A stretch of DNA of 64,000 nt. It comes from a virus. Lineage: Duplodnaviria; Caudoviricetes. Shown piece by piece: positions 1-64,000 of the stretch. Numbering within the stretch: position 1 is the stretch's first letter; the number at the start of each line of letters is the position of its first letter. Made by a program: the position numbers and the translations under genes. The notes below the pieces were generated by a model, which did no database searches, had not been told where the DNA came from, and worked only from the letters and a program-made list of their open reading frames with translations. Location of the stretch: positions 154,067 through 218,066 of the IMG/VR virus record IMGVR_UViG_3300021387_000796; one strand, given 5' to 3'.

Positions 1-875
1 TCTTTAAGCAAATCAAATGAAAGTTTCTTTCCCTCATTCACATTATAAGTTTTTTCTATAACATAATGACTGTCTTTATATTTTGTATAGTTTACATCGA
101 TTGAACTCAACATACTAAATCCAATAGTGCAAATTGTTGTAAATCCAAATATAAATGCACTCAACTTGTGATTATTTCTCCACGCCTTGCGAGTCATTTG
201 CGACCCTACTAAACCAAATGTGAGCATAGCGGTAGAAATAGCATAAGCAACAAATTTAGTCTGTAATCGCTGAAGATAGGTTCCTGTAAAATAAATGGAA
301 AGAATGGAACAAACAATCATCAAAGCAATCATCAGTTTTGGATATACGAATTCAAACAAATTGAATTCATTCTTTTCTTTTTCAACCTTTGGTTTTTCTT
401 CGACCTTTTTAGTTTCAACCACACTTTCTACTTTCTTTGGTTCGATGACTGTTTCAATTTTTGGTACAACAGTCTTTTCAACTTCCTTAGATTCTGCAAC
501 TTTTTCTACAGTCTTAGGTTTAAGAATTTCTTTGGTCTTTTCCGCCGACTGAATAGGATTTTTCACACGCTTAATTGGCGTAGGTTTAGAAACGACCGTT
601 GGTTTTGTAGTCTGTGTTGAACTTGATGTGGAGGTAAATTCCTTCTCTTTCTTTACATTTAATGCTTTCTTCACAAGTCTTTCGCTCTGTTTAGAAAGTG
701 TATAATCATAACCACCATTAGTGTTCTTCTTAGCATTGTAAGTTTCAGAAGTCATAGACTTAAACTCATCGTAAGGAATCAATACTCCATCAGAAGTAAG
801 GATTTCACCGTTCTTTGAATTTGGGAGATAGAAATAAGTTACTCCTAAATTTTCATTCTTCCACTGTTTAATCAT
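1..875 (-). CDS. Membrane protein with K/E/V-rich N-terminal region and about 3 TM segments (partial, runs off window)
   Basis: Manual translation from ATG 875 (MIKQWKNENLGVTYFYLP...) stays open to position 1; GAGG RBS and TTGACA..TATACT promoter upstream; hydrophobic stretches LMIALMIVCSILSIYF, FVAYAISTAMLTFGLVG, AFIFGFTTICTIGF. Not in the ORF track because it has no stop in the window. Confidence 0.8.
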   Translation of the reverse strand, partial: MIKQWKNENLGVTYFYLPNSKNGEILTSDGVLIPYDEFKSMTSETYNAKKNTNGGYDYTLSKQSERLVKKALNVKKEKEFTSTSSSTQTTKPTVVSKPTPIKRVKNPIQSAEKTKEILKPKTVEKVAESKEVEKTVVPKIETVIEPKKVESVVETKKVEEKPKVEKEKNEFNLFEFVYPKLMIALMIVCSILSIYFTGTYLQRLQTKFVAYAISTAMLTFGLVGSQMTRKAWRNNHKLSAFIFGFTTICTIGFSMLSSIDVNYTKYKDSHYVIEKTYNVNEGKKLSFDLLK

Positions 876-972
876 TTTTTATTTAACCTCATTATTAGTA
901 TAGCATATATAGTTTGATGTGTCAAGAAAAATTATTAAAAAAATTAACTATTTGTTTCATATGGAGAAAAAT

Positions 973-1380
973 ATGACTAGACAAGAACAGAAGTATCTTA
1001 AAGAATGTAAAGAAAAACAATTTATTGAATCAATTAAAGGTCAGAAAATTGACGGAAAAACTAAAGCCGAATTTCGTAAGACTGATACTTGGAAAAACTT
1101 TAGAAAATATATTCACGATAAATACAAGGTGGATTATCTGACAAAAAGAAAACTTACTAAAACATGGAATTTACACCATGAACGATTTGACTCAAAGTTG
1201 TATTCTGATTTAGATGAAGAATTCTTTTTGCCACTGAATAATCAGCAACATGATGTACTCCATGTGATTATCTCCGAAACAATTAAAGACCCTACTTATT
1301 TAGATAGACTTTGTGAATTAGTACATAAACACATAGAACTCAATGATGGAAAAGATGTAAAAGATTTCCTTAAAGATTAA
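973..1380 (+). CDS. HNH endonuclease-like protein
   Basis: WNLHH...LNNQQHDVLH pattern; GGAG RBS before ATG 973. Confidence 0.6.
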   Translation: MTRQEQKYLKECKEKQFIESIKGQKIDGKTKAEFRKTDTWKNFRKYIHDKYKVDYLTKRKLTKTWNLHHERFDSKLYSDLDEEFFLPLNNQQHDVLHVIISETIKDPTYLDRLCELVHKHIELNDGKDVKDFLKD

Positions 1381-1907
1381 ATATATCTTCACTATAATTT
1401 TTAAGACTATCCATGATTATCTGTTTCGGCAAAAAGTTCCAACAGTAATATGAACTTGAAAAAGTAATTTTGTTGTCTACTTTTCCATTGTTTATAAACT
1501 TCATTCGTTCTTCAAACATTAGTAATTGTAAATCTTTATCTTTAAATATTTGCTTAGGTGCTGAATCATTCAACCACGTGTTGCTCATAATTAATGCAAA
1601 TGGCTTATTAAAACTTAAAGCACGTTTAAATATACCTCGCTTGTTTGTAAAAGGCGGATTGCTGATGATACAATCCCAATGTTCAGTAGGTTCATAAGTA
1701 TAAAAATCCTTTCCTTCTAAAATATGACTATGAATAACTTTATTTTTTCTCGAAATAAGTTTTACAAAATTACTTTCTTCCGTATCGAATGGACACCAAA
1801 CCACCCAATCTTTTGGAATGTATTTTAATATAGGATAGACCCCCCCCCATCGGAGTATAGCATTCATCATTAGAACCTTTAGAATATAAAATTGATTTCG
1901 AATTCAT
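1370..1907 (-). pseudogene. DNA N6-adenine methyltransferase, frameshifted at a G9 tract (1840-1848); possibly phase variable
   Basis: ATG 1907 overlaps the thymidine kinase stop and reads MNSKSILYSKGSNDECYTPM; the rest (GVYPILKYIP..WCPFD..SNPPF) is in another frame; losing one G joins them. Confidence 0.75.
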
Positions 1908-2473
1908 TATCTCTTTTCTCCAAAGAAGCACTTTCCACATACACATTCATATTTTACATCACCAACTTCAATCTGACTTTTCTTTGTACCCATGTAATAT
2001 GAATAGTTTCCAAGCATAGAACCACACTTTGTACACACACCGTTCAGTTTTTCAATTTCATCACATAAAGGAAGAATCTGAATTGCTTCATCAAACATAT
2101 GAGCATCAGAATCAGCAATAAGTCCTGCATAATATACATCAGTATTTGTTTTACAAATCAACAAAGTTTCCAAGAAATTACGATTGTTTTTAATCATAAA
2201 AAATTCATCAATAAAAATAACATCGTATTTTTCTTTTATGATATCATTAATTGTGGTGTCGTTGAATTCTTTAATATAAATACATTCAATCTTCTTTTCA
2301 TTAATAGCCTTGATTACTTTGGAATCATTTCTTGAATGTGTAATATATCCTCTATCATCTATATAAGGTCTGATGAATAAAATCTTCTTCTTTGCATAAG
2401 TACACTTAATTAAATCTCGAATTAAACTTTCGGATTTTCCTGAATACATTGAGCCACAAAATAATTTAATCAT
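1907..2473 (-). CDS. tdk: Thymidine kinase
   Basis: GSMYSGKS Walker A, IDEF, C-terminal CxxC...CxxC zinc lasso. Confidence 0.9.
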   Translation of the reverse strand: MIKLFCGSMYSGKSESLIRDLIKCTYAKKKILFIRPYIDDRGYITHSRNDSKVIKAINEKKIECIYIKEFNDTTINDIIKEKYDVIFIDEFFMIKNNRNFLETLLICKTNTDVYYAGLIADSDAHMFDEAIQILPLCDEIEKLNGVCTKCGSMLGNYSYYMGTKKSQIEVGDVKYECVCGKCFFGEKR

Positions 2474-2957
2474 TCTTTTTATTCTCCTTTAATTTTCTAA
2501 AATATTCACGATTTTCCAAGATTCTTTTGTGAAAAACAATATTCTCTTTTTCACAGATTATTTGATTCAATAAAAGTTCGGTGTTATGTCTGTACATATC
2601 TTTTTGTTCTAACTCATCTGTGAAAAAGTTATCAGACTCTTTAATCTTATAAAATTTACCATTCTTAAAATGATACAAACCCCAACCTAGCGGAACTTCA
2701 TTTTCTTTTATGAAATCACCATTACAAACAAAATAACGCTTTTCTCCAAACCACGCTTCCGTAGTACGAGAATATTTCTTTCTGTCAGCCAAGAAATCTG
2801 ACCTACTCATTTTGATTTCATACAAAGTGCTTTTACCGCTCGAATTAAAATCCAACACATCTGGTTTTTCAGGTATCCCTACCATTGATACCTCAAACAA
2901 CGCTACAGATGAAACAAATCTTTCGGCAGTCTTTTTACAAAGTTCAAAATGCGTCAT
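2466..2957 (-). CDS. MmcB-like PD-(D/E)xK nuclease
   Basis: EKPDVL...YEIKMSRSDFLADRKK...RYFVC...VPLGWGL. Confidence 0.7.
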   Translation of the reverse strand: MTHFELCKKTAERFVSSVALFEVSMVGIPEKPDVLDFNSSGKSTLYEIKMSRSDFLADRKKYSRTTEAWFGEKRYFVCNGDFIKENEVPLGWGLYHFKNGKFYKIKESDNFFTDELEQKDMYRHNTELLLNQIICEKENIVFHKRILENREYFRKLKENKKND

Positions 2958-2960
2958 ATA

Positions 2961-3341
2961 TTAATCCTTTATAAATAACTTTTTCTTTCCCTCAATAATC
3001 ATGGAAGAGAGAATGTTTGTAAACAACTTGCACAAATAATTAAAATCATTCTTCAAAGTTTCAACATTGTTTCTATTAATTGATGTAAACTTACCTTTCT
3101 GATTAGCGTTAATTGTCATATAATATGAACCAACTTCTTGTGGTAATTTTCCTATAAAATTTTCATATTCGCTTTCATTCCAAACAACAATCGACTGATT
3201 TAAAATATAAAGGATATTTGCACACTGTTTCAAATTTATGTAGTTCTTTTTTGTTTCCATGTCAATCATAAACTTCAACAGAGCGATTGTATTTGGTGCG
3301 ACTACTTCTAAAGTAGAATCTTTATTATAAAACAATTTCAT
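2961..3341 (-). CDS. Hypothetical protein
   Basis: 126 aa ORF tightly packed in an operon. Confidence 0.7.
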   Translation of the reverse strand: MKLFYNKDSTLEVVAPNTIALLKFMIDMETKKNYINLKQCANILYILNQSIVVWNESEYENFIGKLPQEVGSYYMTINANQKGKFTSINRNNVETLKNDFNYLCKLFTNILSSMIIEGKKKLFIKD

Positions 3342-3346
3342 ATATA

Positions 3347-3958
3347 TTATCTCCTACATTTTACAAAATCGAAATAAATTTCATTAAATTTGTCAAAATA
3401 TTTATTTGCTGAAATTGTCCAAAAATCATTTGAAGAATAATCTCCGTTTTTTATTTTTTTCAAATTTCCAACACCAACATTATACGATTTGATTAAATCG
3501 TCACTATTTTGAATTACAGAATATCTATCCCAACACATGCGGATGTATCCTAAAGATGTCATAATATTTATATCATATTTGTTTTTATCATTCAAGTCTT
3601 CAAAAGAAATTTTTTTATCATACCAATCATTAAAATCTTTTAATGCCACTTTCGTTAGTTGCCCCATACCAACTGCATTTTTACTCGAAGTGCATTCATA
3701 ACTAAATCCGCTTTCTATCGCAAAAAAAGATAACGCAAATGCCAAATCAATATCATAATGCTTTGCCCAATAAGAAACCGTGGCATGAATTTCAATATAA
3801 TTAACTTTTCCTTTACCATATTTTTTATGGTATTTGTTCATAGTATGAATTAATTCGTGACGATTATATTCTATTTTCTTAGAATTTCGATTCAGCAAGT
3901 TGGCAAATAAATTAAATGTCACAGTAAAAAATACAATTAATAAAAATAACTTTTTCAT
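3347..3958 (-). CDS. Lytic transglycosylase (SLT family) with N-terminal signal/TM
   Basis: AIESGF, AVGMGQL and SYNVG motifs; MKKLFLLIVFF N-terminus. Confidence 0.85.
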   Translation of the reverse strand: MKKLFLLIVFFTVTFNLFANLLNRNSKKIEYNRHELIHTMNKYHKKYGKGKVNYIEIHATVSYWAKHYDIDLAFALSFFAIESGFSYECTSSKNAVGMGQLTKVALKDFNDWYDKKISFEDLNDKNKYDINIMTSLGYIRMCWDRYSVIQNSDDLIKSYNVGVGNLKKIKNGDYSSNDFWTISANKYFDKFNEIYFDFVKCRR

Positions 3959-3964
3959 AAATAA

Positions 3965-3993
3965 ATAGTACAACATTCTATATAATTTGTCAA
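3965..3993 (-). promoter_or_regulatory. Sigma70-type promoter, probably giving a leaderless SLT mRNA
   Basis: TTGACA-17nt-TACTAT, then 6 nt to ATG 3958 with no SD. Confidence 0.6.
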
Positions 3994-4040
3994 GTAAAAT
4001 TATTAAAATTTATAACTATTTAATAAAATGGAGGATTTAT

Positions 4041-4436
4041 ATGAAAAAAATAATTATTTATGTTTGTATTTTAATAATATCTGTAACCATTAGTTTCTTT
4101 GTTGGAAAATTTGATTCTAAAAAAGATATTTCTCAATTACAAAACGAATTAATGATTGCCACTGATAAATTAACTAATGTTGAAAAAAGAAACGAAGAAT
4201 TAATTCAATTAAATGAAGAACAAAAAGTTACAATAGATGAACTAAATTTAGAAAATCAAAATTCCGCAAAACATATTAAATCGATTAAAGAAATAAACTC
4301 CTCCACTAAAGAAAAATTAAACAATCTTGAATCTTCCACGGATTCAACAATGAATTCTATAAATAAACTAAAAGAAAATAATAAAATATTGAGAGAATAC
4401 TTTAATTTTGTGTCATCTATAACAAAGGAGGAATAA
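4041..4436 (+). CDS. N-terminal TM plus coiled-coil protein (i-spanin-like)
   Basis: MKKIIIYVCILIISVTISFFVG followed by heptads; GGAGG RBS; next to SLT and peptidase genes. Confidence 0.5.
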   Translation: MKKIIIYVCILIISVTISFFVGKFDSKKDISQLQNELMIATDKLTNVEKRNEELIQLNEEQKVTIDELNLENQNSAKHIKSIKEINSSTKEKLNNLESSTDSTMNSINKLKENNKILREYFNFVSSITKEE

Positions 4437-4437
4437 T

Positions 4438-4983
4438 ATGAAAAAGTTTTTAATATTTGCAACAATCATTCTTTTATCAACAAAAGTTTACTGTGATGAT
4501 TTTGTCAATCAAAAGTTGAACGAACAAGATGAATTAATTGATGATATTGAATTACAAATTACAAACATGACCAATCTAATATCTTTGCTTAAATTAGATA
4601 ATCTTGATATTAGTGAACATGCTGATGAATTAGAAAAAAGTAATAAAAATATGGCAAATGAAATTTCTTCTTTAAAAAACATAAACAATGAACTTCATGT
4701 CGCATTAACATCTAATAAAGAAGACACTCATGAAGTAATAAATATATTAGGTGATATGAACGAAGAGATTTCAAAAATAAGCAAACAAAAAGAATTAGCC
4801 GATAAATTTATTCGACTTGTTATACCCACAACGACAATTCCTTTAATTGCGAGTGGAGCATATTTGTATTTTGCTACTGATGAAAAAAACTTGGGTAAAC
4901 TAATGATGATGTGTGGTGGTGGATTATTAATTGGTGGGGAATTAGTTTGGAATGGTGGAAAGTTTATATTTAAGATTTGGTAG
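4438..4983 (+). CDS. Exported coiled-coil membrane protein (spanin-like?)
   Basis: Signal peptide ending VYC, coiled coil, C-terminal hydrophobic segments; AGGAGG RBS. Confidence 0.45.
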   Translation: MKKFLIFATIILLSTKVYCDDFVNQKLNEQDELIDDIELQITNMTNLISLLKLDNLDISEHADELEKSNKNMANEISSLKNINNELHVALTSNKEDTHEVINILGDMNEEISKISKQKELADKFIRLVIPTTTIPLIASGAYLYFATDEKNLGKLMMMCGGGLLIGGELVWNGGKFIFKIW

Positions 4984-4990
4984 GTAATTT

Positions 4991-5653
4991 ATGGATTTAG
5001 ATGAAAAAGGAATATACAAATACAATCAGAGAAAAAGAGAAATATCCCCTAATTATGTATGTTTTCCAAATAACATGGCTCAAGCGTGGGAAATTTTAAA
5101 TCAATCGGAAAACTGTTGGAATAATGTATTAAATTATCATACTGAATTTAAAAGTGTTGCTGATAAACTGACTTATTTTTTAAGATTTGAACCAATGATG
5201 CAAGAAATATACAAGTTTTACTTTCCTACGGAATATAAAAAATGGATGGAAGATAAAACTAAAGACCAATACCTATATTCTAATAATTCGTATCCTCCAA
5301 ATGAGATTTTTAAAATCGTTTGTATAGGATTTAATTTGTTTTTATCTATGAATAAAGGTGATGATTTTAAGGCGGTTTGTTATACAAAATCTATGAATTT
5401 GAATGAGATTAAAAAAGAAATTGATAATGGAAAACCTGTGGTGACTTCGTTCAAATTAGGAAATATAGGTGGACACCTAATGACTGTAAAGGGATATGAT
5501 AGGAGCAATTTATATGTTTATGACACTTATGGATGCTCCTACTTGGAAAAATTTAAGAGTAAAAACAATGCAAAGATTTTGAGTTATAAAGAGTTCAATG
5601 AGTTGGCAAAACCTACTGATTCAGAGAGCAAGTTTTGCATATGTTTCTATTGA
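4991..5653 (+). CDS. Peptidase C39-like cysteine peptidase
   Basis: YNQR..CFP (Cys), GKPVV, GHLMTVKGYD (His), VYDTYG (Asp). Confidence 0.75.
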   Translation: MDLDEKGIYKYNQRKREISPNYVCFPNNMAQAWEILNQSENCWNNVLNYHTEFKSVADKLTYFLRFEPMMQEIYKFYFPTEYKKWMEDKTKDQYLYSNNSYPPNEIFKIVCIGFNLFLSMNKGDDFKAVCYTKSMNLNEIKKEIDNGKPVVTSFKLGNIGGHLMTVKGYDRSNLYVYDTYGCSYLEKFKSKNNAKILSYKEFNELAKPTDSESKFCICFY

Positions 5654-5683
5654 TAACTATTTTCTTATATAGGAGAATAATTT

Positions 5684-6439
5684 ATGGCAACCTACCTTGA
5701 AAATTTTTCCGTATCGGATTCATTTTTAGAACGTGTAAAAGAAAGTATAGGCTATCCTTTAGTTGACGCTGATACATTAAGTGAAATTTTTGACGACAAT
5801 TGGATTAGAGAAAATATTTGCGCAAGAGAAGCAGAACAATTCTTCAACTTTTTTCCTTTGGTAGTAAACGTACCTATAAATGTAAGCGGAACTGCGGAAG
5901 TTTCAGTTGATGCCCCGTCTAACTGTCTCGGTATAGTGCATTCAGCATTTGTTGAAAGTGGTGGTGGCAACAATAATCTGATGAGCGGAAATCCGTTTTT
6001 TACTTCTAGTATCGTAAGCGTATCTTCAAGTATTGCAAGGAATTACGGCACTGCCTTCGATTATAATTCATACTACTATTCATCTAGTCAACAAAACTTT
6101 TTCAATAAAGCATTGCAAAATTCTAACAAGAGTTTCTATGCTTATTATGACGAAGTACATGACCGTATAGTGGCTAAGAGTACCTTAGTGGGCACTATTA
6201 GTGTAGATTGCGGATGCTATGCTGAATCTGTAGACATGATTCCTAGAAGATTAAGGGTAAAATATCTTGAGTTGTGTCAGACCGCTTTAGGGGTTAAATT
6301 TGCTTCAATTTTGAAAATGCAGAATAGTGACTTACCACTTTCAATCGATACAGACGCAATTTATGAGAACAACTCTGATGCTCATGAAAAATTAGTCGAG
6401 TGGTGTCAAGCCAATAGCACTTATTGTATTATGCGTTAA
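5684..6439 (+). CDS. Neck/head-tail adaptor protein (T4 gp13-like)
   Basis: N-terminal RVKESIGYPLVD resembles the gp13 LGxPxI motif; TAACTATTT motif and AGGAG upstream. Confidence 0.5.
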   Translation: MATYLENFSVSDSFLERVKESIGYPLVDADTLSEIFDDNWIRENICAREAEQFFNFFPLVVNVPINVSGTAEVSVDAPSNCLGIVHSAFVESGGGNNNLMSGNPFFTSSIVSVSSSIARNYGTAFDYNSYYYSSSQQNFFNKALQNSNKSFYAYYDEVHDRIVAKSTLVGTISVDCGCYAESVDMIPRRLRVKYLELCQTALGVKFASILKMQNSDLPLSIDTDAIYENNSDAHEKLVEWCQANSTYCIMR

Positions 6440-6457
6440 ATTATATGAGGAAATAAT

Positions 6458-7261
6458 ATGTTCGAACTCAAGTTGACCACTGCGAAGGTAATCTCAATCG
6501 ATGATGCAAGCAAAGAAGGAAAAATTCAAATTTCTATAGAATCCGTATCAGAAGGTTGGAAAAAAGACTTACTTCCTTGGGCAATTCCTTTAATCTCTAA
6601 CGTTGCTGACGGTACTATGGAAATGCATTTACCCAAAGTAAATTCACAAGTTTGGGTATTAGTTGATAAATACTATAAACGTTTTTATTATATATCAAAC
6701 CGATACTTCTATAATCTCTTTGATTTTTCTAAAGTAAGTGGTTTATTGAACAAATGTAACAAGATTGATACAGAATATAAAAATATAGATTTCAAATATT
6801 ATTTAGACGGCACATTACTTTTTCATAACAATTCCGATGGCTCAAGTGGAATCATAACTAATCAAGGCACACTTGTATACATTGATAAAGATGGAAATTT
6901 GATTAAAGAAATTGAAAATAACGAAAATACAACAATTAAAGGTGATAAAAATGAAATTATAAAAGGTAAAGAAAATATTGAAATCAACGGTCAATCATCG
7001 ACAACATACAAAAATAAATGTGCGGTTAATTGTGAATCATCTTATGAATGCACATCACAAGGCTCTATTACATTAAAATCAAAAACCTCATCTTTAGTGG
7101 AAATAGGAAACGCCGTTACAACACTAGGTGCTATACTCACGGAACTTTGTCAAGATTTGGCATCATTAACAACACAAGGAACTTCAAAAACACAAACATC
7201 ACCAATATTAACATCTCAAATGACAATGTTATTGCCAAAAATTAAAGCAACTTTAAAATAA
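6458..7261 (+). CDS. Baseplate spike/hub protein (gp5 N-terminal OB-fold-like)
   Basis: AKVISIDD..GKIQI..LLPWAIP..LPKVNSQVWV, then beta-helix-like repeats (IKGDKNEIIKGKENIEING). Confidence 0.75.
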   Translation: MFELKLTTAKVISIDDASKEGKIQISIESVSEGWKKDLLPWAIPLISNVADGTMEMHLPKVNSQVWVLVDKYYKRFYYISNRYFYNLFDFSKVSGLLNKCNKIDTEYKNIDFKYYLDGTLLFHNNSDGSSGIITNQGTLVYIDKDGNLIKEIENNENTTIKGDKNEIIKGKENIEINGQSSTTYKNKCAVNCESSYECTSQGSITLKSKTSSLVEIGNAVTTLGAILTELCQDLASLTTQGTSKTQTSPILTSQMTMLLPKIKATLK

Positions 7262-7262
7262 C

Positions 7263-7802
7263 TCACCATTCATTTGAATTTTTCAATTGTTCAACCAACG
7301 CAACAAAATCATTATCGTTTAACAATTGATAAGATGTAATAGGTGCTACAACAAAATTGTGATGATATACACCACTAGAAGCATTTCCTTTAGATATGCT
7401 ATCTGTAATTTGTAGTTTTAATATTTGGAATGTATCATCAAAGTTTCGAAGTTTTAATAATATTACTGAATCTTTACGAATGTTATATTTTTTAATGTCT
7501 TCGTTTTTGAAATAAGCAGTAATTGGTAAAATGTCATACATATGTAGTACATTACTTTGCGTTTGAGACGATGAATTAGAATCCATAGTTGAAGTCGGAA
7601 TATCATCGTCAGGAAAATCCATAAGTACATTAACAAATCCGCTCAAATTTACACTTTGATATGTATTTTGATATTTATCGAACTCTACTTCTATAACGGC
7701 ACACCTACATCTTGTTCCACTAATACCAATAAAGTTATCTTCCATTTTTCGATTAAATTTCCATAATTTTCTAGCAAGACAATCTTGTACCGTTCTAGCC
7801 AT
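7263..7802 (-). CDS. Hypothetical virion protein (possible head-closure/neck protein)
   Basis: 179 aa, GGTG RBS, among structural genes. Confidence 0.45.
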   Translation of the reverse strand: MARTVQDCLARKLWKFNRKMEDNFIGISGTRCRCAVIEVEFDKYQNTYQSVNLSGFVNVLMDFPDDDIPTSTMDSNSSSQTQSNVLHMYDILPITAYFKNEDIKKYNIRKDSVILLKLRNFDDTFQILKLQITDSISKGNASSGVYHHNFVVAPITSYQLLNDNDFVALVEQLKNSNEW

Positions 7803-7815
7803 TTCGTTTCACCTA

Positions 7816-7968
7816 CTAGTCTAACATTCTTGTAACATATGTGTTTTTTGAAGTTTCTACAATTTGTATTTTCTTTTCAGTTAAAGATTTTTTTTCATTT
7901 TCAAATTCTTCAACGCTCATAGTTTTACCATTTAATGTAATCTGTTCTTTCATTTCTACATTCTCCAT
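7816..7968 (-). CDS. Small hypothetical protein (50 aa)
   Basis: GGAGG RBS; MENVEMKEQITLNGKTMSVEEF...TYVTRMLD; below the ORF-track cutoff. Confidence 0.7.
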   Translation of the reverse strand: MENVEMKEQITLNGKTMSVEEFENEKKSLTEKKIQIVETSKNTYVTRMLD

Positions 7969-7984
7969 ATTATTCCTCCATTAA

Positions 7985-8905
7985 TTACATGTATAAAGTG
8001 TGCTGATTAATGACAGTAGTTCCTTTCTTTTCACCCACTTGTGGTGAAAAACCCATATAATTATTATTGTAAATATTTGTAATATTGTTTCCCATAATAC
8101 CAAAACTTGGAGTAATGGATTGAGTATATTTAAATTCTGCAATAACTAATCCATTCGAAGGATAATTTGGAGCATGTGCCAAACCAGAGGTTGCTTCGTC
8201 ACCCATAATATATCGTACCGAGCCATCATTCATCAATACGGCAATATCGATTCTAACTTTTCCAGAAGTTATACTAAGATTAATTTTATGATAATCTGTA
8301 TCAGTTTCTGTCAATATGATTGTTTCTTCATTATTTTTTTCCACCAACACACCATTTATTATGGCTTTACCTTTTCCAACAACAAAGCCGAATTCACTCG
8401 TTCGATTTTCAATTGGTGTAACATTAAAACTTGGTAAACTTGAATTATAAGAAGAATAATAATAGTCGTTATATTTTGAAGATGGACACCACGTTTTTCT
8501 AGTATAATCAAATTCTGTGCTTAAAGTGCCACCTTGGAAAACGGCTCGTCCTAAAATAATCGGATGATTCATCGAACTAATATCACTCAATGATTTTGTT
8601 TCAAAACTTACATAATTATTTACGGATTGACTCCAATTAAAACTTGCTACAACGAAAGGTTTTTGGCTATCCACCGCCATCACAAATGATTCTCTAGTTT
8701 CAACATGAACAATTATATTACCATCACCAATCAACAATTGCATTTCATCAACTTGTATTGTAGAATCGCCTGATTTTGTTAAAAGACCACCTGAAATAAC
8801 ACCCTCAGGTAACACTCCGCACAATAATTTATTAAAACCTTCAGCAGTACCTTCTTGTTGATATCTGAATGTAATTAATTGGTCTCCTGTATTAACACTT
8901 GCCAT
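7985..8905 (-). CDS. Putative baseplate/tail-fibre attachment protein
   Basis: Beta-rich, GVISGG and RIDIAVL motifs typical of tail proteins; TAACTATTT and GGAG upstream. Confidence 0.5.
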   Translation of the reverse strand: MASVNTGDQLITFRYQQEGTAEGFNKLLCGVLPEGVISGGLLTKSGDSTIQVDEMQLLIGDGNIIVHVETRESFVMAVDSQKPFVVASFNWSQSVNNYVSFETKSLSDISSMNHPIILGRAVFQGGTLSTEFDYTRKTWCPSSKYNDYYYSSYNSSLPSFNVTPIENRTSEFGFVVGKGKAIINGVLVEKNNEETIILTETDTDYHKINLSITSGKVRIDIAVLMNDGSVRYIMGDEATSGLAHAPNYPSNGLVIAEFKYTQSITPSFGIMGNNITNIYNNNYMGFSPQVGEKKGTTVINQHTLYM

Positions 8906-8993
8906 ATAAATCTCCAAATAAAAAATATTTTCTTATTAAATAGTTATATTTTTTTATATCACAAATTAAAATTAAAAGCAACTATATTCTTAA

Positions 8994-9230
8994 ATGGATT
9001 TTGGTATTAAAAAAATAATAAAGAAAAAATGTTTCAAAAATGGAAAAATTTTAATGGTTGAATTAGAAGGCAAAAATTTATTCTCCATTCTAGTTTTCAA
9101 TAAAGAGAATCAATTATTAGAATCCTTCTGTCGTTGTTGTTTTGATGATTCATTAAAAAAAGATATTCTAAGTATCATGAGAAAAAAATATAAAGAAAAA
9201 ATAAATCAATATTTTTATAATTTCACTTGA
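8994..9230 (+). CDS. Hypothetical protein
   Basis: 78 aa ORF directly after a CAACTAT motif. Confidence 0.5.
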   Translation: MDFGIKKIIKKKCFKNGKILMVELEGKNLFSILVFNKENQLLESFCRCCFDDSLKKDILSIMRKKYKEKINQYFYNFT

Positions 9231-9255
9231 CATATTAATGATGAAATGATATATT
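9227..9255 (+). promoter_or_regulatory. Sigma70-type promoter
   Basis: TTGACA-17nt-TATATT with a TG extension. Confidence 0.65.
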
Positions 9256-9289
9256 TAAACAAAACTAAATCAAAAGGAGAAATAAAGAA

Positions 9290-9508
9290 ATGCCTAAGTG
9301 TGTTTTAAATGATTGGGATGAAGAAATCGAACTCGATGAAGAATTGGAGGAACAGTTTGGTACTGAAATTTCATCTGTTGCTTCAAAGCACATCAAAAAC
9401 CCATCTAAAAATCGTAAAGAAATAAAATTCAAAAAAGATGGATTTTACGATAGAAATCACAAGGAATCAAAATTTAAAAACAACAGTTCTTATGAAAGAA
9501 ATCGTTAA
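9290..9508 (+). CDS. Hypothetical protein
   Basis: AAGGAG RBS; followed by hairpin terminator GGGAAGT/ACTTCCC-TTTT. Confidence 0.75.
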   Translation: MPKCVLNDWDEEIELDEELEEQFGTEISSVASKHIKNPSKNRKEIKFKKDGFYDRNHKESKFKNNSSYERNR

Positions 9509-9578
9509 ATGAATAATAAATGGGAAGTAAAGCACTTCCCTTTTATTATTTCAAATAAATTAATATATGGAGAAAAAT

Positions 9579-10241
9579 ATGGACAAAGAAAATGTTGAAA
9601 AAATTGAAGAGTTGTTGGATGACTCACTTGAAACTTTGGCTGATAAAAAGCGATTCGCTAAAACTATGAACACAATCATCAAAGATTGTGCAAAGAAAAA
9701 TAATGTTGACCCAAAGGTAATCAAAGCAGTTAAGAATTACAAGCATTACCGAGGTGTTAATTGGGCAAATAACAACCCTCTCGAAAAGGATAAAGATGTT
9801 AAGGAAAAGGACAAGGTAGCACCTATTTTCATTAAGTTGCTCGAAGTTGTAGAAAATCTTCGTGCAATTGGCGATAAAGAATTCCTTGAGCCTTATCTTA
9901 ACGCTATTGCTGAAAAGGGTATTCGAATTGATATTGATTTTGCCGATACTGATAAGAATGTTGGTGAAATTATGGAAGTGATTGATTCAGCATCCAAATT
10001 GCAGACGAATGTTGATACGCTCGCAGAAGAACTCAAAGAAGAAAAATCAACTACCGCAGAAGAACTCAACTTTACACCAAAGTCTTCATTCTGTAATGTC
10101 CTTGGTATTCTTGAGAAGATTAATGAGGGTAAAAATCAGAATGATAAAATTCAATCTAATTTTACAAATCTCGTAATGCTTAACAATGCGTTTACTTATT
10201 TAAGTAGCAAAAACGAAGAATGTGAGGAAAGCGAAGAATAA
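9579..10241 (+). CDS. Putative dsDNA-binding protein (T4 DsbA/GapR-like, possibly a tandem domain)
   Basis: IIKDCAKKNNVDPKVIKAV resembles the GapR/DsbA helix motif; GGAG RBS. Confidence 0.4.
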   Translation: MDKENVEKIEELLDDSLETLADKKRFAKTMNTIIKDCAKKNNVDPKVIKAVKNYKHYRGVNWANNNPLEKDKDVKEKDKVAPIFIKLLEVVENLRAIGDKEFLEPYLNAIAEKGIRIDIDFADTDKNVGEIMEVIDSASKLQTNVDTLAEELKEEKSTTAEELNFTPKSSFCNVLGILEKINEGKNQNDKIQSNFTNLVMLNNAFTYLSSKNEECEESEE

Positions 10242-10252
10242 CATTCAATAAA

Positions 10253-10278
10253 AAGACCTAGAACTTAATCTAGGTCTT
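10253..10278. terminator. Hairpin terminator between convergent genes (AGACCTAGA family)
   Basis: AAGACCTAGA/TCTAGGTCTT inverted repeat. Confidence 0.7.
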
Positions 10279-10284
10279 AATTGT

Positions 10285-12237
10285 TTATTTCTTTTCTTTT
10301 TCCATTTCTTCTTGTATTCGTTTTGCTTTTTGTGTTTGAATTTCTTCTTTCAAGAAATAAAGCGGTGTGTATTTATAATGAGCCTTTAATCTATAAGTAT
10401 TATTGTAATAATAGCGGTTTCCAATCTGTCCTTCGGTCATACCATGTTCTTTTTTATAACGGAAGTATTCTTCGTTAATTTTATTTTTAGATTCTTCAAT
10501 TTTTTCCATAATCTGTCTGCTTTCAAAGAGATTAGGTTTTTTACCAAACATATTATCTTTTGGTTTTTCATTTTCTTCGTTATTATCTTGATTCTGTTCT
10601 TCTTCAGCACTTCCGTATATTTCATTAATCCATTTATCAATAACATCTTTTTCAACAGGAAGATATTGAGTAAGTACAGATTTAACAATATTTGGTTTAA
10701 GAGAATCGCCCCGTTCCAATCCAGCACAGGTACTAATAGTATCAATGATGTCTTTCGCTAAAGAAAAAATATCACTTATCTGTGAAACTTTATCAGAAGT
10801 GTAATCTTCGACTGGATTTTCTATACTAAGTTCAAACTCTGATTTATCACCGTCAAACTCTTCTGTCAAAAGTAAATGCATACGGAATGTTTCATCAAGT
10901 TCTTCCAAGAAAGCACGTCTTAATGCATCAACTCGTCTTTGGAAAATTTTGTTCAAGTAGTACAGTTTTTCAGCACTATCTCCTCCCAAACCATCTCCTT
11001 CTTCAGGACACAAATAAGTCATAGGTATGCCTGTAGCCATACACATTGAATATTTCTTTTCTTCAAGGTCTCCTAAAGCGTCAAGGTCAATTGAAGGGTC
11101 TAACAAATCATAATCAACAAGACCATCACATGAATAAATCTTACTTCCTACAGAAAGACCATCTTGATTCTGTGTTTGTGGTGTAATTCCTTCAAGGAAG
11201 TTTTTGGCTTCAGATATTCGCATTTGCCTTGTAAAAGGGTCACTATTTTCATCACATTTAATAGAATAATGTTCACGAGGGAACGATTGACTTCTAAGCA
11301 TATCTATTAAAAGTTGTGTTGTCTTGTATGACTTGAATGTTGGGATTGCTGATAAAAACATAGGCTTACCAAACGGGAAGAAATCTTTATCTGTAGTAAA
11401 CAATCTACAATGAGAAATACACCAAGGTGGAACACCTTTAACATTCTTCACATCTTGAGAATCGCCATTTTCTTCTTCTGCCCATAATTTTAATGTATAA
11501 CCAAAAAGATATGATTTATATAACGCACTGATGTCTTCTACATTTTTTTGCGATACAATATCAACAATTTGTTGTAATGATGGATATGTGTTGGCTAAGT
11601 TTAAAGCCATTTGAAACCATTGACGTTTTTCTTCCACCATACCCACATTAAATTCAATTCTGTCTGCAACAAGAAATGGGTCAATTGGTGTAATTGTTGT
11701 TATACCACCTTTACCTTCCATATCAATCCCATTTAACCAAAAAGCATCTCCATACATTACAAGATTTGTAAAAATATCACGAATTACATTTTCAGTAAAT
11801 CCAACATCCTCAAACCATTTGTAAAAATATTTTTCAAGTTTAGAATCTTTTGCTTTAATTTGAACGAGATTTTTTCCATAATCGGATGTATAGGCTTCAC
11901 TCGTATAGATTTTTACGGCAGTTTCAAGAATAGGTTCTGTGGTGCAAGCAGATTTCATATCTTTATATCTAAGAAAACGAAAAGCATTATCCATGTATGG
12001 TGCAGTAGACATATTACTAACCAAATACTGATAAGCACTCTCCATAGCAGAAGGCATATCTATCGGTTTAACTTTTGGTAATTCTTTACCATTCTTATCT
12101 CGAACATGTTCTGTAGGAATAAGATTTCCTTTATCACTTACCCCTACATTAAAAAAATTTAAAAGTTTGTTGGTATTTTGACCATAAAGTTTATTTGATT
12201 TTTTTATGTTAATTAAGTCTACTTTCGAATTTCCCAT
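10285..12237 (-). CDS. Portal protein (T4 gp20-like)
   Basis: RYKDMKSA..EPILETAVKIY, NLVMYGDAF, PFGKPMF, ATGIPMTYL motifs; about 650 aa. Confidence 0.85.
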   Translation of the reverse strand: MGNSKVDLINIKKSNKLYGQNTNKLLNFFNVGVSDKGNLIPTEHVRDKNGKELPKVKPIDMPSAMESAYQYLVSNMSTAPYMDNAFRFLRYKDMKSACTTEPILETAVKIYTSEAYTSDYGKNLVQIKAKDSKLEKYFYKWFEDVGFTENVIRDIFTNLVMYGDAFWLNGIDMEGKGGITTITPIDPFLVADRIEFNVGMVEEKRQWFQMALNLANTYPSLQQIVDIVSQKNVEDISALYKSYLFGYTLKLWAEEENGDSQDVKNVKGVPPWCISHCRLFTTDKDFFPFGKPMFLSAIPTFKSYKTTQLLIDMLRSQSFPREHYSIKCDENSDPFTRQMRISEAKNFLEGITPQTQNQDGLSVGSKIYSCDGLVDYDLLDPSIDLDALGDLEEKKYSMCMATGIPMTYLCPEEGDGLGGDSAEKLYYLNKIFQRRVDALRRAFLEELDETFRMHLLLTEEFDGDKSEFELSIENPVEDYTSDKVSQISDIFSLAKDIIDTISTCAGLERGDSLKPNIVKSVLTQYLPVEKDVIDKWINEIYGSAEEEQNQDNNEENEKPKDNMFGKKPNLFESRQIMEKIEESKNKINEEYFRYKKEHGMTEGQIGNRYYYNNTYRLKAHYKYTPLYFLKEEIQTQKAKRIQEEMEKEKK

Positions 12238-12369
12238 TTTACAAATTTCTCCTATCAATCATATTTTTAGATAGTTATAAAAACTTAACTATTTATTTAA
12301 TACGGAAAAGGAAGAATCGCCAAATTCTTCCTAATCCTAAACATAATTCACAATAAAGGAGTGTAAATT

Positions 12370-13221
12370 ATGCCTAGAGAAAAGTTTACAGAAAATTTAA
12401 TTTATTTGCAATTCTTTAGTTTTGAAGTTTTGGATTACTTCGATTCAATTTGTACAGATGAAAATTATGAATGGATTGAAAAATACTTTGATGTTTTAAT
12501 GAAAGAAGAAAATAAAACTGCTGAAAAGTTTAACGAACATCATGTAAGACCTGCATTTACATTTAGGGATAAACATCATAAAAATAGAAAAGAAACAAAA
12601 TTATTGGCAAACGAAGTGAGTGGTAATATAATCAAATTGTCTATACAAAATCATATCAAAGCACATAATTATTTAAGATTCATATTCAAAAATACAATTT
12701 ATGAAGGATATGCTAGAAGTGCGATATATATTATATGTAAAAAAAGAAATGTTGAAAATTTTACAGAAAGTGAAATAGAAGAAATTGCTAAAATAATTGA
12801 AGATTGCACTAAAGAAAATAAAACTAAAGAAGAAAGAAAACAATATGATAAACAATGGTATCTTAAAAATAGAGATAAAGTATTAGAACAATGTAAAGTA
12901 TACACTGAAGCAAATAAAGAAAAACGAAGTGCTGAATATAAAAAATGGTATAGAGAAAATAAAGAACGACACAAAGAGTGGCAAAAAGAATGGGATGAAA
13001 ATCACAAAGAAGAACGAAAAGAATATCAACGTGAATGGCGAAAAAATAATGCAGATGAACGCAGAAAAAACGAGAATGAAAAAAATGCTAGAATATGCAT
13101 AGACCCTACAGATGGAACTAAATGTTTATATGGTACATTGCGAAGTAGAAAAGTGAGAAATAAAGAAAAATATAAAGATGTTATACCTTCTCAATGTATA
13201 ATCAAAGAAGACCAACGATAA
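12370..13221 (+). CDS. Free-standing HNH homing-endonuclease-like protein
   Basis: EHHVRP..NIIKLSIQNHIKAH; C-terminal charged KxWYxxNxE repeats. Confidence 0.7.
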   Translation: MPREKFTENLIYLQFFSFEVLDYFDSICTDENYEWIEKYFDVLMKEENKTAEKFNEHHVRPAFTFRDKHHKNRKETKLLANEVSGNIIKLSIQNHIKAHNYLRFIFKNTIYEGYARSAIYIICKKRNVENFTESEIEEIAKIIEDCTKENKTKEERKQYDKQWYLKNRDKVLEQCKVYTEANKEKRSAEYKKWYRENKERHKEWQKEWDENHKEERKEYQREWRKNNADERRKNENEKNARICIDPTDGTKCLYGTLRSRKVRNKEKYKDVIPSQCIIKEDQR

Positions 13222-13226
13222 AACAT

Positions 13227-13251
13227 AAACCCTAGAACTTTTCTAGGGTTT
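13227..13251. terminator. Bidirectional hairpin terminator
   Basis: AAACCCTAGAA/TTCTAGGGTTT between convergent genes. Confidence 0.75.
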
Positions 13252-13265
13252 TATTATAACTCACT

Positions 13266-14603
13266 TTAATCAATCAACCCTTGGTCTTTCATATTTTTCT
13301 TAATCGACATAGCCATCAAATTTTCAAAAAACCCTAAATTTCTACACAATCCTGAAAGGTGTTTACATACTAAAGCACCTGCTCGGTATTTATCCCATTT
13401 TTTTGGATAAATGTTGTTCGGAATTAAACTAGCATCTTCTTGAGTAGCGAAGTATGAAATCCCGCTCCAGACGAAAGAAACGCAATTGCATGAATATTTT
13501 ACATCTTCACTTAAATCCAAAATTGCACTTAATGTATTTTTATCAAACTCATTCTTTTCTATAACTCCTAATTCTTCGATTAAATCCCAAAAATCATTTA
13601 TACGAAGACACATCATATACTCTCCGCTATTGTTTGTTTTCATAGCACTAGCATTTACTATGTCAGCGATTGGTGCGTCTATCAATTCTTTATACACATG
13701 GTCTACATCTTCATAAGGAGTAACTACTGTTTGAAACAAAAAGTCGGCTGAACCATCATCATTTAATTGTGATGTTATGAACTTTATGTTTCTGTTTGGT
13801 GTACCAACTAAATCTTTTCTTATATTATAAAATTTATTTACATGAGCATTTTTAGAATATACATCTCTTGAACGAATTTGTTGTAAAGACAACTTCTCTT
13901 CAATCTTTCCTTCTCCCTTATACAACCCCTCAACTTTATTCATAAAATCATTCAACACTTTCTTCTGCTCACCATTCAACTCTATTGTCTGAATGATATC
14001 ATCTTTAACACCTTTTACATCATCCAATTCATAAATTGGTTTTGTACCATCCTTCAAGTTTTTCTTCAAATCTTTCAAAACTTCCAAGTCGGTCAGAACA
14101 AAATCCTCGTCAGTGTGAGTATAAACAAAATCTATAACATCTTGTATGGTCATGTCTTTGCTCTCCGTCAATGAATCTCTATTTGTATCTTGAATATCTC
14201 GCATAGTATGAAACGAAATTATGTTTTTATTAATAGGATTCCATTTAATGTATAATAATTTTTCTCTTGATTTAAAACTTTCCCAATTTCCAACAGTAGC
14301 GTTTGGAAAATATAAAATATATAAAAGATTATCTTCTCTATCTCTGTCAACAAGAATATCTGCATATTTTGCTAAGTTCAATGTATATAAACTTTCATCC
14401 AATAAATTAAATATGTCGAACCTTGTTATATGAAACTTGTTCATAAAATCAGAAGTTTGGTCTTTCTTTCCTTTACTTCTTTCCACTATTTTATAATCAT
14501 CAAAATTTTGATACAAGTCTATTATTGCGTTTTTTAACAGACTTTTTTGTTCAGCGGAATTTTTATCTTTAAATTTTACTTCAAACGTTTCATAAAGTTG
14601 CAT
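13266..14603 (-). CDS. Multidomain protein: possible MqsR/RelE-like N-terminal domain plus C-terminal SWIM zinc finger
   Basis: YSCNCVSF...VCKHL SWIM motif; N-domain ends LLYIKW..IISFH. Confidence 0.55.
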   Translation of the reverse strand: MQLYETFEVKFKDKNSAEQKSLLKNAIIDLYQNFDDYKIVERSKGKKDQTSDFMNKFHITRFDIFNLLDESLYTLNLAKYADILVDRDREDNLLYILYFPNATVGNWESFKSREKLLYIKWNPINKNIISFHTMRDIQDTNRDSLTESKDMTIQDVIDFVYTHTDEDFVLTDLEVLKDLKKNLKDGTKPIYELDDVKGVKDDIIQTIELNGEQKKVLNDFMNKVEGLYKGEGKIEEKLSLQQIRSRDVYSKNAHVNKFYNIRKDLVGTPNRNIKFITSQLNDDGSADFLFQTVVTPYEDVDHVYKELIDAPIADIVNASAMKTNNSGEYMMCLRINDFWDLIEELGVIEKNEFDKNTLSAILDLSEDVKYSCNCVSFVWSGISYFATQEDASLIPNNIYPKKWDKYRAGALVCKHLSGLCRNLGFFENLMAMSIKKNMKDQGLID

Positions 14604-14614
14604 GAAATAAATAG

Positions 14615-14932
14615 TTATTTTGCAAACAAATCTTCTTTTTTGAGCAAATCACCCAAAGTATATCCTTCTTCATAATCCATACTTAAATCATTCATATTCA
14701 CAAAAGTCAATCCCTTTGCTTTCTTTGGATATAATCTGAAATAATCTTCCTTGCCAAAATCAACATCATTTGTCTTTGTATAAAAGAGTGAATAAAACAA
14801 ATACTGTGGAAGTGAGAGCATGTCAACTATAGCAACAATTTCACCGTTTTTGTTCACAAAACATTCTTGAGATTCATCACGGTAATCCAAAAAATCAAAG
14901 TATCTTCGTCTGATTGTCTTAAAAATATTCAT
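14615..14932 (-). CDS. Hypothetical protein
   Basis: GAGG RBS, TTGACA promoter upstream. Confidence 0.7.
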   Translation of the reverse strand: MNIFKTIRRRYFDFLDYRDESQECFVNKNGEIVAIVDMLSLPQYLFYSLFYTKTNDVDFGKEDYFRLYPKKAKGLTFVNMNDLSMDYEEGYTLGDLLKKEDLFAK

Positions 14933-15037
14933 ATATTTACCTCATTAATAAATATACACCAAAATACATTTATTGTCAAGTAAAATTATTACAATTTATA
15001 TGATTATTTCATTTTCATTTAATAACTATTTATCATT

Positions 15038-15445
15038 ATGGAAACATTTGCAAATAATAACAACAACCATGTAATTTTCTATGATTATCCGTTCTATAAA
15101 AAAGTCAATAAGAACGGTTCTATTGCAGACATGACAAATTCAGATGCATTGGCACAAGCCGTAAAAATATGGTTAGTTTCAAAAAGAAACGAAAAAATTC
15201 GTTCAGTGGGTGGAGGTATCATGTATCAATATCTCGGTAAAATGATGGACGAAAATCGTGCAACTGATATAAGAAATCGTATAATTCAAGGATTAAGTGA
15301 AGAATTTGAACCCCCATTGACACCTGTTCAAGTAGATGTAATTCCTAATTATGAAAAAGAACGTTGGGAAATAGGAATTGTCGCATATAACGCTGATTTG
15401 GCAGTCGGTGTGAATACCAAAGTAGTCATAATAAATTCCATTTAA
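15038..15445 (+). CDS. Baseplate wedge protein gp25-like
   Basis: DALAQAVKIWL..NEKI..GGGI..EEFEP pattern; 135 aa. Confidence 0.75.
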   Translation: METFANNNNNHVIFYDYPFYKKVNKNGSIADMTNSDALAQAVKIWLVSKRNEKIRSVGGGIMYQYLGKMMDENRATDIRNRIIQGLSEEFEPPLTPVQVDVIPNYEKERWEIGIVAYNADLAVGVNTKVVIINSI

Positions 15446-15523
15446 AAATTTTCAAAAATGTATTGCTTTTATTTTCAATCTTAATTATTCTTACGGTAAA
15501 AGAAATTATATGAGGAGAATAAT

Positions 15524-16621
15524 ATGCAAATTTCTACAAAACCTTTTTCTGAAAATCTAAAATCCATTGCAAATGTGATTGCAGATTTTGTTTACATTGA
15601 TTGTACAGATGAATCAAATTATGCTTTTTATGTGTCCACCGATACACAAGCGATGAAGATTCCTCTTGAAATCACAAACGTAACAGATGACGAAAAACAG
15701 ATTTATGTTATTAACAAAATCGAGTTTACTCATCTTGTATCTTATGCAAAAGAATTTATCACTCTTAATGCTGATTACAGTTATACTGCAAATAATGGTC
15801 AGATTAAAGGTAAATTTGAAAAGAACGAAGGATATGCCGAAGAACTTGAATCAAGAAAGGTTCTTTTCGATAACGAAGATGAATACGAAGAGTTTATGGA
15901 AGTAACTCCTTCGATTATGAATGCTATTACTAGCGGTGGTATTTTTGTAGCACCTGATTCTATTAAACCTTCCGAAAGATTCCTTGATATTCAGCATTCA
16001 AAAGTTTTCTCTTATTCTAATTATAAGATTTATATGGATGACATAGATATGACTGAAGATAAAGAAGGACTTCTTTCCAATGAAGTTTTGAAATCAATTC
16101 AGTCTTTGGGAATCGGTGCAATCGTAAAAAGTAATCATGATTCATACCTTTGTACAAATGCTCAGAGAAGTATTTTTGAATATTTCTCTACTCCAAATGA
16201 TGTTGATTTTCACCCTCTATTTTCAGAAAAATTTCAGAAAAAACTCGAAGAATCAAAATCATTCAACAAAATTTCATTTAATATTGAAGAACTTCGTGCA
16301 AAACTTGATTATCTTTCATTCTATGCAAACAAAAATCCTAACAAAATGTGTTACTTGAATATTAAGAATGATGGGAAATTCTTTATTTCTACTGATGAAA
16401 ATACATTTGTTGAAGTATCAGCCGAAGTCACAAAGACGGAAGAATTCGATGAAATGTCAGTACCTATTGATTGTTCTGCAATGCAGTTGATTCTTTCAAA
16501 AGTTGGTAAAGATGCTGAAATTTGGAATATGTACATTTCAAACGACCCTTACAATAAACTCATAATTACAACTTTTGGCGATTCAAACGAAACTGTAATT
16601 CTTGCCAAATTGAATAAATAA
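15524..16621 (+). CDS. Putative sliding clamp (DNA Pol III beta-like)
   Basis: 365 aa acidic protein, matching DnaN size; STDT motif; DnaX-like loader in the same window; weak sequence evidence. Confidence 0.5.
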   Translation: MQISTKPFSENLKSIANVIADFVYIDCTDESNYAFYVSTDTQAMKIPLEITNVTDDEKQIYVINKIEFTHLVSYAKEFITLNADYSYTANNGQIKGKFEKNEGYAEELESRKVLFDNEDEYEEFMEVTPSIMNAITSGGIFVAPDSIKPSERFLDIQHSKVFSYSNYKIYMDDIDMTEDKEGLLSNEVLKSIQSLGIGAIVKSNHDSYLCTNAQRSIFEYFSTPNDVDFHPLFSEKFQKKLEESKSFNKISFNIEELRAKLDYLSFYANKNPNKMCYLNIKNDGKFFISTDENTFVEVSAEVTKTEEFDEMSVPIDCSAMQLILSKVGKDAEIWNMYISNDPYNKLIITTFGDSNETVILAKLNK

Positions 16622-16640
16622 AATATCATAATAAAATTAA

Positions 16641-16669
16641 ACCCACTCTTTTGAGTGGGTCTTTTTTTT
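16641..16669 (+). terminator. Intrinsic terminator
   Basis: ACCCACTC/GAGTGGGT plus T-run. Confidence 0.75.
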
Positions 16670-16871
16670 AATTTGTTCCGTGTGCATACAAACGACTGTA
16701 ATAATCTTCATGTGAATGATTATCTATTTTATAATTTCTATGCAACCAATCAAAATTTTTTCCATAATAATTTTTCCAAGTTCCATCATCGTTTTCCACC
16801 ATAATTGGACAACCATGAAAATACGACCATTCTATAAATCTTCTTGTAAATGCGTCAGGTTTTTTACTCAT
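16668..16871 (-). CDS. Hypothetical protein
   Basis: AGGAGG RBS, 67 aa. Confidence 0.7.
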   Translation of the reverse strand: MSKKPDAFTRRFIEWSYFHGCPIMVENDDGTWKNYYGKNFDWLHRNYKIDNHSHEDYYSRLYAHGTN

Positions 16872-16890
16872 TCTTTTTCCTCCTTTTATT

Positions 16891-17871
16891 TTATGCTCTT
16901 TCTACTGTTTCACCTTCCAACATGCTCAATAAATCAGAACCCTTGTTTTCATTTTTCACTCGTTTATCAAAACGACCAACAATGTTTAGAGTGTTGTAGA
17001 TGATTAAAAGTTTATTTGGTTTATAAGCACATTCTACTTTCCAATTCTCAAGGTCGAAGTTATCAATATCAAGATTCGATACCAACTGCCAATTCATCAT
17101 CATTCTTTCTGCACAATTCTTAATTTTAATTCTCCAACCTGCATCTAAATAAGTAATTTTATTATTTAAAGCGTCTGAAATAAAACGAGAAACATCAGTA
17201 TAACGATTAATACAATCCAAAAAATATTGTTTAGGATAATTTGATAAAGTTGGAAGAATACAATCCGATTGGTCACCATATAATGTTTTCCAAAAACATA
17301 CATTTGAATATGTAGGTTTAAATCCAAACTTTTCTTCAAATGATTTTACAGTAAGAATTTCATTGTTTCTAGTATATTGATTAACCGTTACATCTCTTTC
17401 GACATCATTCAAAAGACAACGACTCCAATCCATATCTGTAGAAAACATAAGAACTTTATCATGTTCGTTGATATAATTGTCAATTAGCGGGGCAACAAAA
17501 TCATCTGCTTCGATATTTTGAACACGATATATTACTGAATTGTCTCTGTAATATTTTGCAATCAGTTCTATCATGTTAATTCCTGTATAGAACCAATCGG
17601 GTTGAATCTCTCTGTTTTTCTTGTATTCTTTATCCAATAACTTGCGGTTTTTTAATATAGATGTTTTAGCATTATCAAATAAATACCACACTCTACAATT
17701 TTCAACACTTCCGTATTTTTTAATGTATCCGTCAGTAAGTTCAAAAAATTTGCATATAGCATTTATAGGTACTTTTTTATCACCAACATCAACGAGAGAT
17801 TCATTTTTAGTCGCTACTCGATACCATAAGTTGTATACATCAAAGAAAATATTATTATAAATAATACTCAT
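16891..17871 (-). CDS. 5'-3' exonuclease / flap endonuclease (T4 RNase H-like)
   Basis: FFDVYN, LFD, YKKNR, IEADD, STDMD, LYGDQSD motifs. Confidence 0.9.
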   Translation of the reverse strand: MSIIYNNIFFDVYNLWYRVATKNESLVDVGDKKVPINAICKFFELTDGYIKKYGSVENCRVWYLFDNAKTSILKNRKLLDKEYKKNREIQPDWFYTGINMIELIAKYYRDNSVIYRVQNIEADDFVAPLIDNYINEHDKVLMFSTDMDWSRCLLNDVERDVTVNQYTRNNEILTVKSFEEKFGFKPTYSNVCFWKTLYGDQSDCILPTLSNYPKQYFLDCINRYTDVSRFISDALNNKITYLDAGWRIKIKNCAERMMMNWQLVSNLDIDNFDLENWKVECAYKPNKLLIIYNTLNIVGRFDKRVKNENKGSDLLSMLEGETVERA

Positions 17872-18018
17872 TTCATTCCTCCATATTTTTCATCCATATT
17901 CATTTTAATTATTTTATTTATTCAACACAAGTATCAATTTTCTTCCATTTTCACTTTTTAAAAGTGCTAGATATAAATAAACCATTTCCTTGCTTTCAAA
18001 CCAATTAATCTTCATATA

Positions 18019-18564
18019 CTACCTCTCCGCAAAATTAAGTTTGTATAAAAGATTAAGATGAGTTATAGCATCCGAATCTCGTCCGTTATATTTAAGGTCT
18101 TCAAGCAATGCGATTAATGGGATTTTACATTTAAACTTGTACATACAGTCATCATCAATTGAAAGCAAATCCAATTCATTATATGAATCATGAACACGCA
18201 TTATTTTGTAAACTTTTTTATATACAATCTGTGTAGTATTTAATGCTTCTTCCAAAGATTTGCCTTGATTTAATATCTTTCTTACTTCATCAGCATTAGG
18301 CACTTGTGTTGTTTTTTCATAAATAATCGGATAATGTTTTTCCAACTTTTTCTTTAAATCACTAATTATCTTTTTCTTGTCTTTTTTTACATCAACAGTA
18401 ATTTCTATATCCTCTTCGCCATAATGAACATAAATTTTTCCCAAATCCCTAACCACTTGAATTGTGGGTTTTAACGGACATTTACTGCAAAAATTAGATA
18501 AACTTTTAACCAAACCTTCGAGATACGAGTTGTAATTTGTATACTCTACATTTTTAATATTCAT
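18019..18564 (-). CDS. Hypothetical protein
   Basis: GGAGG RBS, TAACTATTT upstream. Confidence 0.75.
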   Translation of the reverse strand: MNIKNVEYTNYNSYLEGLVKSLSNFCSKCPLKPTIQVVRDLGKIYVHYGEEDIEITVDVKKDKKKIISDLKKKLEKHYPIIYEKTTQVPNADEVRKILNQGKSLEEALNTTQIVYKKVYKIMRVHDSYNELDLLSIDDDCMYKFKCKIPLIALLEDLKYNGRDSDAITHLNLLYKLNFAER

Positions 18565-18665
18565 TTTATTCCTCCATATAATTTATCATATATTACAAAT
18601 AGTTATAAAAATTTATTGATTAAAAAATCGTAATTTGTTAAAATCTAATCATATGGAGGAATTAT

Positions 18666-19262
18666 ATGGTTGATTTTAGTTTTCTTGAAGATGATTCGGA
18701 AAAAATCGAATTTATAAATGGTATCGGTAATTTAATTCAAAATGGAGAAATCAGTGCTGAATCCTTAAACGAATGCCTTGCAAATTACTTCTCAATTACA
18801 AGATATATTCTTACTTTATATGAATCTGTTTCTTTAGAAGATGACATGCTCAAACTTGAATACAAAACATGGTATGCTGAAAAATTTTTAGAAAGCAAAA
18901 CTAATTTAAATAAAGATATTACTGCTAAAACAAAAATGGCTTCTACAACCGAAATTGAACAGAATTTAATTGTTACTAATAAATCGGAATATGTGAATTG
19001 GCAACAAAGACTTATCATTTCAGAAAAAAGAAAATCGTTTTATCTTCGAATATTGGAAAGTTGGAAGGCTAATAGTCAGCAGATTATTCAATTAGCACAA
19101 AACGCAAGAACCGAGATTTTCTCTCTCAAAACACAAGATAAAGCGAATGAAGACATTACGAAAGAAAAATTAATTCGTCATGTAAAAGACGAAGATTATT
19201 CAGATGATAAATTGGAAAATGTTACACCTACAGTAAAAAAAGTAAAGAAAATTGTGAATTAA
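18666..19262 (+). CDS. UvsY-like recombination mediator protein
   Basis: Helical protein with an EIE...EY..W...FYLRILESW pattern reminiscent of T4 UvsY; GGAGG RBS. Confidence 0.5.
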   Translation: MVDFSFLEDDSEKIEFINGIGNLIQNGEISAESLNECLANYFSITRYILTLYESVSLEDDMLKLEYKTWYAEKFLESKTNLNKDITAKTKMASTTEIEQNLIVTNKSEYVNWQQRLIISEKRKSFYLRILESWKANSQQIIQLAQNARTEIFSLKTQDKANEDITKEKLIRHVKDEDYSDDKLENVTPTVKKVKKIVN

Positions 19263-19393
19263 AAAAAATAAGCGACTACAATAATATTTATAATTACACC
19301 TTAAAGGGTGTAATTTGTACAATTTTTAATATATTTATACCCTAAAGGGTGTTATTAAAATAATTCGAAAAATTCAATATAATATTTAAATAA

Positions 19394-19421
19394 AAAGACC
19401 TAGAAATCAATCTAGGTCTTT
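19394..19421. terminator. Hairpin terminator (AGACCTAGA family)
   Basis: AAAGACCTAGA/TCTAGGTCTTT. Confidence 0.75.
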
Positions 19422-19440
19422 CTCTCCGATGTTTAAGAAA

Positions 19441-19692
19441 TTAGAACATCGCTACGATTGCTTTTTCTGATACAAAGAATTCATCTTCTGTATCACCATA
19501 AGGAATCATCTCATAACGATTGATAATTACTTTCTTTCCTACTTCAAAATTCTTATTTTTACATTCTGTAGAAAATGCAAGAATCGTTCCTTCCTTTGGT
19601 TTATCCTTATTTTCTCCAAAATAAACACCTTCTGTTTTTTTATCCTCTACTTTAACGAGAACATATTCATTCATTGGTACAACTTTATCCAT
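19441..19692 (-). CDS. groES: Co-chaperonin GroES
   Basis: VVPMNEYVLVK..KTEGVY..VGKKVI..SEKAIVA; adjacent to groEL. Confidence 0.85.
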   Translation of the reverse strand: MDKVVPMNEYVLVKVEDKKTEGVYFGENKDKPKEGTILAFSTECKNKNFEVGKKVIINRYEMIPYGDTEDEFFVSEKAIVAMF

Positions 19693-19706
19693 ATTATATC
19701 TCCTAT

Positions 19707-21326
19707 TTAGTTTACGCCATTAACTTTATTTTCGTCTTCATTTACAGTAGTAATGACAACATTTGTATTAAGATACAGTCCAATAAACGATGATGCGTTT
19801 TTCAATGCAGATGTTTCGACAAGTGTAGGGTCTACAACTTTATCAAAGAGATTTTCATCCCATTCCATTGTTGCAAAATTATAACCACTCTTCTCACCGT
19901 CAGACTGCGTAAGTGTCTTTTCAACAATTACATCATCGGAAACACCGCTATTCTTTGCTAACTGACGAATAGGTGCTTCGAGAGCGTCTTTTACAATGTT
20001 GAATCCGCAAATCTGTGAATCAGTGAGTTCCTTTGGAGGTTCAAGTTCTGATGATACTTTGAGTAGAGTTACACCACCACCGAGAACAATACCCTCTTTA
20101 ACAGAAGCCTTTACCGAACAGATTGTATCTTCAATGCGGTCTTTAAGTTCCTTCATTTCAACATCATTATCGGCATAAACACGAAGTACACAAATTCCAC
20201 CACTCAAAGATGCGATTCGTTTTTTCATGTTTTCCTTTTTCTTCTCTACGGTTTCAACTGACATTTCTGATTTGATGTGTTCGATTCTTTCATCAAGTGA
20301 AGATTTTTCACATTTTCCACCGACAATAAGAGTATTGTCTTTCGATACTACTACCTTTTCGGCACTACCCAAATCTGACATTTCCATTTTAGAAAATGAT
20401 TTACCAAGTGATTCCGAGATGAATGAACCGCCTGTAAGAACGGCGATATCAGTGAGAATTTCCTTTCTCATTTCACCGAACTCTGGACCTTTCACCGCAC
20501 ATACTTGAAGTGTTTTATTTACTGCATTAAACACAAGAGCAGGCATTGTCTGTCCACCATAACCGTTTGCGATAATAAGAAGTGAACGACCTTCGTTGGC
20601 AATCTGATTTAGAATTTTTCCAAGAATATTGAGATTGTTGATTTCTTCATCAGTTATGAGGATGTAAGGATTCTTAAATTCACAAGTCATTCTATCAGTA
20701 TTATTTACAAAATACTGACTTTCATAACCATTGTTGAACTGCATTCCTTCTACAAACTCAAGATAAGTTTCTGTTTTTGGAGAATCTTCTACTGTAAGAA
20801 TTCCATCTTCACCAATCTGAGAATATGCTTCTGAAACAAGTTTACCAATTTTTTCATCGTTGTTTGAAGCGATTGTAGCAATATTCAAAATATCTGTTGT
20901 GTTACGAATTTCTTTTGATTTTGATTTAATTTTTTCAATTGCAAGTTTTGTAGCACAATCAATTCCTTTTTTCAAATCGGATACTTTCACGCCACTAGCA
21001 ATATATTTTCGACCATTTTCAAGCATGGAACGACCAAGAACAGAAGCCGTAGTTGTACCATCCCCTACTTTAGCACTTTCACTTGCAATATTTTTTACAA
21101 GATTTCCACCAATATTTTGATACTGATTTTTAAGTTTTCCAACCGCTTTTCCGATAGAAACTCCGTCTTTAGTTACAGTATAAGAATTTCCACTAAATCC
21201 CTCGATTAATGCAGTTTTTCCGTTAGGACCTAACGAACTAGCAATGGCATCTGCTACAATTTTAGCACCTTTATAAATTTCATCTTGTGCTTCTTTACCG
21301 AATTTTACTTCGTTATAAATTGACAT
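19707..21326 (-). CDS. groEL: Chaperonin GroEL
   Basis: SLGPNG, TKDGVS, GDGTTTA, EGMQFNNGY, EGIVLGGG motifs. Confidence 0.97.
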   Translation of the reverse strand: MSIYNEVKFGKEAQDEIYKGAKIVADAIASSLGPNGKTALIEGFSGNSYTVTKDGVSIGKAVGKLKNQYQNIGGNLVKNIASESAKVGDGTTTASVLGRSMLENGRKYIASGVKVSDLKKGIDCATKLAIEKIKSKSKEIRNTTDILNIATIASNNDEKIGKLVSEAYSQIGEDGILTVEDSPKTETYLEFVEGMQFNNGYESQYFVNNTDRMTCEFKNPYILITDEEINNLNILGKILNQIANEGRSLLIIANGYGGQTMPALVFNAVNKTLQVCAVKGPEFGEMRKEILTDIAVLTGGSFISESLGKSFSKMEMSDLGSAEKVVVSKDNTLIVGGKCEKSSLDERIEHIKSEMSVETVEKKKENMKKRIASLSGGICVLRVYADNDVEMKELKDRIEDTICSVKASVKEGIVLGGGVTLLKVSSELEPPKELTDSQICGFNIVKDALEAPIRQLAKNSGVSDDVIVEKTLTQSDGEKSGYNFATMEWDENLFDKVVDPTLVETSALKNASSFIGLYLNTNVVITTVNEDENKVNGVN

Positions 21327-21390
21327 ATATTTCCTCCATTTATATTTGATACATATAATTTAATTGATATTTGACAATAATTCAATGCTA

Positions 21391-21460
21391 TCATGTCACA
21401 AAAAATATACACTTTTTGTGACATGAATTTGTAACTAAAATTATATATTTTTAGTTACAA
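21391..21460. repeat. Two adjacent perfect inverted repeats (14 and 12 bp arms) between the sHSP gene and groEL
   Basis: TCATGTCACAAAAA/TTTTTGTGACATGA and TTGTAACTAAAA/TTTTAGTTACAA. Confidence 0.8.
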
Positions 21461-21468
21461 GTGTTGAA

Positions 21469-21927
21469 TCATTTAATTGAAAGTTTCTTTGGTTTTTCTT
21501 CAGGTTTGATTGTAAACTTTAACTTCAAAAGACCATTTTCGAATGACACTGTAGGTTCAGCATCATATTTGTCTGTAACATCGATTGTTGCTATTGAAAC
21601 GTCTTTGTCTTTAGGGAATTTGATTCCTTTGTGTGTATAAGCGAATTTATCTTTTTCTTCTGAAGCCTTTACTGTAATTTCAATCTGCTTTCCTGTCTTG
21701 GTCAATTCAATTGAATCTTTTGAAACACCAGCCAAAGCAAAATCAAAATACAGATTCTTATCTTCATCGACATACTGACTATAAGGAACATCTGCTTTAC
21801 TAAAAGAATTAATTTCCTTTACGCCATTCACATCAGATGAAACGACATAAGAAAAATCCGAATCCTTGAGAGTATTAACGATTTCGTCAAATACTCCGTC
21901 CAAATCAAAAATAGAAGTGTACATCAT
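21469..21927 (-). CDS. Small heat shock protein (Hsp20/alpha-crystallin)
   Basis: FALAGVSKDSIEL, YTHKGI, FENGLLKL, KPKKLSIK (IxI-like) tail. Confidence 0.9.
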   Translation of the reverse strand: MMYTSIFDLDGVFDEIVNTLKDSDFSYVVSSDVNGVKEINSFSKADVPYSQYVDEDKNLYFDFALAGVSKDSIELTKTGKQIEITVKASEEKDKFAYTHKGIKFPKDKDVSIATIDVTDKYDAEPTVSFENGLLKLKFTIKPEEKPKKLSIK

Positions 21928-22072
21928 TACAACTTCCTCCATATAATATTTTTAAGGCACTCATACGAGCAACCTTTAAATTTCTCATATATTCAATATA
22001 AATAGTTATTTTTTAATTTTCAATACTCATAACTATTTAATTTGAAAGTTTTAATTTTTGAGGAATTCATAT

Positions 22073-23833
22073 ATGGCAAAGAAAATAGAATTTGATTTTG
22101 AAGCGATAAAAGTTAGAATCTTAGAGTATTTATCATCTCAATCTGAATGGGCGTCTTTTTTGAATTATGGTGTCATAGATAATCTTATTTCAGCCATTGC
22201 TAACGAAATGGCATACCAAATTCAATACTCAGAGTACAACAGTATGGAAAATTTTTGGAATATGGCAAGAAATCGTTCATCCCTTCTTCAAATGTCACCA
22301 ATGCACGGTTATATAATACCTAGAAAACAAGCATCTGAAGGTGTTGTAAGAATATCTACATCTGAAACTTTTGACTCAAGTTATTCGACAAATATACCAA
22401 TTCCCCAATTTTTTCAATTTTCTGGTTCAGACATATATGTATGTGCAAAACAAAATGTTATTTTAAATGCCAATGAAAACTACTTGGATGTTAATTGTGT
22501 ACAAGGTGAGGCAAAAGAATTATCATTTTTGGCGGAAGGAATTAAATTCGAAGAAAAAACAATCTACGATGACTCTATAGATAATTCATTTTTCGTTCTT
22601 ACTGTAAATGATGAACCTTGGAAAAATGTAAGCAGTTTGTTTTTGTATAATTCTGAAGATTCCGTATTTCAAATAAGAACTCTTCCTAATATGACAGGCA
22701 TAACTTTAAGATTTGGAAACGGTATTTTTGGAAAAAAATTAAATAAAAACGATGTTGTTAAATTTAAATATATTTCAACAAAAGGTTCTCAAGGAAATAT
22801 ATTTTCTTCCAACATAATCGATACTGTTGAAAATCAAGCGTTCGACTCTAACGGAAATGAAGTAAAATTGTATTGTTCAAATATATCTACATTTATCGGA
22901 GGAAAAGATTATCCTTCTTTGGAAGAAATTCGAGAATTATCTCCTAAAGTTTATCAAACCGGCGACCGTGCTTCATCTAAACAAGACTACATTAGTATTT
23001 TAAAACAAAACAACAAATTGAGTAAAATATCAGTTTGGGGTGCTTACGAAACATTAAAAGATAGAAACGAAGACCCTTGGGGTTTTATAGAAACTGAGGA
23101 AAATGTTGTACATTTAGCATTATTAATTGGTTCAGAATACGAATCGTTTGATGATTTACCTGAAGAAGAAGCGTATATTTTGAAAAATGAAATTGTTACA
23201 AAATTATATGAATTATGCGACCCTACCGATTTAATAAATTTCGAAAGTACATATAAAATCCCAATGATTTTTCATGTTAAAGGAACGATGACATCTTCTG
23301 CATACACAACCGCTGAAGTAGAAAATAACATCAAATCTAATTTGTCATCAGAATATGGAATTGAAAATATGGATTTTGGCGAAAGCGTTTATGAATCTGA
23401 TTACGTTAGATTGATTGACGAAACAGATGGCATTAAAAATCACATATCTTACATTGAATTATATAAAGATAATATAACATTTACTTCTGGATATTATTGT
23501 GATTTTGAACTTCCGATTTTTCCAATTAATTATGAAAAAGTATCGGTTTATATAAAAGATAAAACTATAGAAAATTCTGATTATAGTTTAATGGCGACTT
23601 GCGATGCCAATGGAAATTTGATTGGTGCTGATGATACCTCATATATAATGACAAACTCAACTTTGGATTTAAATAATGGAAAAGGTAAAATCTATGTTAC
23701 TAATGGTTTGGATTTACCTTATGATAACTATTTAATTAAAATTAGTTATCAATATGACGGACAAAACATTTATAATAATAGTAGAAAAAATATTCTTTAT
23801 TACGAAAACACTGTCGTTGAGTTGACATATTAA
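22073..23833 (+). CDS. Baseplate wedge protein (T4 gp6-like)
   Basis: FDFEAIK, ARNRSSL..HGY, FGNGIFGKKL, YISTKGSQGN, GG..SLEEIR..RASSKQDY. Confidence 0.9.
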   Translation: MAKKIEFDFEAIKVRILEYLSSQSEWASFLNYGVIDNLISAIANEMAYQIQYSEYNSMENFWNMARNRSSLLQMSPMHGYIIPRKQASEGVVRISTSETFDSSYSTNIPIPQFFQFSGSDIYVCAKQNVILNANENYLDVNCVQGEAKELSFLAEGIKFEEKTIYDDSIDNSFFVLTVNDEPWKNVSSLFLYNSEDSVFQIRTLPNMTGITLRFGNGIFGKKLNKNDVVKFKYISTKGSQGNIFSSNIIDTVENQAFDSNGNEVKLYCSNISTFIGGKDYPSLEEIRELSPKVYQTGDRASSKQDYISILKQNNKLSKISVWGAYETLKDRNEDPWGFIETEENVVHLALLIGSEYESFDDLPEEEAYILKNEIVTKLYELCDPTDLINFESTYKIPMIFHVKGTMTSSAYTTAEVENNIKSNLSSEYGIENMDFGESVYESDYVRLIDETDGIKNHISYIELYKDNITFTSGYYCDFELPIFPINYEKVSVYIKDKTIENSDYSLMATCDANGNLIGADDTSYIMTNSTLDLNNGKGKIYVTNGLDLPYDNYLIKISYQYDGQNIYNNSRKNILYYENTVVELTY

Positions 23834-23846
23834 AAGAGGATGAACT

Positions 23847-26800
23847 ATGTCGCAAGAATCCATAAACAAATCATTACAAAACACACTACTATCACCATTA
23901 ACGCATGATTCGTTTTGGTCTCAATTTTTAAATTCAATCTCATACGAAATGAAGAACATGAATGATTCATATTCTTCAATTAAAAACAATTGGGACATCT
24001 ACGACAACGATAAAAATAATCTTATAAGAATTTCTGAATCTTTCGGATATACACCAAATTTAACAATTAACAATACTGTTAATATGGCAAAAAGAGAAAT
24101 TGAATCTATTCCTTACAGAATTAGAGAAAAAACAACATATAATGGGTATTCTTTAATTTTTCAACAAAACGATTCTCTTGGCGAAACATTCAATTATTAT
24201 TGGAATGGAGAAAAATTAGTCAAAGCCATTGATTATGAATCAACATCCGCTTTTTTGTTTAATTCCAATCATTATTCTCCTTTTTTTAAAATAATACCAA
24301 ATAAAAATTATTCGGCTAGTATTAATTCCGACACGATGGTTTTGGATTATTTAGAGAATGGTGAGAAAAAAATAGACGAAGCCACAGGATTAAGAATCTT
24401 TTCTTTAGATTTAGTTATCGGTTCATCTGTTTGGAAATTGGACACACCTTATGTACAAATTCCGACAAAACATTTAGGCATTGAATATTTTCCACAACAC
24501 TATTATTGTACTTATTTTACAAGTTTGGGTATAACAGACGAATCTGTTTTAACATATGAATGTCAAATTCAATTTTTAGAAAATTACATTCCAAATTCGA
24601 TGAAAATTAACATTAATGGCATTACTCTCGATACAACTACAGAAACAATTGATAATAAAGAATATTTTATAAACGAAGATGGTGTTTTGGAATCTAATTC
24701 CTATTTTGACATAACAAATAATTTGGTTCATCTTGAATTTACAGATATTCCTTCGAATTATGAAATATCGGTGTCATATAATATAAACTTGTTAATAAAT
24801 TCTGATTATTTCTATTATCTTGAACAAGGTATGGAATACAACAGAAGATGTCCTATAATACCTCACACAGGTGTCTTTTTATCTGCCGATATTGCTCCAT
24901 CAAGAGGTTCTGATTTTTATTATCCTAATGAAGGAAATTATACAATACCTGACTTAAAACTTAAAGCAATTACTTCATCTTCGTATAATAGAAAAATAAT
25001 ATTAACAACTCTTTCTAAATTAGATAACGCATTTGACTCAGAAGGAAGTCCTAGTGGTGAAGAAAATTACAAATTAGATTCTACAATTAAATGGTTTTTA
25101 GATTCTGATTCATCACAGACAACTTCTTTAATTAACGATATCAAATATATCGCTTGTGGCAACAAAGCATTAAACATAATAAACGAAGCATACAATCAAA
25201 TATTCAATCAAGGATATATCTTGTTTTATTATAATTTGAATTCTGATGATTACAGTCATGAAATCACAGACTTATCTTCAAACAATATTGATTGTGATGT
25301 AGTTGGAAGTGATATAAAAATTGATAGTATAATAAGTAAATCTTTAAATTTTAATGGGGAAACTTATGCTTATTCTCAATCCTCATTAAACATCGATACT
25401 TCGTTAAAATACACTATGGGTTTTTGGTTCAAAGCAAATAACGAAGGACAAAATATAGGTACAATTTTTGATTCGTTCGTCAACATATCATATGATTATG
25501 AAAATAAAAAAATTAGCATAGGTTCTTGGCTTTTCGATTGCTCCGAAAACGATTATCATTTTGTATGTTTGTTATTTAAACAAGACAAAATTTTAATTTA
25601 TTTGGACAATCAATTTTTAGGTGAATTTGAATTTATAATAAATGTTACTTCTAGTAAAATTTATTTGGGTGTAGATTCGTCAATAGGTAATTATTTTTAT
25701 GGTGAATTAGATAACATTTGGTTAATGAACAAAGAACTAACTACTGATGAAATTTCATACATATACGAAAATAAAATTTCACTAATATCTCATATGGGAA
25801 ACAGATTGTCATATTATGAATTATATGACGATGAAAAATACGAAGATGATAATTATAACATTATTCAATCTTACATAAAATCTATGGATATTTCAAATGA
25901 AATAACTATGCTTGATAACACATCTGAGAGCATTCATACATACTCGTATAAAACAAGATTTTATCCAATATCTCCTTCATATTTCAGTATGAGTTATACT
26001 GATTCTTTAGCAAATACAGTCACAATACAATCAAATAAAAATGGTGATTTTTACAACAAAGATACTGGTAAAATTATAACAGGTAACATAGATTTTGAAA
26101 ATGGAGTTTGGAACTTAGCAAAAAATACAATAAAATCAGTATCTCAAAAACCTATCGTTGTAATATCAGAATCACCATATACAGAACTTCACGAAACTTT
26201 ATATAAAGTGGATGACCATATCAATAAGGTTTCCAATTATTATGAAACCTATAATATTGAAACTGAAGAACACAGTGCTGAAATTATTGCTGATGATTAT
26301 AATCTGCTAAATTTAGAATCAAAAACATTAATCGATACTGCTGACGATGATACATCAAAAATAAAATTATATTCGTCAAACGAGGGTGAAAGTTTTTCAA
26401 TATATCTATCAAGTGGTAAGTTATCAGACCCAATCAAAGTATTTAATGTTGTTTCCGATGAAACCGAAACACCACTGTTTACAAAAGACAACGGTTCATC
26501 ATTATATTCTAATCTTAAAGATTTGCAAGATGGTCATAATCAATTAAAATCGTACGTTGATTTAGGTGAAGCGAGTTCAACACCATTGTTTTCTAAAGAT
26601 GAAATTAATGACGAAGAGATAACTTTATATCTCGATGTTCAATGTTCGGAAAACAAACAAGTTAGAAAATATGAAGTCATAACAAACGACTCTAAAGTTA
26701 TCGGATACACATTAGGAAATGATACTTCAATAGTTTACACCGACTTAAAATTCACATCTATTATTCCTAATGTCTCAGGTAAAAAAGATGCAAGTTTTAA

Positions 26801-27326
26801 TCTCATGCAGTTATACATCAAATCAATTCAAAACGAATTAAAGGTATCACCAAATAAAACTGTATATGAATACAAAAATTCATATTCTATAAACTATATT
26901 AACTCATTTGAAGAACACATCGCTGATGAATCTATTTCTATAGTAAAAAATTCAATTAATTTTACTTATTGGGTTGGTGATACTTTAGAAAAAACAATTG
27001 CCAAAGTCAACGAAGATGGTGTAGTAACTGGAATAAACATCCTCAGCGGTAATTTTGATTACACCACAAACATATTAACTGTTCATTTTATCAATGAAAT
27101 AAAGAGTGATGTTGTTGCTTCATATGAATATTATGATTCATTGGATATTGATTACACAAAACCAATTATCATGAATTATAAAACAAAAAATTCAATCAAA
27201 ATTAATGAGATTGGATTGGAAGATGAAAATCACGAACTTATGGCTTATATGACTTTTCCTGATGTGGAATTCAATACAATATATGACAACTTGTCTGCGT
27301 TATTTGCTATTTCAAAATCATCTTAG
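23847..27326 (+). CDS. Large baseplate wedge/fibre-attachment protein (gp7-like) with LamG domain
   Basis: Follows the gp6-like gene; LamG motifs SLNFNG..YTMGFWFK..FYGELDNIWLMNKELT; C-terminal INEIGL..ELMAY. Confidence 0.7.
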   Translation: MSQESINKSLQNTLLSPLTHDSFWSQFLNSISYEMKNMNDSYSSIKNNWDIYDNDKNNLIRISESFGYTPNLTINNTVNMAKREIESIPYRIREKTTYNGYSLIFQQNDSLGETFNYYWNGEKLVKAIDYESTSAFLFNSNHYSPFFKIIPNKNYSASINSDTMVLDYLENGEKKIDEATGLRIFSLDLVIGSSVWKLDTPYVQIPTKHLGIEYFPQHYYCTYFTSLGITDESVLTYECQIQFLENYIPNSMKININGITLDTTTETIDNKEYFINEDGVLESNSYFDITNNLVHLEFTDIPSNYEISVSYNINLLINSDYFYYLEQGMEYNRRCPIIPHTGVFLSADIAPSRGSDFYYPNEGNYTIPDLKLKAITSSSYNRKIILTTLSKLDNAFDSEGSPSGEENYKLDSTIKWFLDSDSSQTTSLINDIKYIACGNKALNIINEAYNQIFNQGYILFYYNLNSDDYSHEITDLSSNNIDCDVVGSDIKIDSIISKSLNFNGETYAYSQSSLNIDTSLKYTMGFWFKANNEGQNIGTIFDSFVNISYDYENKKISIGSWLFDCSENDYHFVCLLFKQDKILIYLDNQFLGEFEFIINVTSSKIYLGVDSSIGNYFYGELDNIWLMNKELTTDEISYIYENKISLISHMGNRLSYYELYDDEKYEDDNYNIIQSYIKSMDISNEITMLDNTSESIHTYSYKTRFYPISPSYFSMSYTDSLANTVTIQSNKNGDFYNKDTGKIITGNIDFENGVWNLAKNTIKSVSQKPIVVISESPYTELHETLYKVDDHINKVSNYYETYNIETEEHSAEIIADDYNLLNLESKTLIDTADDDTSKIKLYSSNEGESFSIYLSSGKLSDPIKVFNVVSDETETPLFTKDNGSSLYSNLKDLQDGHNQLKSYVDLGEASSTPLFSKDEINDEEITLYLDVQCSENKQVRKYEVITNDSKVIGYTLGNDTSIVYTDLKFTSIIPNVSGKKDASFNLMQLYIKSIQNELKVSPNKTVYEYKNSYSINYINSFEEHIADESISIVKNSINFTYWVGDTLEKTIAKVNEDGVVTGINILSGNFDYTTNILTVHFINEIKSDVVASYEYYDSLDIDYTKPIIMNYKTKNSIKINEIGLEDENHELMAYMTFPDVEFNTIYDNLSALFAISKSS

Positions 27327-28516
27327 GAAAAAAGTAAATGATTATTTCGATATTCCTCTGTAAGAACGACATTTTGTTTTGAACAAACTAGCATGGTTCT
27401 AGCATTTTTAGAATCCCATATGTGATAACTAGATTCAATTAAATATTTTCCACTATTTCTCAAAGATTTGGAACTTGAAGAATTGGATTTCACGTTCGGC
27501 ATATTTATCGTGATGGTTTTTCCACAAACTAAATTTTTGTTCAAATGTGTATTTATTGTTATTTTATCAGGCAAAATAACATTTTTATGTAAATTTACAG
27601 TATAACCTTTATTATTATTTTTTGTATCATCATATTTTACATCATCATCGTATAACCCTATTAATTCTGTCGTGTCGTTTGAACTTCCAATTATAGGATA
27701 TTTTCCTTTAGAAAAGGTATATTTTAACAAATTGTCTTCTTTATTAACAATGTTTCCACTTTTATCATAATTATAATATTTACAATTAAAATAAGGTTTT
27801 ATTTTACTTAATTCTAATTGAGAAAAATTAACTGAATAAAAAATATCATCGCCTGCTATAATTTCTATACCATCTGTACCATAACTCAGTTCTTTTATTG
27901 ATGTAGAATTAAACATAGAATAAAAACTTTTAAAGTGAAATTCGTTATTAGAATCGATAAATGCAAAATACGGCGTATTTTGTGCCGAATTTGAAAAAGC
28001 AAACGGTAAAAGATAATCCACGATAAATTCAGAATCATTAACAAACGGCTGATACCAAGTTCCACTATTCAGTGTATCTTCAATGTCGATTCTGTTGAAT
28101 TGATATTGAGATACAATTTTTGACACAATATCTGATATATTAGATTGATACGCTTTAGATTTTTTCGACTGTTTCATAAAATAATCATGAATTAATTCTA
28201 TTTCAAAATCACCACCTATTCCATTGGATGATGTTTTTTGTTGTGGAACTGCGTCTTTAGCAACAACAAATTTACATTTTTTGACACTATCATCCGAAGC
28301 ACCAAATGTTATCTCCAACTCAGTACCATCCACAAAAGCAAGATATTCGTTTGATATACCACTATAATCGGAAATTACCATTTTAACTTTTGGATAAAAC
28401 TGATATATCGAATCAAATTCTATTACAGAAAAAGACATTGGTGATAATTCACTTTCGTTTCCATTTATTTTAAGAGAAATCGTTGCTCTTTGAAATGCGG
28501 ACATAGTTTCTGCCAT
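27323..28516 (-). CDS. Baseplate hub protein (gp27-like)
   Basis: EFDSIYQFYPKVKMVISD, FHFKSF, SGKYLIESSYH motifs. Confidence 0.7.
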   Translation of the reverse strand: MAETMSAFQRATISLKINGNESELSPMSFSVIEFDSIYQFYPKVKMVISDYSGISNEYLAFVDGTELEITFGASDDSVKKCKFVVAKDAVPQQKTSSNGIGGDFEIELIHDYFMKQSKKSKAYQSNISDIVSKIVSQYQFNRIDIEDTLNSGTWYQPFVNDSEFIVDYLLPFAFSNSAQNTPYFAFIDSNNEFHFKSFYSMFNSTSIKELSYGTDGIEIIAGDDIFYSVNFSQLELSKIKPYFNCKYYNYDKSGNIVNKEDNLLKYTFSKGKYPIIGSSNDTTELIGLYDDDVKYDDTKNNNKGYTVNLHKNVILPDKITINTHLNKNLVCGKTITINMPNVKSNSSSSKSLRNSGKYLIESSYHIWDSKNARTMLVCSKQNVVLTEEYRNNHLLFS

Positions 28517-28527
28517 ATATATTCCCT

Positions 28528-28857
28528 CTAATCTGTTTTGATATTTTCAATATACCAATTATCGATATCGTTTTTTCCATAAAATTTTATAACTTTTCCA
28601 AAATTATCTTCATCGCTTATATCGGTGATATCATTCAGCCACAAAGTCAAATAATCATAAAGGTCAAAACTCTCATAATAATCATAACACAAATCAAAAA
28701 ATCGATACAAGTTGTTTTGTGTCAAAGTATAATCTGTTGGTCGTTCTTTTATACGAAGTTGATTCAATGGAAATGTTGCTAAATCAGGATAAAAATCTCC
28801 GTTTTTATCCGTCACAACAGATTTTTCCATTAATTGATATTTATTTTTATGTGCCAT
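28528..28857 (-). CDS. Baseplate wedge gp53-like (LysM-type) protein
   Basis: YRFFDLCYDYY..LWLNDI pattern; sits between gp48-like and gp27-like genes. Confidence 0.6.
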   Translation of the reverse strand: MAHKNKYQLMEKSVVTDKNGDFYPDLATFPLNQLRIKERPTDYTLTQNNLYRFFDLCYDYYESFDLYDYLTLWLNDITDISDEDNFGKVIKFYGKNDIDNWYIENIKTD

Positions 28858-28860
28858 ATT

Positions 28861-29589
28861 TTAACCTCTATTTCTTTTAAAAATATTTTCTATCATATCG
28901 GTTGTGGCTATCTCCATAGTGCTTATTTCTAAACCAACCGATGCCCTCACAGGATAATATCCCCCTTCTGTTTCAGAATATGACATTTCGGATGAAAAAG
29001 AAGGTTCTACATTTTTAATAATTACACCATTCAAATTAACATACCCAATTTCCATGTTGTATACACCTTTGGACGCTTTATTAAAATGTGCCAACGCTTT
29101 ACTAACAACGTCATTCGTTTGTCCGTTAGATACTGCATTCCAAATCGCTTGAATATTAGGTCCAGGTGGTATCAACGTTTTCAATTTCAAATTACTTAAT
29201 GCAGTTTCTCCCATTTGAGATTCCGAGCCGTTTTTTCCTTTCGTAGGTAAACAAATACTCATTAAAGATATTATTGGGTCAATAACATCTTTATACGAAT
29301 CAGTATCCATTTCGATACTAACTGAAATCGACATATCTATTGGGTCTGTACTTTGCCAAATCTGAACACCTTGCAACGCAAACTGACCACTAGGAAGACC
29401 AAAAGAACTAGATAACAAACTCATGAAATTATTAGGAGATGCCTCCCATAATTCGCCATATTTAGAACTTACTTTTATCGACAAATCATCTTCTAGAATA
29501 AAAGGCACTGAGTTTGTTATACTCTTACCACTTGCGTCTTTTATTTTTACAATTTTATAATAAGGAATTTCTCTTTCAAGATTAAACAT
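28861..29589 (-). CDS. Tail tube initiator/baseplate cap (gp48-like)
   Basis: QIWQSTDP, LIPPGP, GVIIKNVEPSF, YPVRASVGLEIST; follows the tape-measure-like gene. Confidence 0.6.
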   Translation of the reverse strand: MFNLEREIPYYKIVKIKDASGKSITNSVPFILEDDLSIKVSSKYGELWEASPNNFMSLLSSSFGLPSGQFALQGVQIWQSTDPIDMSISVSIEMDTDSYKDVIDPIISLMSICLPTKGKNGSESQMGETALSNLKLKTLIPPGPNIQAIWNAVSNGQTNDVVSKALAHFNKASKGVYNMEIGYVNLNGVIIKNVEPSFSSEMSYSETEGGYYPVRASVGLEISTMEIATTDMIENIFKRNRG

Positions 29590-31853
29590 TAAATTAATCC
29601 TCCGCTCATAATCATATCCAAATCATTTCTCGTTTGAGGTGGTAAATTAACTTGTACATCTTTTGCAAGAATTTTAGATAAAACATCAATGATTGTTGTT
29701 AATTTTTTTTCTAATGTTTTATCATTTCCCAAACCATTCAAAGACGAATTTAAATTCTTAGTAGTATCGTTTCTAACTTTTTCCATAGACAACGGAACAT
29801 CTTTTAATGCTACTAAAGTATCTTTAGGATTTGTTTTGATAATAGAACCATCTGTGCGAATAATTGCATCATTTACGTCAGTAACAGAATAATTCATTCC
29901 GTTTGAAAATGCATTATATTTATCTGTTTTTTTAATTTTATTAAAATCTGTATTTATTCGATTGTCCGTTAAAAACGCATAATCTGAATCCAAAATACCA
30001 GATTTAACCAATTGTTTAAATTCTTCTGAATTTACACCGTCCGTAAACCCTAGTTTTTTTAAAGTACGTTGTAAAGAATCTATATTTTCTGGGTTTTCTT
30101 TATAACTTCGATATCTTGTAGATATTTGCATCAAATATTCCAAATTTGATGCAAGAACTTCAGGATTTCTATAAATGTTAGCCAAGCCAATATCATCGAA
30201 TGTACCATGCAGTTTTTTAAAAAGTTCTTTATACTGATTTACATTTCCTTTATGTATACCTTTTAAACCTGACTGAACTTGTAACAAAGAAACTAATTCA
30301 TCTTCACTAAGACTATCAAGATTTCCTTTTAACCAATTTTCAACTGTTCCTTTTAATGCGCTATGTCCGTTACTTAAATTATTTCCTAATTTGACAAAAT
30401 CTTCTTCACTTAATGTATCTGCCAATTTATACATTATGTTTTTTTGTGTTTGGTTAAAATTTTTATTTTTATCTACACTTTTTAATAATTCTTTTTTTCT
30501 AATTTCATTTAGGCTTGTTTTTCCAGTGACCCAATTTTTAAAGTCTTGTAAACCTTGTGCCCAAAATTCACCACCAAAAAATCCAAGAATACCGCCTAGC
30601 AATCCACCAACTAAAATTCCTGTAATACCAAATGGCGCACCAAGCATGGCGTATTTTATAGCACCTTGTACCGCACCACTAGCACCACTGCTTGTGCTAC
30701 CAACAATTGAGCCAATCATGCTTGCCCATTTTTCAGTTCCCCATTCGTCTCCTTTATTCCAACCACCAATAGCATCTTTGATGACAAGTCCTAATCCCGC
30801 TACAGTGGCTAACGAACTGAATGAAGTTACCGCTTTATTTAAAGTGCTTAATGTTCCTCCAAATTCTTTAAATTTATCAGAAATACTACTCAAATCATTT
30901 TTACCTTTAGTTTTTCCAAATAATTCGTCTAGTTTGTGTCCAATATATAAAGAACCAATACCATAAGCACCACTTTTAAGTACATCTGAAGCAGTTGGAT
31001 TCTTCTTTGTAAACTTCATGAAAATTCTTTTAGCACCACCACCGATAAGTTTAAATACTGCACCAAATCCACCAAAAAATTCTTTCATCGGAGCGATAAA
31101 TAAATTCAAAGGACCTAATATACCTTGTAAACTTTCTTTGTTTCTATCAAAAGTGTCTTTTATTCCGTCAGCGATTCCCCCAAGAACTTTATGATTTTCT
31201 TTAAAATCTTCCTTCCAAGAGTCTTTCATTTCTTTAGCATAAGTATCGTTAAGATTAAGTAATGCTTTTTTATATTCTTTTTTATTTTCAAAATTAGTTC
31301 CATAAACTTCTAAGGCATCAGATTTTAATTTTTCAAGTTGATTATAATATTCATTGCTCGTATTTGCTAAATTATTTCCTTTAGAAAATTTATTACTCAT
31401 AAATTTAATTTCATTTCTTTTGGTTTCGTTTTTAAAAGATTGTTTTATGAACTCTTTCTCTATATTCAAAAGATTTTGTTTACTTTCGTTTTTTGCTAAT
31501 TTCATTTCTTTATTAGCAACTCGAACATGAGTTTTAAATTGTTTGGAAGATTCTCCGAACTCATTAGCCAAGGCGTTTAATTCCTTATTAAGTTTTTCAT
31601 TAACATTTTTTTCTTTTTCTAAAGATTTTATTGATGTTTCTGTCGCTCTCTTAATAGCGTCCTCAAAACCAACTAATGTACCGTATGTTTTTTTAATATA
31701 TCTTTCATATTTTTTAGTAATCGTATTTATATTTGCTATAGTTTGAGGGTCAACATAACTCGTACTATCAGAACGCTCTCTGTGTAATCCGTTTATATTT
31801 TGAGATGAAGGTGTGTTACCATTTGAATTCGAACTATTTCCTCTATTAACCAT
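29589..31853 (-). CDS. Tape-measure-like protein
   Basis: Coiled coil, Gly-rich TM segment (GILVGGLLGGILGFFGG), C-terminal NDAIIR..GSIIKTNPKDTLVALK; upstream of the baseplate hub genes. Confidence 0.65.
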   Translation of the reverse strand: MVNRGNSSNSNGNTPSSQNINGLHRERSDSTSYVDPQTIANINTITKKYERYIKKTYGTLVGFEDAIKRATETSIKSLEKEKNVNEKLNKELNALANEFGESSKQFKTHVRVANKEMKLAKNESKQNLLNIEKEFIKQSFKNETKRNEIKFMSNKFSKGNNLANTSNEYYNQLEKLKSDALEVYGTNFENKKEYKKALLNLNDTYAKEMKDSWKEDFKENHKVLGGIADGIKDTFDRNKESLQGILGPLNLFIAPMKEFFGGFGAVFKLIGGGAKRIFMKFTKKNPTASDVLKSGAYGIGSLYIGHKLDELFGKTKGKNDLSSISDKFKEFGGTLSTLNKAVTSFSSLATVAGLGLVIKDAIGGWNKGDEWGTEKWASMIGSIVGSTSSGASGAVQGAIKYAMLGAPFGITGILVGGLLGGILGFFGGEFWAQGLQDFKNWVTGKTSLNEIRKKELLKSVDKNKNFNQTQKNIMYKLADTLSEEDFVKLGNNLSNGHSALKGTVENWLKGNLDSLSEDELVSLLQVQSGLKGIHKGNVNQYKELFKKLHGTFDDIGLANIYRNPEVLASNLEYLMQISTRYRSYKENPENIDSLQRTLKKLGFTDGVNSEEFKQLVKSGILDSDYAFLTDNRINTDFNKIKKTDKYNAFSNGMNYSVTDVNDAIIRTDGSIIKTNPKDTLVALKDVPLSMEKVRNDTTKNLNSSLNGLGNDKTLEKKLTTIIDVLSKILAKDVQVNLPPQTRNDLDMIMSGGLI

Positions 31854-31939
31854 ACAAATCCTCTACTAAAAAAATTCATTTAAAATAGTTAGAAAAAAAA
31901 ATAATATATAAAATTTATAAAAATTTTAATAAATTTTAC

Positions 31940-31968
31940 TTGACAAAATACATAATTTATACTATTAT
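31940..31968 (+). promoter_or_regulatory. Sigma70-type promoter of the lipoprotein gene
   Basis: TTGACA-17nt-TATTAT. Confidence 0.65.
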
Positions 31969-32010
31969 ATAACTGTAAGAAAAATAACTTCTATAAGGAG
32001 GAAGTCAAAT

Positions 32011-32634
32011 ATGAAAAAAATTATACTTATTATTGGGATTTTGACATTGTTTGTTTCTTGTGATATGCCAAACAACGATAGTTCGAATACAGATGTTTCA
32101 AATCAGACAGATACCACATCTGAAACAACAAACAAAGAAGATGAAACACCTTCTCCAATCGAAGATGATAGTTCTGAATCTGAAAAAGAAACTGAAGAAG
32201 ATAATACATCTGAAAATGAAGAAACTGAAGAAGATACCACATCTGAAACACCTTCTTCAACCGAAAATGATAGTTCTGAATCTGAAGAAACAAATTATTC
32301 AAACGAATTTATTGTATCGTCTGATGTTACATGGGAAGAAGTATACGGTGATTATATTTCATATGTTCATTATAACAACAACGATGATGACACACAACGA
32401 ATCACATACGATGTATGGCGTGGTGAGTCAGATGAATTTCTTTTTTTGGAAATTGAAGGTCTTACAGTTAATCCTAATACATCAAGTTGGGAGATTATGA
32501 CTGATTTAAGCATTTATTTTATGGAAAACGATGAATTAAAGTTTATCAGTAGTAACTCTTCAATTTTGATAGAAAATGTATACATAAATAAAGAAAACAA
32601 AGAAGTTCACATCTATCTTATTGACAAAAATTAA
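32011..32634 (+). CDS. Lipoprotein with acidic S/T/E repeat linker (moron-like)
   Basis: MKKIILIIGILTLFVS-C lipobox; AAGGAGG RBS; own promoter and terminator. Confidence 0.8.
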   Translation: MKKIILIIGILTLFVSCDMPNNDSSNTDVSNQTDTTSETTNKEDETPSPIEDDSSESEKETEEDNTSENEETEEDTTSETPSSTENDSSESEETNYSNEFIVSSDVTWEEVYGDYISYVHYNNNDDDTQRITYDVWRGESDEFLFLEIEGLTVNPNTSSWEIMTDLSIYFMENDELKFISSNSSILIENVYINKENKEVHIYLIDKN

Positions 32635-32636
32635 AC

Positions 32637-32665
32637 AAAAACCCTTCGATTTTCGAAGGGTTTTT
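32637..32665. terminator. Bidirectional terminator
   Basis: AAAAACCCTTCGA/TCGAAGGGTTTTT. Confidence 0.8.
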
Positions 32666-32672
32666 TGTAAAA

Positions 32673-32897
32673 TTATTTTCTTCTAAATAACGGACAACCT
32701 GCTTTCAGCAAGGCAGTATCATAATCAACTTTATTTTTCATATCTTTTTCATAATCTTTTATAAACCAATTATAAAAACTCATAATCCGTTCCATACTCA
32801 TATTCATAAGTTCGTTATAACTACCAAATCCAAACTTAATCAAATTCGACAACACATCGGTCAGAGTCTTCATGTCTATCAACGTGTATGAAATCAT
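32673..32897 (-). CDS. Tail assembly chaperone C-terminal ORF (gp51-like)
   Basis: GSYNELMNMSMERIMSFYNW motif; overlaps the upstream gene in the +1 frame. Confidence 0.55.
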   Translation of the reverse strand: MISYTLIDMKTLTDVLSNLIKFGFGSYNELMNMSMERIMSFYNWFIKDYEKDMKNKVDYDTALLKAGCPLFRRK

Positions 32898-33963
32898 CGA
32901 ATTGAAACCCTACCCTCCTGTGTACTTTCTTTTTTAAGGAAGGTATGTACACATCAATGTCATCTTTAATACCGAATGGATATTTATTTACAACATCATT
33001 ATATTTTTTCCAAATATCATAAGACACATTATTGCTATAAATTTCCCACTGTTCATTAAGAGATTCAAGTTTCTTTCCGTTATATTCTACGATAGTCTGT
33101 GCTTGAATAATTTTGGCTACCATTTTACCATATTCCATTATGAATTCAAAATATTCTGCAACTTTATCTTCATTTTTATCCAAATAATCATCTAACATTT
33201 CATCTTGCTTTTCTTCGTTATTAATCGAATGAATTTTATTTAATGATGAACGAATATCTGCATACTTAATAAATTCATCTTTGAAATAATTTTTACAATA
33301 AGTCTCGGCACGAAGCATATCTTTCAATACGGTAAATTTAAATGTTACAGATTCATTAGTGGTCTTATCTCGAATTACAAAAGGAACTTTAATTTTTCCT
33401 TCCAAATCTTTATCATCATAATCTTTTCCAAGATAAGCGTAAACCATAGAAGTGATTGGAATATCAACTTCTTCCAAATTTTCATCAGCGTTCAATAATT
33501 TCTCATCTTCAATTGTATCATCAATATAAACTTTCTTGGTAATCTTCTTTGAAATAAAACTACCATGTAATCTATAAAGAATAAACAAGACATCTTGAAT
33601 AGGAAGTTTACCAACATCAAAGTTTTCATAATTTAATCTTGTTAAGACTTTAGTAATTGCCTTTACTTTATTATCATCATCAACATTTAAATCCAAAGCG
33701 TCCGATGCCGAATAACAACGGAAATGTAATTTAGATGGAATTCCTTCAATTCTTCCATTAGATACAAGATTAATTTCGATATAATTTGATGGAATATCAT
33801 TTTTTAATTCTTTTTCTGTTTCTTCTACCAAATCTTCTTTAATAATAGAATCTTCATTTTTAAGGCTTTCTTTCATTTGCTCTTCTAATGATTTCTTTGA
33901 TGTTACAATATTTTCTTTATCAGCCATTTCAATTTCTTCATCGGTCATAAGTGGACTAGACAT
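32836..33963 (-). CDS. Baseplate hub assembly/tail assembly chaperone (gp26-like)
   Basis: INLVSNG..FRCYS..LPIQDVLFILYRL motif; upstream of the tape-measure-like gene. Confidence 0.65.
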   Translation of the reverse strand: MSSPLMTDEEIEMADKENIVTSKKSLEEQMKESLKNEDSIIKEDLVEETEKELKNDIPSNYIEINLVSNGRIEGIPSKLHFRCYSASDALDLNVDDDNKVKAITKVLTRLNYENFDVGKLPIQDVLFILYRLHGSFISKKITKKVYIDDTIEDEKLLNADENLEEVDIPITSMVYAYLGKDYDDKDLEGKIKVPFVIRDKTTNESVTFKFTVLKDMLRAETYCKNYFKDEFIKYADIRSSLNKIHSINNEEKQDEMLDDYLDKNEDKVAEYFEFIMEYGKMVAKIIQAQTIVEYNGKKLESLNEQWEIYSNNVSYDIWKKYNDVVNKYPFGIKDDIDVYIPSLKKKVHRRVGFQFDDFIHVDRHEDSDRCVVEFD

Positions 33964-34042
33964 ATAATTTCCTCCATATTAATTGCATATAGATAAATAG
34001 TATCAGTCTTCCAATTCTTTTTCAAGTCCAAATATAAACAAA

Positions 34043-34068
34043 AAAGACCTAACTTATGTTAGGTCTTT
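34043..34068 (-). terminator. Hairpin terminator (AGACCTA family)
   Basis: AAAGACCTAAC/GTTAGGTCTTT with adjacent A-run. Confidence 0.7.
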
Positions 34069-34072
34069 AATT

Positions 34073-34435
34073 CTAATCTTCTTTAAATAATTCTTTTATT
34101 TCGTTTAAAAAATTTTTATATAATGATTTACAAATTGATATGATTTCTAATCCATTATTAATGTTTTCAAGTTCCTCATCATCATATATGCATTTTGGAA
34201 ATCTAATTTCATATTCCAATTCATTAGTTTTATCACACCCAATCACAGTTTCATGTTTTTCATCAAAAGGATAAATACTCACATATGGTAAATTTACATA
34301 AATTTCTCTTGAATGAATAGAAGATTCACCATCTATAAAATCACCATATTTACTAAATTCTTTTGTATACTTAATATAAATTTTTTTCATATCATTAAAA
34401 ATACTTTTAAAATAATCGTAATCACAAACAAACAT
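34073..34435 (-). CDS. Hypothetical protein
   Basis: GAGGTG RBS, TAACTATTT upstream. Confidence 0.65.
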   Translation of the reverse strand: MFVCDYDYFKSIFNDMKKIYIKYTKEFSKYGDFIDGESSIHSREIYVNLPYVSIYPFDEKHETVIGCDKTNELEYEIRFPKCIYDDEELENINNGLEIISICKSLYKNFLNEIKELFKED

Positions 34436-34472
34436 ATTTTTACACCTCTTAAATTAATATAATATTAAATAG

Positions 34473-35942
34473 TTAATCTTCTAATTGTTTTTCAAGTCTG
34501 CTTATAGTGTCATCTTGTTCACTTTCCGTTTCAGTTGATTCTGTGTTGAAGTTACCACTATTTGGGATTTCATCATCTTTAGGAATATAGTCAATCAAAT
34601 CTTTATGGTCTGAATCTATATAATAATAAATTGTTTGCCCTAAATTTTCTTGCCACGAATTTTTAATAACTGTGAGTTCAAGAATAGGGTCTACCAAATC
34701 ACGAATCAACTGTGAACATGGATTTTTATTTACCAAATACTTTGGATTATGTAATGAAAGTATTGCTCGACTTCTTTCTTCTAGTGAACCTGATTCCTTA
34801 ATTACTTCAGTAGACAGTCTAAACTCATTCAAATCTTCTATTTTTTCAATTTTTACAGTATGAGATTTTCGTTTTGCTTGAACTGTAGCAAAAAACAAAA
34901 CATTATCGGTTAAAGCAAACTCATTCAATTCGTTAATACCTTGAGTGATAGCATCTGCTCTTGATGTTCCATTTTTATTCATATCTCTAATCATGAGCAA
35001 AAGGTCTATACTACAAAACAAAGTTTCATCTTTCTTTAATCTAAAATCCTTACGACATTTTCGACAGAAAGATTTAATGTCAGCAATAGATACCGAATTA
35101 CTAGGATAAAAATCAAACATTTTTCGTTTATCATCTTTACGAGAATAAACACTTTCAAGTTCATCAAGTTTTGCTAAAATACCATCCCAATCAGTATAAT
35201 CATCTTCATCTTTATCATATCCTCTAAGAGTATTATAATCTTCATTAATCATTGTACTTACAAGAGTATCCATATATGTAGCGTGAGTTAATTCAGTATT
35301 TATAGCACATGTAGGAAGTCTTTTCGTAATTCTATTACGAAGTATCTTAATTGTGAGTGTTGATTTCATAGAACCACTCATACCCAAAAGAAGAACAATG
35401 CCTGCGTCAAATCCACCGATGAGTTTATCCAAATTATAATCACCTGTAGTATTCTTGTTGCCACTAGCACGTTTTTTAATTTCTTCTTTATATTCTTGAA
35501 TCAATTTAGGAAAAGAACTTGTATCTTCATTTTTAGATTTCTTCTGTTCGAGTTCATCAATTCTTGAACGAATCTTATCCAACTTTTCAAAATCACTGAC
35601 ATTCTCTGACAAATCACTCAAAGTATCAGATTTAAATTCATGAATTAAAGCCTTTGTTTCAAGTTTAGATACATAAGAATCAAATTCTTTTACATCATAA
35701 TCCGTAGACTGAACCGCAATAACAAGTTCAGATGTTAAAAACTGATTATCGAGGGTGAGGATATTTTCAGCAATTACTTTCTTTCCTTCGTTCTTGAGAT
35801 GAAGTAAGTCAAAATAAAATTCTTGAGCCTGACTGCTTATAAAACAATCTATTTCTTTTTCATCAAGTAATTCTGTATGGTCAAATAGGCAGTGAAGTAT
35901 TTGTTTTTCGAGAACCGCTACCCGCAAATTTTCTTCATTCAT
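34473..35942 (-). CDS. dnaB: Replicative DNA helicase (DnaB-like)
   Basis: LEKQILHCL, TTG..LDKLIGGF, GMSGSMKS Walker A, NTEL, TVQAKR, KESGSLEE, VIKN. Confidence 0.85.
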   Translation of the reverse strand: MNEENLRVAVLEKQILHCLFDHTELLDEKEIDCFISSQAQEFYFDLLHLKNEGKKVIAENILTLDNQFLTSELVIAVQSTDYDVKEFDSYVSKLETKALIHEFKSDTLSDLSENVSDFEKLDKIRSRIDELEQKKSKNEDTSSFPKLIQEYKEEIKKRASGNKNTTGDYNLDKLIGGFDAGIVLLLGMSGSMKSTLTIKILRNRITKRLPTCAINTELTHATYMDTLVSTMINEDYNTLRGYDKDEDDYTDWDGILAKLDELESVYSRKDDKRKMFDFYPSNSVSIADIKSFCRKCRKDFRLKKDETLFCSIDLLLMIRDMNKNGTSRADAITQGINELNEFALTDNVLFFATVQAKRKSHTVKIEKIEDLNEFRLSTEVIKESGSLEERSRAILSLHNPKYLVNKNPCSQLIRDLVDPILELTVIKNSWQENLGQTIYYYIDSDHKDLIDYIPKDDEIPNSGNFNTESTETESEQDDTISRLEKQLED

Positions 35943-36021
35943 TTAATTTACATTTCCTTCAATCATTTTTTATTATTTTATATTGAAATAGAAGAAAATA
36001 CAACACTTTTTGAAATTTTTT

Positions 36022-36408
36022 CTAAGAATTTTTATTCATAATTTCATTCAACTTGCCACCGATATCTTTCATCAAATCTTGAATACATTCAACATCCGTT
36101 ACTTTAGTATCACAGTTAGGATTCTTCACATCAATCAACTGTCCGATATTTTTCACCAAAGTAGGAGAAGGAATAAATTCGGTTTTAAGGTCGGCAATTC
36201 TTCCTTTATCAGTAATTTTATCACCCAAATATTCGATTTTTAATTCACCGAAATAAGGAATTTTTGTAGATTCATTCTCTGAAAAATTCATGAGTGTCAG
36301 CAACATAAGTGATTTAAGAAACGAATTTACATCACTCACGTTCAAATCGCCATTTGCTAAATTTCTTAATTCTTCAACTATAAGTTTTTCATCTTGAGAT
36401 AACTTCAT
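36022..36408 (-). CDS. HU/IHF-like DNA-binding protein
   Basis: KIPYFGELKI...FIPSPTL. Confidence 0.6.
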   Translation of the reverse strand: MKLSQDEKLIVEELRNLANGDLNVSDVNSFLKSLMLLTLMNFSENESTKIPYFGELKIEYLGDKITDKGRIADLKTEFIPSPTLVKNIGQLIDVKNPNCDTKVTDVECIQDLMKDIGGKLNEIMNKNS

Positions 36409-36479
36409 AAAAAATAAAATCCTCCGTTAAATTATATATAGAAGATTTTAGTGTAGTAATTTCAACGTTTCAATACCAC

Positions 36480-36869
36480 TTATTTCGAGAAATCAATTCT
36501 AGGACAAACAGAAATATAATGTTTGCCCATATAATTCGAAACTGTAATCACAAAACTTTCGGAAACATAAGACGAATCTATGGGATTATTCATAAAGTTT
36601 TCAACCGCTTCTTTAATCATCTGAGTTATAAAATCCCTAATCTGATTTGTTGAAAATACAGTCTTTCCGTCAGAATGTGAGCAAAGTTTTGATACGAAAT
36701 GAAGTTTATCAAAGTTTAATTTTTCAAGATAAAAATTTGTAATATCTGTAACTTTATCCTTTGATTTCTTAAACTTCTGCATGACTTCTTCAAGAGAATA
36801 AAGTGAAATTTGATGTTTTTTAGTATAAATATATTCTTTACAAACTTTTGTCTTGGAAATTGAAAGCAT
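36480..36869 (-). CDS. Hypothetical protein
   Basis: AGGAG RBS, 129 aa. Confidence 0.7.
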   Translation of the reverse strand: MLSISKTKVCKEYIYTKKHQISLYSLEEVMQKFKKSKDKVTDITNFYLEKLNFDKLHFVSKLCSHSDGKTVFSTNQIRDFITQMIKEAVENFMNNPIDSSYVSESFVITVSNYMGKHYISVCPRIDFSK

Positions 36870-36938
36870 TGTGTTCTCCTAAAAATAAAAAATCCTAACT
36901 TAGATAGTTAGGATTTTAAGCATTATTAAATTTAATTT

Positions 36939-38099
36939 CTATTCATCATCTTCCTCAGACTCAAAATATCCTTCTTCCACACACCAATCATAAAAATACG
37001 ATTCATCGATATGTTCTTTAAGATAATCATTGATGTCATAATCTTGAATGGAAACTAAATTTCCATAACCGTTATAAGCAAAATACTCATCATTAGGATT
37101 AAATGAATCATTCTTAAATCCATATCTTCCGCCATAGAAAGCACGAGTAATTGCTTCGAGTGGGTCGTTAGCATAACTTGTCAACTCATTAAACTCGTCC
37201 ATAGAATAAGGTTCTGAATCTGGGTCTTTTTCACTCAAATACTCAAAACCATAATCCTCAATCATTTCATCAAAATCCCAATCTTTCGGTGGGTCAAATC
37301 TTTCTTCCAATCTTTTACTCATAATTTTCTCCTTAGATTCAAATATATCATTTCCACCAAAACCAAAGTTTAATTCCATTTTATTTGGTTCTGTGTCAGA
37401 ATAAAAAATCTGTTCAATATCGTCCATCCAACCATCAATAACATCATTTGCTTTTTTATTAAAAAGTCCATTCTTTTTAAGATATGCAATTGTTTCAAAG
37501 AAATCTTTTTCCAAATATTCTTTATTGAATTTCTTCCAAGATTTTTTATATGTTTCCCAAGCATCTGAAATTTTATTAATTTTTGTGATATTTTCATCAG
37601 CCATTTTATTATCATCAATATCGAGGTTTGACAACGCAATATCACAAGCATCATCTACTGATAATCCATTTATTAATTTTTTCATCTTTTTATTTTCTCC
37701 ATTATATAAATCATCCAACTCTCCATCATAAGTAACGTTAGTTGGAAGTTGTTGTGCCATTCCAAGACCTGTCTGCATGGATTCGTCAATATCGTCAATT
37801 ACATTATTCATGAAATAAAAAACATCATAAAGTGAGTCGTGAAGATAACTCCAACAACGTTTATCACCAAAGTAGTTACTTCCAAGCAAGTCTTCACAAT
37901 ATTTATCCAAATCTCTGAAACTTAGAAAGTTATTTTTAGCATCTACAAGTTTTACAGTTAAATCAGAAATTTCATCATTCAGATTATCAACCTTGTACAT
38001 CTCGGCATCAGGGTCTTCCATATCTTCATTGATAAGTTTAACGGCTTCTGCCATCTTGAGAACTACCTCATCAAAAATTTTTTGTGTTTTATCAGCCAT
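36939..38099 (-). CDS. Acidic multidomain protein (possible internal head protein) with internal in-frame starts
   Basis: Three GGAG-ATG starts in one frame; C-terminal MDEFNE..FNPNDEYFAYNGYGNLVS domain. Confidence 0.7.
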   Translation of the reverse strand: MADKTQKIFDEVVLKMAEAVKLINEDMEDPDAEMYKVDNLNDEISDLTVKLVDAKNNFLSFRDLDKYCEDLLGSNYFGDKRCWSYLHDSLYDVFYFMNNVIDDIDESMQTGLGMAQQLPTNVTYDGELDDLYNGENKKMKKLINGLSVDDACDIALSNLDIDDNKMADENITKINKISDAWETYKKSWKKFNKEYLEKDFFETIAYLKKNGLFNKKANDVIDGWMDDIEQIFYSDTEPNKMELNFGFGGNDIFESKEKIMSKRLEERFDPPKDWDFDEMIEDYGFEYLSEKDPDSEPYSMDEFNELTSYANDPLEAITRAFYGGRYGFKNDSFNPNDEYFAYNGYGNLVSIQDYDINDYLKEHIDESYFYDWCVEEGYFESEEDDE

Positions 38100-38160
38100 A
38101 ATTTTCTCCAAAACTAAATATAATTATATAGTTATGGTTTTGAGGTGTCAAGAGAAATTA

Positions 38161-39363
38161 TCAAAATATATTATCTTCTTCCAACGTTTTATGAAATTCT
38201 ATATTCATAGTTCTATTCTTCCGTAAATTTTCTACAAATTTTTTACCTCTAGTTTTATCAATATAATTTAATATCGGTCGTATTTCGTTCAAACTTAATA
38301 TTGTGACATTATTCTTTTTCATACACTCAGTTTTCATTTTTAATTTTTCAATATCATCATCCGATGAAGTTTCATAAAAATAAACTAACTCATAATCTCC
38401 GTTTTCATCAAAATCAATCAATGTTGGATTTTTAACTTCATAAAATTTTCCATTTATTTTAAAATCAACTTCATATGTGTGTTTTTTATTTTTAAATTCA
38501 TATGTTAATGAATCTTCATGATATGTAAAATTTATATTATGTTCTATCAAATATATATAAAGGCAAACTTCCCAAGAAGAATCAAAACCAATATCATTAA
38601 TCGAATATCTTTTTTGAACTTTAGACATCATTTCATGTACATAATTTTCATGCGAACCAAAATGTTCTAATTTTGCTGATTCTATAATATCTTTCCAATT
38701 TTTATTTTTAGATGGATGGTCATATCCATATTTATTCATCATTGTTTCTTTTGATTTATTTTTAATTTCTTCATTTTGAAAAACATTATCTACTCCATAT
38801 TTTTCTCGTACAGTGTTCATAATTCTAGCAACACCTTCTTCTGATGATAAATACCACCCTCCATACTTTTTAAATTGCGTTTCTTTGACTTTGTTTTTAA
38901 AATCCTCAACTTGAGTAATATAATCACATCCGTATCGTTCTTGAACTACTTTCTTAGTTTTTTCTTTTTTCCATTCGCATTTATTTACAGAGTCTACTCC
39001 ATATTTTTCCAAACAAGTTTCTTTGCAGTGTTCTTTACTTATATCGGCTTGTGTAGGAAAATCACACCCATATCGTTCTTGGCATGTTACTTGAGTTTTC
39101 TCACGTTTGATTTTATTAAAATTTTCAATCGAGCCATATACTTCAATCAAACCTTGTTCTTGTGACCATTTCAATGGATTTTCTAACGAATTATAAAAAT
39201 CTAATATTTGTTTTGTTTGATTTTCATTTAAATGCTCGCTAGTAACATTACCATTCTTTCCATAGATTTTAATAGTTTGAATGTCTAAATGTTTAATAAT
39301 GTGTTCTAACGTTTTTATACCTATTTTATAGGTACGTCTAAAATTAAATAGCGATAAGTCCAT
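38161..39363 (-). CDS. Free-standing PD-(D/E)xK endonuclease-like protein with (E)KYGV repeats
   Basis: ERYGCD/EKYGVD repeats; FDSSWE..YEVDF..YEVK. Confidence 0.75.
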   Translation of the reverse strand: MDLSLFNFRRTYKIGIKTLEHIIKHLDIQTIKIYGKNGNVTSEHLNENQTKQILDFYNSLENPLKWSQEQGLIEVYGSIENFNKIKREKTQVTCQERYGCDFPTQADISKEHCKETCLEKYGVDSVNKCEWKKEKTKKVVQERYGCDYITQVEDFKNKVKETQFKKYGGWYLSSEEGVARIMNTVREKYGVDNVFQNEEIKNKSKETMMNKYGYDHPSKNKNWKDIIESAKLEHFGSHENYVHEMMSKVQKRYSINDIGFDSSWEVCLYIYLIEHNINFTYHEDSLTYEFKNKKHTYEVDFKINGKFYEVKNPTLIDFDENGDYELVYFYETSSDDDIEKLKMKTECMKKNNVTILSLNEIRPILNYIDKTRGKKFVENLRKNRTMNIEFHKTLEEDNIF

Positions 39364-39431
39364 ACTAAATCTCCATCAATATATTTGAATCTCGCAAAAG
39401 AATATATTGATGTTGCGAGATTCAATATAGA

Positions 39432-41276
39432 CTAATGCTTATTATAATAGTTATTAATTTCTCCTTGTATTGTATATTGATGTTTTGGATTAAGAATTTC
39501 TTTTAATATTTCTGTCGGTATTTCATCAGAATCGGCATAATTATCAAAATATTTTTTAATTTTGCTTTTATTCAGCAGACTTTCCATAAGATAATTATCA
39601 ATACTTCGGTCATATAAAAGGTGCATAGTTTCTATATCTTCTTTCTGACCCGACCCGTTAATTCTGCGAATACTCTGATTATAATAGTCAGTATCTATAG
39701 GAACTGCAAAATAAATATTCACCGTAAACCTCCAAAAGGAGACTGATGTGGACAAAACTTGATTAGTAATCAGCAATCGACAACTTTCATCTGTTTTAAT
39801 TCTCTCAATAATATCAGTTCTATCTTTTCGTTTAATTCCACACAATTGCTCATTTCCGCTCACAACGATAGGATTATACTTTTTGAAAATCTCACCAAGT
39901 TTCTGCATTGTTCGTGGACTGTTACACCATAAAATTACATTCTTTCCTTTATCTTCAATTCTATCTTCCAATATAGATTTTAGTATTTCGACTTTAGGAG
40001 AATCTTTTTCCATATCCCAATCTTCGGCATTTATCAAAGAAGGGTCATCTGTAATTTGTCTTAATGTTGGAAATTCTTTCTTAAAATTGCCGAATGTAAT
40101 TTTTCCATCACCTTGTTTCATTACATCAAGCATAAATTCATTTGAAGCAATCTGATAGATTTCACGCATTTTCTTGGACATAGAAATATAAACATCGTGG
40201 ATATAATTATCAGCAACTTTAAGACAGTTTTCACCGTAGGAAATCATAATTTTATTCAAGATATTTTCTTCATACTCTTTAAGTTTTGATGGAATAATAT
40301 TTCGCTTATATTTTGAATAAGTAGATTCTGTCATGTACTTCCACCATTCAGATTTTGTCATAGAGGACATTCTTTGTGGAAGTAATAATTTTGCTAAATT
40401 AAATGTTTTAGAATAATCATATCCAATTGAACCTGACATTACACAACGTCTTTCAAAGAAATCACGATGAATCCAAGTATACCAATACTGTAAAGTATCA
40501 TTACACAATGCTTGTGCTTCATCACATAACAAAAGCCGATTAGTAAACCATTTATCGAATTTAATGATTGGCTTTCTAGGTTCTTTCGCTTTAATCTTGT
40601 AAACCTTTTTGTAGTAATCATTACACAACCGCCAAGTTGAATACGATAAAATGATTACTTTTTTATTAAAGTAGTTTTCTATATCACGAGAATCTTTATC
40701 TAAAATAATCACATCATCTTCTTTTACAATTCCATCAGTAAAGAACACAATTTCCCTAGCAAAATTACCACATCCTTCAGGTCGCATAATTGCTAGTACA
40801 CAATCCAACACGCCTTGTTTAAACAAACTCGCAATTCCTATCGAAGAAATATAAGTCTTACCAAGTCTAGGAAACAAATTCATAAGTAATCTATTTTGAG
40901 TAACGAACTTTTTAATGGATTCCAACTGGTAATTTTCGTGCGGTGGTTGACCAATTAAAGGTGGATGTTTTTCCAATAATTCTTTATCAACAGAATATTT
41001 AACCTTTCGAAGTTCATTTGACGGAGGATATAGGCTTAATTTTATTACGTTGATATCATCTTCGCTTATTTCAACTTCTATATCATTATATTTTAATTCA
41101 TCAACTACATTCAAAACTGCAAGTCGGATAGGATACTTCCAATCATGCGACACCGAATCATAACTCAAAAAGTTTGCTCTAAACAAACCTACAATTGTAT
41201 CAAGTTGAAAAGAGTTACATTTTATTGTCTTGAAGTGTACGTCACCATCTTGTTCACTTATAAATATTTTGACCAT
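39432..41276 (-). CDS. SNF2-like superfamily 2 helicase
   Basis: YQLE, PRLGKT, CDEAQ, MSGS, SPKVEIL, QSIRRI motifs. Confidence 0.8.
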   Translation of the reverse strand: MVKIFISEQDGDVHFKTIKCNSFQLDTIVGLFRANFLSYDSVSHDWKYPIRLAVLNVVDELKYNDIEVEISEDDINVIKLSLYPPSNELRKVKYSVDKELLEKHPPLIGQPPHENYQLESIKKFVTQNRLLMNLFPRLGKTYISSIGIASLFKQGVLDCVLAIMRPEGCGNFAREIVFFTDGIVKEDDVIILDKDSRDIENYFNKKVIILSYSTWRLCNDYYKKVYKIKAKEPRKPIIKFDKWFTNRLLLCDEAQALCNDTLQYWYTWIHRDFFERRCVMSGSIGYDYSKTFNLAKLLLPQRMSSMTKSEWWKYMTESTYSKYKRNIIPSKLKEYEENILNKIMISYGENCLKVADNYIHDVYISMSKKMREIYQIASNEFMLDVMKQGDGKITFGNFKKEFPTLRQITDDPSLINAEDWDMEKDSPKVEILKSILEDRIEDKGKNVILWCNSPRTMQKLGEIFKKYNPIVVSGNEQLCGIKRKDRTDIIERIKTDESCRLLITNQVLSTSVSFWRFTVNIYFAVPIDTDYYNQSIRRINGSGQKEDIETMHLLYDRSIDNYLMESLLNKSKIKKYFDNYADSDEIPTEILKEILNPKHQYTIQGEINNYYNKH

Positions 41277-41282
41277 TTCTTT

Positions 41283-41621
41283 TTATTTTCTTCTCTTAAA
41301 TACGCAATTATTTTCATCATGAAACACATCATAATATTCTACTGTATCACCATATTCAATTTTTACAAATTCACAGAAAAATTCATCACTTGGGTCACAT
41401 TCCAATGAATAAGTTTTTCCATTTTCAGAATAATGCATTTTATTATGTTCAACCATATTACGAGCGATTTCTAATGTTGGAACAGAACCTATGAATCTCC
41501 ATAATGTAGAGTTTTCATCATCCCAATATTTTTTGAAAGAATTTATAGAATCACCCATTTCTTCCAAGAAATAAGGTGGTTTAGAAATTTGTAAACTGCT
41601 ATTATAAATTTTGTATTCCAT
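41283..41621 (-). CDS. Hypothetical protein
   Basis: GAGG RBS, TTGACA promoter upstream. Confidence 0.7.
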   Translation of the reverse strand: MEYKIYNSSLQISKPPYFLEEMGDSINSFKKYWDDENSTLWRFIGSVPTLEIARNMVEHNKMHYSENGKTYSLECDPSDEFFCEFVKIEYGDTVEYYDVFHDENNCVFKRRK

Positions 41622-41678
41622 AAAAAATTCCTCAACAATAAATATAATTTAAATTATAAAAATTGTCAATGAAAATTA

Positions 41679-42728
41679 TTAGTTTTCTTTAATTTCAAAT
41701 GCTTTTTTCAGAATAAAATTGAATGTATCCATTATTATTGGAGAAGGATTGTGTATATAATCTTCATCACACAACTTATCTCCCAAATAACGGCAAGCGT
41801 TACAATCGGCAAACAATTCTTGCATGAATTCAGATTTTTGAGAATTTCTATCGTCAGCACGAGTAAGTTTTAATCCTTTATTCTTCCATTCTTTATATGA
41901 TTCTACCCAATATTGTTGTAAATACTGTGGAAGAAGTGTCCACAAGTAATGTGAAAATTCATGATAAAGAACGCACTTATAAAAAAGTTGTTCGCTTGGG
42001 TCAGAAAGATTATCGCATTTACATTTCAAATAAATTTCTCCATCCGTAAAAAATGCTTGAGTCTGTTCATCCCCATCTGCCAGAAAAGTCAAATATTCAT
42101 TTGGCAAAATTAAAAATTTATCAAAGTTTCTCAATGTTTGTGGAAAATCTTTTTTAATATTCTGTAAAAATTCCAAGAAACTATTCAAAACAAAATCATC
42201 CGTAGATTTATCAAAATAAACTTCACATCCCAAAATACAAGTTTTGTTCAGTTTAGATAAATCCATGAGGGGGTAATTAGCCATTGCAACAATATAATTG
42301 TTCCAAAACTTTTTAAGATTTTCTATACATTCATACTCGCTTTCTACAATATCATTTAATCCTTCATCTGTAATATTATCGGTAAGTCCATCAAGATAAA
42401 ATAAACAATCACTTATGTTTCCAATTAAATCACAATAATTCGGAAGTAGATTAAATTCATAATTACGACTTAAAAATTCTCGTATACTCCACAAATATTT
42501 ATGGTGTTTTGAATCTTGAGCGTCAACATCTAAATCAGAAGCCGAAGCACCTTCAAAATATTCTAAATATTCTTTCAAATCATCAACTGTGTAATCTTCT
42601 TCCGAATTAAAAAGTTCATTATACATCTTTTCTCTATCAGAGATGTACTTTCTTACCATTTTATCTGCGGTAATAAGGTCTTTATAACTAAATGTATAGT
42701 CCAAGTTTTCTTTTAATCTTTTTGGCAT
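41679..42728 (-). CDS. Zn-dependent metallopeptidase domain protein
   Basis: LYHEFSHY (HExxH) plus downstream ELFAD. Confidence 0.7.
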   Translation of the reverse strand: MPKRLKENLDYTFSYKDLITADKMVRKYISDREKMYNELFNSEEDYTVDDLKEYLEYFEGASASDLDVDAQDSKHHKYLWSIREFLSRNYEFNLLPNYCDLIGNISDCLFYLDGLTDNITDEGLNDIVESEYECIENLKKFWNNYIVAMANYPLMDLSKLNKTCILGCEVYFDKSTDDFVLNSFLEFLQNIKKDFPQTLRNFDKFLILPNEYLTFLADGDEQTQAFFTDGEIYLKCKCDNLSDPSEQLFYKCVLYHEFSHYLWTLLPQYLQQYWVESYKEWKNKGLKLTRADDRNSQKSEFMQELFADCNACRYLGDKLCDEDYIHNPSPIIMDTFNFILKKAFEIKEN

Positions 42729-42771
42729 AAATTTCTACCTTCTTTTCCAATACAATTGTATAAGAAAATAG

Positions 42772-43599
42772 TTATAAATCAAACAGACTTTCTTCCTCGA
42801 TTTTTAATTCTTCTATTCCACATTCTCGCAACTTATCAAAAATCATATATTGTTTAAGCCTAGCCATAGCAATCCCTTTAACTTCATTCTTCCAATCAGT
42901 TTCTTTTAGAATTTTAAGAATTTCTTGTTTCTGCGGATGCTTATCATCAATCTTGATTTTATATTCACCACTATATTTTTCATCATCAGATAAAATCTTT
43001 CCTACACTTCCATTACCCCAATAACACATTCTTAAATCATAATCCGTTATTGAATCATAATCTTTTCTATCTTGCCTATAAAACGTAACACCTTCAAAAT
43101 GCTCTTTCTTAAATTTATGTTCACCACCACTAGGTCTTTTATATAAATTAAAGCAACAATGCAAATCTACACCACTGTAAGTTTTTATTCCCAAATCCTC
43201 TGAATAAATTAAATCAAAACGATAAAATGAAGTTACATTATTTAATTGAGAAATTGGCAGAATGAACCCTACATAATCAGCGATATCACAAGACTTATTA
43301 AAGAAATCCCTAGCAAGTTTAAGTCTATCTCCATAAGGTGGATTACCAATAACTAAAGTCCCCTTTTCATATTTAAGAGAATAGGTCAAATAATCATCTT
43401 GAATTGCATTTTCATACTGTGGTTTTACATCAATCATCAAGTTTGGTTTAATCTTCCAATTACAGAAAGCACCGCTTCCAACTGATGGTTCTATAATTCT
43501 TTTTACTGTTGAGAAATCCACATACTTTTCCACAATTTCCCAACAGTGATTTGCTACTTCTATAGGAGTATAATATTTGTCTAATTCGATTTTTGCCAT
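42772..43599 (-). CDS. DNA amino-methyltransferase (N6-adenine type)
   Basis: DKYYTP, IIEPSVGSGAF, GNPPY, FILP. Confidence 0.85.
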   Translation of the reverse strand: MAKIELDKYYTPIEVANHCWEIVEKYVDFSTVKRIIEPSVGSGAFCNWKIKPNLMIDVKPQYENAIQDDYLTYSLKYEKGTLVIGNPPYGDRLKLARDFFNKSCDIADYVGFILPISQLNNVTSFYRFDLIYSEDLGIKTYSGVDLHCCFNLYKRPSGGEHKFKKEHFEGVTFYRQDRKDYDSITDYDLRMCYWGNGSVGKILSDDEKYSGEYKIKIDDKHPQKQEILKILKETDWKNEVKGIAMARLKQYMIFDKLRECGIEELKIEEESLFDL

Positions 43600-43645
43600 G
43601 ATTAATTCCTTTATAAATTCAATATATCTAAAATTATTACTATAA

Positions 43646-45232
43646 TCAAGATAAATTTGTGTTTTTAAAATATTCCATGAGTTCTTGCTCAACTGTTTTA
43701 AGATTATTAAGTCTTAAAAGATTTATACCCTTTTGTTTACAATAATTATTTTTAATTTGGTCGTGTTTTTGAACATATTTCAAATTTTCCAACTTTCTAT
43801 CTTCGGTTATAGTTTTAGAACCAAAAGTAGTTGGACTGAAATGTTGTTTTCCGTCATATTCAATACATAAATTATATAAAGGAATATAAAAATCAAACGG
43901 AAGACTTCGTTTATCTTTACAATCAGCAAATCGTTTTTCTTCCTCGAATTCAATATTATTTTTGATTAAAAATAATCTTATTTTCTTTGCACCTTGAGAT
44001 GAATTACATTTAGGACACCCTCCACCACTTAAATGGTCATTTGGTGTTTGCCAAAACGCACCATGTTTTGGACAAATTATTTTAATTTTTGTTTTAGCAT
44101 CTATATACTCTGCTTCAGAATAATCATAAGTTCCTTCTCCTTGTTTTTCATTTGCTTTTTCTATAAATTCTTTAATTGTTAATTTTAAAGTTCCTGCACA
44201 TTTAGGACAACCTTTACCTCGAAGATGGTCGTTTGGTCTTTGCCAAAATTCATAAGGATTATCGTGATTATTACATATTATGCAAACTTTTGTACGATTA
44301 TTAACATAATTTGTTTTAGAATAATCATATTTCCCTTCTCCTTGTATATAATTTGCTTTATTTATAAATTCTTCTAATGTCATTTTTTGTTGCTCAGATT
44401 GTAATTCTCTTGCACATTTTGGACATCCATGACCTTTAACATGATTGCGTGGATTTTGCCAAAATTCAAAAGGTTCATCATGATTATGACAAATTATAAG
44501 AACTTTAGTTTTAGTATTTTTATAATTTACTTTTGAATAATCATATCTTCCTACACCATGAATTTGATTTGATTGTTCTATAAATTCTTCTGTTGTCAAT
44601 TTTAATTTTCCACCGCATTTTGGACAACCTTGACCTCTTAAATGCGATTCTGGTGTTTGAACAAATTCATAAGGTTTATCATGATTTAAACAAATTATAA
44701 TAACTTTAGTACGAGCATTTTTATAGTCAACTTTAGAATAATCATATTTATTTCCATGTATAATTTTCGATTGTTGTATAAATTCTTCTAATGATAATTT
44801 AGGAGGAATTTTCCCTTTTTCAACTGCACAAAAAGGACAGTTATGACCGCTTAAATGTTTAGTGGGTGCTTGCCAAAAATAATAATTATGCTTTTTGCAT
44901 TTTATATAAACTTTAGTTTCACAATTTATATATTCTACTTGTGAATAATCATATTTATCACCATGAACATGTAAGGCTTTCCAAATAAAAGTTTTGGTTT
45001 TCTTATCTTTGTACCAATATTTCAAATTAATAATTGTCAAAAATTCCTTTTCTCTGCACATCATTCGATAATTTTCAATTTTTCTAAGAAAATCATCTGC
45101 GAATCTAAAATTTCCAATGATTTCTTTCTTTTCAGAAACATCATTAATTCCTACGCATTCTTCACAATTACAATTTTCTTGATTTTCAACTTTTGTCTTA
45201 TCATAAGACATCACACGATTTAATAAATTCAT
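43646..45232 (-). CDS. Zn-ribbon repeat protein with C-terminal Vsr-like PD-(D/E)xK endonuclease
   Basis: Five (H/Q)G..YDYS..KV.I.C..H...H..G.GCPKC repeats; LPFDFY..CIEYDGKQH..KNNYC. Confidence 0.85.
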   Translation of the reverse strand: MNLLNRVMSYDKTKVENQENCNCEECVGINDVSEKKEIIGNFRFADDFLRKIENYRMMCREKEFLTIINLKYWYKDKKTKTFIWKALHVHGDKYDYSQVEYINCETKVYIKCKKHNYYFWQAPTKHLSGHNCPFCAVEKGKIPPKLSLEEFIQQSKIIHGNKYDYSKVDYKNARTKVIIICLNHDKPYEFVQTPESHLRGQGCPKCGGKLKLTTEEFIEQSNQIHGVGRYDYSKVNYKNTKTKVLIICHNHDEPFEFWQNPRNHVKGHGCPKCARELQSEQQKMTLEEFINKANYIQGEGKYDYSKTNYVNNRTKVCIICNNHDNPYEFWQRPNDHLRGKGCPKCAGTLKLTIKEFIEKANEKQGEGTYDYSEAEYIDAKTKIKIICPKHGAFWQTPNDHLSGGGCPKCNSSQGAKKIRLFLIKNNIEFEEEKRFADCKDKRSLPFDFYIPLYNLCIEYDGKQHFSPTTFGSKTITEDRKLENLKYVQKHDQIKNNYCKQKGINLLRLNNLKTVEQELMEYFKNTNLS

Positions 45233-45315
45233 CACAATCCTCTCAAATATTTTAAGTTTTGGTTATTGGACGTAACCTCGAATTAAATAGTTAATTCTTA
45301 AATAAGATAGTTAAA

Positions 45316-45403
45316 ATAAAAAGAGAGGTGTATTTGTGGTCAAACGGATTGTGTATTTGACCAACTCAAGCGTCCAACTTGAATTACACCTCTCAAATAA
45401 TTA
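45316..45403 (-). ncRNA. Putative antisense small RNA (three-way junction, two targeting loops); ends approximate
   Basis: Outer stem GAGAGGTGTA/TACACCTCTC plus U-run; two inner hairpins whose loops match the leader of 43646..45232; TAACTATTT at 45411-45419. Confidence 0.6.
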
Positions 45404-45416
45404 TAAATTAAAATAG

Positions 45417-45650
45417 TTAATTGTTACAAGCATATTCAACCACTGAATCATCTCCGTAGTCTACGCTATGGAACTCGGATTGACTTCGATAATCTTCGTT
45501 AAGATATGTCTGAATAGATTTCAACTTTCCCAAAAAATCTTGTTCCATACTACCACCACAAGGACAAACTATTACTTTGGGTGCTGAACCCATAGGATAT
45601 TCAAGTTCTTTTTTAGTTCCACATTTTTTACACAAATATTTATATGTCAT
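45417..45650 (-). CDS. FmdB-family zinc ribbon protein
   Basis: MTYKYLCKKCG..CPCGG. Confidence 0.7.
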   Translation of the reverse strand: MTYKYLCKKCGTKKELEYPMGSAPKVIVCPCGGSMEQDFLGKLKSIQTYLNEDYRSQSEFHSVDYGDDSVVEYACNN

Positions 45651-45997
45651 ACTTTCAAATCCTCCAACTCTTTAATTCTTATACTTTTGTCTTTCTGCAA
45701 AGTAGGAATTAATTCAAAACATTTAATTGCTGAATCCCTCAAGAATGTCTTTTCAGAATTAACCGCAATATAGTAAATCATATTGAATTCGTTTTTAACT
45801 TTAATTACGCAACCGTCCAATTCATTTTTCTTGTTATAGAAATTAATTGCCTTGCAAACACCCTTAAATGAGCGAACTTTCTTGTCATTATAAATTACAG
45901 TCTTTACATCAGAGTAGGAATTGCAGTTTTCACATTCAAACTTGATTTTATTCCCATTGGGAAAAATAAATTCATTGTTCGTTACAGATAAAGACAA
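45647..45997 (-). CDS. Hypothetical protein
   Basis: TTG start with AAGGAG RBS; overlaps the next gene by ATGA. Confidence 0.65.
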   Translation of the reverse strand: MSLSVTNNEFIFPNGNKIKFECENCNSYSDVKTVIYNDKKVRSFKGVCKAINFYNKKNELDGCVIKVKNEFNMIYYIAVNSEKTFLRDSAIKCFELIPTLQKDKSIRIKELEDLKV

Positions 45998-46011
45998 TTT
46001 TAATTCTCCTT

Positions 46012-47217
46012 TTAATTTACAATCTTTTTCACTTTCTTCACAACCGTAGGTGTTGTTTCAACATTAGGTTGAACAGAACTTGTGTTTTCAACCAATCTTT
46101 TGGTGTTTTGGTTGTTTCCGCAATAATATTCATAAATCTTACTAATAAAAACATTAGGATTAAAATATGATGAACATAACTGCTGAGTTTCATTAAACAC
46201 TTTATACAAAGCCAAAAGATTACCACTCGCCTTCATCTTAGCAAATGATTTTTCCTTCCACTGAACTTCAAAAGGTTCACCAATCATATCACGTAAAGCA
46301 TTGTTGCTCAAGATTGTGTACCAATAAGGAATCATATCACCAAGATTATTCAAGTTATCATTGATATATTTCAATGCTGATTTATCTTTATTCAACAATG
46401 AAATTACAATGTCAGCCTCCTTCTCTTCATCGGTGTAATTCAAAAGTTTAATCAAATCGTCTTTTGATGTACATTCTGAATCAAGTGCTACACTCAAATC
46501 ATTCAACGCTTGTCTAATATTATTCTTTGAGTTCTGTGCGATGTATGGAATAAGTTCCAAAATCGTGTCACCCATTTCACCATTAGGGTCAATTTTTGTA
46601 GTAAATAACTGAAATAAATAATCGCTGATTTCATCTGTTGTAATCGGATTCAACTTGTACAAAGAAATTCTTGAACGAAGGGCATTTTTTTCCCTAGTAG
46701 CATTATCCTTTCCGTAAGAGTTTGAAAACTTGGATTCATCAGTAGAAGTCAGAATTACATAAGTGTTTGGACGATTCATCTCCAAGATTGTAAGCAACTG
46801 TTTCATAGCGGTAGCATTAATCATCTGTGCTTCTTCAATAATGATTACTGTATTTTCATCAATCATTGAATCATAACACATTGATTCATTTAGTTCACGC
46901 ATTTTATCAACTGTCAAATCACCACCATTATAGCAAGTTACCGAACGGTTAAATCTTTGTTCTACAATATCCTTTACTGCCGAACATTCGAGGTCAGGTT
47001 CTACCATTTTATTTTCATCAATAATCTTCTTTTCAGAGTTTAGTGTCATGGCAATCAACCTAGCCAATGTAGATTTTCCTATTCCACTGCCCCCTACTAT
47101 ACAAATCGCATTACCCAATGTACCTTTTGTGATAGCATTTTGAATAGAATGTACTACATTATGATTTCCTACAAATTCCTTAAATGTCTTTGGACGATAC
47201 TGAATTCCAAACTGCAT
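46012..47217 (-). CDS. dnaX: Clamp loader AAA+ ATPase (DNA Pol III gamma/tau-like)
   Basis: YRPKTFKEFVG, GGSGIGKSTLARL, IIEEAQ, ALRSR, NIRQALN. Confidence 0.85.
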   Translation of the reverse strand: MQFGIQYRPKTFKEFVGNHNVVHSIQNAITKGTLGNAICIVGGSGIGKSTLARLIAMTLNSEKKIIDENKMVEPDLECSAVKDIVEQRFNRSVTCYNGGDLTVDKMRELNESMCYDSMIDENTVIIIEEAQMINATAMKQLLTILEMNRPNTYVILTSTDESKFSNSYGKDNATREKNALRSRISLYKLNPITTDEISDYLFQLFTTKIDPNGEMGDTILELIPYIAQNSKNNIRQALNDLSVALDSECTSKDDLIKLLNYTDEEKEADIVISLLNKDKSALKYINDNLNNLGDMIPYWYTILSNNALRDMIGEPFEVQWKEKSFAKMKASGNLLALYKVFNETQQLCSSYFNPNVFISKIYEYYCGNNQNTKRLVENTSSVQPNVETTPTVVKKVKKIVN

Positions 47218-47365
47218 ATATTATTCTCCTTTTTAATTTAATTCATGATTTATAAAATAATAATATAATTTGGAAAATAAAAAGTCAACGAAATTTATCA
47301 AATTTTTATAAAAAAAGACCTAGAACAAAATCTAAGTCTTTTTTTTTTCAATCACATCAAGTTAA

Positions 47366-47599
47366 TTACTCAGCGGTAGGATAAGCCTTTACTGCTAAAA
47401 TATCAACTCTTCCAGCACTTGATGGTGTAAATGTATACACATTATCTGTTTCTGTGAAAGTAGCGTTGTTTGCTACAACTGAAAGTCCTTCAACAGGATT
47501 TCCTGCATTATTTACGAACTGAATTTCTACATCACTAGTATCTTCTGCAACGAATGTATAAGCGAAATTCTGAAAGTTTGTTACCTTTACATTAACCAT
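47366..47599 (-). CDS. Small beta-rich hypothetical protein (possibly virion)
   Basis: AGGAG RBS, downstream of the protease/scaffold gene. Confidence 0.7.
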   Translation of the reverse strand: MVNVKVTNFQNFAYTFVAEDTSDVEIQFVNNAGNPVEGLSVVANNATFTETDNVYTFTPSSAGRVDILAVKAYPTAE

Positions 47600-47671
47600 A
47601 ATTATATTCTCCTATATTCAAAAAATTTTCTATAATAATCCGCTCTCACAAAGAGAGCGATTTATCCAATA

Positions 47672-48664
47672 TTATTTTACTTCGCCACGGAGCATACGTT
47701 CCATGAGTTCATCATCCGAATCATCATCTTCTTCCGCAACTACAACTTGACCATCATCAACAACTACATTATCAACTTCATCATTGATAAGTTCATCGTC
47801 AACAATAACTTCATCATCTTCGTCCATTTCTTTCTTCAAAGTTGAAAAACGTGTCTTTTTAACTTCTTCTTTTTCAGCCTTTGCTTCATTCAATGCTCTA
47901 CGAAGTCGATTATTCTTTGCGGTCAACTGTTCTACTGCACGTTTGAGAGCCAAGATTTCTTCAACATTTGCTTCTGCATCAATAGCGTCATTTGCTTTCT
48001 TCATAGAAGCAATTGTATCTTCAAGGTCTTCAATCTTTTTGCACAAGTCAGCGTTTTCACCTTCAAGTTTTTTGATTTTCTTTTTGCAATCAACAACTAC
48101 ATCAGCATCAACAAGTGTATTTGCTTCTGCTTCAAGTTTGTTCATCTTGCTTTCAAGAACTCTACGATTTCTTCTCATCATACCTTCGAGATTACGATTC
48201 TTTGCTTTAAGTGAGCAAAGTTCTTTTGAAAGTCTGTGATTTTTTTCTTCAAGTTCTTCTGTTTTATCAAGTTCTGACTGACTACATTTATACTGTTCTT
48301 CTTCATACATATTTGTAACAGTTTTAAGTTTTTCCTCAATGTCAGCCTTTTCAGCCTTGAGTGCTTCAAGTTCATCAGAAACTTTCTTGTTCTCATCTTC
48401 AAGTGCCTTGCATTTGTTAGTAAGGTCGTCCGTCTGAAGTCCTTTTGCAGAAAGTTCCTTGATTTCGTTGTCTGTGTCTTCAATCTTCTTACAGATTTCT
48501 ACATGAAGTGTATCGTCTGTAAGTTTTTTTGCAAAACTATCAGCCATCGCTAAAGCGTCTTTCTTATCAAATGGACTGTCCATGTTTTCAGCATCTTTAA
48601 TCATGCTCTTAATATTGAGCATCATTGATTGCTGAATCAGTTCGTCATTTGTGTTTTCTGGCAT
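47672..48664 (-). CDS. Nested scaffold protein from an internal in-frame start
   Basis: AGGAG-8nt-ATG (MPENTND) at 48664, preceded by TAACTATTT at 48757-48765. Confidence 0.6.
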   Translation of the reverse strand: MPENTNDELIQQSMMLNIKSMIKDAENMDSPFDKKDALAMADSFAKKLTDDTLHVEICKKIEDTDNEIKELSAKGLQTDDLTNKCKALEDENKKVSDELEALKAEKADIEEKLKTVTNMYEEEQYKCSQSELDKTEELEEKNHRLSKELCSLKAKNRNLEGMMRRNRRVLESKMNKLEAEANTLVDADVVVDCKKKIKKLEGENADLCKKIEDLEDTIASMKKANDAIDAEANVEEILALKRAVEQLTAKNNRLRRALNEAKAEKEEVKKTRFSTLKKEMDEDDEVIVDDELINDEVDNVVVDDGQVVVAEEDDDSDDELMERMLRGEVK

Positions 48665-49399
48665 TTTTTCTTCTCCTATAGAATCATCACTTTCTTTTTC
48701 AACGGCTTTATCGTTTTGCGTATTTTCCGTTGATTCCGTGATATTCTGTTTATCTAAAATAGTTAAATTTTCATTCAACCCTTCATTTGAAATTTCTGTA
48801 AAACCACATCCTTCATCAGAATGTTTCTCAATTTTATTAGAATAATGATAAATTCCATTACTCGGACAATCAACAATATCCATAAGACGTTCAACTTCAA
48901 AATTTTCATTTAAAATTACATACCCGTCATCATCCAATTCACCAAGCACACTACTTGAAACACAAAGATTTCCGCCTAAATCAAACACCGAAGAAAATCG
49001 TCTACCATCTTCGCAATCAGCAGGATACCAATCTACACACATCCAGTTATCAATCATTCGAACATTTTTAGCAACACCATTAACTTTACCCATATCCACT
49101 TCATTTTCTGGGTGATTTGTCAACGATATAGTTGGTCGATTTTCTTTAACGACATAATCTATAACATCTGAATAATTTCTGCCGTTACCATTTCTTCCAC
49201 TAAAATCTCTAGGTTTAAGGTCTTTTGCCCACACCATAAAAGTATAGTGTTTTTTAGTATTTACTTCTTTTCCCTCAATAATTATTTTTTCTTCTTTTAT
49301 TTCTTGTTTGAGGGGAATAGCATTCATTTTTTCATGAATACGATATCTACCATCTGCTAATTTCTCACATCCTTCATATATTTTTTTATTTTCATTCAT
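47672..49399 (-). CDS. Prohead protease (gp21-like) fused to a coiled-coil scaffold
   Basis: NGNGRNY, TNHPE, VSSSVLG, DIVDCPS catalytic motifs; C-terminal long acidic coiled coil. Confidence 0.85.
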   Translation of the reverse strand: MNENKKIYEGCEKLADGRYRIHEKMNAIPLKQEIKEEKIIIEGKEVNTKKHYTFMVWAKDLKPRDFSGRNGNGRNYSDVIDYVVKENRPTISLTNHPENEVDMGKVNGVAKNVRMIDNWMCVDWYPADCEDGRRFSSVFDLGGNLCVSSSVLGELDDDGYVILNENFEVERLMDIVDCPSNGIYHYSNKIEKHSDEGCGFTEISNEGLNENLTILDKQNITESTENTQNDKAVEKESDDSIGEEKMPENTNDELIQQSMMLNIKSMIKDAENMDSPFDKKDALAMADSFAKKLTDDTLHVEICKKIEDTDNEIKELSAKGLQTDDLTNKCKALEDENKKVSDELEALKAEKADIEEKLKTVTNMYEEEQYKCSQSELDKTEELEEKNHRLSKELCSLKAKNRNLEGMMRRNRRVLESKMNKLEAEANTLVDADVVVDCKKKIKKLEGENADLCKKIEDLEDTIASMKKANDAIDAEANVEEILALKRAVEQLTAKNNRLRRALNEAKAEKEEVKKTRFSTLKKEMDEDDEVIVDDELINDEVDNVVVDDGQVVVAEEDDDSDDELMERMLRGEVK

Positions 49400-49444
49400 A
49401 CAAATATCCTCTTATTAAAAACAAGATAATATAGATAGTTAATT

Positions 49445-51061
49445 TTATTTCTCATCTTCATGTTTCTTTCTAAATGATTTCATATAATCCTTTCCATATT
49501 TATCTTTCACATATTTCAAATAAGGTTTTACATCGTTTTCCATTAAAATTAAAACATCATTTTCTTTCATACATTCGTATTTTGCTTGACTTCTACCATC
49601 ATCTTTGAAAACATTCTTTACTAAAATATGGTCGCCTTTTATTTCTACCAATCTATCATAAACCTTAAAATCAACTTTATAATAATGAGTTTTGTCATTC
49701 CAAATATAAGGAATAGAAATAGTATGATATTCAAAGGGAATACTGTTATCTTTAAGATAAATGTAATAAGCAAGTTCCCAAGATGAATCAAATTCTTCAT
49801 TGTCGTAATAATAACAAGTTCTGTGATTTCTTCTAGTTTTAGGATTTTGTGAAGGGTGATAATAACATGTATGTTCAAAATAAGTTTGTTTCATCTTTTC
49901 TTGACTTTCTTTGGTTTGAGTGTTGTGCAAACCACCATGATTTTTCCTATTAGTTTCCATTGATTTTTTAGTTAATTTTTCACGATAATCATTTCCATAC
50001 AATTCTCTACATGTTTCATCCGCTTTATTCCAAAATTTCTTACCATAATCATCACCATATAATTTTCTTTTAGTTTTATCTCCTTTATCTGCAAATTTAC
50101 TTACATAATCTTCACCGTATTTTTCAATTTTAGTTTTCTTAGATTTATCATCAAATTTTAATTCACTGTTTTCATTTTTAGTGGCATTGTATTCAGCAAG
50201 ACGTTCTTTGTATGTAGCAACTCTTTTAGCAAGCAAATTTTTATCATGTGAATTGTGGTCAACTCCATATTTATTTAACATTCCTTGCTTCAATCGTTCT
50301 CTATCTTTAAGCGGATTATCAAAACCAATAGAATCCATTGTAGTAATTTTCTTTTTCTCTTTAACCCAATCAAGTTTAGAACAATTATCTACTCCGTGTT
50401 TTTCAATCATTCCATTTTGCATATTTAATAATGTATTTTCTTTCTCTTCTTCAGTATAATTTTTCCATCTTTCTTTACCTATATTACGCATGTGATTAGC
50501 ATAACCACCTTCGTCTTTATAATGTTCTTCTTTATTTTTATTTTGTTTATCTATACATTCGAGTGTATGGGAATTTTTAACCGCTTTATCTTTAACATCT
50601 TTTCTCAGAAAAACATTTTTAACCCCATACATTTTTACACAAGTCTTTTCATAAAAATATGTTTTCGAATTAGGATGTTCCTCGATAAATTTTTGTATCT
50701 GTTTTAATTCATCTTCAGTATATCTAGTAGATTGATAATATGTTACACCTTTTAATTGTAAATCTTTAATTATATTTTCAACAGAACCATTAGCAATCTT
50801 GCATATTTTATGAATATCATTTATTGAATATAAACTTTCAAAATATTTTTTAAATACAACACATTCTTTAATTTTATTTACATCTTTTTCATCATATAAC
50901 TTAACCTTATCTGATTTACTAATTAAATTTAATTTGTCAATTAATGTTTCTGTAACACTTCTGCTTATATCACATAAATTCATTATTTCGAAAATTCTAA
51001 ATAACTTTTCTTGATTTTCTTCTTTTAATTCAATACTATTCTTCATACACATAATGTACAC
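49445..51061 (-). CDS. Free-standing PD-(D/E)xK endonuclease-like protein with KYG repeats
   Basis: KMYGV/KHGV/KYGV repeats; FDSSWE..YKVDF..VEIKG; paralogue of 38161..39363. Confidence 0.75.
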   Translation of the reverse strand: MYIMCMKNSIELKEENQEKLFRIFEIMNLCDISRSVTETLIDKLNLISKSDKVKLYDEKDVNKIKECVVFKKYFESLYSINDIHKICKIANGSVENIIKDLQLKGVTYYQSTRYTEDELKQIQKFIEEHPNSKTYFYEKTCVKMYGVKNVFLRKDVKDKAVKNSHTLECIDKQNKNKEEHYKDEGGYANHMRNIGKERWKNYTEEEKENTLLNMQNGMIEKHGVDNCSKLDWVKEKKKITTMDSIGFDNPLKDRERLKQGMLNKYGVDHNSHDKNLLAKRVATYKERLAEYNATKNENSELKFDDKSKKTKIEKYGEDYVSKFADKGDKTKRKLYGDDYGKKFWNKADETCRELYGNDYREKLTKKSMETNRKNHGGLHNTQTKESQEKMKQTYFEHTCYYHPSQNPKTRRNHRTCYYYDNEEFDSSWELAYYIYLKDNSIPFEYHTISIPYIWNDKTHYYKVDFKVYDRLVEIKGDHILVKNVFKDDGRSQAKYECMKENDVLILMENDVKPYLKYVKDKYGKDYMKSFRKKHEDEK

Positions 51062-51139
51062 CTCTTAATATCATTTTGTCTAGAGTATGATGAATATTTC
51101 TGAACGACTATCAATTAATCAAACAAACCATATCGTCAA

Positions 51140-51742
51140 TTAAATTACATTTTCTGCTTTTTGTTTTGTTTGTTGTGTTTTTGTATAAACTCTTTGTGTG
51201 GCGATTGTAACAGAAAAAGTTTTTCTATCTCCACCTTCTTCATCAGCGGATATTTCAGCAATACTTTTAGGCAAACATTTTACCATTTTATAATGAGCAA
51301 TTGTTTTAATATCGTTATACAATTGACGAAAATATTTTACTTCAATTGATTTTGTTTCATATCTCCAATTAGGTAGTAAAGCCATCGTATCCTCATTATA
51401 TACTGTGTGCAACCAATCAGAAAAAAATCCTAAGCACGAACCTTTTAAATCATCATAAAATGTAATCGTTACATCATCATATGCTGATTTTTCTTTAAAT
51501 TTCATTAAACCGAAATTAGTATTTTCATAGTCTAACGATAGTTGAGGAATAGAAACAGATTGAACATAAGCATCGAATCCCAAAGGCATGTATTTACCAA
51601 CGTTTACACTATTCGCTTTTTGATTGCCTCTATTATCAAGCGTACCTTTATCGTCTACTATATCACAAGTCCAATATCCCTCTAATTCATATTCAGGCAA
51701 CATTCTTTGCCAAAAAGGATTTCCTATTCCAAAACTAGCCAT
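51140..51742 (-). CDS. Tail tube-like protein (gp19/gp54 family)
   Basis: VQSVSIP, YDDVTITFYDD, FFSDW, CLPKSI..FSVT motifs. Confidence 0.7.
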   Translation of the reverse strand: MASFGIGNPFWQRMLPEYELEGYWTCDIVDDKGTLDNRGNQKANSVNVGKYMPLGFDAYVQSVSIPQLSLDYENTNFGLMKFKEKSAYDDVTITFYDDLKGSCLGFFSDWLHTVYNEDTMALLPNWRYETKSIEVKYFRQLYNDIKTIAHYKMVKCLPKSIAEISADEEGGDRKTFSVTIATQRVYTKTQQTKQKAENVI

Positions 51743-51780
51743 ATACACCTCATGAAAAAAATGCTAGTTTAAATAGTAAT

Positions 51781-52206
51781 TTAATCCTCAAATAATTCTG
51801 TCTTTTGAACTTTTTCCTTACTTTTCTTTGTTAATTGTTTTTTAATTGATTTTTGTAATGTTTTTATTTTTGACCCATATCTTAAAGAAATATCCCTTTC
51901 ATACGGAATCATTTCTTCAATTTTTTTCCACGAAAAGTGCATTACTTCTTTATAATAAAAGACCAACGAAAGTGTGACCGAAGATTTAAATTCTTCGACC
52001 GTAGGAAAATCAATACACATTCCACCAAAAGCATTCAATATTTGTGAAAACTTATCGTTATCATCTACAATAGAATAGAGAATTTCTACTTTCTCTCCAA
52101 AGTTTTCAAACAATATAATTTTTAAAAGAGAAGTTACATTATTTATACTTTCATCAATTTCCGTGTATTCTTTCTTTAATATTTCTTCAACATTATTCTT
52201 CGCCAT
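51781..52206 (-). CDS. Mor/C-like transcription activator
   Basis: ILNAFGGMCIDFP motif plus C-terminal helix-turn-helix-like region. Confidence 0.55.
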   Translation of the reverse strand: MAKNNVEEILKKEYTEIDESINNVTSLLKIILFENFGEKVEILYSIVDDNDKFSQILNAFGGMCIDFPTVEEFKSSVTLSLVFYYKEVMHFSWKKIEEMIPYERDISLRYGSKIKTLQKSIKKQLTKKSKEKVQKTELFED

Positions 52207-53020
52207 TTGCATAATCCACTAGCATCTGTTTATACAATTCTTTACTCTTTTCAAATTTTTTTACTAACGAGTAATCCATAGAATTAATTATATCTTCTAC
52301 TATTTTTTCATTGCATCGGTTGTATATAAAAAATTTATATAATTCTGCCATATCGTATGAATTTCTAAATTCTTTATTTGTATTTTTAGATTTTTCATTA
52401 TTATATAAAGCGTTAATTGCTTGATTTATAAACTCTAACGATTTAGTTGTCAGATAATTTTGATTTACTTCATAATCAATGTTTTTTTCAACTTCGCTAA
52501 TTTCACCATCATCCGTTTTACTCAAGTAATCATTTAATTCTTTTGCGTTTTTATCATCGGTATTACCGAATTTTGGAATATGAATAGATATTTCTGTTTT
52601 TTGTCTTTCTTGTTCATCTTTATTATAAAGAGGAAATAAAACTAACTGACCGATGTATTTATTAAAAGATGTTGTAACTTTAAAATCAGCCTTTTCTTTA
52701 TAATATTTTGCTAATTTTTCAAGTGTCCACTGAACTTTATCCCAGATATCATCCCATTGTTCATGAGACGATTTTATTTTAAGTTTGTGACAAATAACAT
52801 TAAATGTCATTTGATTTAACAATTTAAACAATTTATTAAAATTTTTTTCATTTCTATCAGCCAAATATTCATCTTGCGCTATAGACAACATTGCTTCATC
52901 TTTTGGTTTTTCAGGATATAAACTTCCGCATTTAGGACATTTAGGTACAAAATTAATACTACTATAAATCTGATAAGGTACTTCGTGTCCACAATTCCAA
53001 CAATTTTTTATCTTACTCAT
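52193..53020 (-). CDS. Zn-ribbon protein with possible sigma-factor-like domain
   Basis: CWNC..CPKC, then a helical region (FNKLFKLL..SFNKYI) resembling sigma region 2; overlaps the Mor-like gene. Confidence 0.4.
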   Translation of the reverse strand: MSKIKNCWNCGHEVPYQIYSSINFVPKCPKCGSLYPEKPKDEAMLSIAQDEYLADRNEKNFNKLFKLLNQMTFNVICHKLKIKSSHEQWDDIWDKVQWTLEKLAKYYKEKADFKVTTSFNKYIGQLVLFPLYNKDEQERQKTEISIHIPKFGNTDDKNAKELNDYLSKTDDGEISEVEKNIDYEVNQNYLTTKSLEFINQAINALYNNEKSKNTNKEFRNSYDMAELYKFFIYNRCNEKIVEDIINSMDYSLVKKFEKSKELYKQMLVDYANGEE

Positions 53021-53100
53021 AAATAAAAACATCCTCCGCAAAAATATAGGATAATTCTATATTTTTGTAGAGGACTTTTCAATACCTTGAATTTTTATGA

Positions 53101-53289
53101 TTAACCTAATCGATTGTCATAGACCAATGCTTCATCTAGGTAGCAACCATTAACTTCAATTCCTTCATCGATAATTTTTACAAGACCATCATCATCAGTC
53201 TTTGCCCATTTCAATGCTTCTGACCAAAGAATATTCTTTGCCTTATATTTAGAATCCGTAGGAATCACAATCAACTGTTTTTCTCGCAT
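53101..53289 (-). CDS. Hypothetical protein
   Basis: GGAGG RBS. Confidence 0.65.
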   Translation of the reverse strand: MREKQLIVIPTDSKYKAKNILWSEALKWAKTDDDGLVKIIDEGIEVNGCYLDEALVYDNRLG

Positions 53290-53357
53290 ATTTTTCCTCC
53301 ATATTTAACTATATTTTACTTTATTAAATCGATATAAATCAATAGATTTTGAAAAAT

Positions 53358-54689
53358 TTACACCAAATTTTTTATAGTAACCACACTCGTATATGGTTGA
53401 ATAATAAAATCATTATAGATTTCGAGTTCCTTATCCAAAACATATTTCTCATTAGGATTGTAATTCTGCAAATCTATACCAATTCCTTCTAAACTTCCGT
53501 CATCATTAATCAAGAAAATATTCTGAACTGCTCTTGTAACAAATCCACAATCATTAGAAGTCCAAGCGTCACCACCTTTCATAGTACCACACATTTGCAA
53601 GAATGAACTTAATCGACTTATATGGTAATGACCAATAAACATCGCATCAATTCTGATATTTCTGTGAGCATAATCTTGAAGAATATTTCCTACAGTCTTA
53701 TCGTTCGGAATACCTTTCAAAATATGTCCATGTGTAATCAAAGCATTAAATGTTTTATCTTTACCAATCGGAATTTCAACAACACTCTGAATAATATTAT
53801 TCGGCATTATAAACTTGATATTTTTATTTTTATCACCAAAGAGCATTTTAAGTGTATTCCAAATCATCCAATCCCAATTTTCAGACGCAATTACTGGAAG
53901 AGAACTCATCGAATTGCCACCCATATCTGCTATGCTAGAAATTCTTGATTCATTTCCTGCTACAAAAGTGACATTAAGTTTAAATGATTTGCTAAGTTCA
54001 ACAAAAACCTTACTCAAAAGGCTCACTAAAATCATAGAGGCGTTTACACTAGAAGTCATTAAAGCCATCTTTTTATCGATACGTCTACATTCTCCAACAA
54101 AATCACCCAAACAGAACACATAAAGTTCCTTGACTCCTTCGTTCTTGAATATCTTTATGGCACGACTAATATACTTTCGCATACGACAACAAAGAACATT
54201 CAAATCCCAAGCGTTGCCATTAGCATAAGACGGTGTAATAATTTCATTGATATGTAAATCTGAAAGACACAGAATACCTTTTTTATCTGTATTCTTTGTT
54301 TTAATTTCTTTTACAGAAGAAAGATTACTAAAATATTTATCACTGTAATTTTTTAGATTTTCATCAAGAGTAGCGCACATTTCTTCAAGCAAATTATACT
54401 GTCTGTAATTCTCTCGATTAACTTTTCTTAAATAATTGTTTTTGTCGGTTATTCTCTGTTTGTTCGCTTCAAGTTTGATGACTTCATCTTCAAGTTCTTC
54501 ACCTTCAATTTCATCATCAGCAACCATTTCAGAATAACACTGTCTTACTGCTCTTGTGTATGAACCTTCTCTCCAATTAAATGAGTCCGTTTCTGCTTGA
54601 AACTGCGGAAACATATCATAAACTTCTGATTTTGAATAATTATTTTCCCTTAAACGGTTTTTAATCCAATCGATTTTTGTATCAGCCAC
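53358..54689 (-). CDS. Calcineurin-like metallophosphoesterase
   Basis: SDLH, LGD, GNE, THGH, GHYH motifs. Confidence 0.85.
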   Translation of the reverse strand: MADTKIDWIKNRLRENNYSKSEVYDMFPQFQAETDSFNWREGSYTRAVRQCYSEMVADDEIEGEELEDEVIKLEANKQRITDKNNYLRKVNRENYRQYNLLEEMCATLDENLKNYSDKYFSNLSSVKEIKTKNTDKKGILCLSDLHINEIITPSYANGNAWDLNVLCCRMRKYISRAIKIFKNEGVKELYVFCLGDFVGECRRIDKKMALMTSSVNASMILVSLLSKVFVELSKSFKLNVTFVAGNESRISSIADMGGNSMSSLPVIASENWDWMIWNTLKMLFGDKNKNIKFIMPNNIIQSVVEIPIGKDKTFNALITHGHILKGIPNDKTVGNILQDYAHRNIRIDAMFIGHYHISRLSSFLQMCGTMKGGDAWTSNDCGFVTRAVQNIFLINDDGSLEGIGIDLQNYNPNEKYVLDKELEIYNDFIIQPYTSVVTIKNLV

Positions 54690-54835
54690 CTTTCACTTCT
54701 CCACAATAAATATTTTATGTGAAAATGCTAACAAATTATAAAAACAAAATCAATACTTTTTATATAAAAAATAATCCGCCCATTTTTTGAGCGGATTAAA
54801 TTCAATTTTATCATAAATTTCTTAATTTTCTTTCA

Positions 54836-55036
54836 TCACTCCTCATCCCAAGGGTCATCAAGATGTCTTTCTGAATATGAAACAGAACCACAACAAGGAC
54901 ATTTGATTTCATCACTATCTTTGGATTCCACACAATGATGAACAGAATCTAAAAGATGTAAAGTAAACGAAGTTCCAAAATCATCAACTTCATAATCACA
55001 ACCACAATTATTACAAGTCAAATCTCTAATAAGCAT
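54836..55036 (-). CDS. Small zinc-ribbon protein
   Basis: CNNC..CPCC; GGAGG RBS. Confidence 0.7.
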   Translation of the reverse strand: MLIRDLTCNNCGCDYEVDDFGTSFTLHLLDSVHHCVESKDSDEIKCPCCGSVSYSERHLDDPWDEE

Positions 55037-55292
55037 AGTTTAATCCTCCACTTTGAAAGAATTATTTTCTTTACGCTAAGATGATGTGAAAAACAAAACC
55101 CTCTTTAATTTATGAGGAAGTTTGTTTTTCAACGCACCTTTGCAACAATATGAATTTTTAAGTTTCTTTTTCTTGTTTTCACTTGACATAAGTTCTAATC
55201 TCCTTACATTCATAAATATATCAAATTATATTTATTTTGTCAAGGGAAATTATTATAAAGTTTCAACTATTTTTGTATGGAGATTTTATTAT

Positions 55293-55574
55293 ATGACAAA
55301 ACAAGAATATTTTTGGGATATTTATAAAGACAAAAGATTAGGTGACAGAGAAGTTAAAGTTGAAGCAATTTGGGATAAGAACGGAAAAGAACTTTATAAT
55401 GGTGCAAAAGCAAAATTAGATGTTCCTTGGGGAGATGGATTTGAAATTGGGAAAATCGTAATTAATAGTTTTGTTACCGATGATTATGAATATGAATATT
55501 CTTACGGATTCAAACCAAAGAAAGGTTCTACATTATATATTGAAGAGGATGGAAGTAACGTAGAATTAATTTAA
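55293..55574 (+). CDS. Hypothetical protein (YopX-like C-terminal motif)
   Basis: DKNGKELYNG motif; GGAG RBS and CAACTATTT upstream. Confidence 0.6.
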   Translation: MTKQEYFWDIYKDKRLGDREVKVEAIWDKNGKELYNGAKAKLDVPWGDGFEIGKIVINSFVTDDYEYEYSYGFKPKKGSTLYIEEDGSNVELI

Positions 55575-55633
55575 TTTTTTGTAAAGTTTTTTTATCTGTT
55601 CACCGATAATTAAAATATAAGGAGAACAAACAT

Positions 55634-55774
55634 ATGAAAAACAATTCAAAATTATTAAACGAAATCTGCAAGGAAGTGATTTTTGAAATGGTGGAAAATG
55701 GATTTTATGAAAGCAATCTTTCTGAAAGACAGTTGAAGAAACTGAAAGAAATTAAGGAAAGAAACGAAAAATAA
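55634..55774 (+). CDS. Small hypothetical protein (46 aa)
   Basis: AAGGAG RBS, followed by hairpin AAAGCGGAAC/GTTCCGCTTT. Confidence 0.6.
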   Translation: MKNNSKLLNEICKEVIFEMVENGFYESNLSERQLKKLKEIKERNEK

Positions 55775-55829
55775 AAAGAAAGCGGAACTGAAATATGTTC
55801 CGCTTTTATAATTAATCAAAATTCAAATC

Positions 55830-57512
55830 TTAAAAATCTGTATCAAATCCATGAATTAATTGTTTGCCAAGTTCAGCAATTTCATCAATCAATTTTTCAT
55901 CTAAATCCGATTTAAGAAGATTTCGTTTTAATCCTTTAGCACTATAAATATCCCACATCAAATAATTATCATTATCCACCCAAACGATAAAATCTTCAAC
56001 ATGAGTATCAAAAATTACCTTATGATTTATACCATTTGAATCTTCACAAATACCGCTATTGCTTTTATTTGCTCTTGGTTTTTTATACCCACCTTCACCT
56101 TTTCCGACAAACTGTTCTTTCAATGATTTCTTTTCATTAAATCTTTTTCCTTGCAACATAGAAATGATTACATCAAACGCTTCGTTATCTGCACCAAATG
56201 AACCTCTATCTTCTTTAGGCTCAAGCATGTAAACATAACCACTTCCAAAATCAATTGTGAATGCCCACAAATTTCCATTCTTTTCTGTAACATCAATAAA
56301 GCAATCTTCATCATCAAAATAATATGTTACATCTGACCCTTTTACTTTGTTTCTGATTCTTTCTACACCATATTCAACATTATCTTCATGTAATGATGCT
56401 TTAGATTCTTTCATAGATTTCTTTGATTCAAAGACAACATCAAATGGATGATTCATATTTTCAATAACCAAATCTCTTACTTCTGATAAATATTTTGATT
56501 TTCCTTCATACATAAAATATTTTATTCTGATAATATTAAACTTTTCATTATCAGAAAGAGAATCCCATTCTCTAGGCGTATATTCAGCGATAAGGTCATC
56601 AACAATTCGATTCACCATAAGTTTAATATCAGAATTTAATGATTCTTTCAAACCTTTTCTTGTCGATTTCTTTGATTCATAAGCACGTTCAAATCCGTAT
56701 TCATCACTCCACACCAACTTCTTTTTACTTCCGCTAACATCAAAAATTTTATAAACTTCTGGTGATTCTTCAATAATATCAAGAATATCGTTATGTGTAA
56801 CATCATCAATATATTCTGACGGTGTATCATCAGCATATACAATTTTAATATCAATTCCTTCTTTCAATGATTTTCCACTAACAGATTTCTTTGATTCTAC
56901 TACTTTAATTCCCTTTGTTTTAAAAGCATTTTTAATTTTATCATTTGTAGAAAGATACTGCTTCACATATTCATTTATCTTTTCTTCAAACTGATAATCT
57001 CCAATATAATCAATACAAGCGTTTACAAATTCATCAAGAGTAATTTCTTCATTTCTATAAATTTTTTCCAATACTTTATGTAAAGTTTCTCCTTTTACAA
57101 ATGTTCTAGTAATCCAATTTGTAAAATTACATACCCCATTTAATAATCTCTGCCATTCCCAAATATTTGCAGTTATTTGATTAGATTCTTTTAAACTTTT
57201 TCTCCATTCCGTCAATTTTGCATTTTTCATAAAATATTTTATATCATCATAACTGTCGAATTGAATACCTTCAACTCCACCATTCGGATACATTGTACCA
57301 CTGATAAATCCGTCAGTTTCATCATCAACAGTAAATTCAATGTAAGGTTTATCGTACTTCAAATCGTCAATGTTTTTTTCTTTTCCATAAATAAAATCGA
57401 TAGTTGTAATACCATTCTTATATTTTGTAGGAACTTCACCGAGTTTATTCATGTTATATTTATGTTCTAAAACATCGATTAAATCTGCACCAAAAATTAT
57501 TTTATTTGCCAT
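55830..57512 (-). CDS. Modular polyprotein with repeated ESKKS/LKE linkers (putative internal head protein precursor)
   Basis: Five linkers separating unrelated modules; GATTTCTTTGATTC repeated at 56416, 56665 and 56884. Confidence 0.7.
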   Translation of the reverse strand: MANKIIFGADLIDVLEHKYNMNKLGEVPTKYKNGITTIDFIYGKEKNIDDLKYDKPYIEFTVDDETDGFISGTMYPNGGVEGIQFDSYDDIKYFMKNAKLTEWRKSLKESNQITANIWEWQRLLNGVCNFTNWITRTFVKGETLHKVLEKIYRNEEITLDEFVNACIDYIGDYQFEEKINEYVKQYLSTNDKIKNAFKTKGIKVVESKKSVSGKSLKEGIDIKIVYADDTPSEYIDDVTHNDILDIIEESPEVYKIFDVSGSKKKLVWSDEYGFERAYESKKSTRKGLKESLNSDIKLMVNRIVDDLIAEYTPREWDSLSDNEKFNIIRIKYFMYEGKSKYLSEVRDLVIENMNHPFDVVFESKKSMKESKASLHEDNVEYGVERIRNKVKGSDVTYYFDDEDCFIDVTEKNGNLWAFTIDFGSGYVYMLEPKEDRGSFGADNEAFDVIISMLQGKRFNEKKSLKEQFVGKGEGGYKKPRANKSNSGICEDSNGINHKVIFDTHVEDFIVWVDNDNYLMWDIYSAKGLKRNLLKSDLDEKLIDEIAELGKQLIHGFDTDF

Positions 57513-57525
57513 AATTAAATCTCTC

Positions 57526-57825
57526 CTATTTTATTTCTTTAAAAAGATAATCAATCAACGAATTATATAAATCGAACACAATTTCATATTCTGCTACACT
57601 TTCATTAGTTTCTTTATCAAACAAACGAAGAGTTAATCCGTTTACCAATGAAACATCCAAATCACAATCTTCATATTTATTTAATGCGTTTACTGTATTG
57701 ATAAACACAACTAAATCCATACCGTTGTAAGTCAAAGAATTTTTATATTCTTCATACTTTTCAATGTTGTACCATTTCTTTAATTCAAAGAAAATGTTGT
57801 CATCTCTATCGATATTAAAATTCAT
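57526..57825 (-). CDS. Hypothetical protein
   Basis: AGGAG RBS. Confidence 0.7.
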   Translation of the reverse strand: MNFNIDRDDNIFFELKKWYNIEKYEEYKNSLTYNGMDLVVFINTVNALNKYEDCDLDVSLVNGLTLRLFDKETNESVAEYEIVFDLYNSLIDYLFKEIK

Positions 57826-57840
57826 AATTTATTCTCCTAA

Positions 57841-58113
57841 TTAAAATAAATCTTTAATAGTTTCGACATATTCTTTCTTTGCAATATTAAATTGTGATTC
57901 ATCATATGTGGCAGTAATATCTTTTGCTTCATTGTTACTGCCCCAAATAATAGCATATCCTACAACATTCAAATCACCATGAAGTTCAGTCAATGCAATA
58001 AAATCATCATCTTCGTATGAATAATTAAGATTTATTAAAGATACGCCGAATTCTTCATAGTTATCAGCCATCTTAAAACTTATTTTATCCCAAGAAATAT
58101 TTTTAGTATTCAT
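57841..58113 (-). CDS. Hypothetical protein
   Basis: GAGG RBS, TAACTATTT upstream. Confidence 0.7.
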   Translation of the reverse strand: MNTKNISWDKISFKMADNYEEFGVSLINLNYSYEDDDFIALTELHGDLNVVGYAIIWGSNNEAKDITATYDESQFNIAKKEYVETIKDLF

Positions 58114-58312
58114 AAAATCCTCACTAGAATTAAATATGCTATAAATAGTTAAAACTTAGATTTAATCTCTAGGTCTTTTCGTTTAGAAGTTTGTTACAAA
58201 TACAGTATATAATTAATTATTTTTGTTTGTCAAGGAAAAATTATCACTTTTATAAATAAAAAAAAGACTTGATGTAAAATCAAGCCTTTTCAAGAAACAG
58301 TTTAATTAAAAA

Positions 58313-58639
58313 CTAATCTTTCTTTACCTTATCTACCGCAATACCGAAGATGATTGAAACAATAAGAATAACTGCACCTACGATTTCTGTGATTACTACA
58401 TCACTATAACCACCCAAAGTCAAAAGTACAGTTCCTGAGATTGTTGCACCAAGGAACAAATAACGCTTCCATCCAGTAAGTTCTGTCTTTTTTACTTGTT
58501 CAGCAATCGAAAGAGTTGCCCCGAAAACTACACTGATAATAGCACCGATTGTTACTAAAGGCACTTTTACTGTCAGTCCTACTACAGTTCCCAAAACAAT
58601 AAAGAGAACTCCAAGCAAATTTCTCCAAGAAAACTTCAT
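58313..58639 (-). CDS. Small 4-TM membrane protein (holin-like)
   Basis: Four hydrophobic segments, charged C-terminus, GGAGG RBS. Confidence 0.55.
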   Translation of the reverse strand: MKFSWRNLLGVLFIVLGTVVGLTVKVPLVTIGAIISVVFGATLSIAEQVKKTELTGWKRYLFLGATISGTVLLTLGGYSDVVITEIVGAVILIVSIIFGIAVDKVKKD

Positions 58640-58685
58640 AATATTTTCCTCCATATAAAATTAATTTCTTACTCTATAAATAGTT

Positions 58686-59276
58686 TTATTTTTTAATTTC
58701 GTCAATACCATTTTCCAAATATTTCTGAATATCCATAATTTCAATACTTGGTTTCCCATTATAATTCATATCCCAATGAAACCAAGCAGTAACTAAACAA
58801 CCGCATTTGAACTTCATTTCATCTTCATCGAATCTATCATACGCAATCTGTCTATCAAAAATATAAACAGTTTTAAGGTGATTCCATAAACCGTTTCTAT
58901 ATCGATTATATGCTCCAAAATAATTTGTACGACCAATCATAATTACATTGTCAGAAATCTGTTTTGCTTTTTCAACAAAATTATCCCAAAGACTAAATGG
59001 CGGATTAGTAACAATAGTGTCATAATGTTTATTGGAATAATCATCTTTAAGAAAATCATTTCCAAATATCAAATCTTTCTCTTCAAAATTATATCCTAAT
59101 GAATTAAAATAACCACTTATTCTTTTTGCTTCACCGCAAGCACATTCCAAAACTTTATCGGATTTTTTAATAAGATTTAATTTCTCTAATTCTATCACTA
59201 ATGGTTTTGGAGTTGGATAATAATCGTTCTTATTTCTTTCCTCTATTGTTTTCTTATTTGCATATGCTTTTCCCAT
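58686..59276 (-). CDS. DNA N6-adenine methyltransferase
   Basis: NDYYPTP, LECACG, DFL, VTNPPF, TAWFHW. Confidence 0.85.
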   Translation of the reverse strand: MGKAYANKKTIEERNKNDYYPTPKPLVIELEKLNLIKKSDKVLECACGEAKRISGYFNSLGYNFEEKDLIFGNDFLKDDYSNKHYDTIVTNPPFSLWDNFVEKAKQISDNVIMIGRTNYFGAYNRYRNGLWNHLKTVYIFDRQIAYDRFDEDEMKFKCGCLVTAWFHWDMNYNGKPSIEIMDIQKYLENGIDEIKK

Positions 59277-59278
59277 AA

Positions 59279-59551
59279 TTACAATCCTTTAACATTTAAA
59301 TTTGCAACATCTCTTAATGGAATTTCTTTACCTTTCTCATAAGACATATAATCCAATACACCTTTTTTATAGGCTCTCAAACAAGATTTATATAAATGGT
59401 CTTTTACCCAATCAGTTATTTTTTGTATTTCATCCTCGTAATCTTTTATATATAAACTTAAATAACTTAATTCATAATTCGTTCTTTCTCTTGCGAAATT
59501 TTCTGCATTTTCCAATAATAAAGTTGGAATACAAGTTTCAACATCTTTCAT
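59279..59551 (-). CDS. Hypothetical protein
   Basis: GAGGTG RBS, in operon. Confidence 0.65.
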   Translation of the reverse strand: MKDVETCIPTLLLENAENFARERTNYELSYLSLYIKDYEDEIQKITDWVKDHLYKSCLRAYKKGVLDYMSYEKGKEIPLRDVANLNVKGL

Positions 59552-59574
59552 CTACAAATCACCTCAAATATACT

Positions 59575-59850
59575 CTAAAACCCACCGTAATCTTTCAGCA
59601 TATTTTTCATCATATAAATTTTATCGGCATAATCTTTGAACATCTTAGAAATTCTATCAGTCTTTCCGTCTTCAATGTTCTGTACAATTTCATTCAAAAC
59701 CTTGTATGCTTTCTTTGGGTCGTTTTTAATATCATCAATAAATTCATCTGTAAACTTTGTATCAAACAGATATTTTTGGTCGTCTTCTGAAAAATTATCT
59801 ACAGTTGAAAACAATACTGAATAAACACCTTTTGCATTATATTTTGCCAT
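59575..59850 (-). CDS. Hypothetical protein
   Basis: GGAGG RBS, in operon. Confidence 0.7.
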   Translation of the reverse strand: MAKYNAKGVYSVLFSTVDNFSEDDQKYLFDTKFTDEFIDDIKNDPKKAYKVLNEIVQNIEDGKTDRISKMFKDYADKIYMMKNMLKDYGGF

Positions 59851-59852
59851 AT

Positions 59853-60272
59853 TTATTTCACCTCCACAATTTCAAACCCTTTTAACACGAGTTCATCCAA
59901 TTCTTTATCTTTATCAGAATACCAATTTTGTGGGTCACCTAAAATAGAATACATCAATTTTCTTATAAAAGCAAACAACCTAATCCAATCAGAAATTCCA
60001 CTACAGATATGATAATACGAATCTTTTTCCGCCTCATCACCTAAAGATTTATCATAATCTTCTCCATAAAACCACCAATGTGTACAGAAATCCCATTTCC
60101 AATGTACTTCTGCTATAAATTTCTTTTCATGAATATCCGAACAATCACTTGTCCAAGAAGTTGCTTGATAGATTATAAAATCACAAAAGTATTCATCTAA
60201 CATTTTAATTTCAACTTCAAAAATAGGATATTTATATGAATCATCTGTGATATTTTTTAACCAATATTTCAT
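59853..60272 (-). CDS. Hypothetical protein
   Basis: 139 aa, in operon. Confidence 0.7.
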   Translation of the reverse strand: MKYWLKNITDDSYKYPIFEVEIKMLDEYFCDFIIYQATSWTSDCSDIHEKKFIAEVHWKWDFCTHWWFYGEDYDKSLGDEAEKDSYYHICSGISDWIRLFAFIRKLMYSILGDPQNWYSDKDKELDELVLKGFEIVEVK

Positions 60273-60280
60273 AACCCTTC

Positions 60281-61231
60281 CTATAAATCAAACAAATCTT
60301 TTTTCATTTCATCATCATTTATCTTTATGATTTTCGCATTAATCTTTTCAAATTCATTCAAGAAAGATTTATGCTTATCATCATAAACATAAACAATTTC
60401 CGTATCATTATTCATTCCGTCAAACTTCCCATTTAGTATATTATGAACATGAAGATTATTTTTATATTCAAACGGATAACTTTGTACACCTACATCATGA
60501 CAAGCATGACACAACTCATCTTCATTTCTTGTACTACCGCAAATAACCTCATTGTAATAATTGCTCTTGTTCACCAATTCATTCAGATTATCGACCAATC
60601 CTTTTCTATCCAAATCAGATTCAACAACGATTATTTTATGTGGTTTATTTACATAATCCTTTCCTAAATATCTAGCCGAAATAAGAGAACGATTTATCCA
60701 TTTACTCATGTTTTTTCCACTACCATTAAGACTATCATAAATCTTGAACGGATATGTTACTTCATAAGGGTCTACTCCTTTAGGAAGATTCGTCATTAAA
60801 GATTCACAACCTTTAGTATATCTCTTAATCTCTTCCTTCATAACAGTCCAAGTTTTATGAGTTTTGTAATAATTCTTCAATTTGAAATGAGCGGTCTTAC
60901 AATAATATTTCTGACCATCATTCAACATCACTTCACCACAAAATTCATTCAATCTTGTACCAATCCCCATTCCTTGATAATCAGGTAACACTACCAACCT
61001 ATGACCCATCCAAAAATCCCTAATATCTCCGTTTGGCAAAAGTAGCATTGCTCTGAATCCTACAAGAATATCACCCCAATAGCATATGAAAACCCTACAT
61101 GGTGGTAAATTTGCTTCTTGTGTCAGATAATGATACTGCCTAAATATTTTCCAAAGGTCTTCTTTCTTTGAGTTGTCAGCGACCTCGTAGACTGACAACT
61201 CAATACTTTTTTTAGGTCTACCCCTCTGCAA
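60281..61231 (-). CDS. GNAT acetyltransferase domain (probably expressed as a -1 frameshift fusion to the upstream ATPase)
   Basis: WKIFRQYHYL, HRLVVLPDYQGMGIG acetyl-CoA motif; no good start or RBS of its own. Confidence 0.8.
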   Translation of the reverse strand: MQRGRPKKSIELSVYEVADNSKKEDLWKIFRQYHYLTQEANLPPCRVFICYWGDILVGFRAMLLLPNGDIRDFWMGHRLVVLPDYQGMGIGTRLNEFCGEVMLNDGQKYYCKTAHFKLKNYYKTHKTWTVMKEEIKRYTKGCESLMTNLPKGVDPYEVTYPFKIYDSLNGSGKNMSKWINRSLISARYLGKDYVNKPHKIIVVESDLDRKGLVDNLNELVNKSNYYNEVICGSTRNEDELCHACHDVGVQSYPFEYKNNLHVHNILNGKFDGMNNDTEIVYVYDDKHKSFLNEFEKINAKIIKINDDEMKKDLFDL

Positions 61232-61857
61232 TCATAAACTTTTTCATCATCCAAATCTATTACAATATCAGGTTCCAAATAATCAATATAATCTTTATGA
61301 CATGAACAGAACACAACCTTCTTCAAATTATGTTTTACTATATATTTCTTTATTCCCAAAACCGTACTAATTGCTACATTTCTATCTACAGTTGAAGTAA
61401 ATTCATCAAAACACATTTCACTCTGAATATTAAGTGCTAAATCGGCACGAAATCCTTCACCCACAGAAAGTACATTTCTAGGTCTACACCATGTAGGAAC
61501 AGTAGATAATCCAACGGATGCCAATCTATCCATACAATCTTCTTTATCTGTAAAATCAAAATTAGAAATTACAGACTTGGTGTTATCATAACTTCTGAAT
61601 TCTTTTGAATAAAATGGAAATTCTTTAAGAAGTTGTGATTTACCTTTTCCGCTAGAACCAGTAATTACGCAGATTTTATAATCAATTTCATTCAAAACTT
61701 TTGGTAATTTGTAAGGATAAAATTTACTTTCCCCTAAAAACTCATAATCAAAATACGATTGAGCCAATTGAGTATATTCATCACAAGGGATTTTTGAAAC
61801 CAAAGGTTCTTCTTTATGTTGTAGAACACTTAAAATTTTACAATCAGAATATGTCAT
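61123..61857 (-). CDS. ABC-type ATPase
   Basis: GSSGKGKS, LSVGE signature, FDEFTSTVD, SCH. Confidence 0.85.
   Translation of the reverse strand: MTYSDCKILSVLQHKEEPLVSKIPCDEYTQLAQSYFDYEFLGESKFYPYKLPKVLNEIDYKICVITGSSGKGKSQLLKEFPFYSKEFRSYDNTKSVISNFDFTDKEDCMDRLASVGLSTVPTWCRPRNVLSVGEGFRADLALNIQSEMCFDEFTSTVDRNVAISTVLGIKKYIVKHNLKKVVFCSCHKDYIDYLEPDIVIDLDDEKVYDCRGVDLKKVLSCQSTRSLTTQRKKTFGKYLGSIII
61168..61226 (-). promoter_or_regulatory. Programmed -1 ribosomal frameshift signal
   Basis: GAGGGG internal SD, in-frame A_AAA_AAA (61213-61207), 12-bp hairpin TTGAGTTGTCAG/CTGACAACTCAA. Confidence 0.75.
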
Positions 61858-61972
61858 ATTTTTCTCCATTTAGAAAAATTATAAAACAAATACATTCATT
61901 ATGTCAAGGAAAATTAATAAAAAAAAAGACAGTCCATTTTGAACTGTCTTACAAAGAACGAATTATATTTAA

Positions 61973-62215
61973 TTACTCTTCGTCATCTTCAGTTGTTTCT
62001 TTTGTAATTTCTTCATCTTCTGTTTCAACAACTACATCTTCATCTTTGACATCAATTACAATTTCTTCAACTTTTTCTTCTTTCTTTGGTTCTTCTACAA
62101 TTGGTGTTTCAACTGCATCTTCCTTTACATCAACAATAGGAAATGTATTTGAAAAACTTACAACTTCACCATTTAAAGATACTTTGTTTGCATTCTTCAT
62201 AAAATCATTTGCCAT
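61973..62215 (-). CDS. Acidic low-complexity protein
   Basis: GGAGG RBS; N-terminus resembles that of 62465..62827. Confidence 0.7.
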   Translation of the reverse strand: MANDFMKNANKVSLNGEVVSFSNTFPIVDVKEDAVETPIVEEPKKEEKVEEIVIDVKDEDVVVETEDEEITKETTEDDEE

Positions 62216-62239
62216 TTTTATAAATCCTCCATATAAAAT

Positions 62240-62443
62240 TTAATCTGAATATTTTTTACCGTTTTCCCAATAATCTGAAGAAATCATTACACCTACCGTG
62301 TATCTTCCTTCATAATTCATTGAAATCTGTTTTGCCAATTTAAACGCTTTAGAATATGTTTCAAACTCATTTATACATCCGCACATTGAATCATCTAATT
62401 GAACACCTTCATCTAAATCCATCACATAAAATATCGCACCCAT
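62240..62443 (-). CDS. Hypothetical protein
   Basis: GAGG RBS. Confidence 0.65.
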   Translation of the reverse strand: MGAIFYVMDLDEGVQLDDSMCGCINEFETYSKAFKLAKQISMNYEGRYTVGVMISSDYWENGKKYSD

Positions 62444-62464
62444 AAAACAAACCTCGTAAATTTT

Positions 62465-62827
62465 TTATTCTACCGCTTTCCAAATTACCTTGATGTTAAT
62501 ATCACTAGCAATTTTAATTTCTGAATCTTCTGTTACAATACTTTCATTAAAATAGTACATCGGATAATAACCGCTCTTTGAAAGTGCTTTTTTCTCAATA
62601 GCATATCCTATTGTTTGGAATGGATTTACTGTCTGTGTTGCTGAACTTCCATTACCACCATCACTAAAAGTTACGATAAATGTAGTAGCGGTATATGTTC
62701 CAAAAGGCTGATAATCATGTTCTAATGTTGAAGCATCATTTGGAAAATTATAAACTTTTGTAGATTGTGAAATTTCTTCACCATTAAGAACATTTTTATT
62801 ATCATTAAAAATAAAATTGTTAGCCAT
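62465..62827 (-). CDS. Putative virion decoration protein with an InlB B-repeat/Flg_new-like domain
   Basis: AGGAG RBS, TAACTATCT upstream; VTF..G..Q.V..K.GY..V.ED..I.VIW pattern. Confidence 0.5.
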   Translation of the reverse strand: MANNFIFNDNKNVLNGEEISQSTKVYNFPNDASTLEHDYQPFGTYTATTFIVTFSDGGNGSSATQTVNPFQTIGYAIEKKALSKSGYYPMYYFNESIVTEDSEIKIASDINIKVIWKAVE

Positions 62828-62874
62828 AAAAATTCTCCTATTAAAATAATATAAATAGATAGTTATTTTAACTG

Positions 62875-63120
62875 AACGGTTTGATTGAGCAATGGTATAA
62901 AACAAGTTCTATTAACTCAAAAAACTTTGAAACCGTGACCTTTAATGTTCAATTTAGTTCTAGTTTAATTCCTAATGGTACTTTTGGGTCACTTTATGAT
63001 AGTTCGGCAGATAGTACGACTGTAGTTCAATTAAGAAGTATTTCTAATACACAGGGTCAAATTAAAAATGCAACTTCTTCAACTGTAACTAATGCATTTG
63101 CTTTTTTTAGAGGGTATTAA
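62875..63120 (+). other. Silent tail-fibre tip cassette 1 (gp53-like C-terminal domain)
   Basis: NGLIEQWY...VTFNVQF...FFRGY*; in-frame stop two codons upstream, no RBS. Confidence 0.75.
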
Positions 63121-63122
63121 CG

Positions 63123-63371
63123 AACGGTTTAATTGAACAAGACTATGTTTATAAAAATACTGTCACAAGCGATTCTCAAGTTGAACAAACAATTAATTAT
63201 CTAGTGTATTTGCCAAGTGCTGATGATGGTTTTATACAAATTACAAGAGAAAGTACCCAAACAAATAGTGAAAAAAATTATGCTTGGATTAAATCTCATA
63301 CCGAAAAAGATTGCACTTTTATTTATAGACGAAATAATTATGGTAATGTATACATCAGTGTACGAAATTAG
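63123..63371 (+). other. Silent tail-fibre tip cassette 2
   Basis: Open frame NGLIEQDYVYKNTVTSDSQVEQTINYLVYLP...VYISVRN*, with no start codon at its 5' end (missed by the ORF track). Confidence 0.7.
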
Positions 63372-63373
63372 TG

Positions 63374-63598
63374 AACGGTTTGATTGAACAATGTGGACAA
63401 TCAACATCCATGATTAATAATACTACTATTACATTTCCAATAGTTATGTCCAACACTGATTATTGGGCGATTTGTGGAATGTGGTCTTATAATGCCACAA
63501 GTGCTAGTGACTATAATGCTAACTCTTTGGTGTTGAAACAATTGACTGATTCAATGTATGTTTATAAGACAAATAAATGGATGGTTTTGGGTTATTAA
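63374..63598 (+). other. Tail-fibre tip cassette 3
   Basis: NGLIEQCG..TITFPIVM..WMVLGY*. Confidence 0.75.
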
Positions 63599-63828
63599 TA
63601 TCCTATCGCAAACCATCTAACCGTTAAATCATTGATAGAAACAGTATATTTGAAATTATCTTTGGTTATAGTATATGCGAATGTAGTATAGTAAACTGGA
63701 TTCTGTGTTGATTGTCTCTCTTGTGAAGCATATACAACAGGTGGTTTCAAGAAACTAATAACATAATCATATTGATTCTCTCCTGATGGTTGGTTAATAA
63801 GACTTCCCCATTGTTCAATCAAACCGTT
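63595..63828 (-). other. Silent tail-fibre tip cassette 4 (inverted)
   Basis: NGLIEQWG..YVISFLKPP..WFAIGY*; in-frame TGA a few codons upstream. Confidence 0.75.
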
Positions 63829-64000
63829 CCTATGAATTATATAATTAATTCAAGATACTTCATTAATTAAATTCTCATATAAAATTTATTATAGATTTTA
63901 AATAAAAGAAAGAAAATTTAAATCATAAATTTAATTAGAAAAGTATTCTAATTAAAAATTTTATAATTTTATAGTAAATCTTTGTTATAAAATTTGAAAT

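Follow-up and report, generated by a model that had tools for sequence, protein, structure and literature searches.

In the immI operon of phages P1 and P7, the C4 RNA, to which the CI RNA of P4 is related, is a small structured RNA located right upstream of its target in the same orientation; it pairs with that target through two short segments, one of them over the ribosome-binding site (RBS). P1 C4 is made from the very operon that it represses, and it is cut out of the transcript by RNase P. In OxyS-fhlA and in the pairing of Staphylococcus aureus RNAIII with rot and coa, two short loop contacts, one of them over the Shine-Dalgarno sequence (SD), bring about a specific and rapid translational repression, while fully complementary 7-nt loops are known to give stable kissing helices from ColE1 RNA I and RNA II. 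To our knowledge, neither OxyS nor RNAIII nor RNA I is a multi-copy, barcoded family on mobile nuclease genes. Homing endonucleases are now regarded as arms in the competition between phages and as a force that changes phage genomes, and we know of restraint on their expression only from a few T4-type hairpins and from autorepressors.

In the T4-type cases, RNA structure occludes the RBS of I-TevI, I-TevII, I-TevIII, segB, and Aeh1 mobE, and a promoter located between the inhibitory sequence and the RBS lets shorter transcripts escape; by this layout I-TevI, segB, and Aeh1 mobE evade the sequestration on late transcripts (PMC2988022). In P1/P7 heteroimmunity, the specificity of C4 differs by matched changes in the RNA and in its target (Citron & Schuster 1990, as cited in PMC8198154). 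The PeSL cassettes of T4-like phages are composite terminator/promoter elements at the boundaries of variable modules and are linked to indels (PMC4122927). Finally, cyanophage S-PM2 has CfrI, a noncoding phage RNA in physical linkage with the gene of a homing endonuclease (Millard et al. 2010, as summarized in PMC12197685). CfrI was the sole RNA-endonuclease link found in our full-text literature searches, which returned no description of an RNA such as the one presented here regulating a homing endonuclease.

The stretch of DNA analyzed here (64,000 nt; the window) forms the final 64 kb of an IMG/VR record of 218,066 bp, which comes from an uncultured jumbo phage (29% G+C, 92% complete according to CheckV). 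Near-identical DNA is present in gut metagenomes of cattle, sheep, goat, and pig (hosts as per the records). Comparison of the region with 50,697 phage records by megablast and blastn gave no meaningful match, and no cultured phage with DNA-level similarity to the region was found among them; ARAGORN detected no tRNA or tmRNA in the window. A 181-nt intergenic gap separates a 77-aa zinc-ribbon ORF, itself located behind a clamp-loader gene, from the downstream gene of a 528-aa nuclease, and this gap contains, on the minus strand, an RNA element followed by the nuclease leader. The stems, loops, and motifs that an initial annotation had placed on this strand are all present where it put them, as follows.

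45400 to 45429, minus strand: sigma70-like promoter, TTGTAA (45429-45424), 18-nt spacer, TATAAT (45405-45400), with 10 of 12 consensus matches
45313 to 45394, minus strand: RNA of about 80 nt folding as a three-way junction (outer stem, hairpin 1, hairpin 2, U-run), delimited by fold and covariation
45394-45385 and 45332-45323, minus strand: the two sides of the 10-bp outer stem, GAGAGGTGTA / TACACCTCTC
45377-45371, minus strand: loop 1, in hairpin 1, TCAAG-[TTGGACG]-CTTGA
45355-45345, minus strand: loop 2, in hairpin 2, TGGTCAAA-[TACACAATCCG]-TTTGACCA
45346 to 45353, minus strand: CACAATCC inside loop 2, the candidate anti-SD/spacer contact, by complementarity to SD and spacer
45322-45313, minus strand: U-run TTTTTATTTT, directly after the outer stem
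45307-45314 and 45287-45294, minus strand: tandem TTAACTAT motifs between the RNA and its target, a genome-wide upstream motif
45261 to 45277, minus strand: leader hairpin GGTTA-[CGTCCAA]-TAACC (loop 45272-45266), the candidate kissing partner of loop 1
45230 to 45244, minus strand: start of the nuclease gene, SD GAGAGG, spacer, and ATG, GAGAGGATTGTGATG
45240-45233, minus strand: putative loop-2 target GGATTGTG, ending at the base that precedes ATG 45232
43646 to 45232, minus strand: free-standing homing-endonuclease gene, 528 aa (phrog_559, phrog_681, phrog_9084)
42768 to 45306, minus strand: segment missing in a nuclease-less allele, from contigs of two bovine-gut RNA libraries

Based on these features and on their conservation, we propose, with a probability of about 0.6, that this noncoding RNA of about 80 nt would repress the translation of the adjacent nuclease mRNA through two contacts, probably in trans, and in cis on transcripts that read through. 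By analogy, its closest mechanistic kin appear to be P1/P7 C4 and the two-site kissing complexes, and its closest context the T4-type control of homing endonucleases.

The putative target gene likely starts at ATG 45232, compared with GTG 45235 given by the ORF finder, because all paralogues begin with MN(L/S/V) at the equivalent ATG. Its product has an N-terminus specific to the family (MNLLNRVMSYDK...), then five treble-clef zinc-finger repeats (DUF4379/DUF723) and, at its C-terminus, a nuclease domain, and it matched PHROG homing-endonuclease families at E values of 1e-105 to 1e-26. When a Vsr-like or PD-(D/E)xK nuclease fold was looked for in the C-terminal domain, Pfam gave sub-threshold matches only (DUF2726, DUF5889, and PvuRts1I-like_N), the PDB held no sequence match to the nuclease, and a single-sequence AlphaFold model was unusable (pLDDT 38). 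The family is large, with 2710 relatives, some of them named very-short-patch-repair endonuclease by JGI, and with matches in 981 phage records. An RNA antitoxin had also been suggested for this locus. Type I toxin-antitoxin systems act by addiction, through a short toxic peptide, usually a membrane one, and an unstable antisense RNA that binds the mRNA of this peptide; the regulated gene here codes for a DNA endonuclease of 528 aa from a family of homing endonucleases, and the antitoxin suggestion found no specific support.

We then considered the fold of the RNA. RNAfold returned exactly the three-way junction that had been proposed, both as minimum free energy and as centroid structure (dG -31 kcal/mol, z -6.18); shuffled sequences folded at -13.6 +/- 2.8 kcal/mol, none of the 200 as well as the native one. 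When folded in a context of 211 nt, the junction and the leader hairpin stayed separate domains. All helices covary across 19 homologues, with 90.8% of the cells paired and changes on both sides in 11 of the 20 pairs; none of 500 shuffles reached this level, and slid alignments dropped to 36-52% paired. G-U pairs are consistent with the nuclease-gene strand only, on which a covariance model trained on nine copies of the RNA scored 58.7 bits, compared with 21.9 bits on the opposite strand. Column entropy in the best-sampled subfamily was highest in loop 1 (mean 1.15 bits), while the outer stem was nearly invariant (0.13-0.27). In most copies the strong closing stem is followed by a U-run of 6-10 nt, and together the two would form an intrinsic-terminator-like 3' end; the subtype represented by copy E of this genome (see below) and by locus L035 has a weak outer stem of 6 bp with no U-run after it.

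The only small ORF inside the RNA, a GTG-TAA right behind an SD-like GAGAGG, led us to consider the RNA as noncoding. A YUNR U-turn motif seen by eye in loop 1 was not general across the copies and was dropped. Rfam searches by cmscan detected neither C4 (RF01695) nor int-alpA (RF02996), either in window positions 44500-46200 at E <= 10 or in six homologous loci at E <= 1, and the matches obtained at permissive thresholds were chance snoRNA hits only. The RNA element is a new, strongly covarying family outside any Rfam family.

A BLAST search of the phage's own genome with the region returned a second full copy and several partial copies. In all, the 218-kb genome carries five copies, four of which precede homing-endonuclease genes of two unrelated families while one is an orphan.

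Copy A, this window: precedes the 528-aa nuclease
Copy B, about 54.0 kb of the genome: behind a PIF1/Dda-like helicase gene; precedes a paralogous nuclease
Copy C, about 14.0 kb of the genome: behind a primase gene; precedes a paralogous nuclease
Copy D, about 46.4 kb of the genome: orphan
Copy E, about 40.1 kb of the genome: precedes a 693-aa DUF7487 / phrog_3339 nuclease

The nucleases of copies A, B, and C are paralogues with 52-60% identity and a common N-terminus, MN(L/S)(L/M)(N/T)R(M/V)MSYDK. The same RNA-leader architecture also stands before a DUF7487 nuclease, of a family unrelated to that of copy A, in L035; a second DUF7487 nuclease gene of the window (49445-51061) has no RNA module. 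With the nuclease alignment as query, 9 loci were retrieved from IMG/VR and 59 from metagenome contigs, and in 17 of these 59 metagenome loci the covariance model gave a match lying some 70-160 nt ahead of the start codon. The model also found more copies in the genomes of relatives and, in the phage's own genome, the expected four only. Distant nuclease homologues without the MNLLNRMMSYDK N-terminus have no such RNA module upstream. A degenerate pattern scan of IMG/VR, which yielded 79 unrelated loci and one already known among the matches listed, gives no gauge of the spread of the family.

The complementarity between the RNA and the nuclease leader carries most of the argument. Loop 1 had been described as the exact complement of the leader loop and loop 2 as that of the SD region, and both complementarities are indeed there. 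When the 86-nt leader was shuffled 200,000 times, the target of loop 1 arose with a frequency of 0.00096 and that of loop 2 with a frequency of 0.00045, and the two together never arose. The initial annotation had further named covariation of loop and target among homologous nuclease loci as a test, and its outcome is strongly positive. Fifteen distinct loop-1 sequences were found (the first 14 in one set, the 15th in L219), each able to pair without mismatch along 6-7 nt with the loop of the cognate leader hairpin.

Copy A: loop 1 TTGGACG, leader loop CGTCCAA
Copy B: loop 1 TTGGTG, leader loop CACCAA
Copy C: loop 1 TTTTCGC, leader loop GCGAAAA
Copy E: loop 1 CTACCAA, leader loop TTGGTAG
L009: loop 1 TCGTCAC, leader loop GTGACGA
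L010: loop 1 TTGCTAG, leader loop CTAGCAA
L012 and L054: loop 1 TCGCAAT, leader loop ATTGCGA
L015: loop 1 TTAGTAC, leader loop GTACTAA
L035: loop 1 TTGGTAG, leader loop CTACCAA
L042: loop 1 ATGCCA, leader loop TGGCAT
L045: loop 1 TCGCAAG, leader loop CTTGCGA
L051: loop 1 TTGCAGT, leader loop ACTGCAA
L055: loop 1 TTGTCGT, leader loop ACGACAA
L057: loop 1 TTGCTAC, leader loop GTAGCAA
L219: loop 1 AGACCAA, leader loop TTGGTCT

The longest complement had a mean of 6.9 nt in cognate pairs compared with 3.5 nt over 182 non-cognate pairs, and none of 100,000 permutations reached the observed total; the complementarity of loops and targets is beyond chance. The five copies of the phage's own genome are mutually orthogonal, with cross-matches of at most 5 nt. 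Each change in loop 1 demands a matching change about 100 nt away, yet no part of the RNA varies more than loop 1. The stem sequences of the leader hairpin vary among the copies as well, the hairpin itself being kept.

Loop 2 tracks the local SD/spacer in the same manner (CACAATCC/GGATTGTG, TTCGACCTC/GAGGTCGAA, CAATCTCC/GGAGATTG, TTCTCC/GGAGAA, and ATTTTAATCTC/GAGATTAAAAT), and in some copies it holds a 16S-like anti-SD, ACCUCCUU, between gene-specific letters. The loop-2 target ends 0-10 nt upstream of the ATG in all copies except L012, where the anti-SD match is broken by a bulge. In this window, the CACAATCC site has an unpaired probability of 0.93, and its predicted duplex with the target amounts to -10 kcal/mol. 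A simple accessibility estimate across the copies gave most contact sites as unpaired, with a net -4 to -13 kcal/mol per contact, and the SD of most leaders as free of structure that pairing could open. Pairing with the RNA is predicted to occlude the RBS in all copies.

The sigma70-like promoter ends 5 nt ahead of the outer stem, so that the predicted start of the RNA (about G45394/A45393) falls on the first bases of that stem; the promoter spacer holds TTAACTAT (45413-45420) together with the stop codon of the 77-aa gene. A TTGnnn-17-TAnnnT pattern ending 5-12 nt before the outer stem is present in 8 of 16 family members, compared with 0.3 expected from shuffles, and most of the remaining members have a -10-like or TAACTAT-like motif at that place. 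Positions 45400-45429 would accordingly be a candidate promoter of the small RNA. The TAACTAT motif, for its part, recurs 95 times genome-wide, in most cases 15-60 nt ahead of an SD with its ATG; 45 sites are spaced 19-79 nt from a start codon, one of them before a baseplate gene. A promoter-like TAACTAT motif is found between RNA and target in every copy, and tandem motifs follow copies B, C, and D as they follow copy A. We presume that the tandem TAACTAT motifs are promoters of the nuclease mRNA.

In the mechanism that we propose, the RNA would begin at the sigma70-like promoter, fold as a three-way junction, and stop at the outer stem and U-run. The nuclease mRNA would start at the TAACTAT promoter or promoters between RNA and leader. 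The 7-nt loop 1 would then form a fast 7-bp kiss with the 7-nt loop of the hairpin near the 5' end of this mRNA, providing the specificity contact, and loop 2 would next pair with 8 nt that run from the middle of the SD through the entire spacer as far as the AUG, blocking 30S binding. An mRNA initiated at an internal TAACTAT would be devoid of the repressor, and its silencing would therefore have to take place in trans; transcripts reading through the terminator would carry both repressor and target and could be silenced in cis. We infer translational repression from the fold and from the two conserved, covarying contacts, one of which lies on the RBS. Along with repression as the sign of the effect, we infer the promoters, the terminator, the action in trans, and the biological purpose, which is probably that the selfish nuclease is kept low or late.

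How does such a module compare with the systems described above? The C4/CI-like silencer of the initial annotation holds as regards the layout (an upstream RNA on the same strand), the two short leader contacts with one over the RBS, and the matched variation of RNA and target among relatives, seen here as 15 loop-1 barcodes; it does not extend to membership in C4, since the Rfam RF01695 covariance model gave no match. The target also differs, being a homing-endonuclease gene here and an antirepressor operon in C4, as do the first contact, which here would be a kiss between two hairpin loops, and the biogenesis, with a predicted promoter and terminator of its own in place of RNase P excision from an operon transcript. 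In addition, several orthogonal copies occur per genome. With the T4-type systems, the locus shares a phage homing-endonuclease gene and a predicted pairing over the RBS; the TAACTAT motifs between inhibitor and RBS would, as promoters, correspond in place to the T4-type one. However, T4 control relies on one local RBS hairpin acting strictly in cis, whereas here a separate three-way junction lies 70-120 nt upstream, with its own predicted promoter and terminator, two contacts of intermolecular type, and hypervariable matched loops.

OxyS-fhlA, RNAIII, and ColE1 offer the two loop contacts including the SD and the 7-nt kissing loops, but they are host or plasmid regulators, either unlinked to their targets or true cis-antisense RNAs. 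CfrI differs in being a long true antisense RNA over the psbA/endonuclease junction, not a same-strand RNA of the two-loop, trans type. As to the PeSLs of T4-like phages, compared here by description, a possible likeness lies in the promoter/terminator/promoter layout and one TAACTAT-bounded indel, while loops complementary to a downstream leader and SD are not reported for them; by this analogy, the layout may reflect a second, DNA-level role of the element.

The element had also been thought to travel with the nuclease gene. This is true of the leader but not strictly of the ORF. The nuclease ORFs of L054 and L055 are 100% identical from the ATG on, while upstream of it loop 1, loop 2, the leader hairpin, and the SD/spacer all differ, each set matched to itself. 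Conversely, in L052 an RNA and leader of A type (98% identical) stand before a nuclease that shares only 55% identity with that of copy A in its C-terminal domain. Similarity of the RNA and of the nuclease is weakly correlated (Spearman coefficients of 0.23 with the C-terminal domain and of 0.06 with the N-terminus), and this weak co-phylogeny fits a shuffling of nuclease bodies behind regulatory modules and not strict co-inheritance. By these comparisons, RNA and leader constitute a unit separable from the nuclease ORF, and nuclease bodies appear to be swapped behind co-adapted RNA/leader modules, probably by recombination within the conserved first codons.

A nuclease-less allele was found in assembled contigs of two bovine-gut RNA libraries. 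In it, 45307 is joined straight to 42767, the sequence so joined being that of window positions 42738-42767. The missing segment of 2.5 kb, flanked by TAACTAT direct repeats, takes in the second TAACTAT promoter motif, the leader, the gene of the nuclease, and a methyltransferase-like ORF of 306 aa; the small RNA is kept with loop 1 unchanged. The RNA-labelled runs are to be read as assembled contigs covering small shares, from which ends and strand are unreadable and in which gaps in cover carry no weight, two of the four runs being probably DNA. The orphans, copy D and L029/L030, have an intact junction and lack the leader hairpin, and a search for matches to the orphan loop 1 in the genome and all fetched loci returned just the opposite strand of the RNA itself. 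Orphan copies and the nuclease-less allele, all without a matching leader loop in the sequences collected, indicate that the RNA can persist without a known target, a point against the proposed mechanism.

Other explanations have to be weighed against repression by a small RNA. A possible one, which we consider clearly less probable, is a lock of T4 type acting in cis only, in which the junction would be the 5' part of long transcripts and its loops would fold back on the leader hairpin and SD. It is equally tentative that such transcripts would come from the upstream replication genes or, through a leaky terminator, from the sigma70-like promoter of the element, and that those started at the internal TAACTAT would escape and be translated, leaving a free small RNA irrelevant. 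The promoter-like motif that sits between the supposed lock and its target in every copy agrees with this arrangement, and so does the E/L035 subtype, where the RNA, having no U-run, would continue into the leader of the nuclease gene and work in cis; T4 I-TevI, I-TevII, I-TevIII, and segB as well as Aeh1 mobE use the same logic with a local hairpin (PMC2988022). An RNA-library contig crossing the terminator in the nuclease-less allele points slightly in the same direction. However, a strong stem with 6-10 nt of U-run would cut most read-through in most copies, a dedicated and well-spaced sigma70-like promoter would be needless for silencing read-through from upstream, and loop 1 outpaces the stems and is orthogonal within the genome, neither of which an intramolecular contact needs. 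The positioned promoter, the U-run, and the hypervariable, orthogonal loop 1 suggest instead a free, trans-acting RNA. The two modes are compatible and not mutually exclusive.

It is also conceivable, though improbable, that the pairing is real without blocking translation, and that it would alter the stability or processing of the mRNA (by RNase III cleavage or 5'-end protection) or activate the gene by remodelling the leader. A hairpin placed at the very 5' end of an mRNA is known to affect its decay, and the leader hairpin would take that place in an mRNA started at TAACTAT; moreover, the sign of the effect is not given by sequence alone. On the other hand, loop 2 is directed at SD and spacer in every copy, a contact which in OxyS-fhlA, RNAIII-rot, and C4-icd is a blocking one, and the SD of most leaders is not buried in structure that would need opening. 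We give still less credit to a DNA-level boundary cassette, a PeSL-like promoter/stem-loop terminator/promoter that would insulate units and serve as a recombination point, the loop matches being meaningless. The composite promoter-terminator-promoter layout, the TAACTAT-bounded indel that leaves the RNA element in place, the existence of orphan copies, and the identical nuclease ORF behind two different modules would all suit it, PeSLs being terminator/promoter motifs that mediate indels (PMC4122927). It leaves unexplained, however, the 15 independent compensated loop/leader pairs with their matched anti-SD loops, and equally the conservation of a three-way junction in a place for which a plain terminator hairpin would suffice. 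A boundary role at the DNA level may exist in addition to RNA pairing, not instead of it.

If repression in trans is taken one step further, the RNA/leader barcodes might serve inter-phage immunity or competition, a rather unlikely idea in which the carrier of an RNA would silence in trans the same-barcode homing endonuclease that a relative brings into a mixed infection. With similar reserve, this idea could be extended to genomes that have no nuclease, where the orphan copies and the nuclease-less allele that keeps loop 1 would guard against cutting and conversion. Equally speculatively, the nuclease cassettes would evade such silencing through changes in both loops, and this escape would be what drives loop 1 to be hypervariable and orthogonal. 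If true, this would be heteroimmunity of P1/P7 style turned on selfish nucleases, and an RNA acting between co-infecting genomes would be the first case of an RNA used for defence against homing.

In conclusion, the element is a candidate for a new Rfam RNA family and a small, apparently modular RNA controller for which nature supplies about 15 orthogonal addresses, backed by an unusually clean natural covariation; it may provide synthetic biology with a ready orthogonal set of translational repressors. For the phages of anaerobic gut bacteria, it offers a testable case of two-contact repression by kissing and anti-SD pairing, most likely as an uncatalogued RNA brake on the translation of their homing nucleases.

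The nuclease gene that follows the predicted three-way-junction RNA of the window is not present in every allele of the locus, and contigs from two bovine-gut RNA libraries carry a form that lacks the gene and keeps the RNA.

Features of the window
42768-45306: segment missing from the nuclease-less allele (junctions 45307 and 42767)
42772-43692, minus strand: 306-aa ORF inside the nuclease indel; 47-nt overlap with the nuclease gene at its 3' end
45389-45399, minus strand: first occurrence of TATTTGAGAGG, in the 5' strand of the RNA outer stem
45239-45249, minus strand: second occurrence of TATTTGAGAGG, in the Shine-Dalgarno (SD) region of the nuclease gene
49445-51061, minus strand: second nuclease-like gene, 538 aa, DUF7487
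944, 12285, 34469, 45287, 45307, 45413, 49435, 58145: examples of TAACTAT(T/C/A)T

In the nuclease-less allele, hairpin 2 of the RNA carries three transitions, all on its 3' strand and all retaining pairing via G-U, and loop 2 differs at a single position, where C45347 of the RNA strand is replaced by T. The indel, either a deletion or an insertion, is flanked by TAACTAT direct repeats. The 306-aa ORF within it matches phrog_5172, a family of unknown function, and phrog_799, annotated as DNA methyltransferase (E 7e-13); its Pfam match to N6_Mtase is only faint. An N6_N4 methyltransferase also comes after the C-type nuclease of the homologous locus L221, and the nuclease and methylase together resemble a restriction-modification-like arrangement.

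The repeat itself is found upstream of genes genome-wide in the form TAACTAT(T/C/A)T. Among the 95 TAACTAT copies across the whole genome, 45 lie 19-79 nt 5' of an SD and ATG opening an ORF 100 aa or longer; a baseplate wedge gene and a ribonucleotide-reductase-like gene are among the genes so preceded. No fixed -35 partner accompanies the genome-wide copies, so the motif probably serves as a promoter for a mode of transcription specific to the phage; a good TTGACA-17-TATAAT immediately precedes some copies.

The RNA and the nuclease SD region share the 11-mer TATTTGAGAGG, which occurs exactly twice in the window. The outer stem, AGAGGUG/CACCUCU(UU) in most family members, pairs an SD-like strand with one resembling the 16S rRNA 3' end, and this SD-like stem may simply be the easiest G+C-rich stem to form in a 29% G+C genome. 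At copy C, another module of the same genome (G000:C1 ~14.15 kb; L006:1560-1590), the SD is gone, as is most of the loop-2 target. As the orthologues L013, L014 and L221 retain ...ATTATAGGAGATTAAAATTATG, the missing stretch was apparently deleted between two ATTAAAATTAT repeats. The 442-aa nuclease ORF of copy C is intact and may be poorly translated.

Barcodes, the complementary loops of RNA and leader, are swapped between two DUF7487-linked copies, so that either RNA would also be predicted to kiss the RNA of the other phage.

DUF7487-linked copies
G000:C1 40141-40260, own genome: RNA loop CTACCAA, leader loop TTGGTAG
G001:C1:25181-25254, relative (L035): RNA loop TTGGTAG, leader loop CTACCAA

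The association of nuclease genes with modules also varies. Metagenome contigs L054 and L055 have nuclease ORFs 100% identical from the ATG onward, yet the two contigs differ in the genes upstream and in the RNA/leader module. This identity, with the breakpoint exactly at the start codon, points to a recent move of the ORF between loci via recombination in the conserved first codons. Upstream of the 538-aa DUF7487 gene, the gap of only 78 nt contains no three-way-junction module. The putative control by the RNA module covers some, not all, of the nuclease genes of this phage.

Follow-up and report, generated by a model that had tools for sequence, protein, structure and literature searches.

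In Escherichia coli, dnaX yields two ATPase forms, tau and gamma, in a set ratio, and its frameshift signal combines an SD-like sequence upstream, a heptamer of the A_AAA_AAR class and a stem-loop downstream of it. The tail-assembly chaperone genes of tailed phages (G/GT in lambda) also depend on a conserved -1 shift, are routinely annotated as two ORFs, and keep the position of the slippery motif fixed while the motif itself varies from lineage to lineage. Enzymes of the TmcA/NAT10 type join a P-loop ATPase to a GNAT domain, and use ATP and acetyl-CoA to acetylate a nucleic-acid base. The motif class of dnaX (A_AAA_AAR) and the motif usage of the orfA-orfB pair of IS3/IS911 elements, which shift by -1 at A_AAA_AAG, A_AAA_AAA or G_GGA_AAR, have been described (PMC4066793). 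In these elements a hairpin or pseudoknot follows the motif, the 0 frame gives a short product, the catalytic domain is part of the long fusion only, and the second ORF has no start of its own. Mom of phage Mu is a DNA-modifying enzyme of the GNAT superfamily (PMC7824862). For a family of ABC ATPase-GNAT fusions, DNA base acylation is given as a computational prediction in the relevant passage of the same source (PMC7824862, citing Iyer et al. 2013).

We analysed a 64,000-nucleotide stretch of the genome of a tailed virus (Caudoviricetes), referred to here as the window. On its minus strand an ATPase and a GNAT domain are encoded in two overlapping frames, and could form a single polypeptide only if a -1 shift happens. 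The gene is most likely read in two ways, as a short ATPase or, by a -1 slip, as a long ATPase-acetyltransferase. Its parts, in the direction of transcription, are as follows.

61926..61950, minus strand: intrinsic-terminator-like hairpin and T run ending the upstream gene (11-pair stem, then TTTTTTTATT)
61878..61907, minus strand: putative sigma-70-type promoter, TTGACA-18-TATAAT, 12/12 consensus matches
61864..61867, minus strand: GGAG ribosome-binding site, 6 nt before ATG 61857, read from the sequence
61123..61857, minus strand: 0-frame ORF, ABC-type ATPase, 244 aa, stop TGA at 61125-61123
60653..61207, minus strand: GNAT acetyltransferase domain in the -1 frame, residues 1-185 of the -1 segment (Pfam, PHROG, model)
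60281..60652, minus strand: C-terminal alpha/beta domain in the -1 frame, residues 186-308, ending ...KKDLFDL, stop TAG at 60283-60281

The promoter, a consensus match only, is the only 12/12 site in 58000-62300, and homologues of the ATPase begin at an equivalent M-x-Y. Around the slip site the 0 frame reads GAC CTA AAA AAA GTA. The -1 frame reads ...KK/SIELSVYE... and stays open through the TAG at 60283-60281, giving a predicted transframe peptide ...GVDLKK-SIELSVYEVADNSK..., and the final 27 codons of the ATPase ORF share their nucleotides with the GNAT frame. Counted from ATG 61857, reading in the 0 frame is predicted to give 244 aa and the transframe product 217+308 = 525 aa, the same sizes as in the original prediction for this locus.

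Both halves match a single phage protein family, PHROG 11143 (357 positions), the ATPase ORF over 8-191 (E 1.9e-46) and the -1 ORF over 200-326 (E 5.9e-22). The ATPase motifs (Walker A GSSGKGKS, signature LSVGEGFR, Walker B FDEFTS and H-loop SCH) do not vary across the alignment, and the model of a fused homologue has the fold of an ABC nucleotide-binding domain. The GNAT part exceeds the cut-offs of Pfam Acetyltransf_7 (E 1.6e-07) and Acetyltransf_1 (E 3.2e-07), its model and VIA matches reach Z 10-12 across residues 1-185, and the acetyl-CoA-binding Q/R-x-x-G-x-G motif is present as YQGMGIGTRL. In the model, strand beta-1 starts at residue 2, directly after the shift. The C-terminal domain is modelled with pLDDT mostly 84-97. 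Residues 186-308 found no family in Pfam, PHROGs, the atlas feature search or the atlas shape search, and no fold match in the PDB, where GNAT matches fill the list; PDB sequence searches gave no close solved relative. The tail of this domain is conserved as LFDL/IFDL/LFDF among close relatives. On the idea that the LFDL tail might be a peptide that binds a sliding clamp, a clamp gene was looked for in the 218-kb genome with PF00712, PF02768, PF02916 and PF09116, and none was found, although two of the controls were uninformative.

The -1 frame runs into the GNAT ORF without a usable start, as had been proposed. The sole -1-frame start upstream, TTG 61231, has no SD and derives from conserved Asp-Cys codons of the ATPase frame. 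The next ATG of the -1 segment is residue 54 (M54), and since the GNAT fold begins at residue 1-2 of that segment, a protein started there loses strands beta-1 to beta-3. These observations bear on a two-gene explanation, in which the GNAT protein initiates at TTG 61231, at M54 or by coupling, and the A run and hairpin are incidental. TTG 61231 does open the -1 ORF and public gene callers do start GNAT proteins at M54, but given the nature of both starts and the evidence from relatives presented below, we regard this explanation as very improbable.

Three elements surround the proposed shift site.

61221..61226, minus strand: SD-like GAGGGG, 7 nt upstream of the heptamer, encoding a conserved Arg-Gly
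61207..61213, minus strand: slippery heptamer A_AAA_AAA (CTA AAA AAA), predicted -1 shift site, in 0-frame phase
61168..61203, minus strand: putative stimulatory hairpin with a perfect 12-bp stem (61203-61192 / 61179-61168), from inverted-repeat search and folding

CTA AAA AAA (61215-61207) is the only in-phase heptamer within the 109-nt overlap, and the position and codon phase of the A_AAA_AAA agree to the base with those originally claimed. The window holds 70 A7 runs, against 198 in shuffled sequences, a depletion of about 3-fold. A7 runs are thus not rare, and the significance of this one lies in its phase, its hairpin and its conservation rather than in the run alone. The usual range of heptamer-to-stem spacers is longer than the 3 nt (GTA) found here, and in relatives the spacer is 5-6 nt; with so short a spacer, the base of the stem would need to be open at the moment of the shift. 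The hairpin itself was correctly placed by the original prediction, with arms of 12 nt that are 100% complementary and a loop of 12 nt. Folding of the 81-nt stretch gives -23.6 kcal/mol (z -2.7), a value matched by 2 of 200 shuffles. A_AAA_AAA is frequent in IS elements, and the class of heptamers to which it belongs is rated as efficient in E. coli (PMC4066793).

The claim of an SD-like stimulator held in part. GAGGGG does lie 7 nt upstream of the heptamer, but as a frameshift-specific signal it was rejected, because it is equally present in fused relatives, whose anti-SD pairing is as good or better (median -10.3 vs -7.3 kcal/mol in frameshifted genes). The motif encodes the conserved Arg-Gly, and may reflect no more than these codons.

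The gene resembles dnaX in its A-rich heptamer, downstream stem-loop and upstream SD-like sequence, and differs from it in that the SD-like element has no frameshift-specific conservation and the stem follows after only 3 nt. The shifted product of dnaX is the shorter one, whereas here the shift would add a whole enzyme domain. The likeness to IS3/IS911 extends to the motif, the structure that follows it, the predicted short 0-frame product, the catalytic domain confined to the predicted long fusion, and a second ORF lacking its own start. Unlike those elements, the window's gene is a phage enzyme gene that exists as a plain in-frame fusion in most other lineages.

Comparison of homologues covered 154 distinct junctions drawn from 210 loci. 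Natural in-frame fusions were found at 92 of these 154 junctions, a -1 offset at 60, a +1 offset at one and an in-frame stop at one. By tblastn, fusions occur in Aeromonas PX29, Gordonia Jace, Nonlabens P12024S, Vibrio and Tenacibaculum pT24 phages, and the -1 offset in phages of Thomasclavelia, Streptococcus and Oenococcus; none of these records, fused or -1, carries a slippage annotation. Tenacibaculum pT24 and gp29 of Burkholderia phiE255 (PHROG 11143) have the same two domains in the same order as single in-frame ORFs, whereas the window's gene requires a -1 shift and has an extra C-terminal domain of 120 aa. At the same aligned codons, most of the 60 -1 junctions show either a slippery heptamer or a run of 5 bases.

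A_AAA_AAA or longer A runs: 15 junctions
G_GGA_AAA: 8 junctions
G_GGG_G: 22 junctions
C_CCC_C: 2 junctions
A_AAA_AAG, A_AAG_GGC and T_TTT_TTT: 1 junction each
Remainder: 9 junctions scored without a motif and 1 with T_TTA_AAA

Two of the nine scored as motif-less (L039 and L040) carry an in-frame A_AAA_AAA just beyond the scan range. The commonest motif among relatives, G_GGG_G, is no canonical heptamer, and its apparent activity in E. coli has been put down to SD-like internal initiation (PMC4066793).

The relatives speak further to the two-gene explanation. Three loci (L089, L141 and L201) are fully split genes, each with an SD, its own ATG and an extra N-terminal peptide, so the GNAT can work as a separate chain, which is in favour of that explanation. 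Against it, the -1 frame of many relatives opens only 1-3 codons ahead of the motif, with no ATG, GTG or TTG before the conserved GNAT strand beta-1. The offsets are also strongly biased, with 60 junctions at -1 and one at +1, a bias that independent genes would not demand.

A break at a homopolymer could instead be an artefact or a sign of decay, that is, a true A8 may have been misassembled, or a once-fused gene may lately have been inactivated by a frameshift. Homopolymers are well known to attract sequencing errors and mutations, and in-frame fusions are indeed numerous among the relatives. The A7 is present, however, in two independent assemblies 98% identical to the window (L131 and L132), which therefore speaks against an assembly error, and again in independent 87%-identical assemblies, with the same break recurring at lower identity. 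At least 4 changes of state are required on a tree built from 143 ATPase domains, and the frameshift persists across clades diverged to about 56% ATPase identity, with both halves intact and conserved. The breaks are nearly all -1, fall at one site and are accompanied by a co-varying hairpin, and an artefact or decay is scarcely credible as their cause. According to the tree, in-frame fusions gave rise to the frameshift on several occasions, and the -1 break, the slippery motifs and the hairpin are kept across deep lineages.

Comparative folding ties the hairpin to the frameshifted state. Among low-GC relatives, the median folding energy of the 75 nt that follow the junction is -19.0 kcal/mol in -1 genes (z -2.8, n=22) and -3.9 kcal/mol in fused genes (z +0.9, n=14). 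The Mann-Whitney p for this difference is 2e-6 to 4e-6, a statistic that counts related sequences as independent where the tree supports only about 4 independent transitions. In the 87%-identical relatives (L007 and L008) the stem is kept by a compensatory double change, CAG/CTG to CCG/CGG, both parts of which are synonymous in the GNAT frame, and in a sister clade one stem pair is seen as G-C, U-A and C-G. The TR-TP1 group, L030 and L032 are frameshifted, yet have a weak hairpin or none predicted. When all 47 window-like -1 junctions were aligned by codon, RNAalifold returned no structure common to them; the 3' arms and registers of the stems differ between lineages. Counting 13 pairs in a fixed register failed to tell frameshifted genes from fused ones (p 0.39); free energy alone did so.

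The same two proteins could also arise by transcriptional slippage, if RNA polymerase added one A at the A7 in some transcripts. Runs of 7-10 A lie at the junction in 15 distinct relatives, with A9-A10 in L042, L043, L083 and Bathyarchaeia genomes, and the 3-fold depletion of A7 in the window points the same way. Efficient slippage by bacterial RNA polymerase usually requires runs of at least 9, however, and many relatives have motifs that cannot slip at transcription (G_GGA_AAA, A_AAG_GGC and G5). The frameshift-specific downstream hairpin with its compensatory changes is, moreover, a hallmark of a ribosomal stimulator. Although A7 and T7 are known to be avoided in genes, partly due to transcriptional slippage (PMC4066793), this mechanism appears improbable here, and the shift is presumably ribosomal rather than transcriptional.

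The programmed -1 frameshift of dnaX style from ATPase into GNAT, as originally put forward, thus draws strong support from about 150 distinct homologous junctions. We consider it highly probable that this is one recoded gene, with a programmed -1 ribosomal frameshift at A_AAA_AAA assisted by the hairpin. Transcription would begin at the gene's own consensus promoter, and the gene would come first in an operon that includes a DNA methyltransferase. The majority of ribosomes would stay in the 0 frame and release the 244-aa ABC-type ATPase. Some, probably only a fraction, would be stalled by the 12-bp hairpin, which begins 3 nt further on and is hard to unwind, at the point where two Lys-tRNAs occupy A_AAA_AAA (61213-61207); each tRNA would then re-pair one base back, and reading would go on in the -1 frame to give a 525-aa ATPase-GNAT with the extra C-terminal domain. 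Since ABC ATPases act as dimers, the two isoforms may co-assemble in a complex of fixed ratio. The conserved -1 break in a phage gene recorded as two ORFs recalls lambda G/GT; the gene family and role are unrelated to it, and here the frameshift appears to have arisen repeatedly from fusions and to be tied to a hairpin.

The remainder of the predicted operon, defined from the ORF list, profile searches and a terminator search, is as follows.

58261..60272, minus strand: rest of the predicted operon
60272-59853, 59850-59575 and 59551-59279, minus strand: three small ORFs
59276-58686, minus strand: N6-adenine-type DNA methyltransferase (phrog_799 E 5.9e-34, EcoRI_methylase E 1.1e-05)
58654-58313, minus strand: small membrane ORF
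58291-58261, minus strand: terminator, end of the predicted operon

The methyltransferase that had been noted nearby thus belongs to the same predicted operon as the ATPase-GNAT gene. A Mom-like DNA-modifying function is plausible on the basis of the published prediction and of synteny. The neighbours of relatives include Com, ParB-N, formyltransferase and methylase genes. In Mu-like prophages of Rhodobacterales, a Com zinc-ribbon gene (39-41 bits, cut-off 22.9) lies directly upstream of the fused ATPase-GNAT gene, an arrangement seen only in these fused Rhodobacterales relatives, and in phiE255 the fused gene comes after the tail-fibre genes, like mom in Mu. In the window no Com match was found among the upstream ORFs, and a terminator and promoter intervene. 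The phiE255 protein gp28 gave no alignment with Mu Com and no Pfam match. When the GNAT part was compared with Mu Mom by BLASTP, the best match had E 0.02 and spanned 26 residues, which lie at non-equivalent positions, and membership of the Mom family by sequence was rejected for want of significant similarity.

The enzyme may acylate a DNA base in an ATP-dependent manner, as a functional analogue of Mu Mom. Production would be controlled at translation in both systems, although Mu Mom has no ATPase and the window has no com, with the proposed frameshift taking the place of an activator. The likeness to TmcA/NAT10 is a mechanistic analogy only, a P-loop ATPase joined to a GNAT, as the ATPase of those enzymes is helicase-like rather than ABC and their substrate is RNA. 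We also entertain, with considerable doubt, a more elaborate reading in which the frameshift is a stoichiometry device for an ATP-driven DNA-base acyltransferase. An excess of ATPase lacking the GNAT and a rare ATPase-GNAT would then form asymmetric ABC dimers, each with a single acyltransferase, and the device would have evolved at least 3 times from in-frame fusions, including in Bathyarchaeia elements. As the codons that form the hairpin also encode strand beta-1 and helix alpha-1 of the GNAT, RNA pairing would, on this doubtful reading, visibly shape the protein sequence.

Our literature searches found no published report or annotation of an ATPase-GNAT frameshift, and dozens of related phages that keep the same break are annotated as having two genes. 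Conserved phage frameshifts form a short list, so far dominated by tail-chaperone genes, to which this locus would, if confirmed, add a widespread case of recoding. Confirmation would also correct a systematic annotation error, for the GNAT half is missing, or is called from the internal Met, which truncates the fold, in phages of Streptococcus, Lactococcus, Oenococcus, Enterococcus and Thomasclavelia as well as in many metagenomic phages. The occurrence of three natural states (fused, frameshifted and split) makes the family well suited to the question of why selection favours a fixed ratio of isoforms. To our knowledge, no other phage enzyme has been predicted to acylate DNA bases in an ATP-dependent manner. 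If the proposal is true, recognising its active form as a transframe protein would be a precondition for expressing it and for identifying the modification.

The ATPase and GNAT open reading frames (ORFs) are, judging by profile matches, two halves of one family: the 357-position profile of PHROG 11143 matches the first at profile positions 8-191 (E 1.9e-46) and the second at positions 200-326 (E 5.9e-22). In Pfam, only weak P-loop/ABC matches are found for the first ORF, and GNAT families score above their cut-offs for the second. All of 24 aligned homologues keep Walker A, the ABC signature, Walker B and the H-loop unchanged, and the N-terminal half of a natural fused homologue (model pLDDT 82) matches ABC nucleotide-binding domains. 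In the model of the window's -1 product (pLDDT 80.5) residues 1-185 form the GNAT fold (Z 10-12 in comparisons with many GNATs), with strand beta-1 (residues 2-8) right after the shift site. Its C-terminal alpha/beta domain of ~120 aa (60284-60652, minus strand) is confidently modelled, has no family in Pfam, PHROG or atlas, and is confined to the window's closest relatives. A conserved LFDL/IFDL/LFDF tail ends this domain; a clamp-binding role was considered for it, and no sliding-clamp gene was found in the genome as a partner. In some relatives the -1 ORF exceeds 830 codons (L013:3136-5637, L017:2774-5275), with a very large C-terminal extension after the GNAT.

Gene layout and proposed shift signals in the window, from sequence, ORF and codon-phase reading
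61950-61926, minus strand: terminator-like hairpin upstream of the promoter
61907-61878, minus strand: promoter TTGACA-18-TATAAT (12/12 consensus matches), directly upstream of the ATPase gene
6 nt ahead of ATG 61857, minus strand: GGAG
ATG 61857 to TGA 61125-61123, minus strand: 0-frame (ATPase) ORF, 244 aa
61231 to TAG 60283-60281, minus strand: second ORF, -1 (GNAT) frame, overlapping the 0-frame ORF
61226-61221, minus strand: Shine-Dalgarno (SD)-like GAGGGG
61213-61207, minus strand: slippery A7 run, A_AAA_AAA in phase with the 0 frame
61203-61192 / 61179-61168, minus strand: perfect 12-bp inverted repeat with 12-nt loop, starting 3 nt after A7

All coordinates and product sizes of the original prediction, a dnaX-style -1 frameshift, were recovered on the minus strand. 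The 0 frame of the overlap reads ...GAT TGC AGA GGG GTA GAC CTA AAA AAA GTA TTG AGT..., and A_AAA_AAA is the sole in-phase X_XXY_YYZ heptamer in its 109 nt. After a -1 slip the transframe product would read ...DLKK|SIELSVYE... (217 + 308 = 525 aa). An A7 run by itself proves nothing, since the window holds 70 A7/T7 runs, a ~3-fold depletion from the 198 of dinucleotide shuffles; this depletion agrees with selection against slippery homopolymers in an AT-rich phage. An assembly error (a true A8) was ruled out by A7 in two independent assemblies that share 98% identity with the window (L131, L132) and in the 87% identical L007/L008.

Natural in-frame fusions, whose existence had been proposed as a check, are common. 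By tblastn against deposited phages, the halves share one frame in Aeromonas PX29, Gordonia Jace, Arthrobacter EastWest, Nonlabens P12024S, Vibrio VmeM-32 and Tenacibaculum pT24, and are offset by -1 in Thomasclavelia TR-TP1/TP2, Streptococcus 315.4, phiNIH1.1, Javan prophages and Oenococcus phages; a profile screen added Enterococcus 9184 and Lactococcus P335. The feature tables of the deposited records compared carry no slippage annotation, and in the -1 records the GNAT half either goes uncalled or is given an internal start. From IMG/VR, GTDB genomes and metagenomes 210 loci were collected, both domains being located with iterated profiles on stop-to-stop frames. Among the 154 distinct junctions, 92 are fused in one ORF, 60 are offset by -1, one by +1, and one has an in-frame stop. 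Such conservation of the break contradicts sequence error or gene decay as its origin. Three -1 cases (L089, L141, L201) and the +1 case differ in kind, and L173 is broken. These three loci have truly separate genes, with an SD, an ATG and an extra N-terminal peptide; between its two genes L201 also has a small inserted ORF with HTH-like sequence. The split genes (L089:2636-2744, L141:785-890, L201:252-584) form one sub-lineage within a frameshifted clade, with a TAATG overlap and a new N-terminal peptide, M-x-x-YYYKSKI.

Most of the other -1 junctions have, at the codons that align with the A run of the window, a sequence prone to shifting.

Number of distinct -1 junctions with each shift-prone motif
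A_AAA_AAA or longer A runs: 15
G_GGA_AAA: 8
G_GGG_G: 22
C_CCC_C: 2
A_AAA_AAG (Enterococcus 9184): 1
A_AAG_GGC (Oenococcus): 1
T_TTT_TTT: 1

Independent initiation of the GNAT protein is contradicted by missing start codons, by the GNAT fold and by the one-sided, -1 offset bias. At many -1 junctions the -1 frame opens 1-3 codons ahead of the motif without any start codon. TTG 61231 lacks an SD and is a by-product of a conserved Asp-Cys (GAT TGY) in the ATPase frame; TR-TP1 has the same TGA-TTG pair. Public gene predictions start the GNAT protein at residue 54, which, on the model, would cut off beta-1 to beta-3. For the G_GGG_G subclass alone, SD-like internal initiation at a conserved AUU/AUC two codons downstream is a real alternative, an artefact of this sort being described in PMC4066793; the window is not concerned.

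In L007/L008 two changes (CAG...CTG to CCG...CGG), each silent in the GNAT frame, preserve the downstream hairpin. The 81-nt stretch containing it in the window folds at -23.6 kcal/mol (z -2.7). When the 75 nt after the junction were folded in low-GC relatives, the median was -19.0 kcal/mol for frameshifted genes (z -2.8, n=22) and -3.9 kcal/mol for fused ones of matching composition (z +0.9, n=14); p-values (Mann-Whitney, 2e-6 to 4e-6; z-scores over all loci, 8e-10) overstate independence, the sequences being related. GNAT strand beta-1 (I-x-L-x) always supplies the codons of the 5' arm. For the 3' arm the window uses a clade-specific four-codon insert, and most relatives use codons around a conserved helix alpha-1 Trp; in these relatives one stem pair is seen as G-C, U-A and C-G. 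The stems lie in different registers; a fixed-register pair count did not separate frameshifted from fused genes (p 0.39) and RNAalifold found no common structure. Predicted structures are weak in some frameshifted lineages (TR-TP1 group, L030, L032). The A-run sites might also allow transcriptional slippage, which cannot account for G_GGA_AAA, A_AAG_GGC or the hairpin.

The GAGGGG proposed as a stimulator is present, but comparison does not favour that role: it forms codons of a conserved Arg-Gly, and over the 24 nt that precede the shift motif fused relatives pair with the anti-SD as strongly as frameshifted ones or more so (median -10.3 vs -7.3 kcal/mol). It may yet assist frameshifting, since such stimulators have been searched for 6-17 nt upstream of frameshift motifs (PMC4066793).

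The terminator and promoter (61878-61950) and the next terminator (58261-58291) define a compact operon. The ATPase-GNAT gene is the first of this tightly packed unit, which ends at 58291-58261 (minus strand) and includes an N6-adenine-type DNA methyltransferase (phrog_799, E 5.9e-34). The predicted operon, with 3.6 kb between the terminators, also holds three small ORFs without assigned role and a small membrane protein. Elsewhere, in Rhodobacterales Mu-like prophages, the fused gene directly follows a Com zinc-ribbon gene (6/52 neighbours, scoring 39-41 bits where the cut-off is 22.9), and in Burkholderia phage phiE255 it follows tail-fibre genes, like mom in Mu. By sequence the window's GNAT is not a homologue of Mom. 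Directly after the fused gene in phiE255 comes gp30 (L210:4005-4619), of the formyltransferase family, which may supply or alter the acyl group; two IMG/VR relatives also have such a neighbour. Streptococcus, Oenococcus and Leptospira phages have ParB-N genes upstream, and methylases, a TET-associated glycosyltransferase and replication genes are found near the gene in other relatives. The chances are about even that the ATPase-GNAT carries out ATP-dependent acylation of DNA, in line with a published computational prediction of Mom-like base acylation for this fusion family (PMC7824862, citing Iyer et al. 2013). Several ORFs of 75-79 aa, facing opposite ways, lie on the two strands at 62881-63822 and have in common an N-terminal IEQ(W/C)G and GY at the C-terminus; two weakly match (E about 1e-5) C-terminal ends of tail-fibre/virion structural families, and these ORFs, close to where the record ends, may be cassettes for alternative tail-fibre tips.

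In a tree built from 143 ATPase domains, at least 4 changes are required to explain the frameshift state, 3 of them forced by well-supported branches, against ~44 for shuffled labels. The window's clade is large (34 plus 4 frameshifted rows, big Firmicutes-type phages) and diverged to ~56% identity. A second frameshifted clade joins lactic-acid-bacteria siphophages and elements in Bathyarchaeia genomes (L099, L103, L110, L112, L119, L122, L123; junction GTA AAA AAA AAC); two of these, L099 and L110, are copies in one uncultured-archaeon genome, OY970286.1. Enterococcus 9184 and L030 are placed apart. By these changes and deep clades, the frameshift state is old, recurrent and maintained. The mechanism is of a known kind; its occurrence in the ATPase-GNAT family is new, no paper or database annotation of it having been found in a literature search and phage feature tables. 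Fused lineages make the long protein only and split lineages two chains, and frameshifted lineages would produce ATPase in excess over ATPase-GNAT. As ABC ATPases work as ATP-sandwich dimers, mixed ATPase/ATPase-GNAT dimers would be a natural expectation.

Follow-up and report, generated by a model that had tools for sequence, protein, structure and literature searches.

A probable multiple-inversion switch of tail-fibre tips in a large ruminant-gut phage

The window that was analysed, i.e. the whole stretch of 64,000 nucleotides (G000:154067-218066), represents the last 64 kb of a linear IMG/VR record of 218,066 bp and carries, close to its end, four short cassettes that are each headed by the same 19-bp site. 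We consider it probable (around three chances in four) that these cassettes are silent receptor-binding tips of one multiple-inversion switch in a ~227-kb uncultivated ruminant-gut phage, and that this switch is served by a remote Gin-like invertase. What was observed directly is the architecture, the occurrence of the site in frame within a fibre gene, and the fact that tips and contexts are paired differently in different relatives.

The whole cluster lies between two fixed genes and every module end abuts a copy of the site. One movable constant module consists of a promoter and around 300 fibre codons ending in ...SSYTVYA, and a second movable module comprises 1.7 kb with a 387-aa gene. 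According to the mechanism that we propose, recombination between two inverted sites would flip the intervening DNA and so join the constant module in frame to another tip, by which the fibre tip and probably also the receptor bound would change. The tip expressed in this assembly is the one found in the next contig (L069). Of the nine silent tips, six could be fused by one inversion, cassettes 1-3 among them, and cassette 4 would need two. The invertase would act on a site of 12-2-12 layout with core AA. In this way, a very large gut phage would offer ten alternative tips on one small fibre.

Crossover sites and tip cassettes in the window

A search of the window with the 19-mer GAACGGTTTRATTGARCAA recovered four exact matches, three on the plus strand (site 1, 62874..62892; site 2, 63122..63140; site 3, 63373..63391) and one on the minus strand (site 4, 63811..63829). 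The average number expected by chance is 0.04, and none of 100 shuffles reached four. Each copy opens a frame that starts with NGLIEQ and runs for 81, 82, 74 and 77 codons in cassettes 1 to 4, respectively. Cassettes 1 (62875..63120, +), 3 (63374..63598, +) and 4 (63595..63828, -) end in GY-stop, specifically in RGY, LGY and IGY, and cassette 2 (63123..63371, +) ends in VRN. Between cassettes 1 and 2 and between cassettes 2 and 3 the stop is separated from the following site by 1 nt, and cassettes 3 and 4 are arranged tail-to-tail with overlapping stops. The positions of the 19-mer, the frames of 74-82 codons and this dense packing had all been reported in a preliminary description of the DNA and were recovered as such. 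The nearest upstream in-frame stops are found 1, 4, 9 and 7 codons before cassettes 1 to 4, so none of the cassettes is fused to anything within the window, in line with the earlier remark that a fibre N-terminus is lacking there.

To characterize the site, 41 distinct contexts from the phage and its relatives were compared. Starting at the G that precedes the Asn codon, and across the rest of the site, the information content is ~2 bits, also at the third codon positions (C, T and T), and it drops on both sides. The abrupt start of the identity at this G and the preservation of most synonymous positions had both been noted before.

The proposal that the cassettes encode alternative C-terminal tips of tail fibres is supported by matches to the Gp53-like_C domain (PF21882; gathering cut-off 24.9 bits) in three of the four. 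Cassette 4 (34.9 bits) and cassette 3 (25.7 bits) score above the cut-off and cassette 1 (20.8 bits) scores under it. Cassette 2 had no Pfam match and therefore does not qualify as Gp53-like_C by score; nevertheless, the same type serves as a fibre tip in a relative (L020). In addition, cassette 4 matched an H-type lectin (E 0.002), and the PHROG matches of the cassettes were to tail-fibre and virion structural families. In L046, a tip related to cassette 3 lies next to the fibre module, at its 5' end, and the tip of cassette 4 is also present in L027 and L034, in a different context.

On the left, the cluster is bordered by a gene of 120 aa (62465..62827, -), which starts with ATG preceded by an AGGAG ribosome site. 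The gene also flanks the cluster in L026, L029, L048 and L071, and as a fixed border it is outside the switch itself. On the right, the window ends with the first 171 nt of the 1.7-kb module S (63830..64000, no strand assigned), which were recognized by flank identity as the non-coding 3' region of the 387-aa gene. The preliminary description had both flanks non-coding and neither a fibre gene nor a recombinase adjacent. However, the left flank is the start of the 120-aa gene, and the right flank measures only 171 nt because the contig ends at 64000. A promoter and terminator scan of positions 62400-64000 yielded no more hits than were obtained in shuffles, and the folding of the flank was slightly better than that of shuffles (z = -2.3). 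In the flank, AAGATACTT...TAATT and, ~100 nt away, its complement also form an imperfect inverted repeat, which recurs in the intergenic region of L071.

Two other loci in the window deserve mention. The ORFs at 60281-61231 (-) and 61123-61869 (-) overlap by ~109 nt and match successive parts of phrog_11143 (8-191 and 200-326); the downstream ORF has a GNAT acetyltransferase domain and the same split is found in L026. The pair may represent a frameshift-joined or a split gene. At 7985-8917 (-) a protein of 310 aa is encoded among baseplate-like genes, which lacks a tip domain and is 34% identical to the first 180 residues of a 524-aa fibre of a more distant relative (G001).

The complete cluster and its fibre gene

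The record was estimated to be 92% complete, and only 171 nt separate the site of cassette 4 from its end. Beyond the four cassettes, the rest of the 218-kb contig contains no further site, NGLIEQ frame or Gp53-like_C domain. The end itself recurs between assemblies. An ENA contig (L017) equals the last 11.5 kb of the window with 0 mismatches and ends at the same base, and a viral contig from another sample (L008), the sole match of a 37-mer from the flank in a search of viral contigs, is 98% identical in the flank and stops 15 nt further on. Three assemblies thus end within 15 nt of window position 64000. In the source sample, part of the flank (63841-63956; bin 63828-63928) is covered around six times as deeply as the adjoining bins, and at 63942-63952 the contigs branch. 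The same sample has loose ends at 63829, which were considered as alternative junctions of cassette 4 and turned out to be other sites of the same cluster. Stretches without cover in the runs X2, X3 and X5 were not counted as evidence.

The missing part was recovered as a contig of 10,304 bp (L069) from the same ENA assembly as L017. Its last 1537 nt are identical to G000 1-1537, it reaches 8767 nt upstream of the first base of G000, and with relatives as a ruler it starts ~128 nt after window position 64000. Based on the overlaps of L017 and L069 with G000, the genome map closes at ~227 kb. The site of the fibre gene then lies ~2.3 kb beyond the contig end, within the same cluster.

The full cluster contains ten tips, one of which is expressed: four in the window (+,+,+,-) and six in L069. 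It starts with the 120-aa gene (-), followed by cassettes 1-3 (+), cassette 4 (-), module S, and the tips and fibre gene of L069. In the latter contig, a tip with the variant NGLIEE (L069:1410, +) and a silent tip (L069:1687, +) precede the fibre gene of 376 aa (L069:1935-3065, -). Within this gene the site occurs in frame at L069:2156 (-), with 334 open codons upstream, and the protein reads ...SSYTVYA/NGLIEQWGK... across the junction. Further silent tips are located at L069:3120 (+) and L069:3630 (-), and a tip with the variant NGYIEQ at L069:3853 (-), past which small genes follow up to G000 position 1. The C-terminus of the 376-aa fibre matches Gp53-like_C and its middle matches PHROG tail and tail-collar-fibre families. 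Hence, the copy of the 19-mer in frame within a long fibre gene and the additional cassettes, which had been named as support for a shufflon-like in-frame crossover site, are both present, the latter in the form of the six tips of L069.

Some variation was seen at the expressed site. In L046 (reverse strand, ~4079-3844) and L055:924-960 the expressed fibre has a mutated site that reads NGYIEQ and differs by three base changes; the otherwise identical L026 has the canonical site, and the NGYIEQ variant is the one also found at L069:3853. Alleles with an NGYIEQ site may be 'locked'. Another recurrent element is TAACTAT, which occurs on the strand that reads away from the site, immediately ahead of each of three genes (border, fibre and 387-aa); it is found at the non-coding module ends, for example at window 62840-62860 (-) and L069:3085-3100 (-). 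In G000 there are 95 copies, compared to 43-77 in Markov simulations, and it looks like a promoter-like element of the modules, perhaps part of a promoter or leader, that is separate from the site.

Module S sits between inverted sites. Its flank is 94-98% identical in L008, L026, L034 and L046, and relative to the border genes the module is oriented one way in the window and L034 and the opposite way in L026, L029 and L046. The 387-aa gene (L069:24-1187, -) starts ~150 nt beyond window position 64000, and in L026 the same gene (L026:8580-9743, +) occupies an invertible module of its own, flanked by two sites. No Pfam or PHROG family matched the protein, and in the ESM Atlas it matches its own cluster only; 26 relatives down to 40% identity were found, most of them on contigs of 1-9 kb. 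Its AlphaFold model is confident (pLDDT 90), and residues 8-190 give weak but consistent matches to RecU, Hjc resolvases, restriction enzymes and I-Ssp6803I, with best fold scores of E 0.02 in Foldseek (RecU) and a Z of up to 5.0 in VIA. As a lead, the protein may therefore contain a PD-(D/E)XK nuclease-like domain. The gene is located directly upstream of the fibre gene in the cassette-less locus L071 and in the simpler clusters L072 and L073. Its presence in L071 indicates that it is an old neighbour of the fibre gene rather than specific for the switch.

The preliminary description had viewed the cassettes as a silent archive that is uncoupled from its expression locus and would have to be serviced by long-range inversion or by gene conversion into a distant fibre gene. 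Taken by itself, the 218-kb contig, with no other copy of the site and no other Gp53-like_C domain, would indeed suggest such an orphan archive. However, the contig is incomplete and its end is an assembly break, the adjoining contig of the same assembly contributes to the same cluster a fibre gene that includes the site, relatives have the same layout, and an origin of L069 from another strain is disfavoured by the perfect overlap of 1537 nt with the contig start. We consequently abandoned a detached archive as extremely unlikely. The cassettes could also be imagined to be translated as independent small proteins from TTG/GTG codons. An in-frame TTG or GTG is present within the site of cassettes 1, 3 and 4, and gene callers give some of the cassettes as genes of 71-88 aa, but the start codons are inconsistent and there is none in the site of cassette 2, no ribosome site precedes the cassettes, and the promoter scan did no better than shuffles. 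Considering also that the identical sequence continues a 300-codon fibre in frame in five relatives as well as in this phage, separate translation is very unlikely. More generally, a cassette store without a gene at the end of a contig should be read first as a truncated shufflon, as such switches break assemblies.

Re-pairing of tips among relatives

Metagenome contigs were scanned with the 19-mer, which yielded 33 loci, about a dozen of which represented relatives with 2-7 sites. A threshold of 70% identity was used to group the tips into types, and blastn served to locate the constant part, module S and both border genes. A full fibre gene reads through the site in the loci of five relatives, among them L020, L026, L027/L034 and L039. 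The comparison of cassette order made clear that the same tips occur in other places and orientations. More explicitly, the cassette 2 type is preceded by cassette 1 in the window, by the constant part in L020 and by the end of module S in L026 and L046. In L020 it is fused in frame, with 307 open codons upstream, and is thus expressed; in L026 and L046 it is silent. On its 3' side, four different tips are found in four contigs. Likewise, L026 expresses tip 15, which is silent in L027, L034 and L039, and L069 expresses tip 17, of which L026, L039 and L046 carry silent copies. In the aligned junctions the G preceding AAC is always the point at which identity changes. In a sheep-gut run (X2), a Logan contig (L056) links site 4 and the flank, by way of module S, to a cassette-2-like tip.

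Where a tip is shared, most differences between its silent and its expressed copies are synonymous (pooled pN/pS 0.38), which indicates that the tips are maintained as coding sequence. The tip sets vary between relatives and include more than 30 types, so that processes besides inversion, such as exchange between genomes, must also act. The pool of more than 30 tips circulates among the relatives behind one conserved 19-bp junction, and this junction provides a simple handle to find and count such switches in metagenomes. From the differences between samples we infer that switching probably occurs within the phage population and not only over evolutionary time; no flipped form was seen within one sample among Logan contigs, which drop minority variants. 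In the more distant relative G001, two convergent cassette pairs are located on either side of the 524-aa fibre, whose own junction has degenerated. A search of viral contigs with the constant part recovered two distant relatives, neither of which has cassettes or an invertase; two are too few for an analysis of co-occurrence.

Candidate recombinase and known systems

Phage_integrase (PF00589) had no match in G000, G001 and G002, with matches in 14 of 14 control genomes, and the Pfam families listed for genes called in L069 include no tyrosine recombinase. Since no integrase was found in the 218-kb contig and the gap contig L069, the phage may be non-temperate. A recombinase, which had been named as further support, is encoded and is of the serine type (G000:79494-80174; 226 aa). 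The protein starts with MIYGYIRVST..., contains the catalytic motif YIRVST and a C-terminal HTH, and matches Resolvase (E 4e-34) and the PHROG 'DNA invertase' (E 3e-50); its best match among solved structures is Gin of phage Mu (E 2e-18). On the closed map the gene is located ~85 kb from the cluster and thus not adjacent to it, with a large fibre-like gene on each side. Around it, the only inverted repeats are short AT-rich matches, so no local target was found.

The link between this enzyme and the sites is provided by a homologue. Nine invertase homologues were collected from viral contigs, and the one in L060 (73% identity) is located 66 nt from a segment of 570 nt that is bounded by inverted repeats of 48 nt and lies inside a 256-aa fibre. 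The junction of L060, ...GNPLVLSSSSYSIYA followed by NGY..., aligns with ...GNPVVNSYFSTNSSYTVYA followed by NGL... of this phage (E 2e-5), and the L060 repeat and the expressed junction of this phage have TATGCGAACGG in common. The eight other homologous invertase loci showed no such site within 6 kb, and Gp53-like_C is absent from all nine contigs. The latter is no counter-evidence, because the tips of the L060 fibre inversion segment are themselves not Gp53-like by Pfam. L060 has a second, unrelated pair of inverted repeats (L060:7257-7309 and 8002-8054; 53 nt, 98% complementary), which lies across the invertase gene from the first pair and encloses the end of another fibre-like gene. A single invertase may serve two switches there. 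In G001 the distance between the homologue (L016:1327-1925, -) and the cluster is a few kb. An IS200/IS605-type element (TnpB and Y1 transposase), inserted just upstream of ...FTRVST, has cost this gene its start and first codons. Given the truncated invertase and the degenerate site at the fibre junction, the G001 switch may be frozen.

Sites of the Hin/Gin type consist of 12 + 2 + 12 bp. When the junction is read as such a 26-bp site, the core would be AA, the tip-side half CGGTTTGATTGA is invariant and the other half is weakly conserved, which is unusual for Hin/Gin sites. The variable half-sites have on average 6 of 12 positions in common with the conserved half in inverted form, compared to 3.2 (sd 1.5) for 12-mers from the window. 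By eye, the L060 repeat fits the same layout at 7 of 12 positions, and the inverted tip-side half agrees with the constant-side half of the L060 site at 9 of 12. The 12-2-12 reading would account for the fact that the identity starts exactly at the G before the Asn codon, and for the fixed AAC in a genome with 29% G+C. The enzyme is likely to be the phage's own Gin-like serine invertase, whose connection to these sites rests on the L060 homologue.

Other assignments of the activity have to be weighed against this one. The same shufflon could be operated by a host enzyme, such as an Xer-type or other tyrosine invertase, or by a phage protein that escaped recognition. The distance of ~85 kb between the serine invertase and the sites would fit with that, as would the lack of such sites near most invertase homologues and the conservation of only 19 bp on one side of the site, which resembles the asymmetric sfx sites of Rci. 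However, Phage_integrase is missing from G000, G001 and G002 and from the families listed for L069, the L060 homologue adjoins a fibre inversion segment with a homologous junction, and the core AA with flanking CG...CG fits the 12-2-12 layout of serine invertases, which makes another recombinase rather unlikely. We likewise give little weight to the notion that the sites, besides being inversion points, act as an exchange platform, at which whole tips are swapped between co-infecting genomes by the remote invertase in trans, possibly with help of the nuclease-like 387-aa gene in its own invertible module; it is suggested by the 19-mer being common to relatives whose tips are of more than 30 types. 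It is unlikely, too, that there is no programmed switch and that the cassettes are leftovers of occasional homologous or annealing recombination and of cassette exchange between co-infecting phages. The 387-aa protein, with its weak matches to PD-(D/E)XK nuclease folds, might act as a stimulator of such events, tip repertoires with more than 30 types vary between relatives, and variants within a sample were not seen in contigs that drop minority variants. Yet a stretch of 19 bp is very short for homology-driven exchange, the synonymous positions of the site are invariant while the remainder of each tip diverges, and the silent tips are under purifying selection (pN/pS 0.38). In addition, stop-to-site packing and paired inverted orientation are what an inversion system requires, and the 387-aa gene is not specific for the switch, considering that it adjoins the fibre gene in the cassette-less L071. 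A multiple-inversion switch with the phage's own invertase therefore remains the preferred reading.

Systems of this type are known from plasmids and phages. In the R64/IncI shufflon, multiple inversions among 19-bp sfx sites, of which one arm is conserved, select one C-terminus of an adhesin. The present cluster is similar in having 19-bp sites with one conserved arm and several C-termini, whereas the R64 system concerns a plasmid pilus adhesin (pilV) instead of a phage fibre, and has an adjacent tyrosine recombinase, Rci, and the constant part at the edge.

Closer counterparts are found among phages, where the switching of tips by inversion is established for Gin of Mu, Cin of P1 and the six-site Min of the plasmid prophage p15B, all relying on serine invertases (PMC6109161). 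The likeness to these systems includes start-less alternative fibre C-termini in both orientations, short in-frame sites at the junction of the constant and variable parts, and a small serine invertase whose catalytic domain is N-terminal and whose HTH is C-terminal. In contrast to the six mix sites of Min and the two sites of Gin and Cin, there are ten tips and sites here; the constant part and promoter are located in the middle of the array and flip themselves; the invertase gene is not a neighbour but lies at a distance of ~85 kb; strong conservation is confined to one half-site; the tips travel without tail-fibre assembly genes; and the phage is ~227 kb in size, with no integrase found.

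The Rin shufflon of dnaJ2-integrated prophages in Bifidobacterium selects among five variable receptor-binding C-termini by way of short asymmetric repeats, and its arrangements vary between prophages and induced virions (PMC6109161). It differs from the present cluster in its adjacent tyrosine recombinase, of which none was found here, its sites of 11 bp instead of 19 bp, and the position of the constant gene at the edge. In BV01-like Phocaeicola phages the distal end of a tail-fibre gene overlaps with an inversion region of several cassettes, every configuration of which was detected in reads (PMC13596623). The location of the inversion region at the distal end of the fibre gene is shared with the present phage, but the BV01-like phages are temperate and have three cassettes, motifs of 10 bp and a 1.7-kb window that is flanked by the recombinase. 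Tail-fibre genes are also among the enriched targets of programmed inversions in bacterial genomes (PMC9881135). The mechanism as such is thus already known, and what is distinctive here are the ten tips, the internal constant module that flips, the cargo module that flips and the remote invertase.
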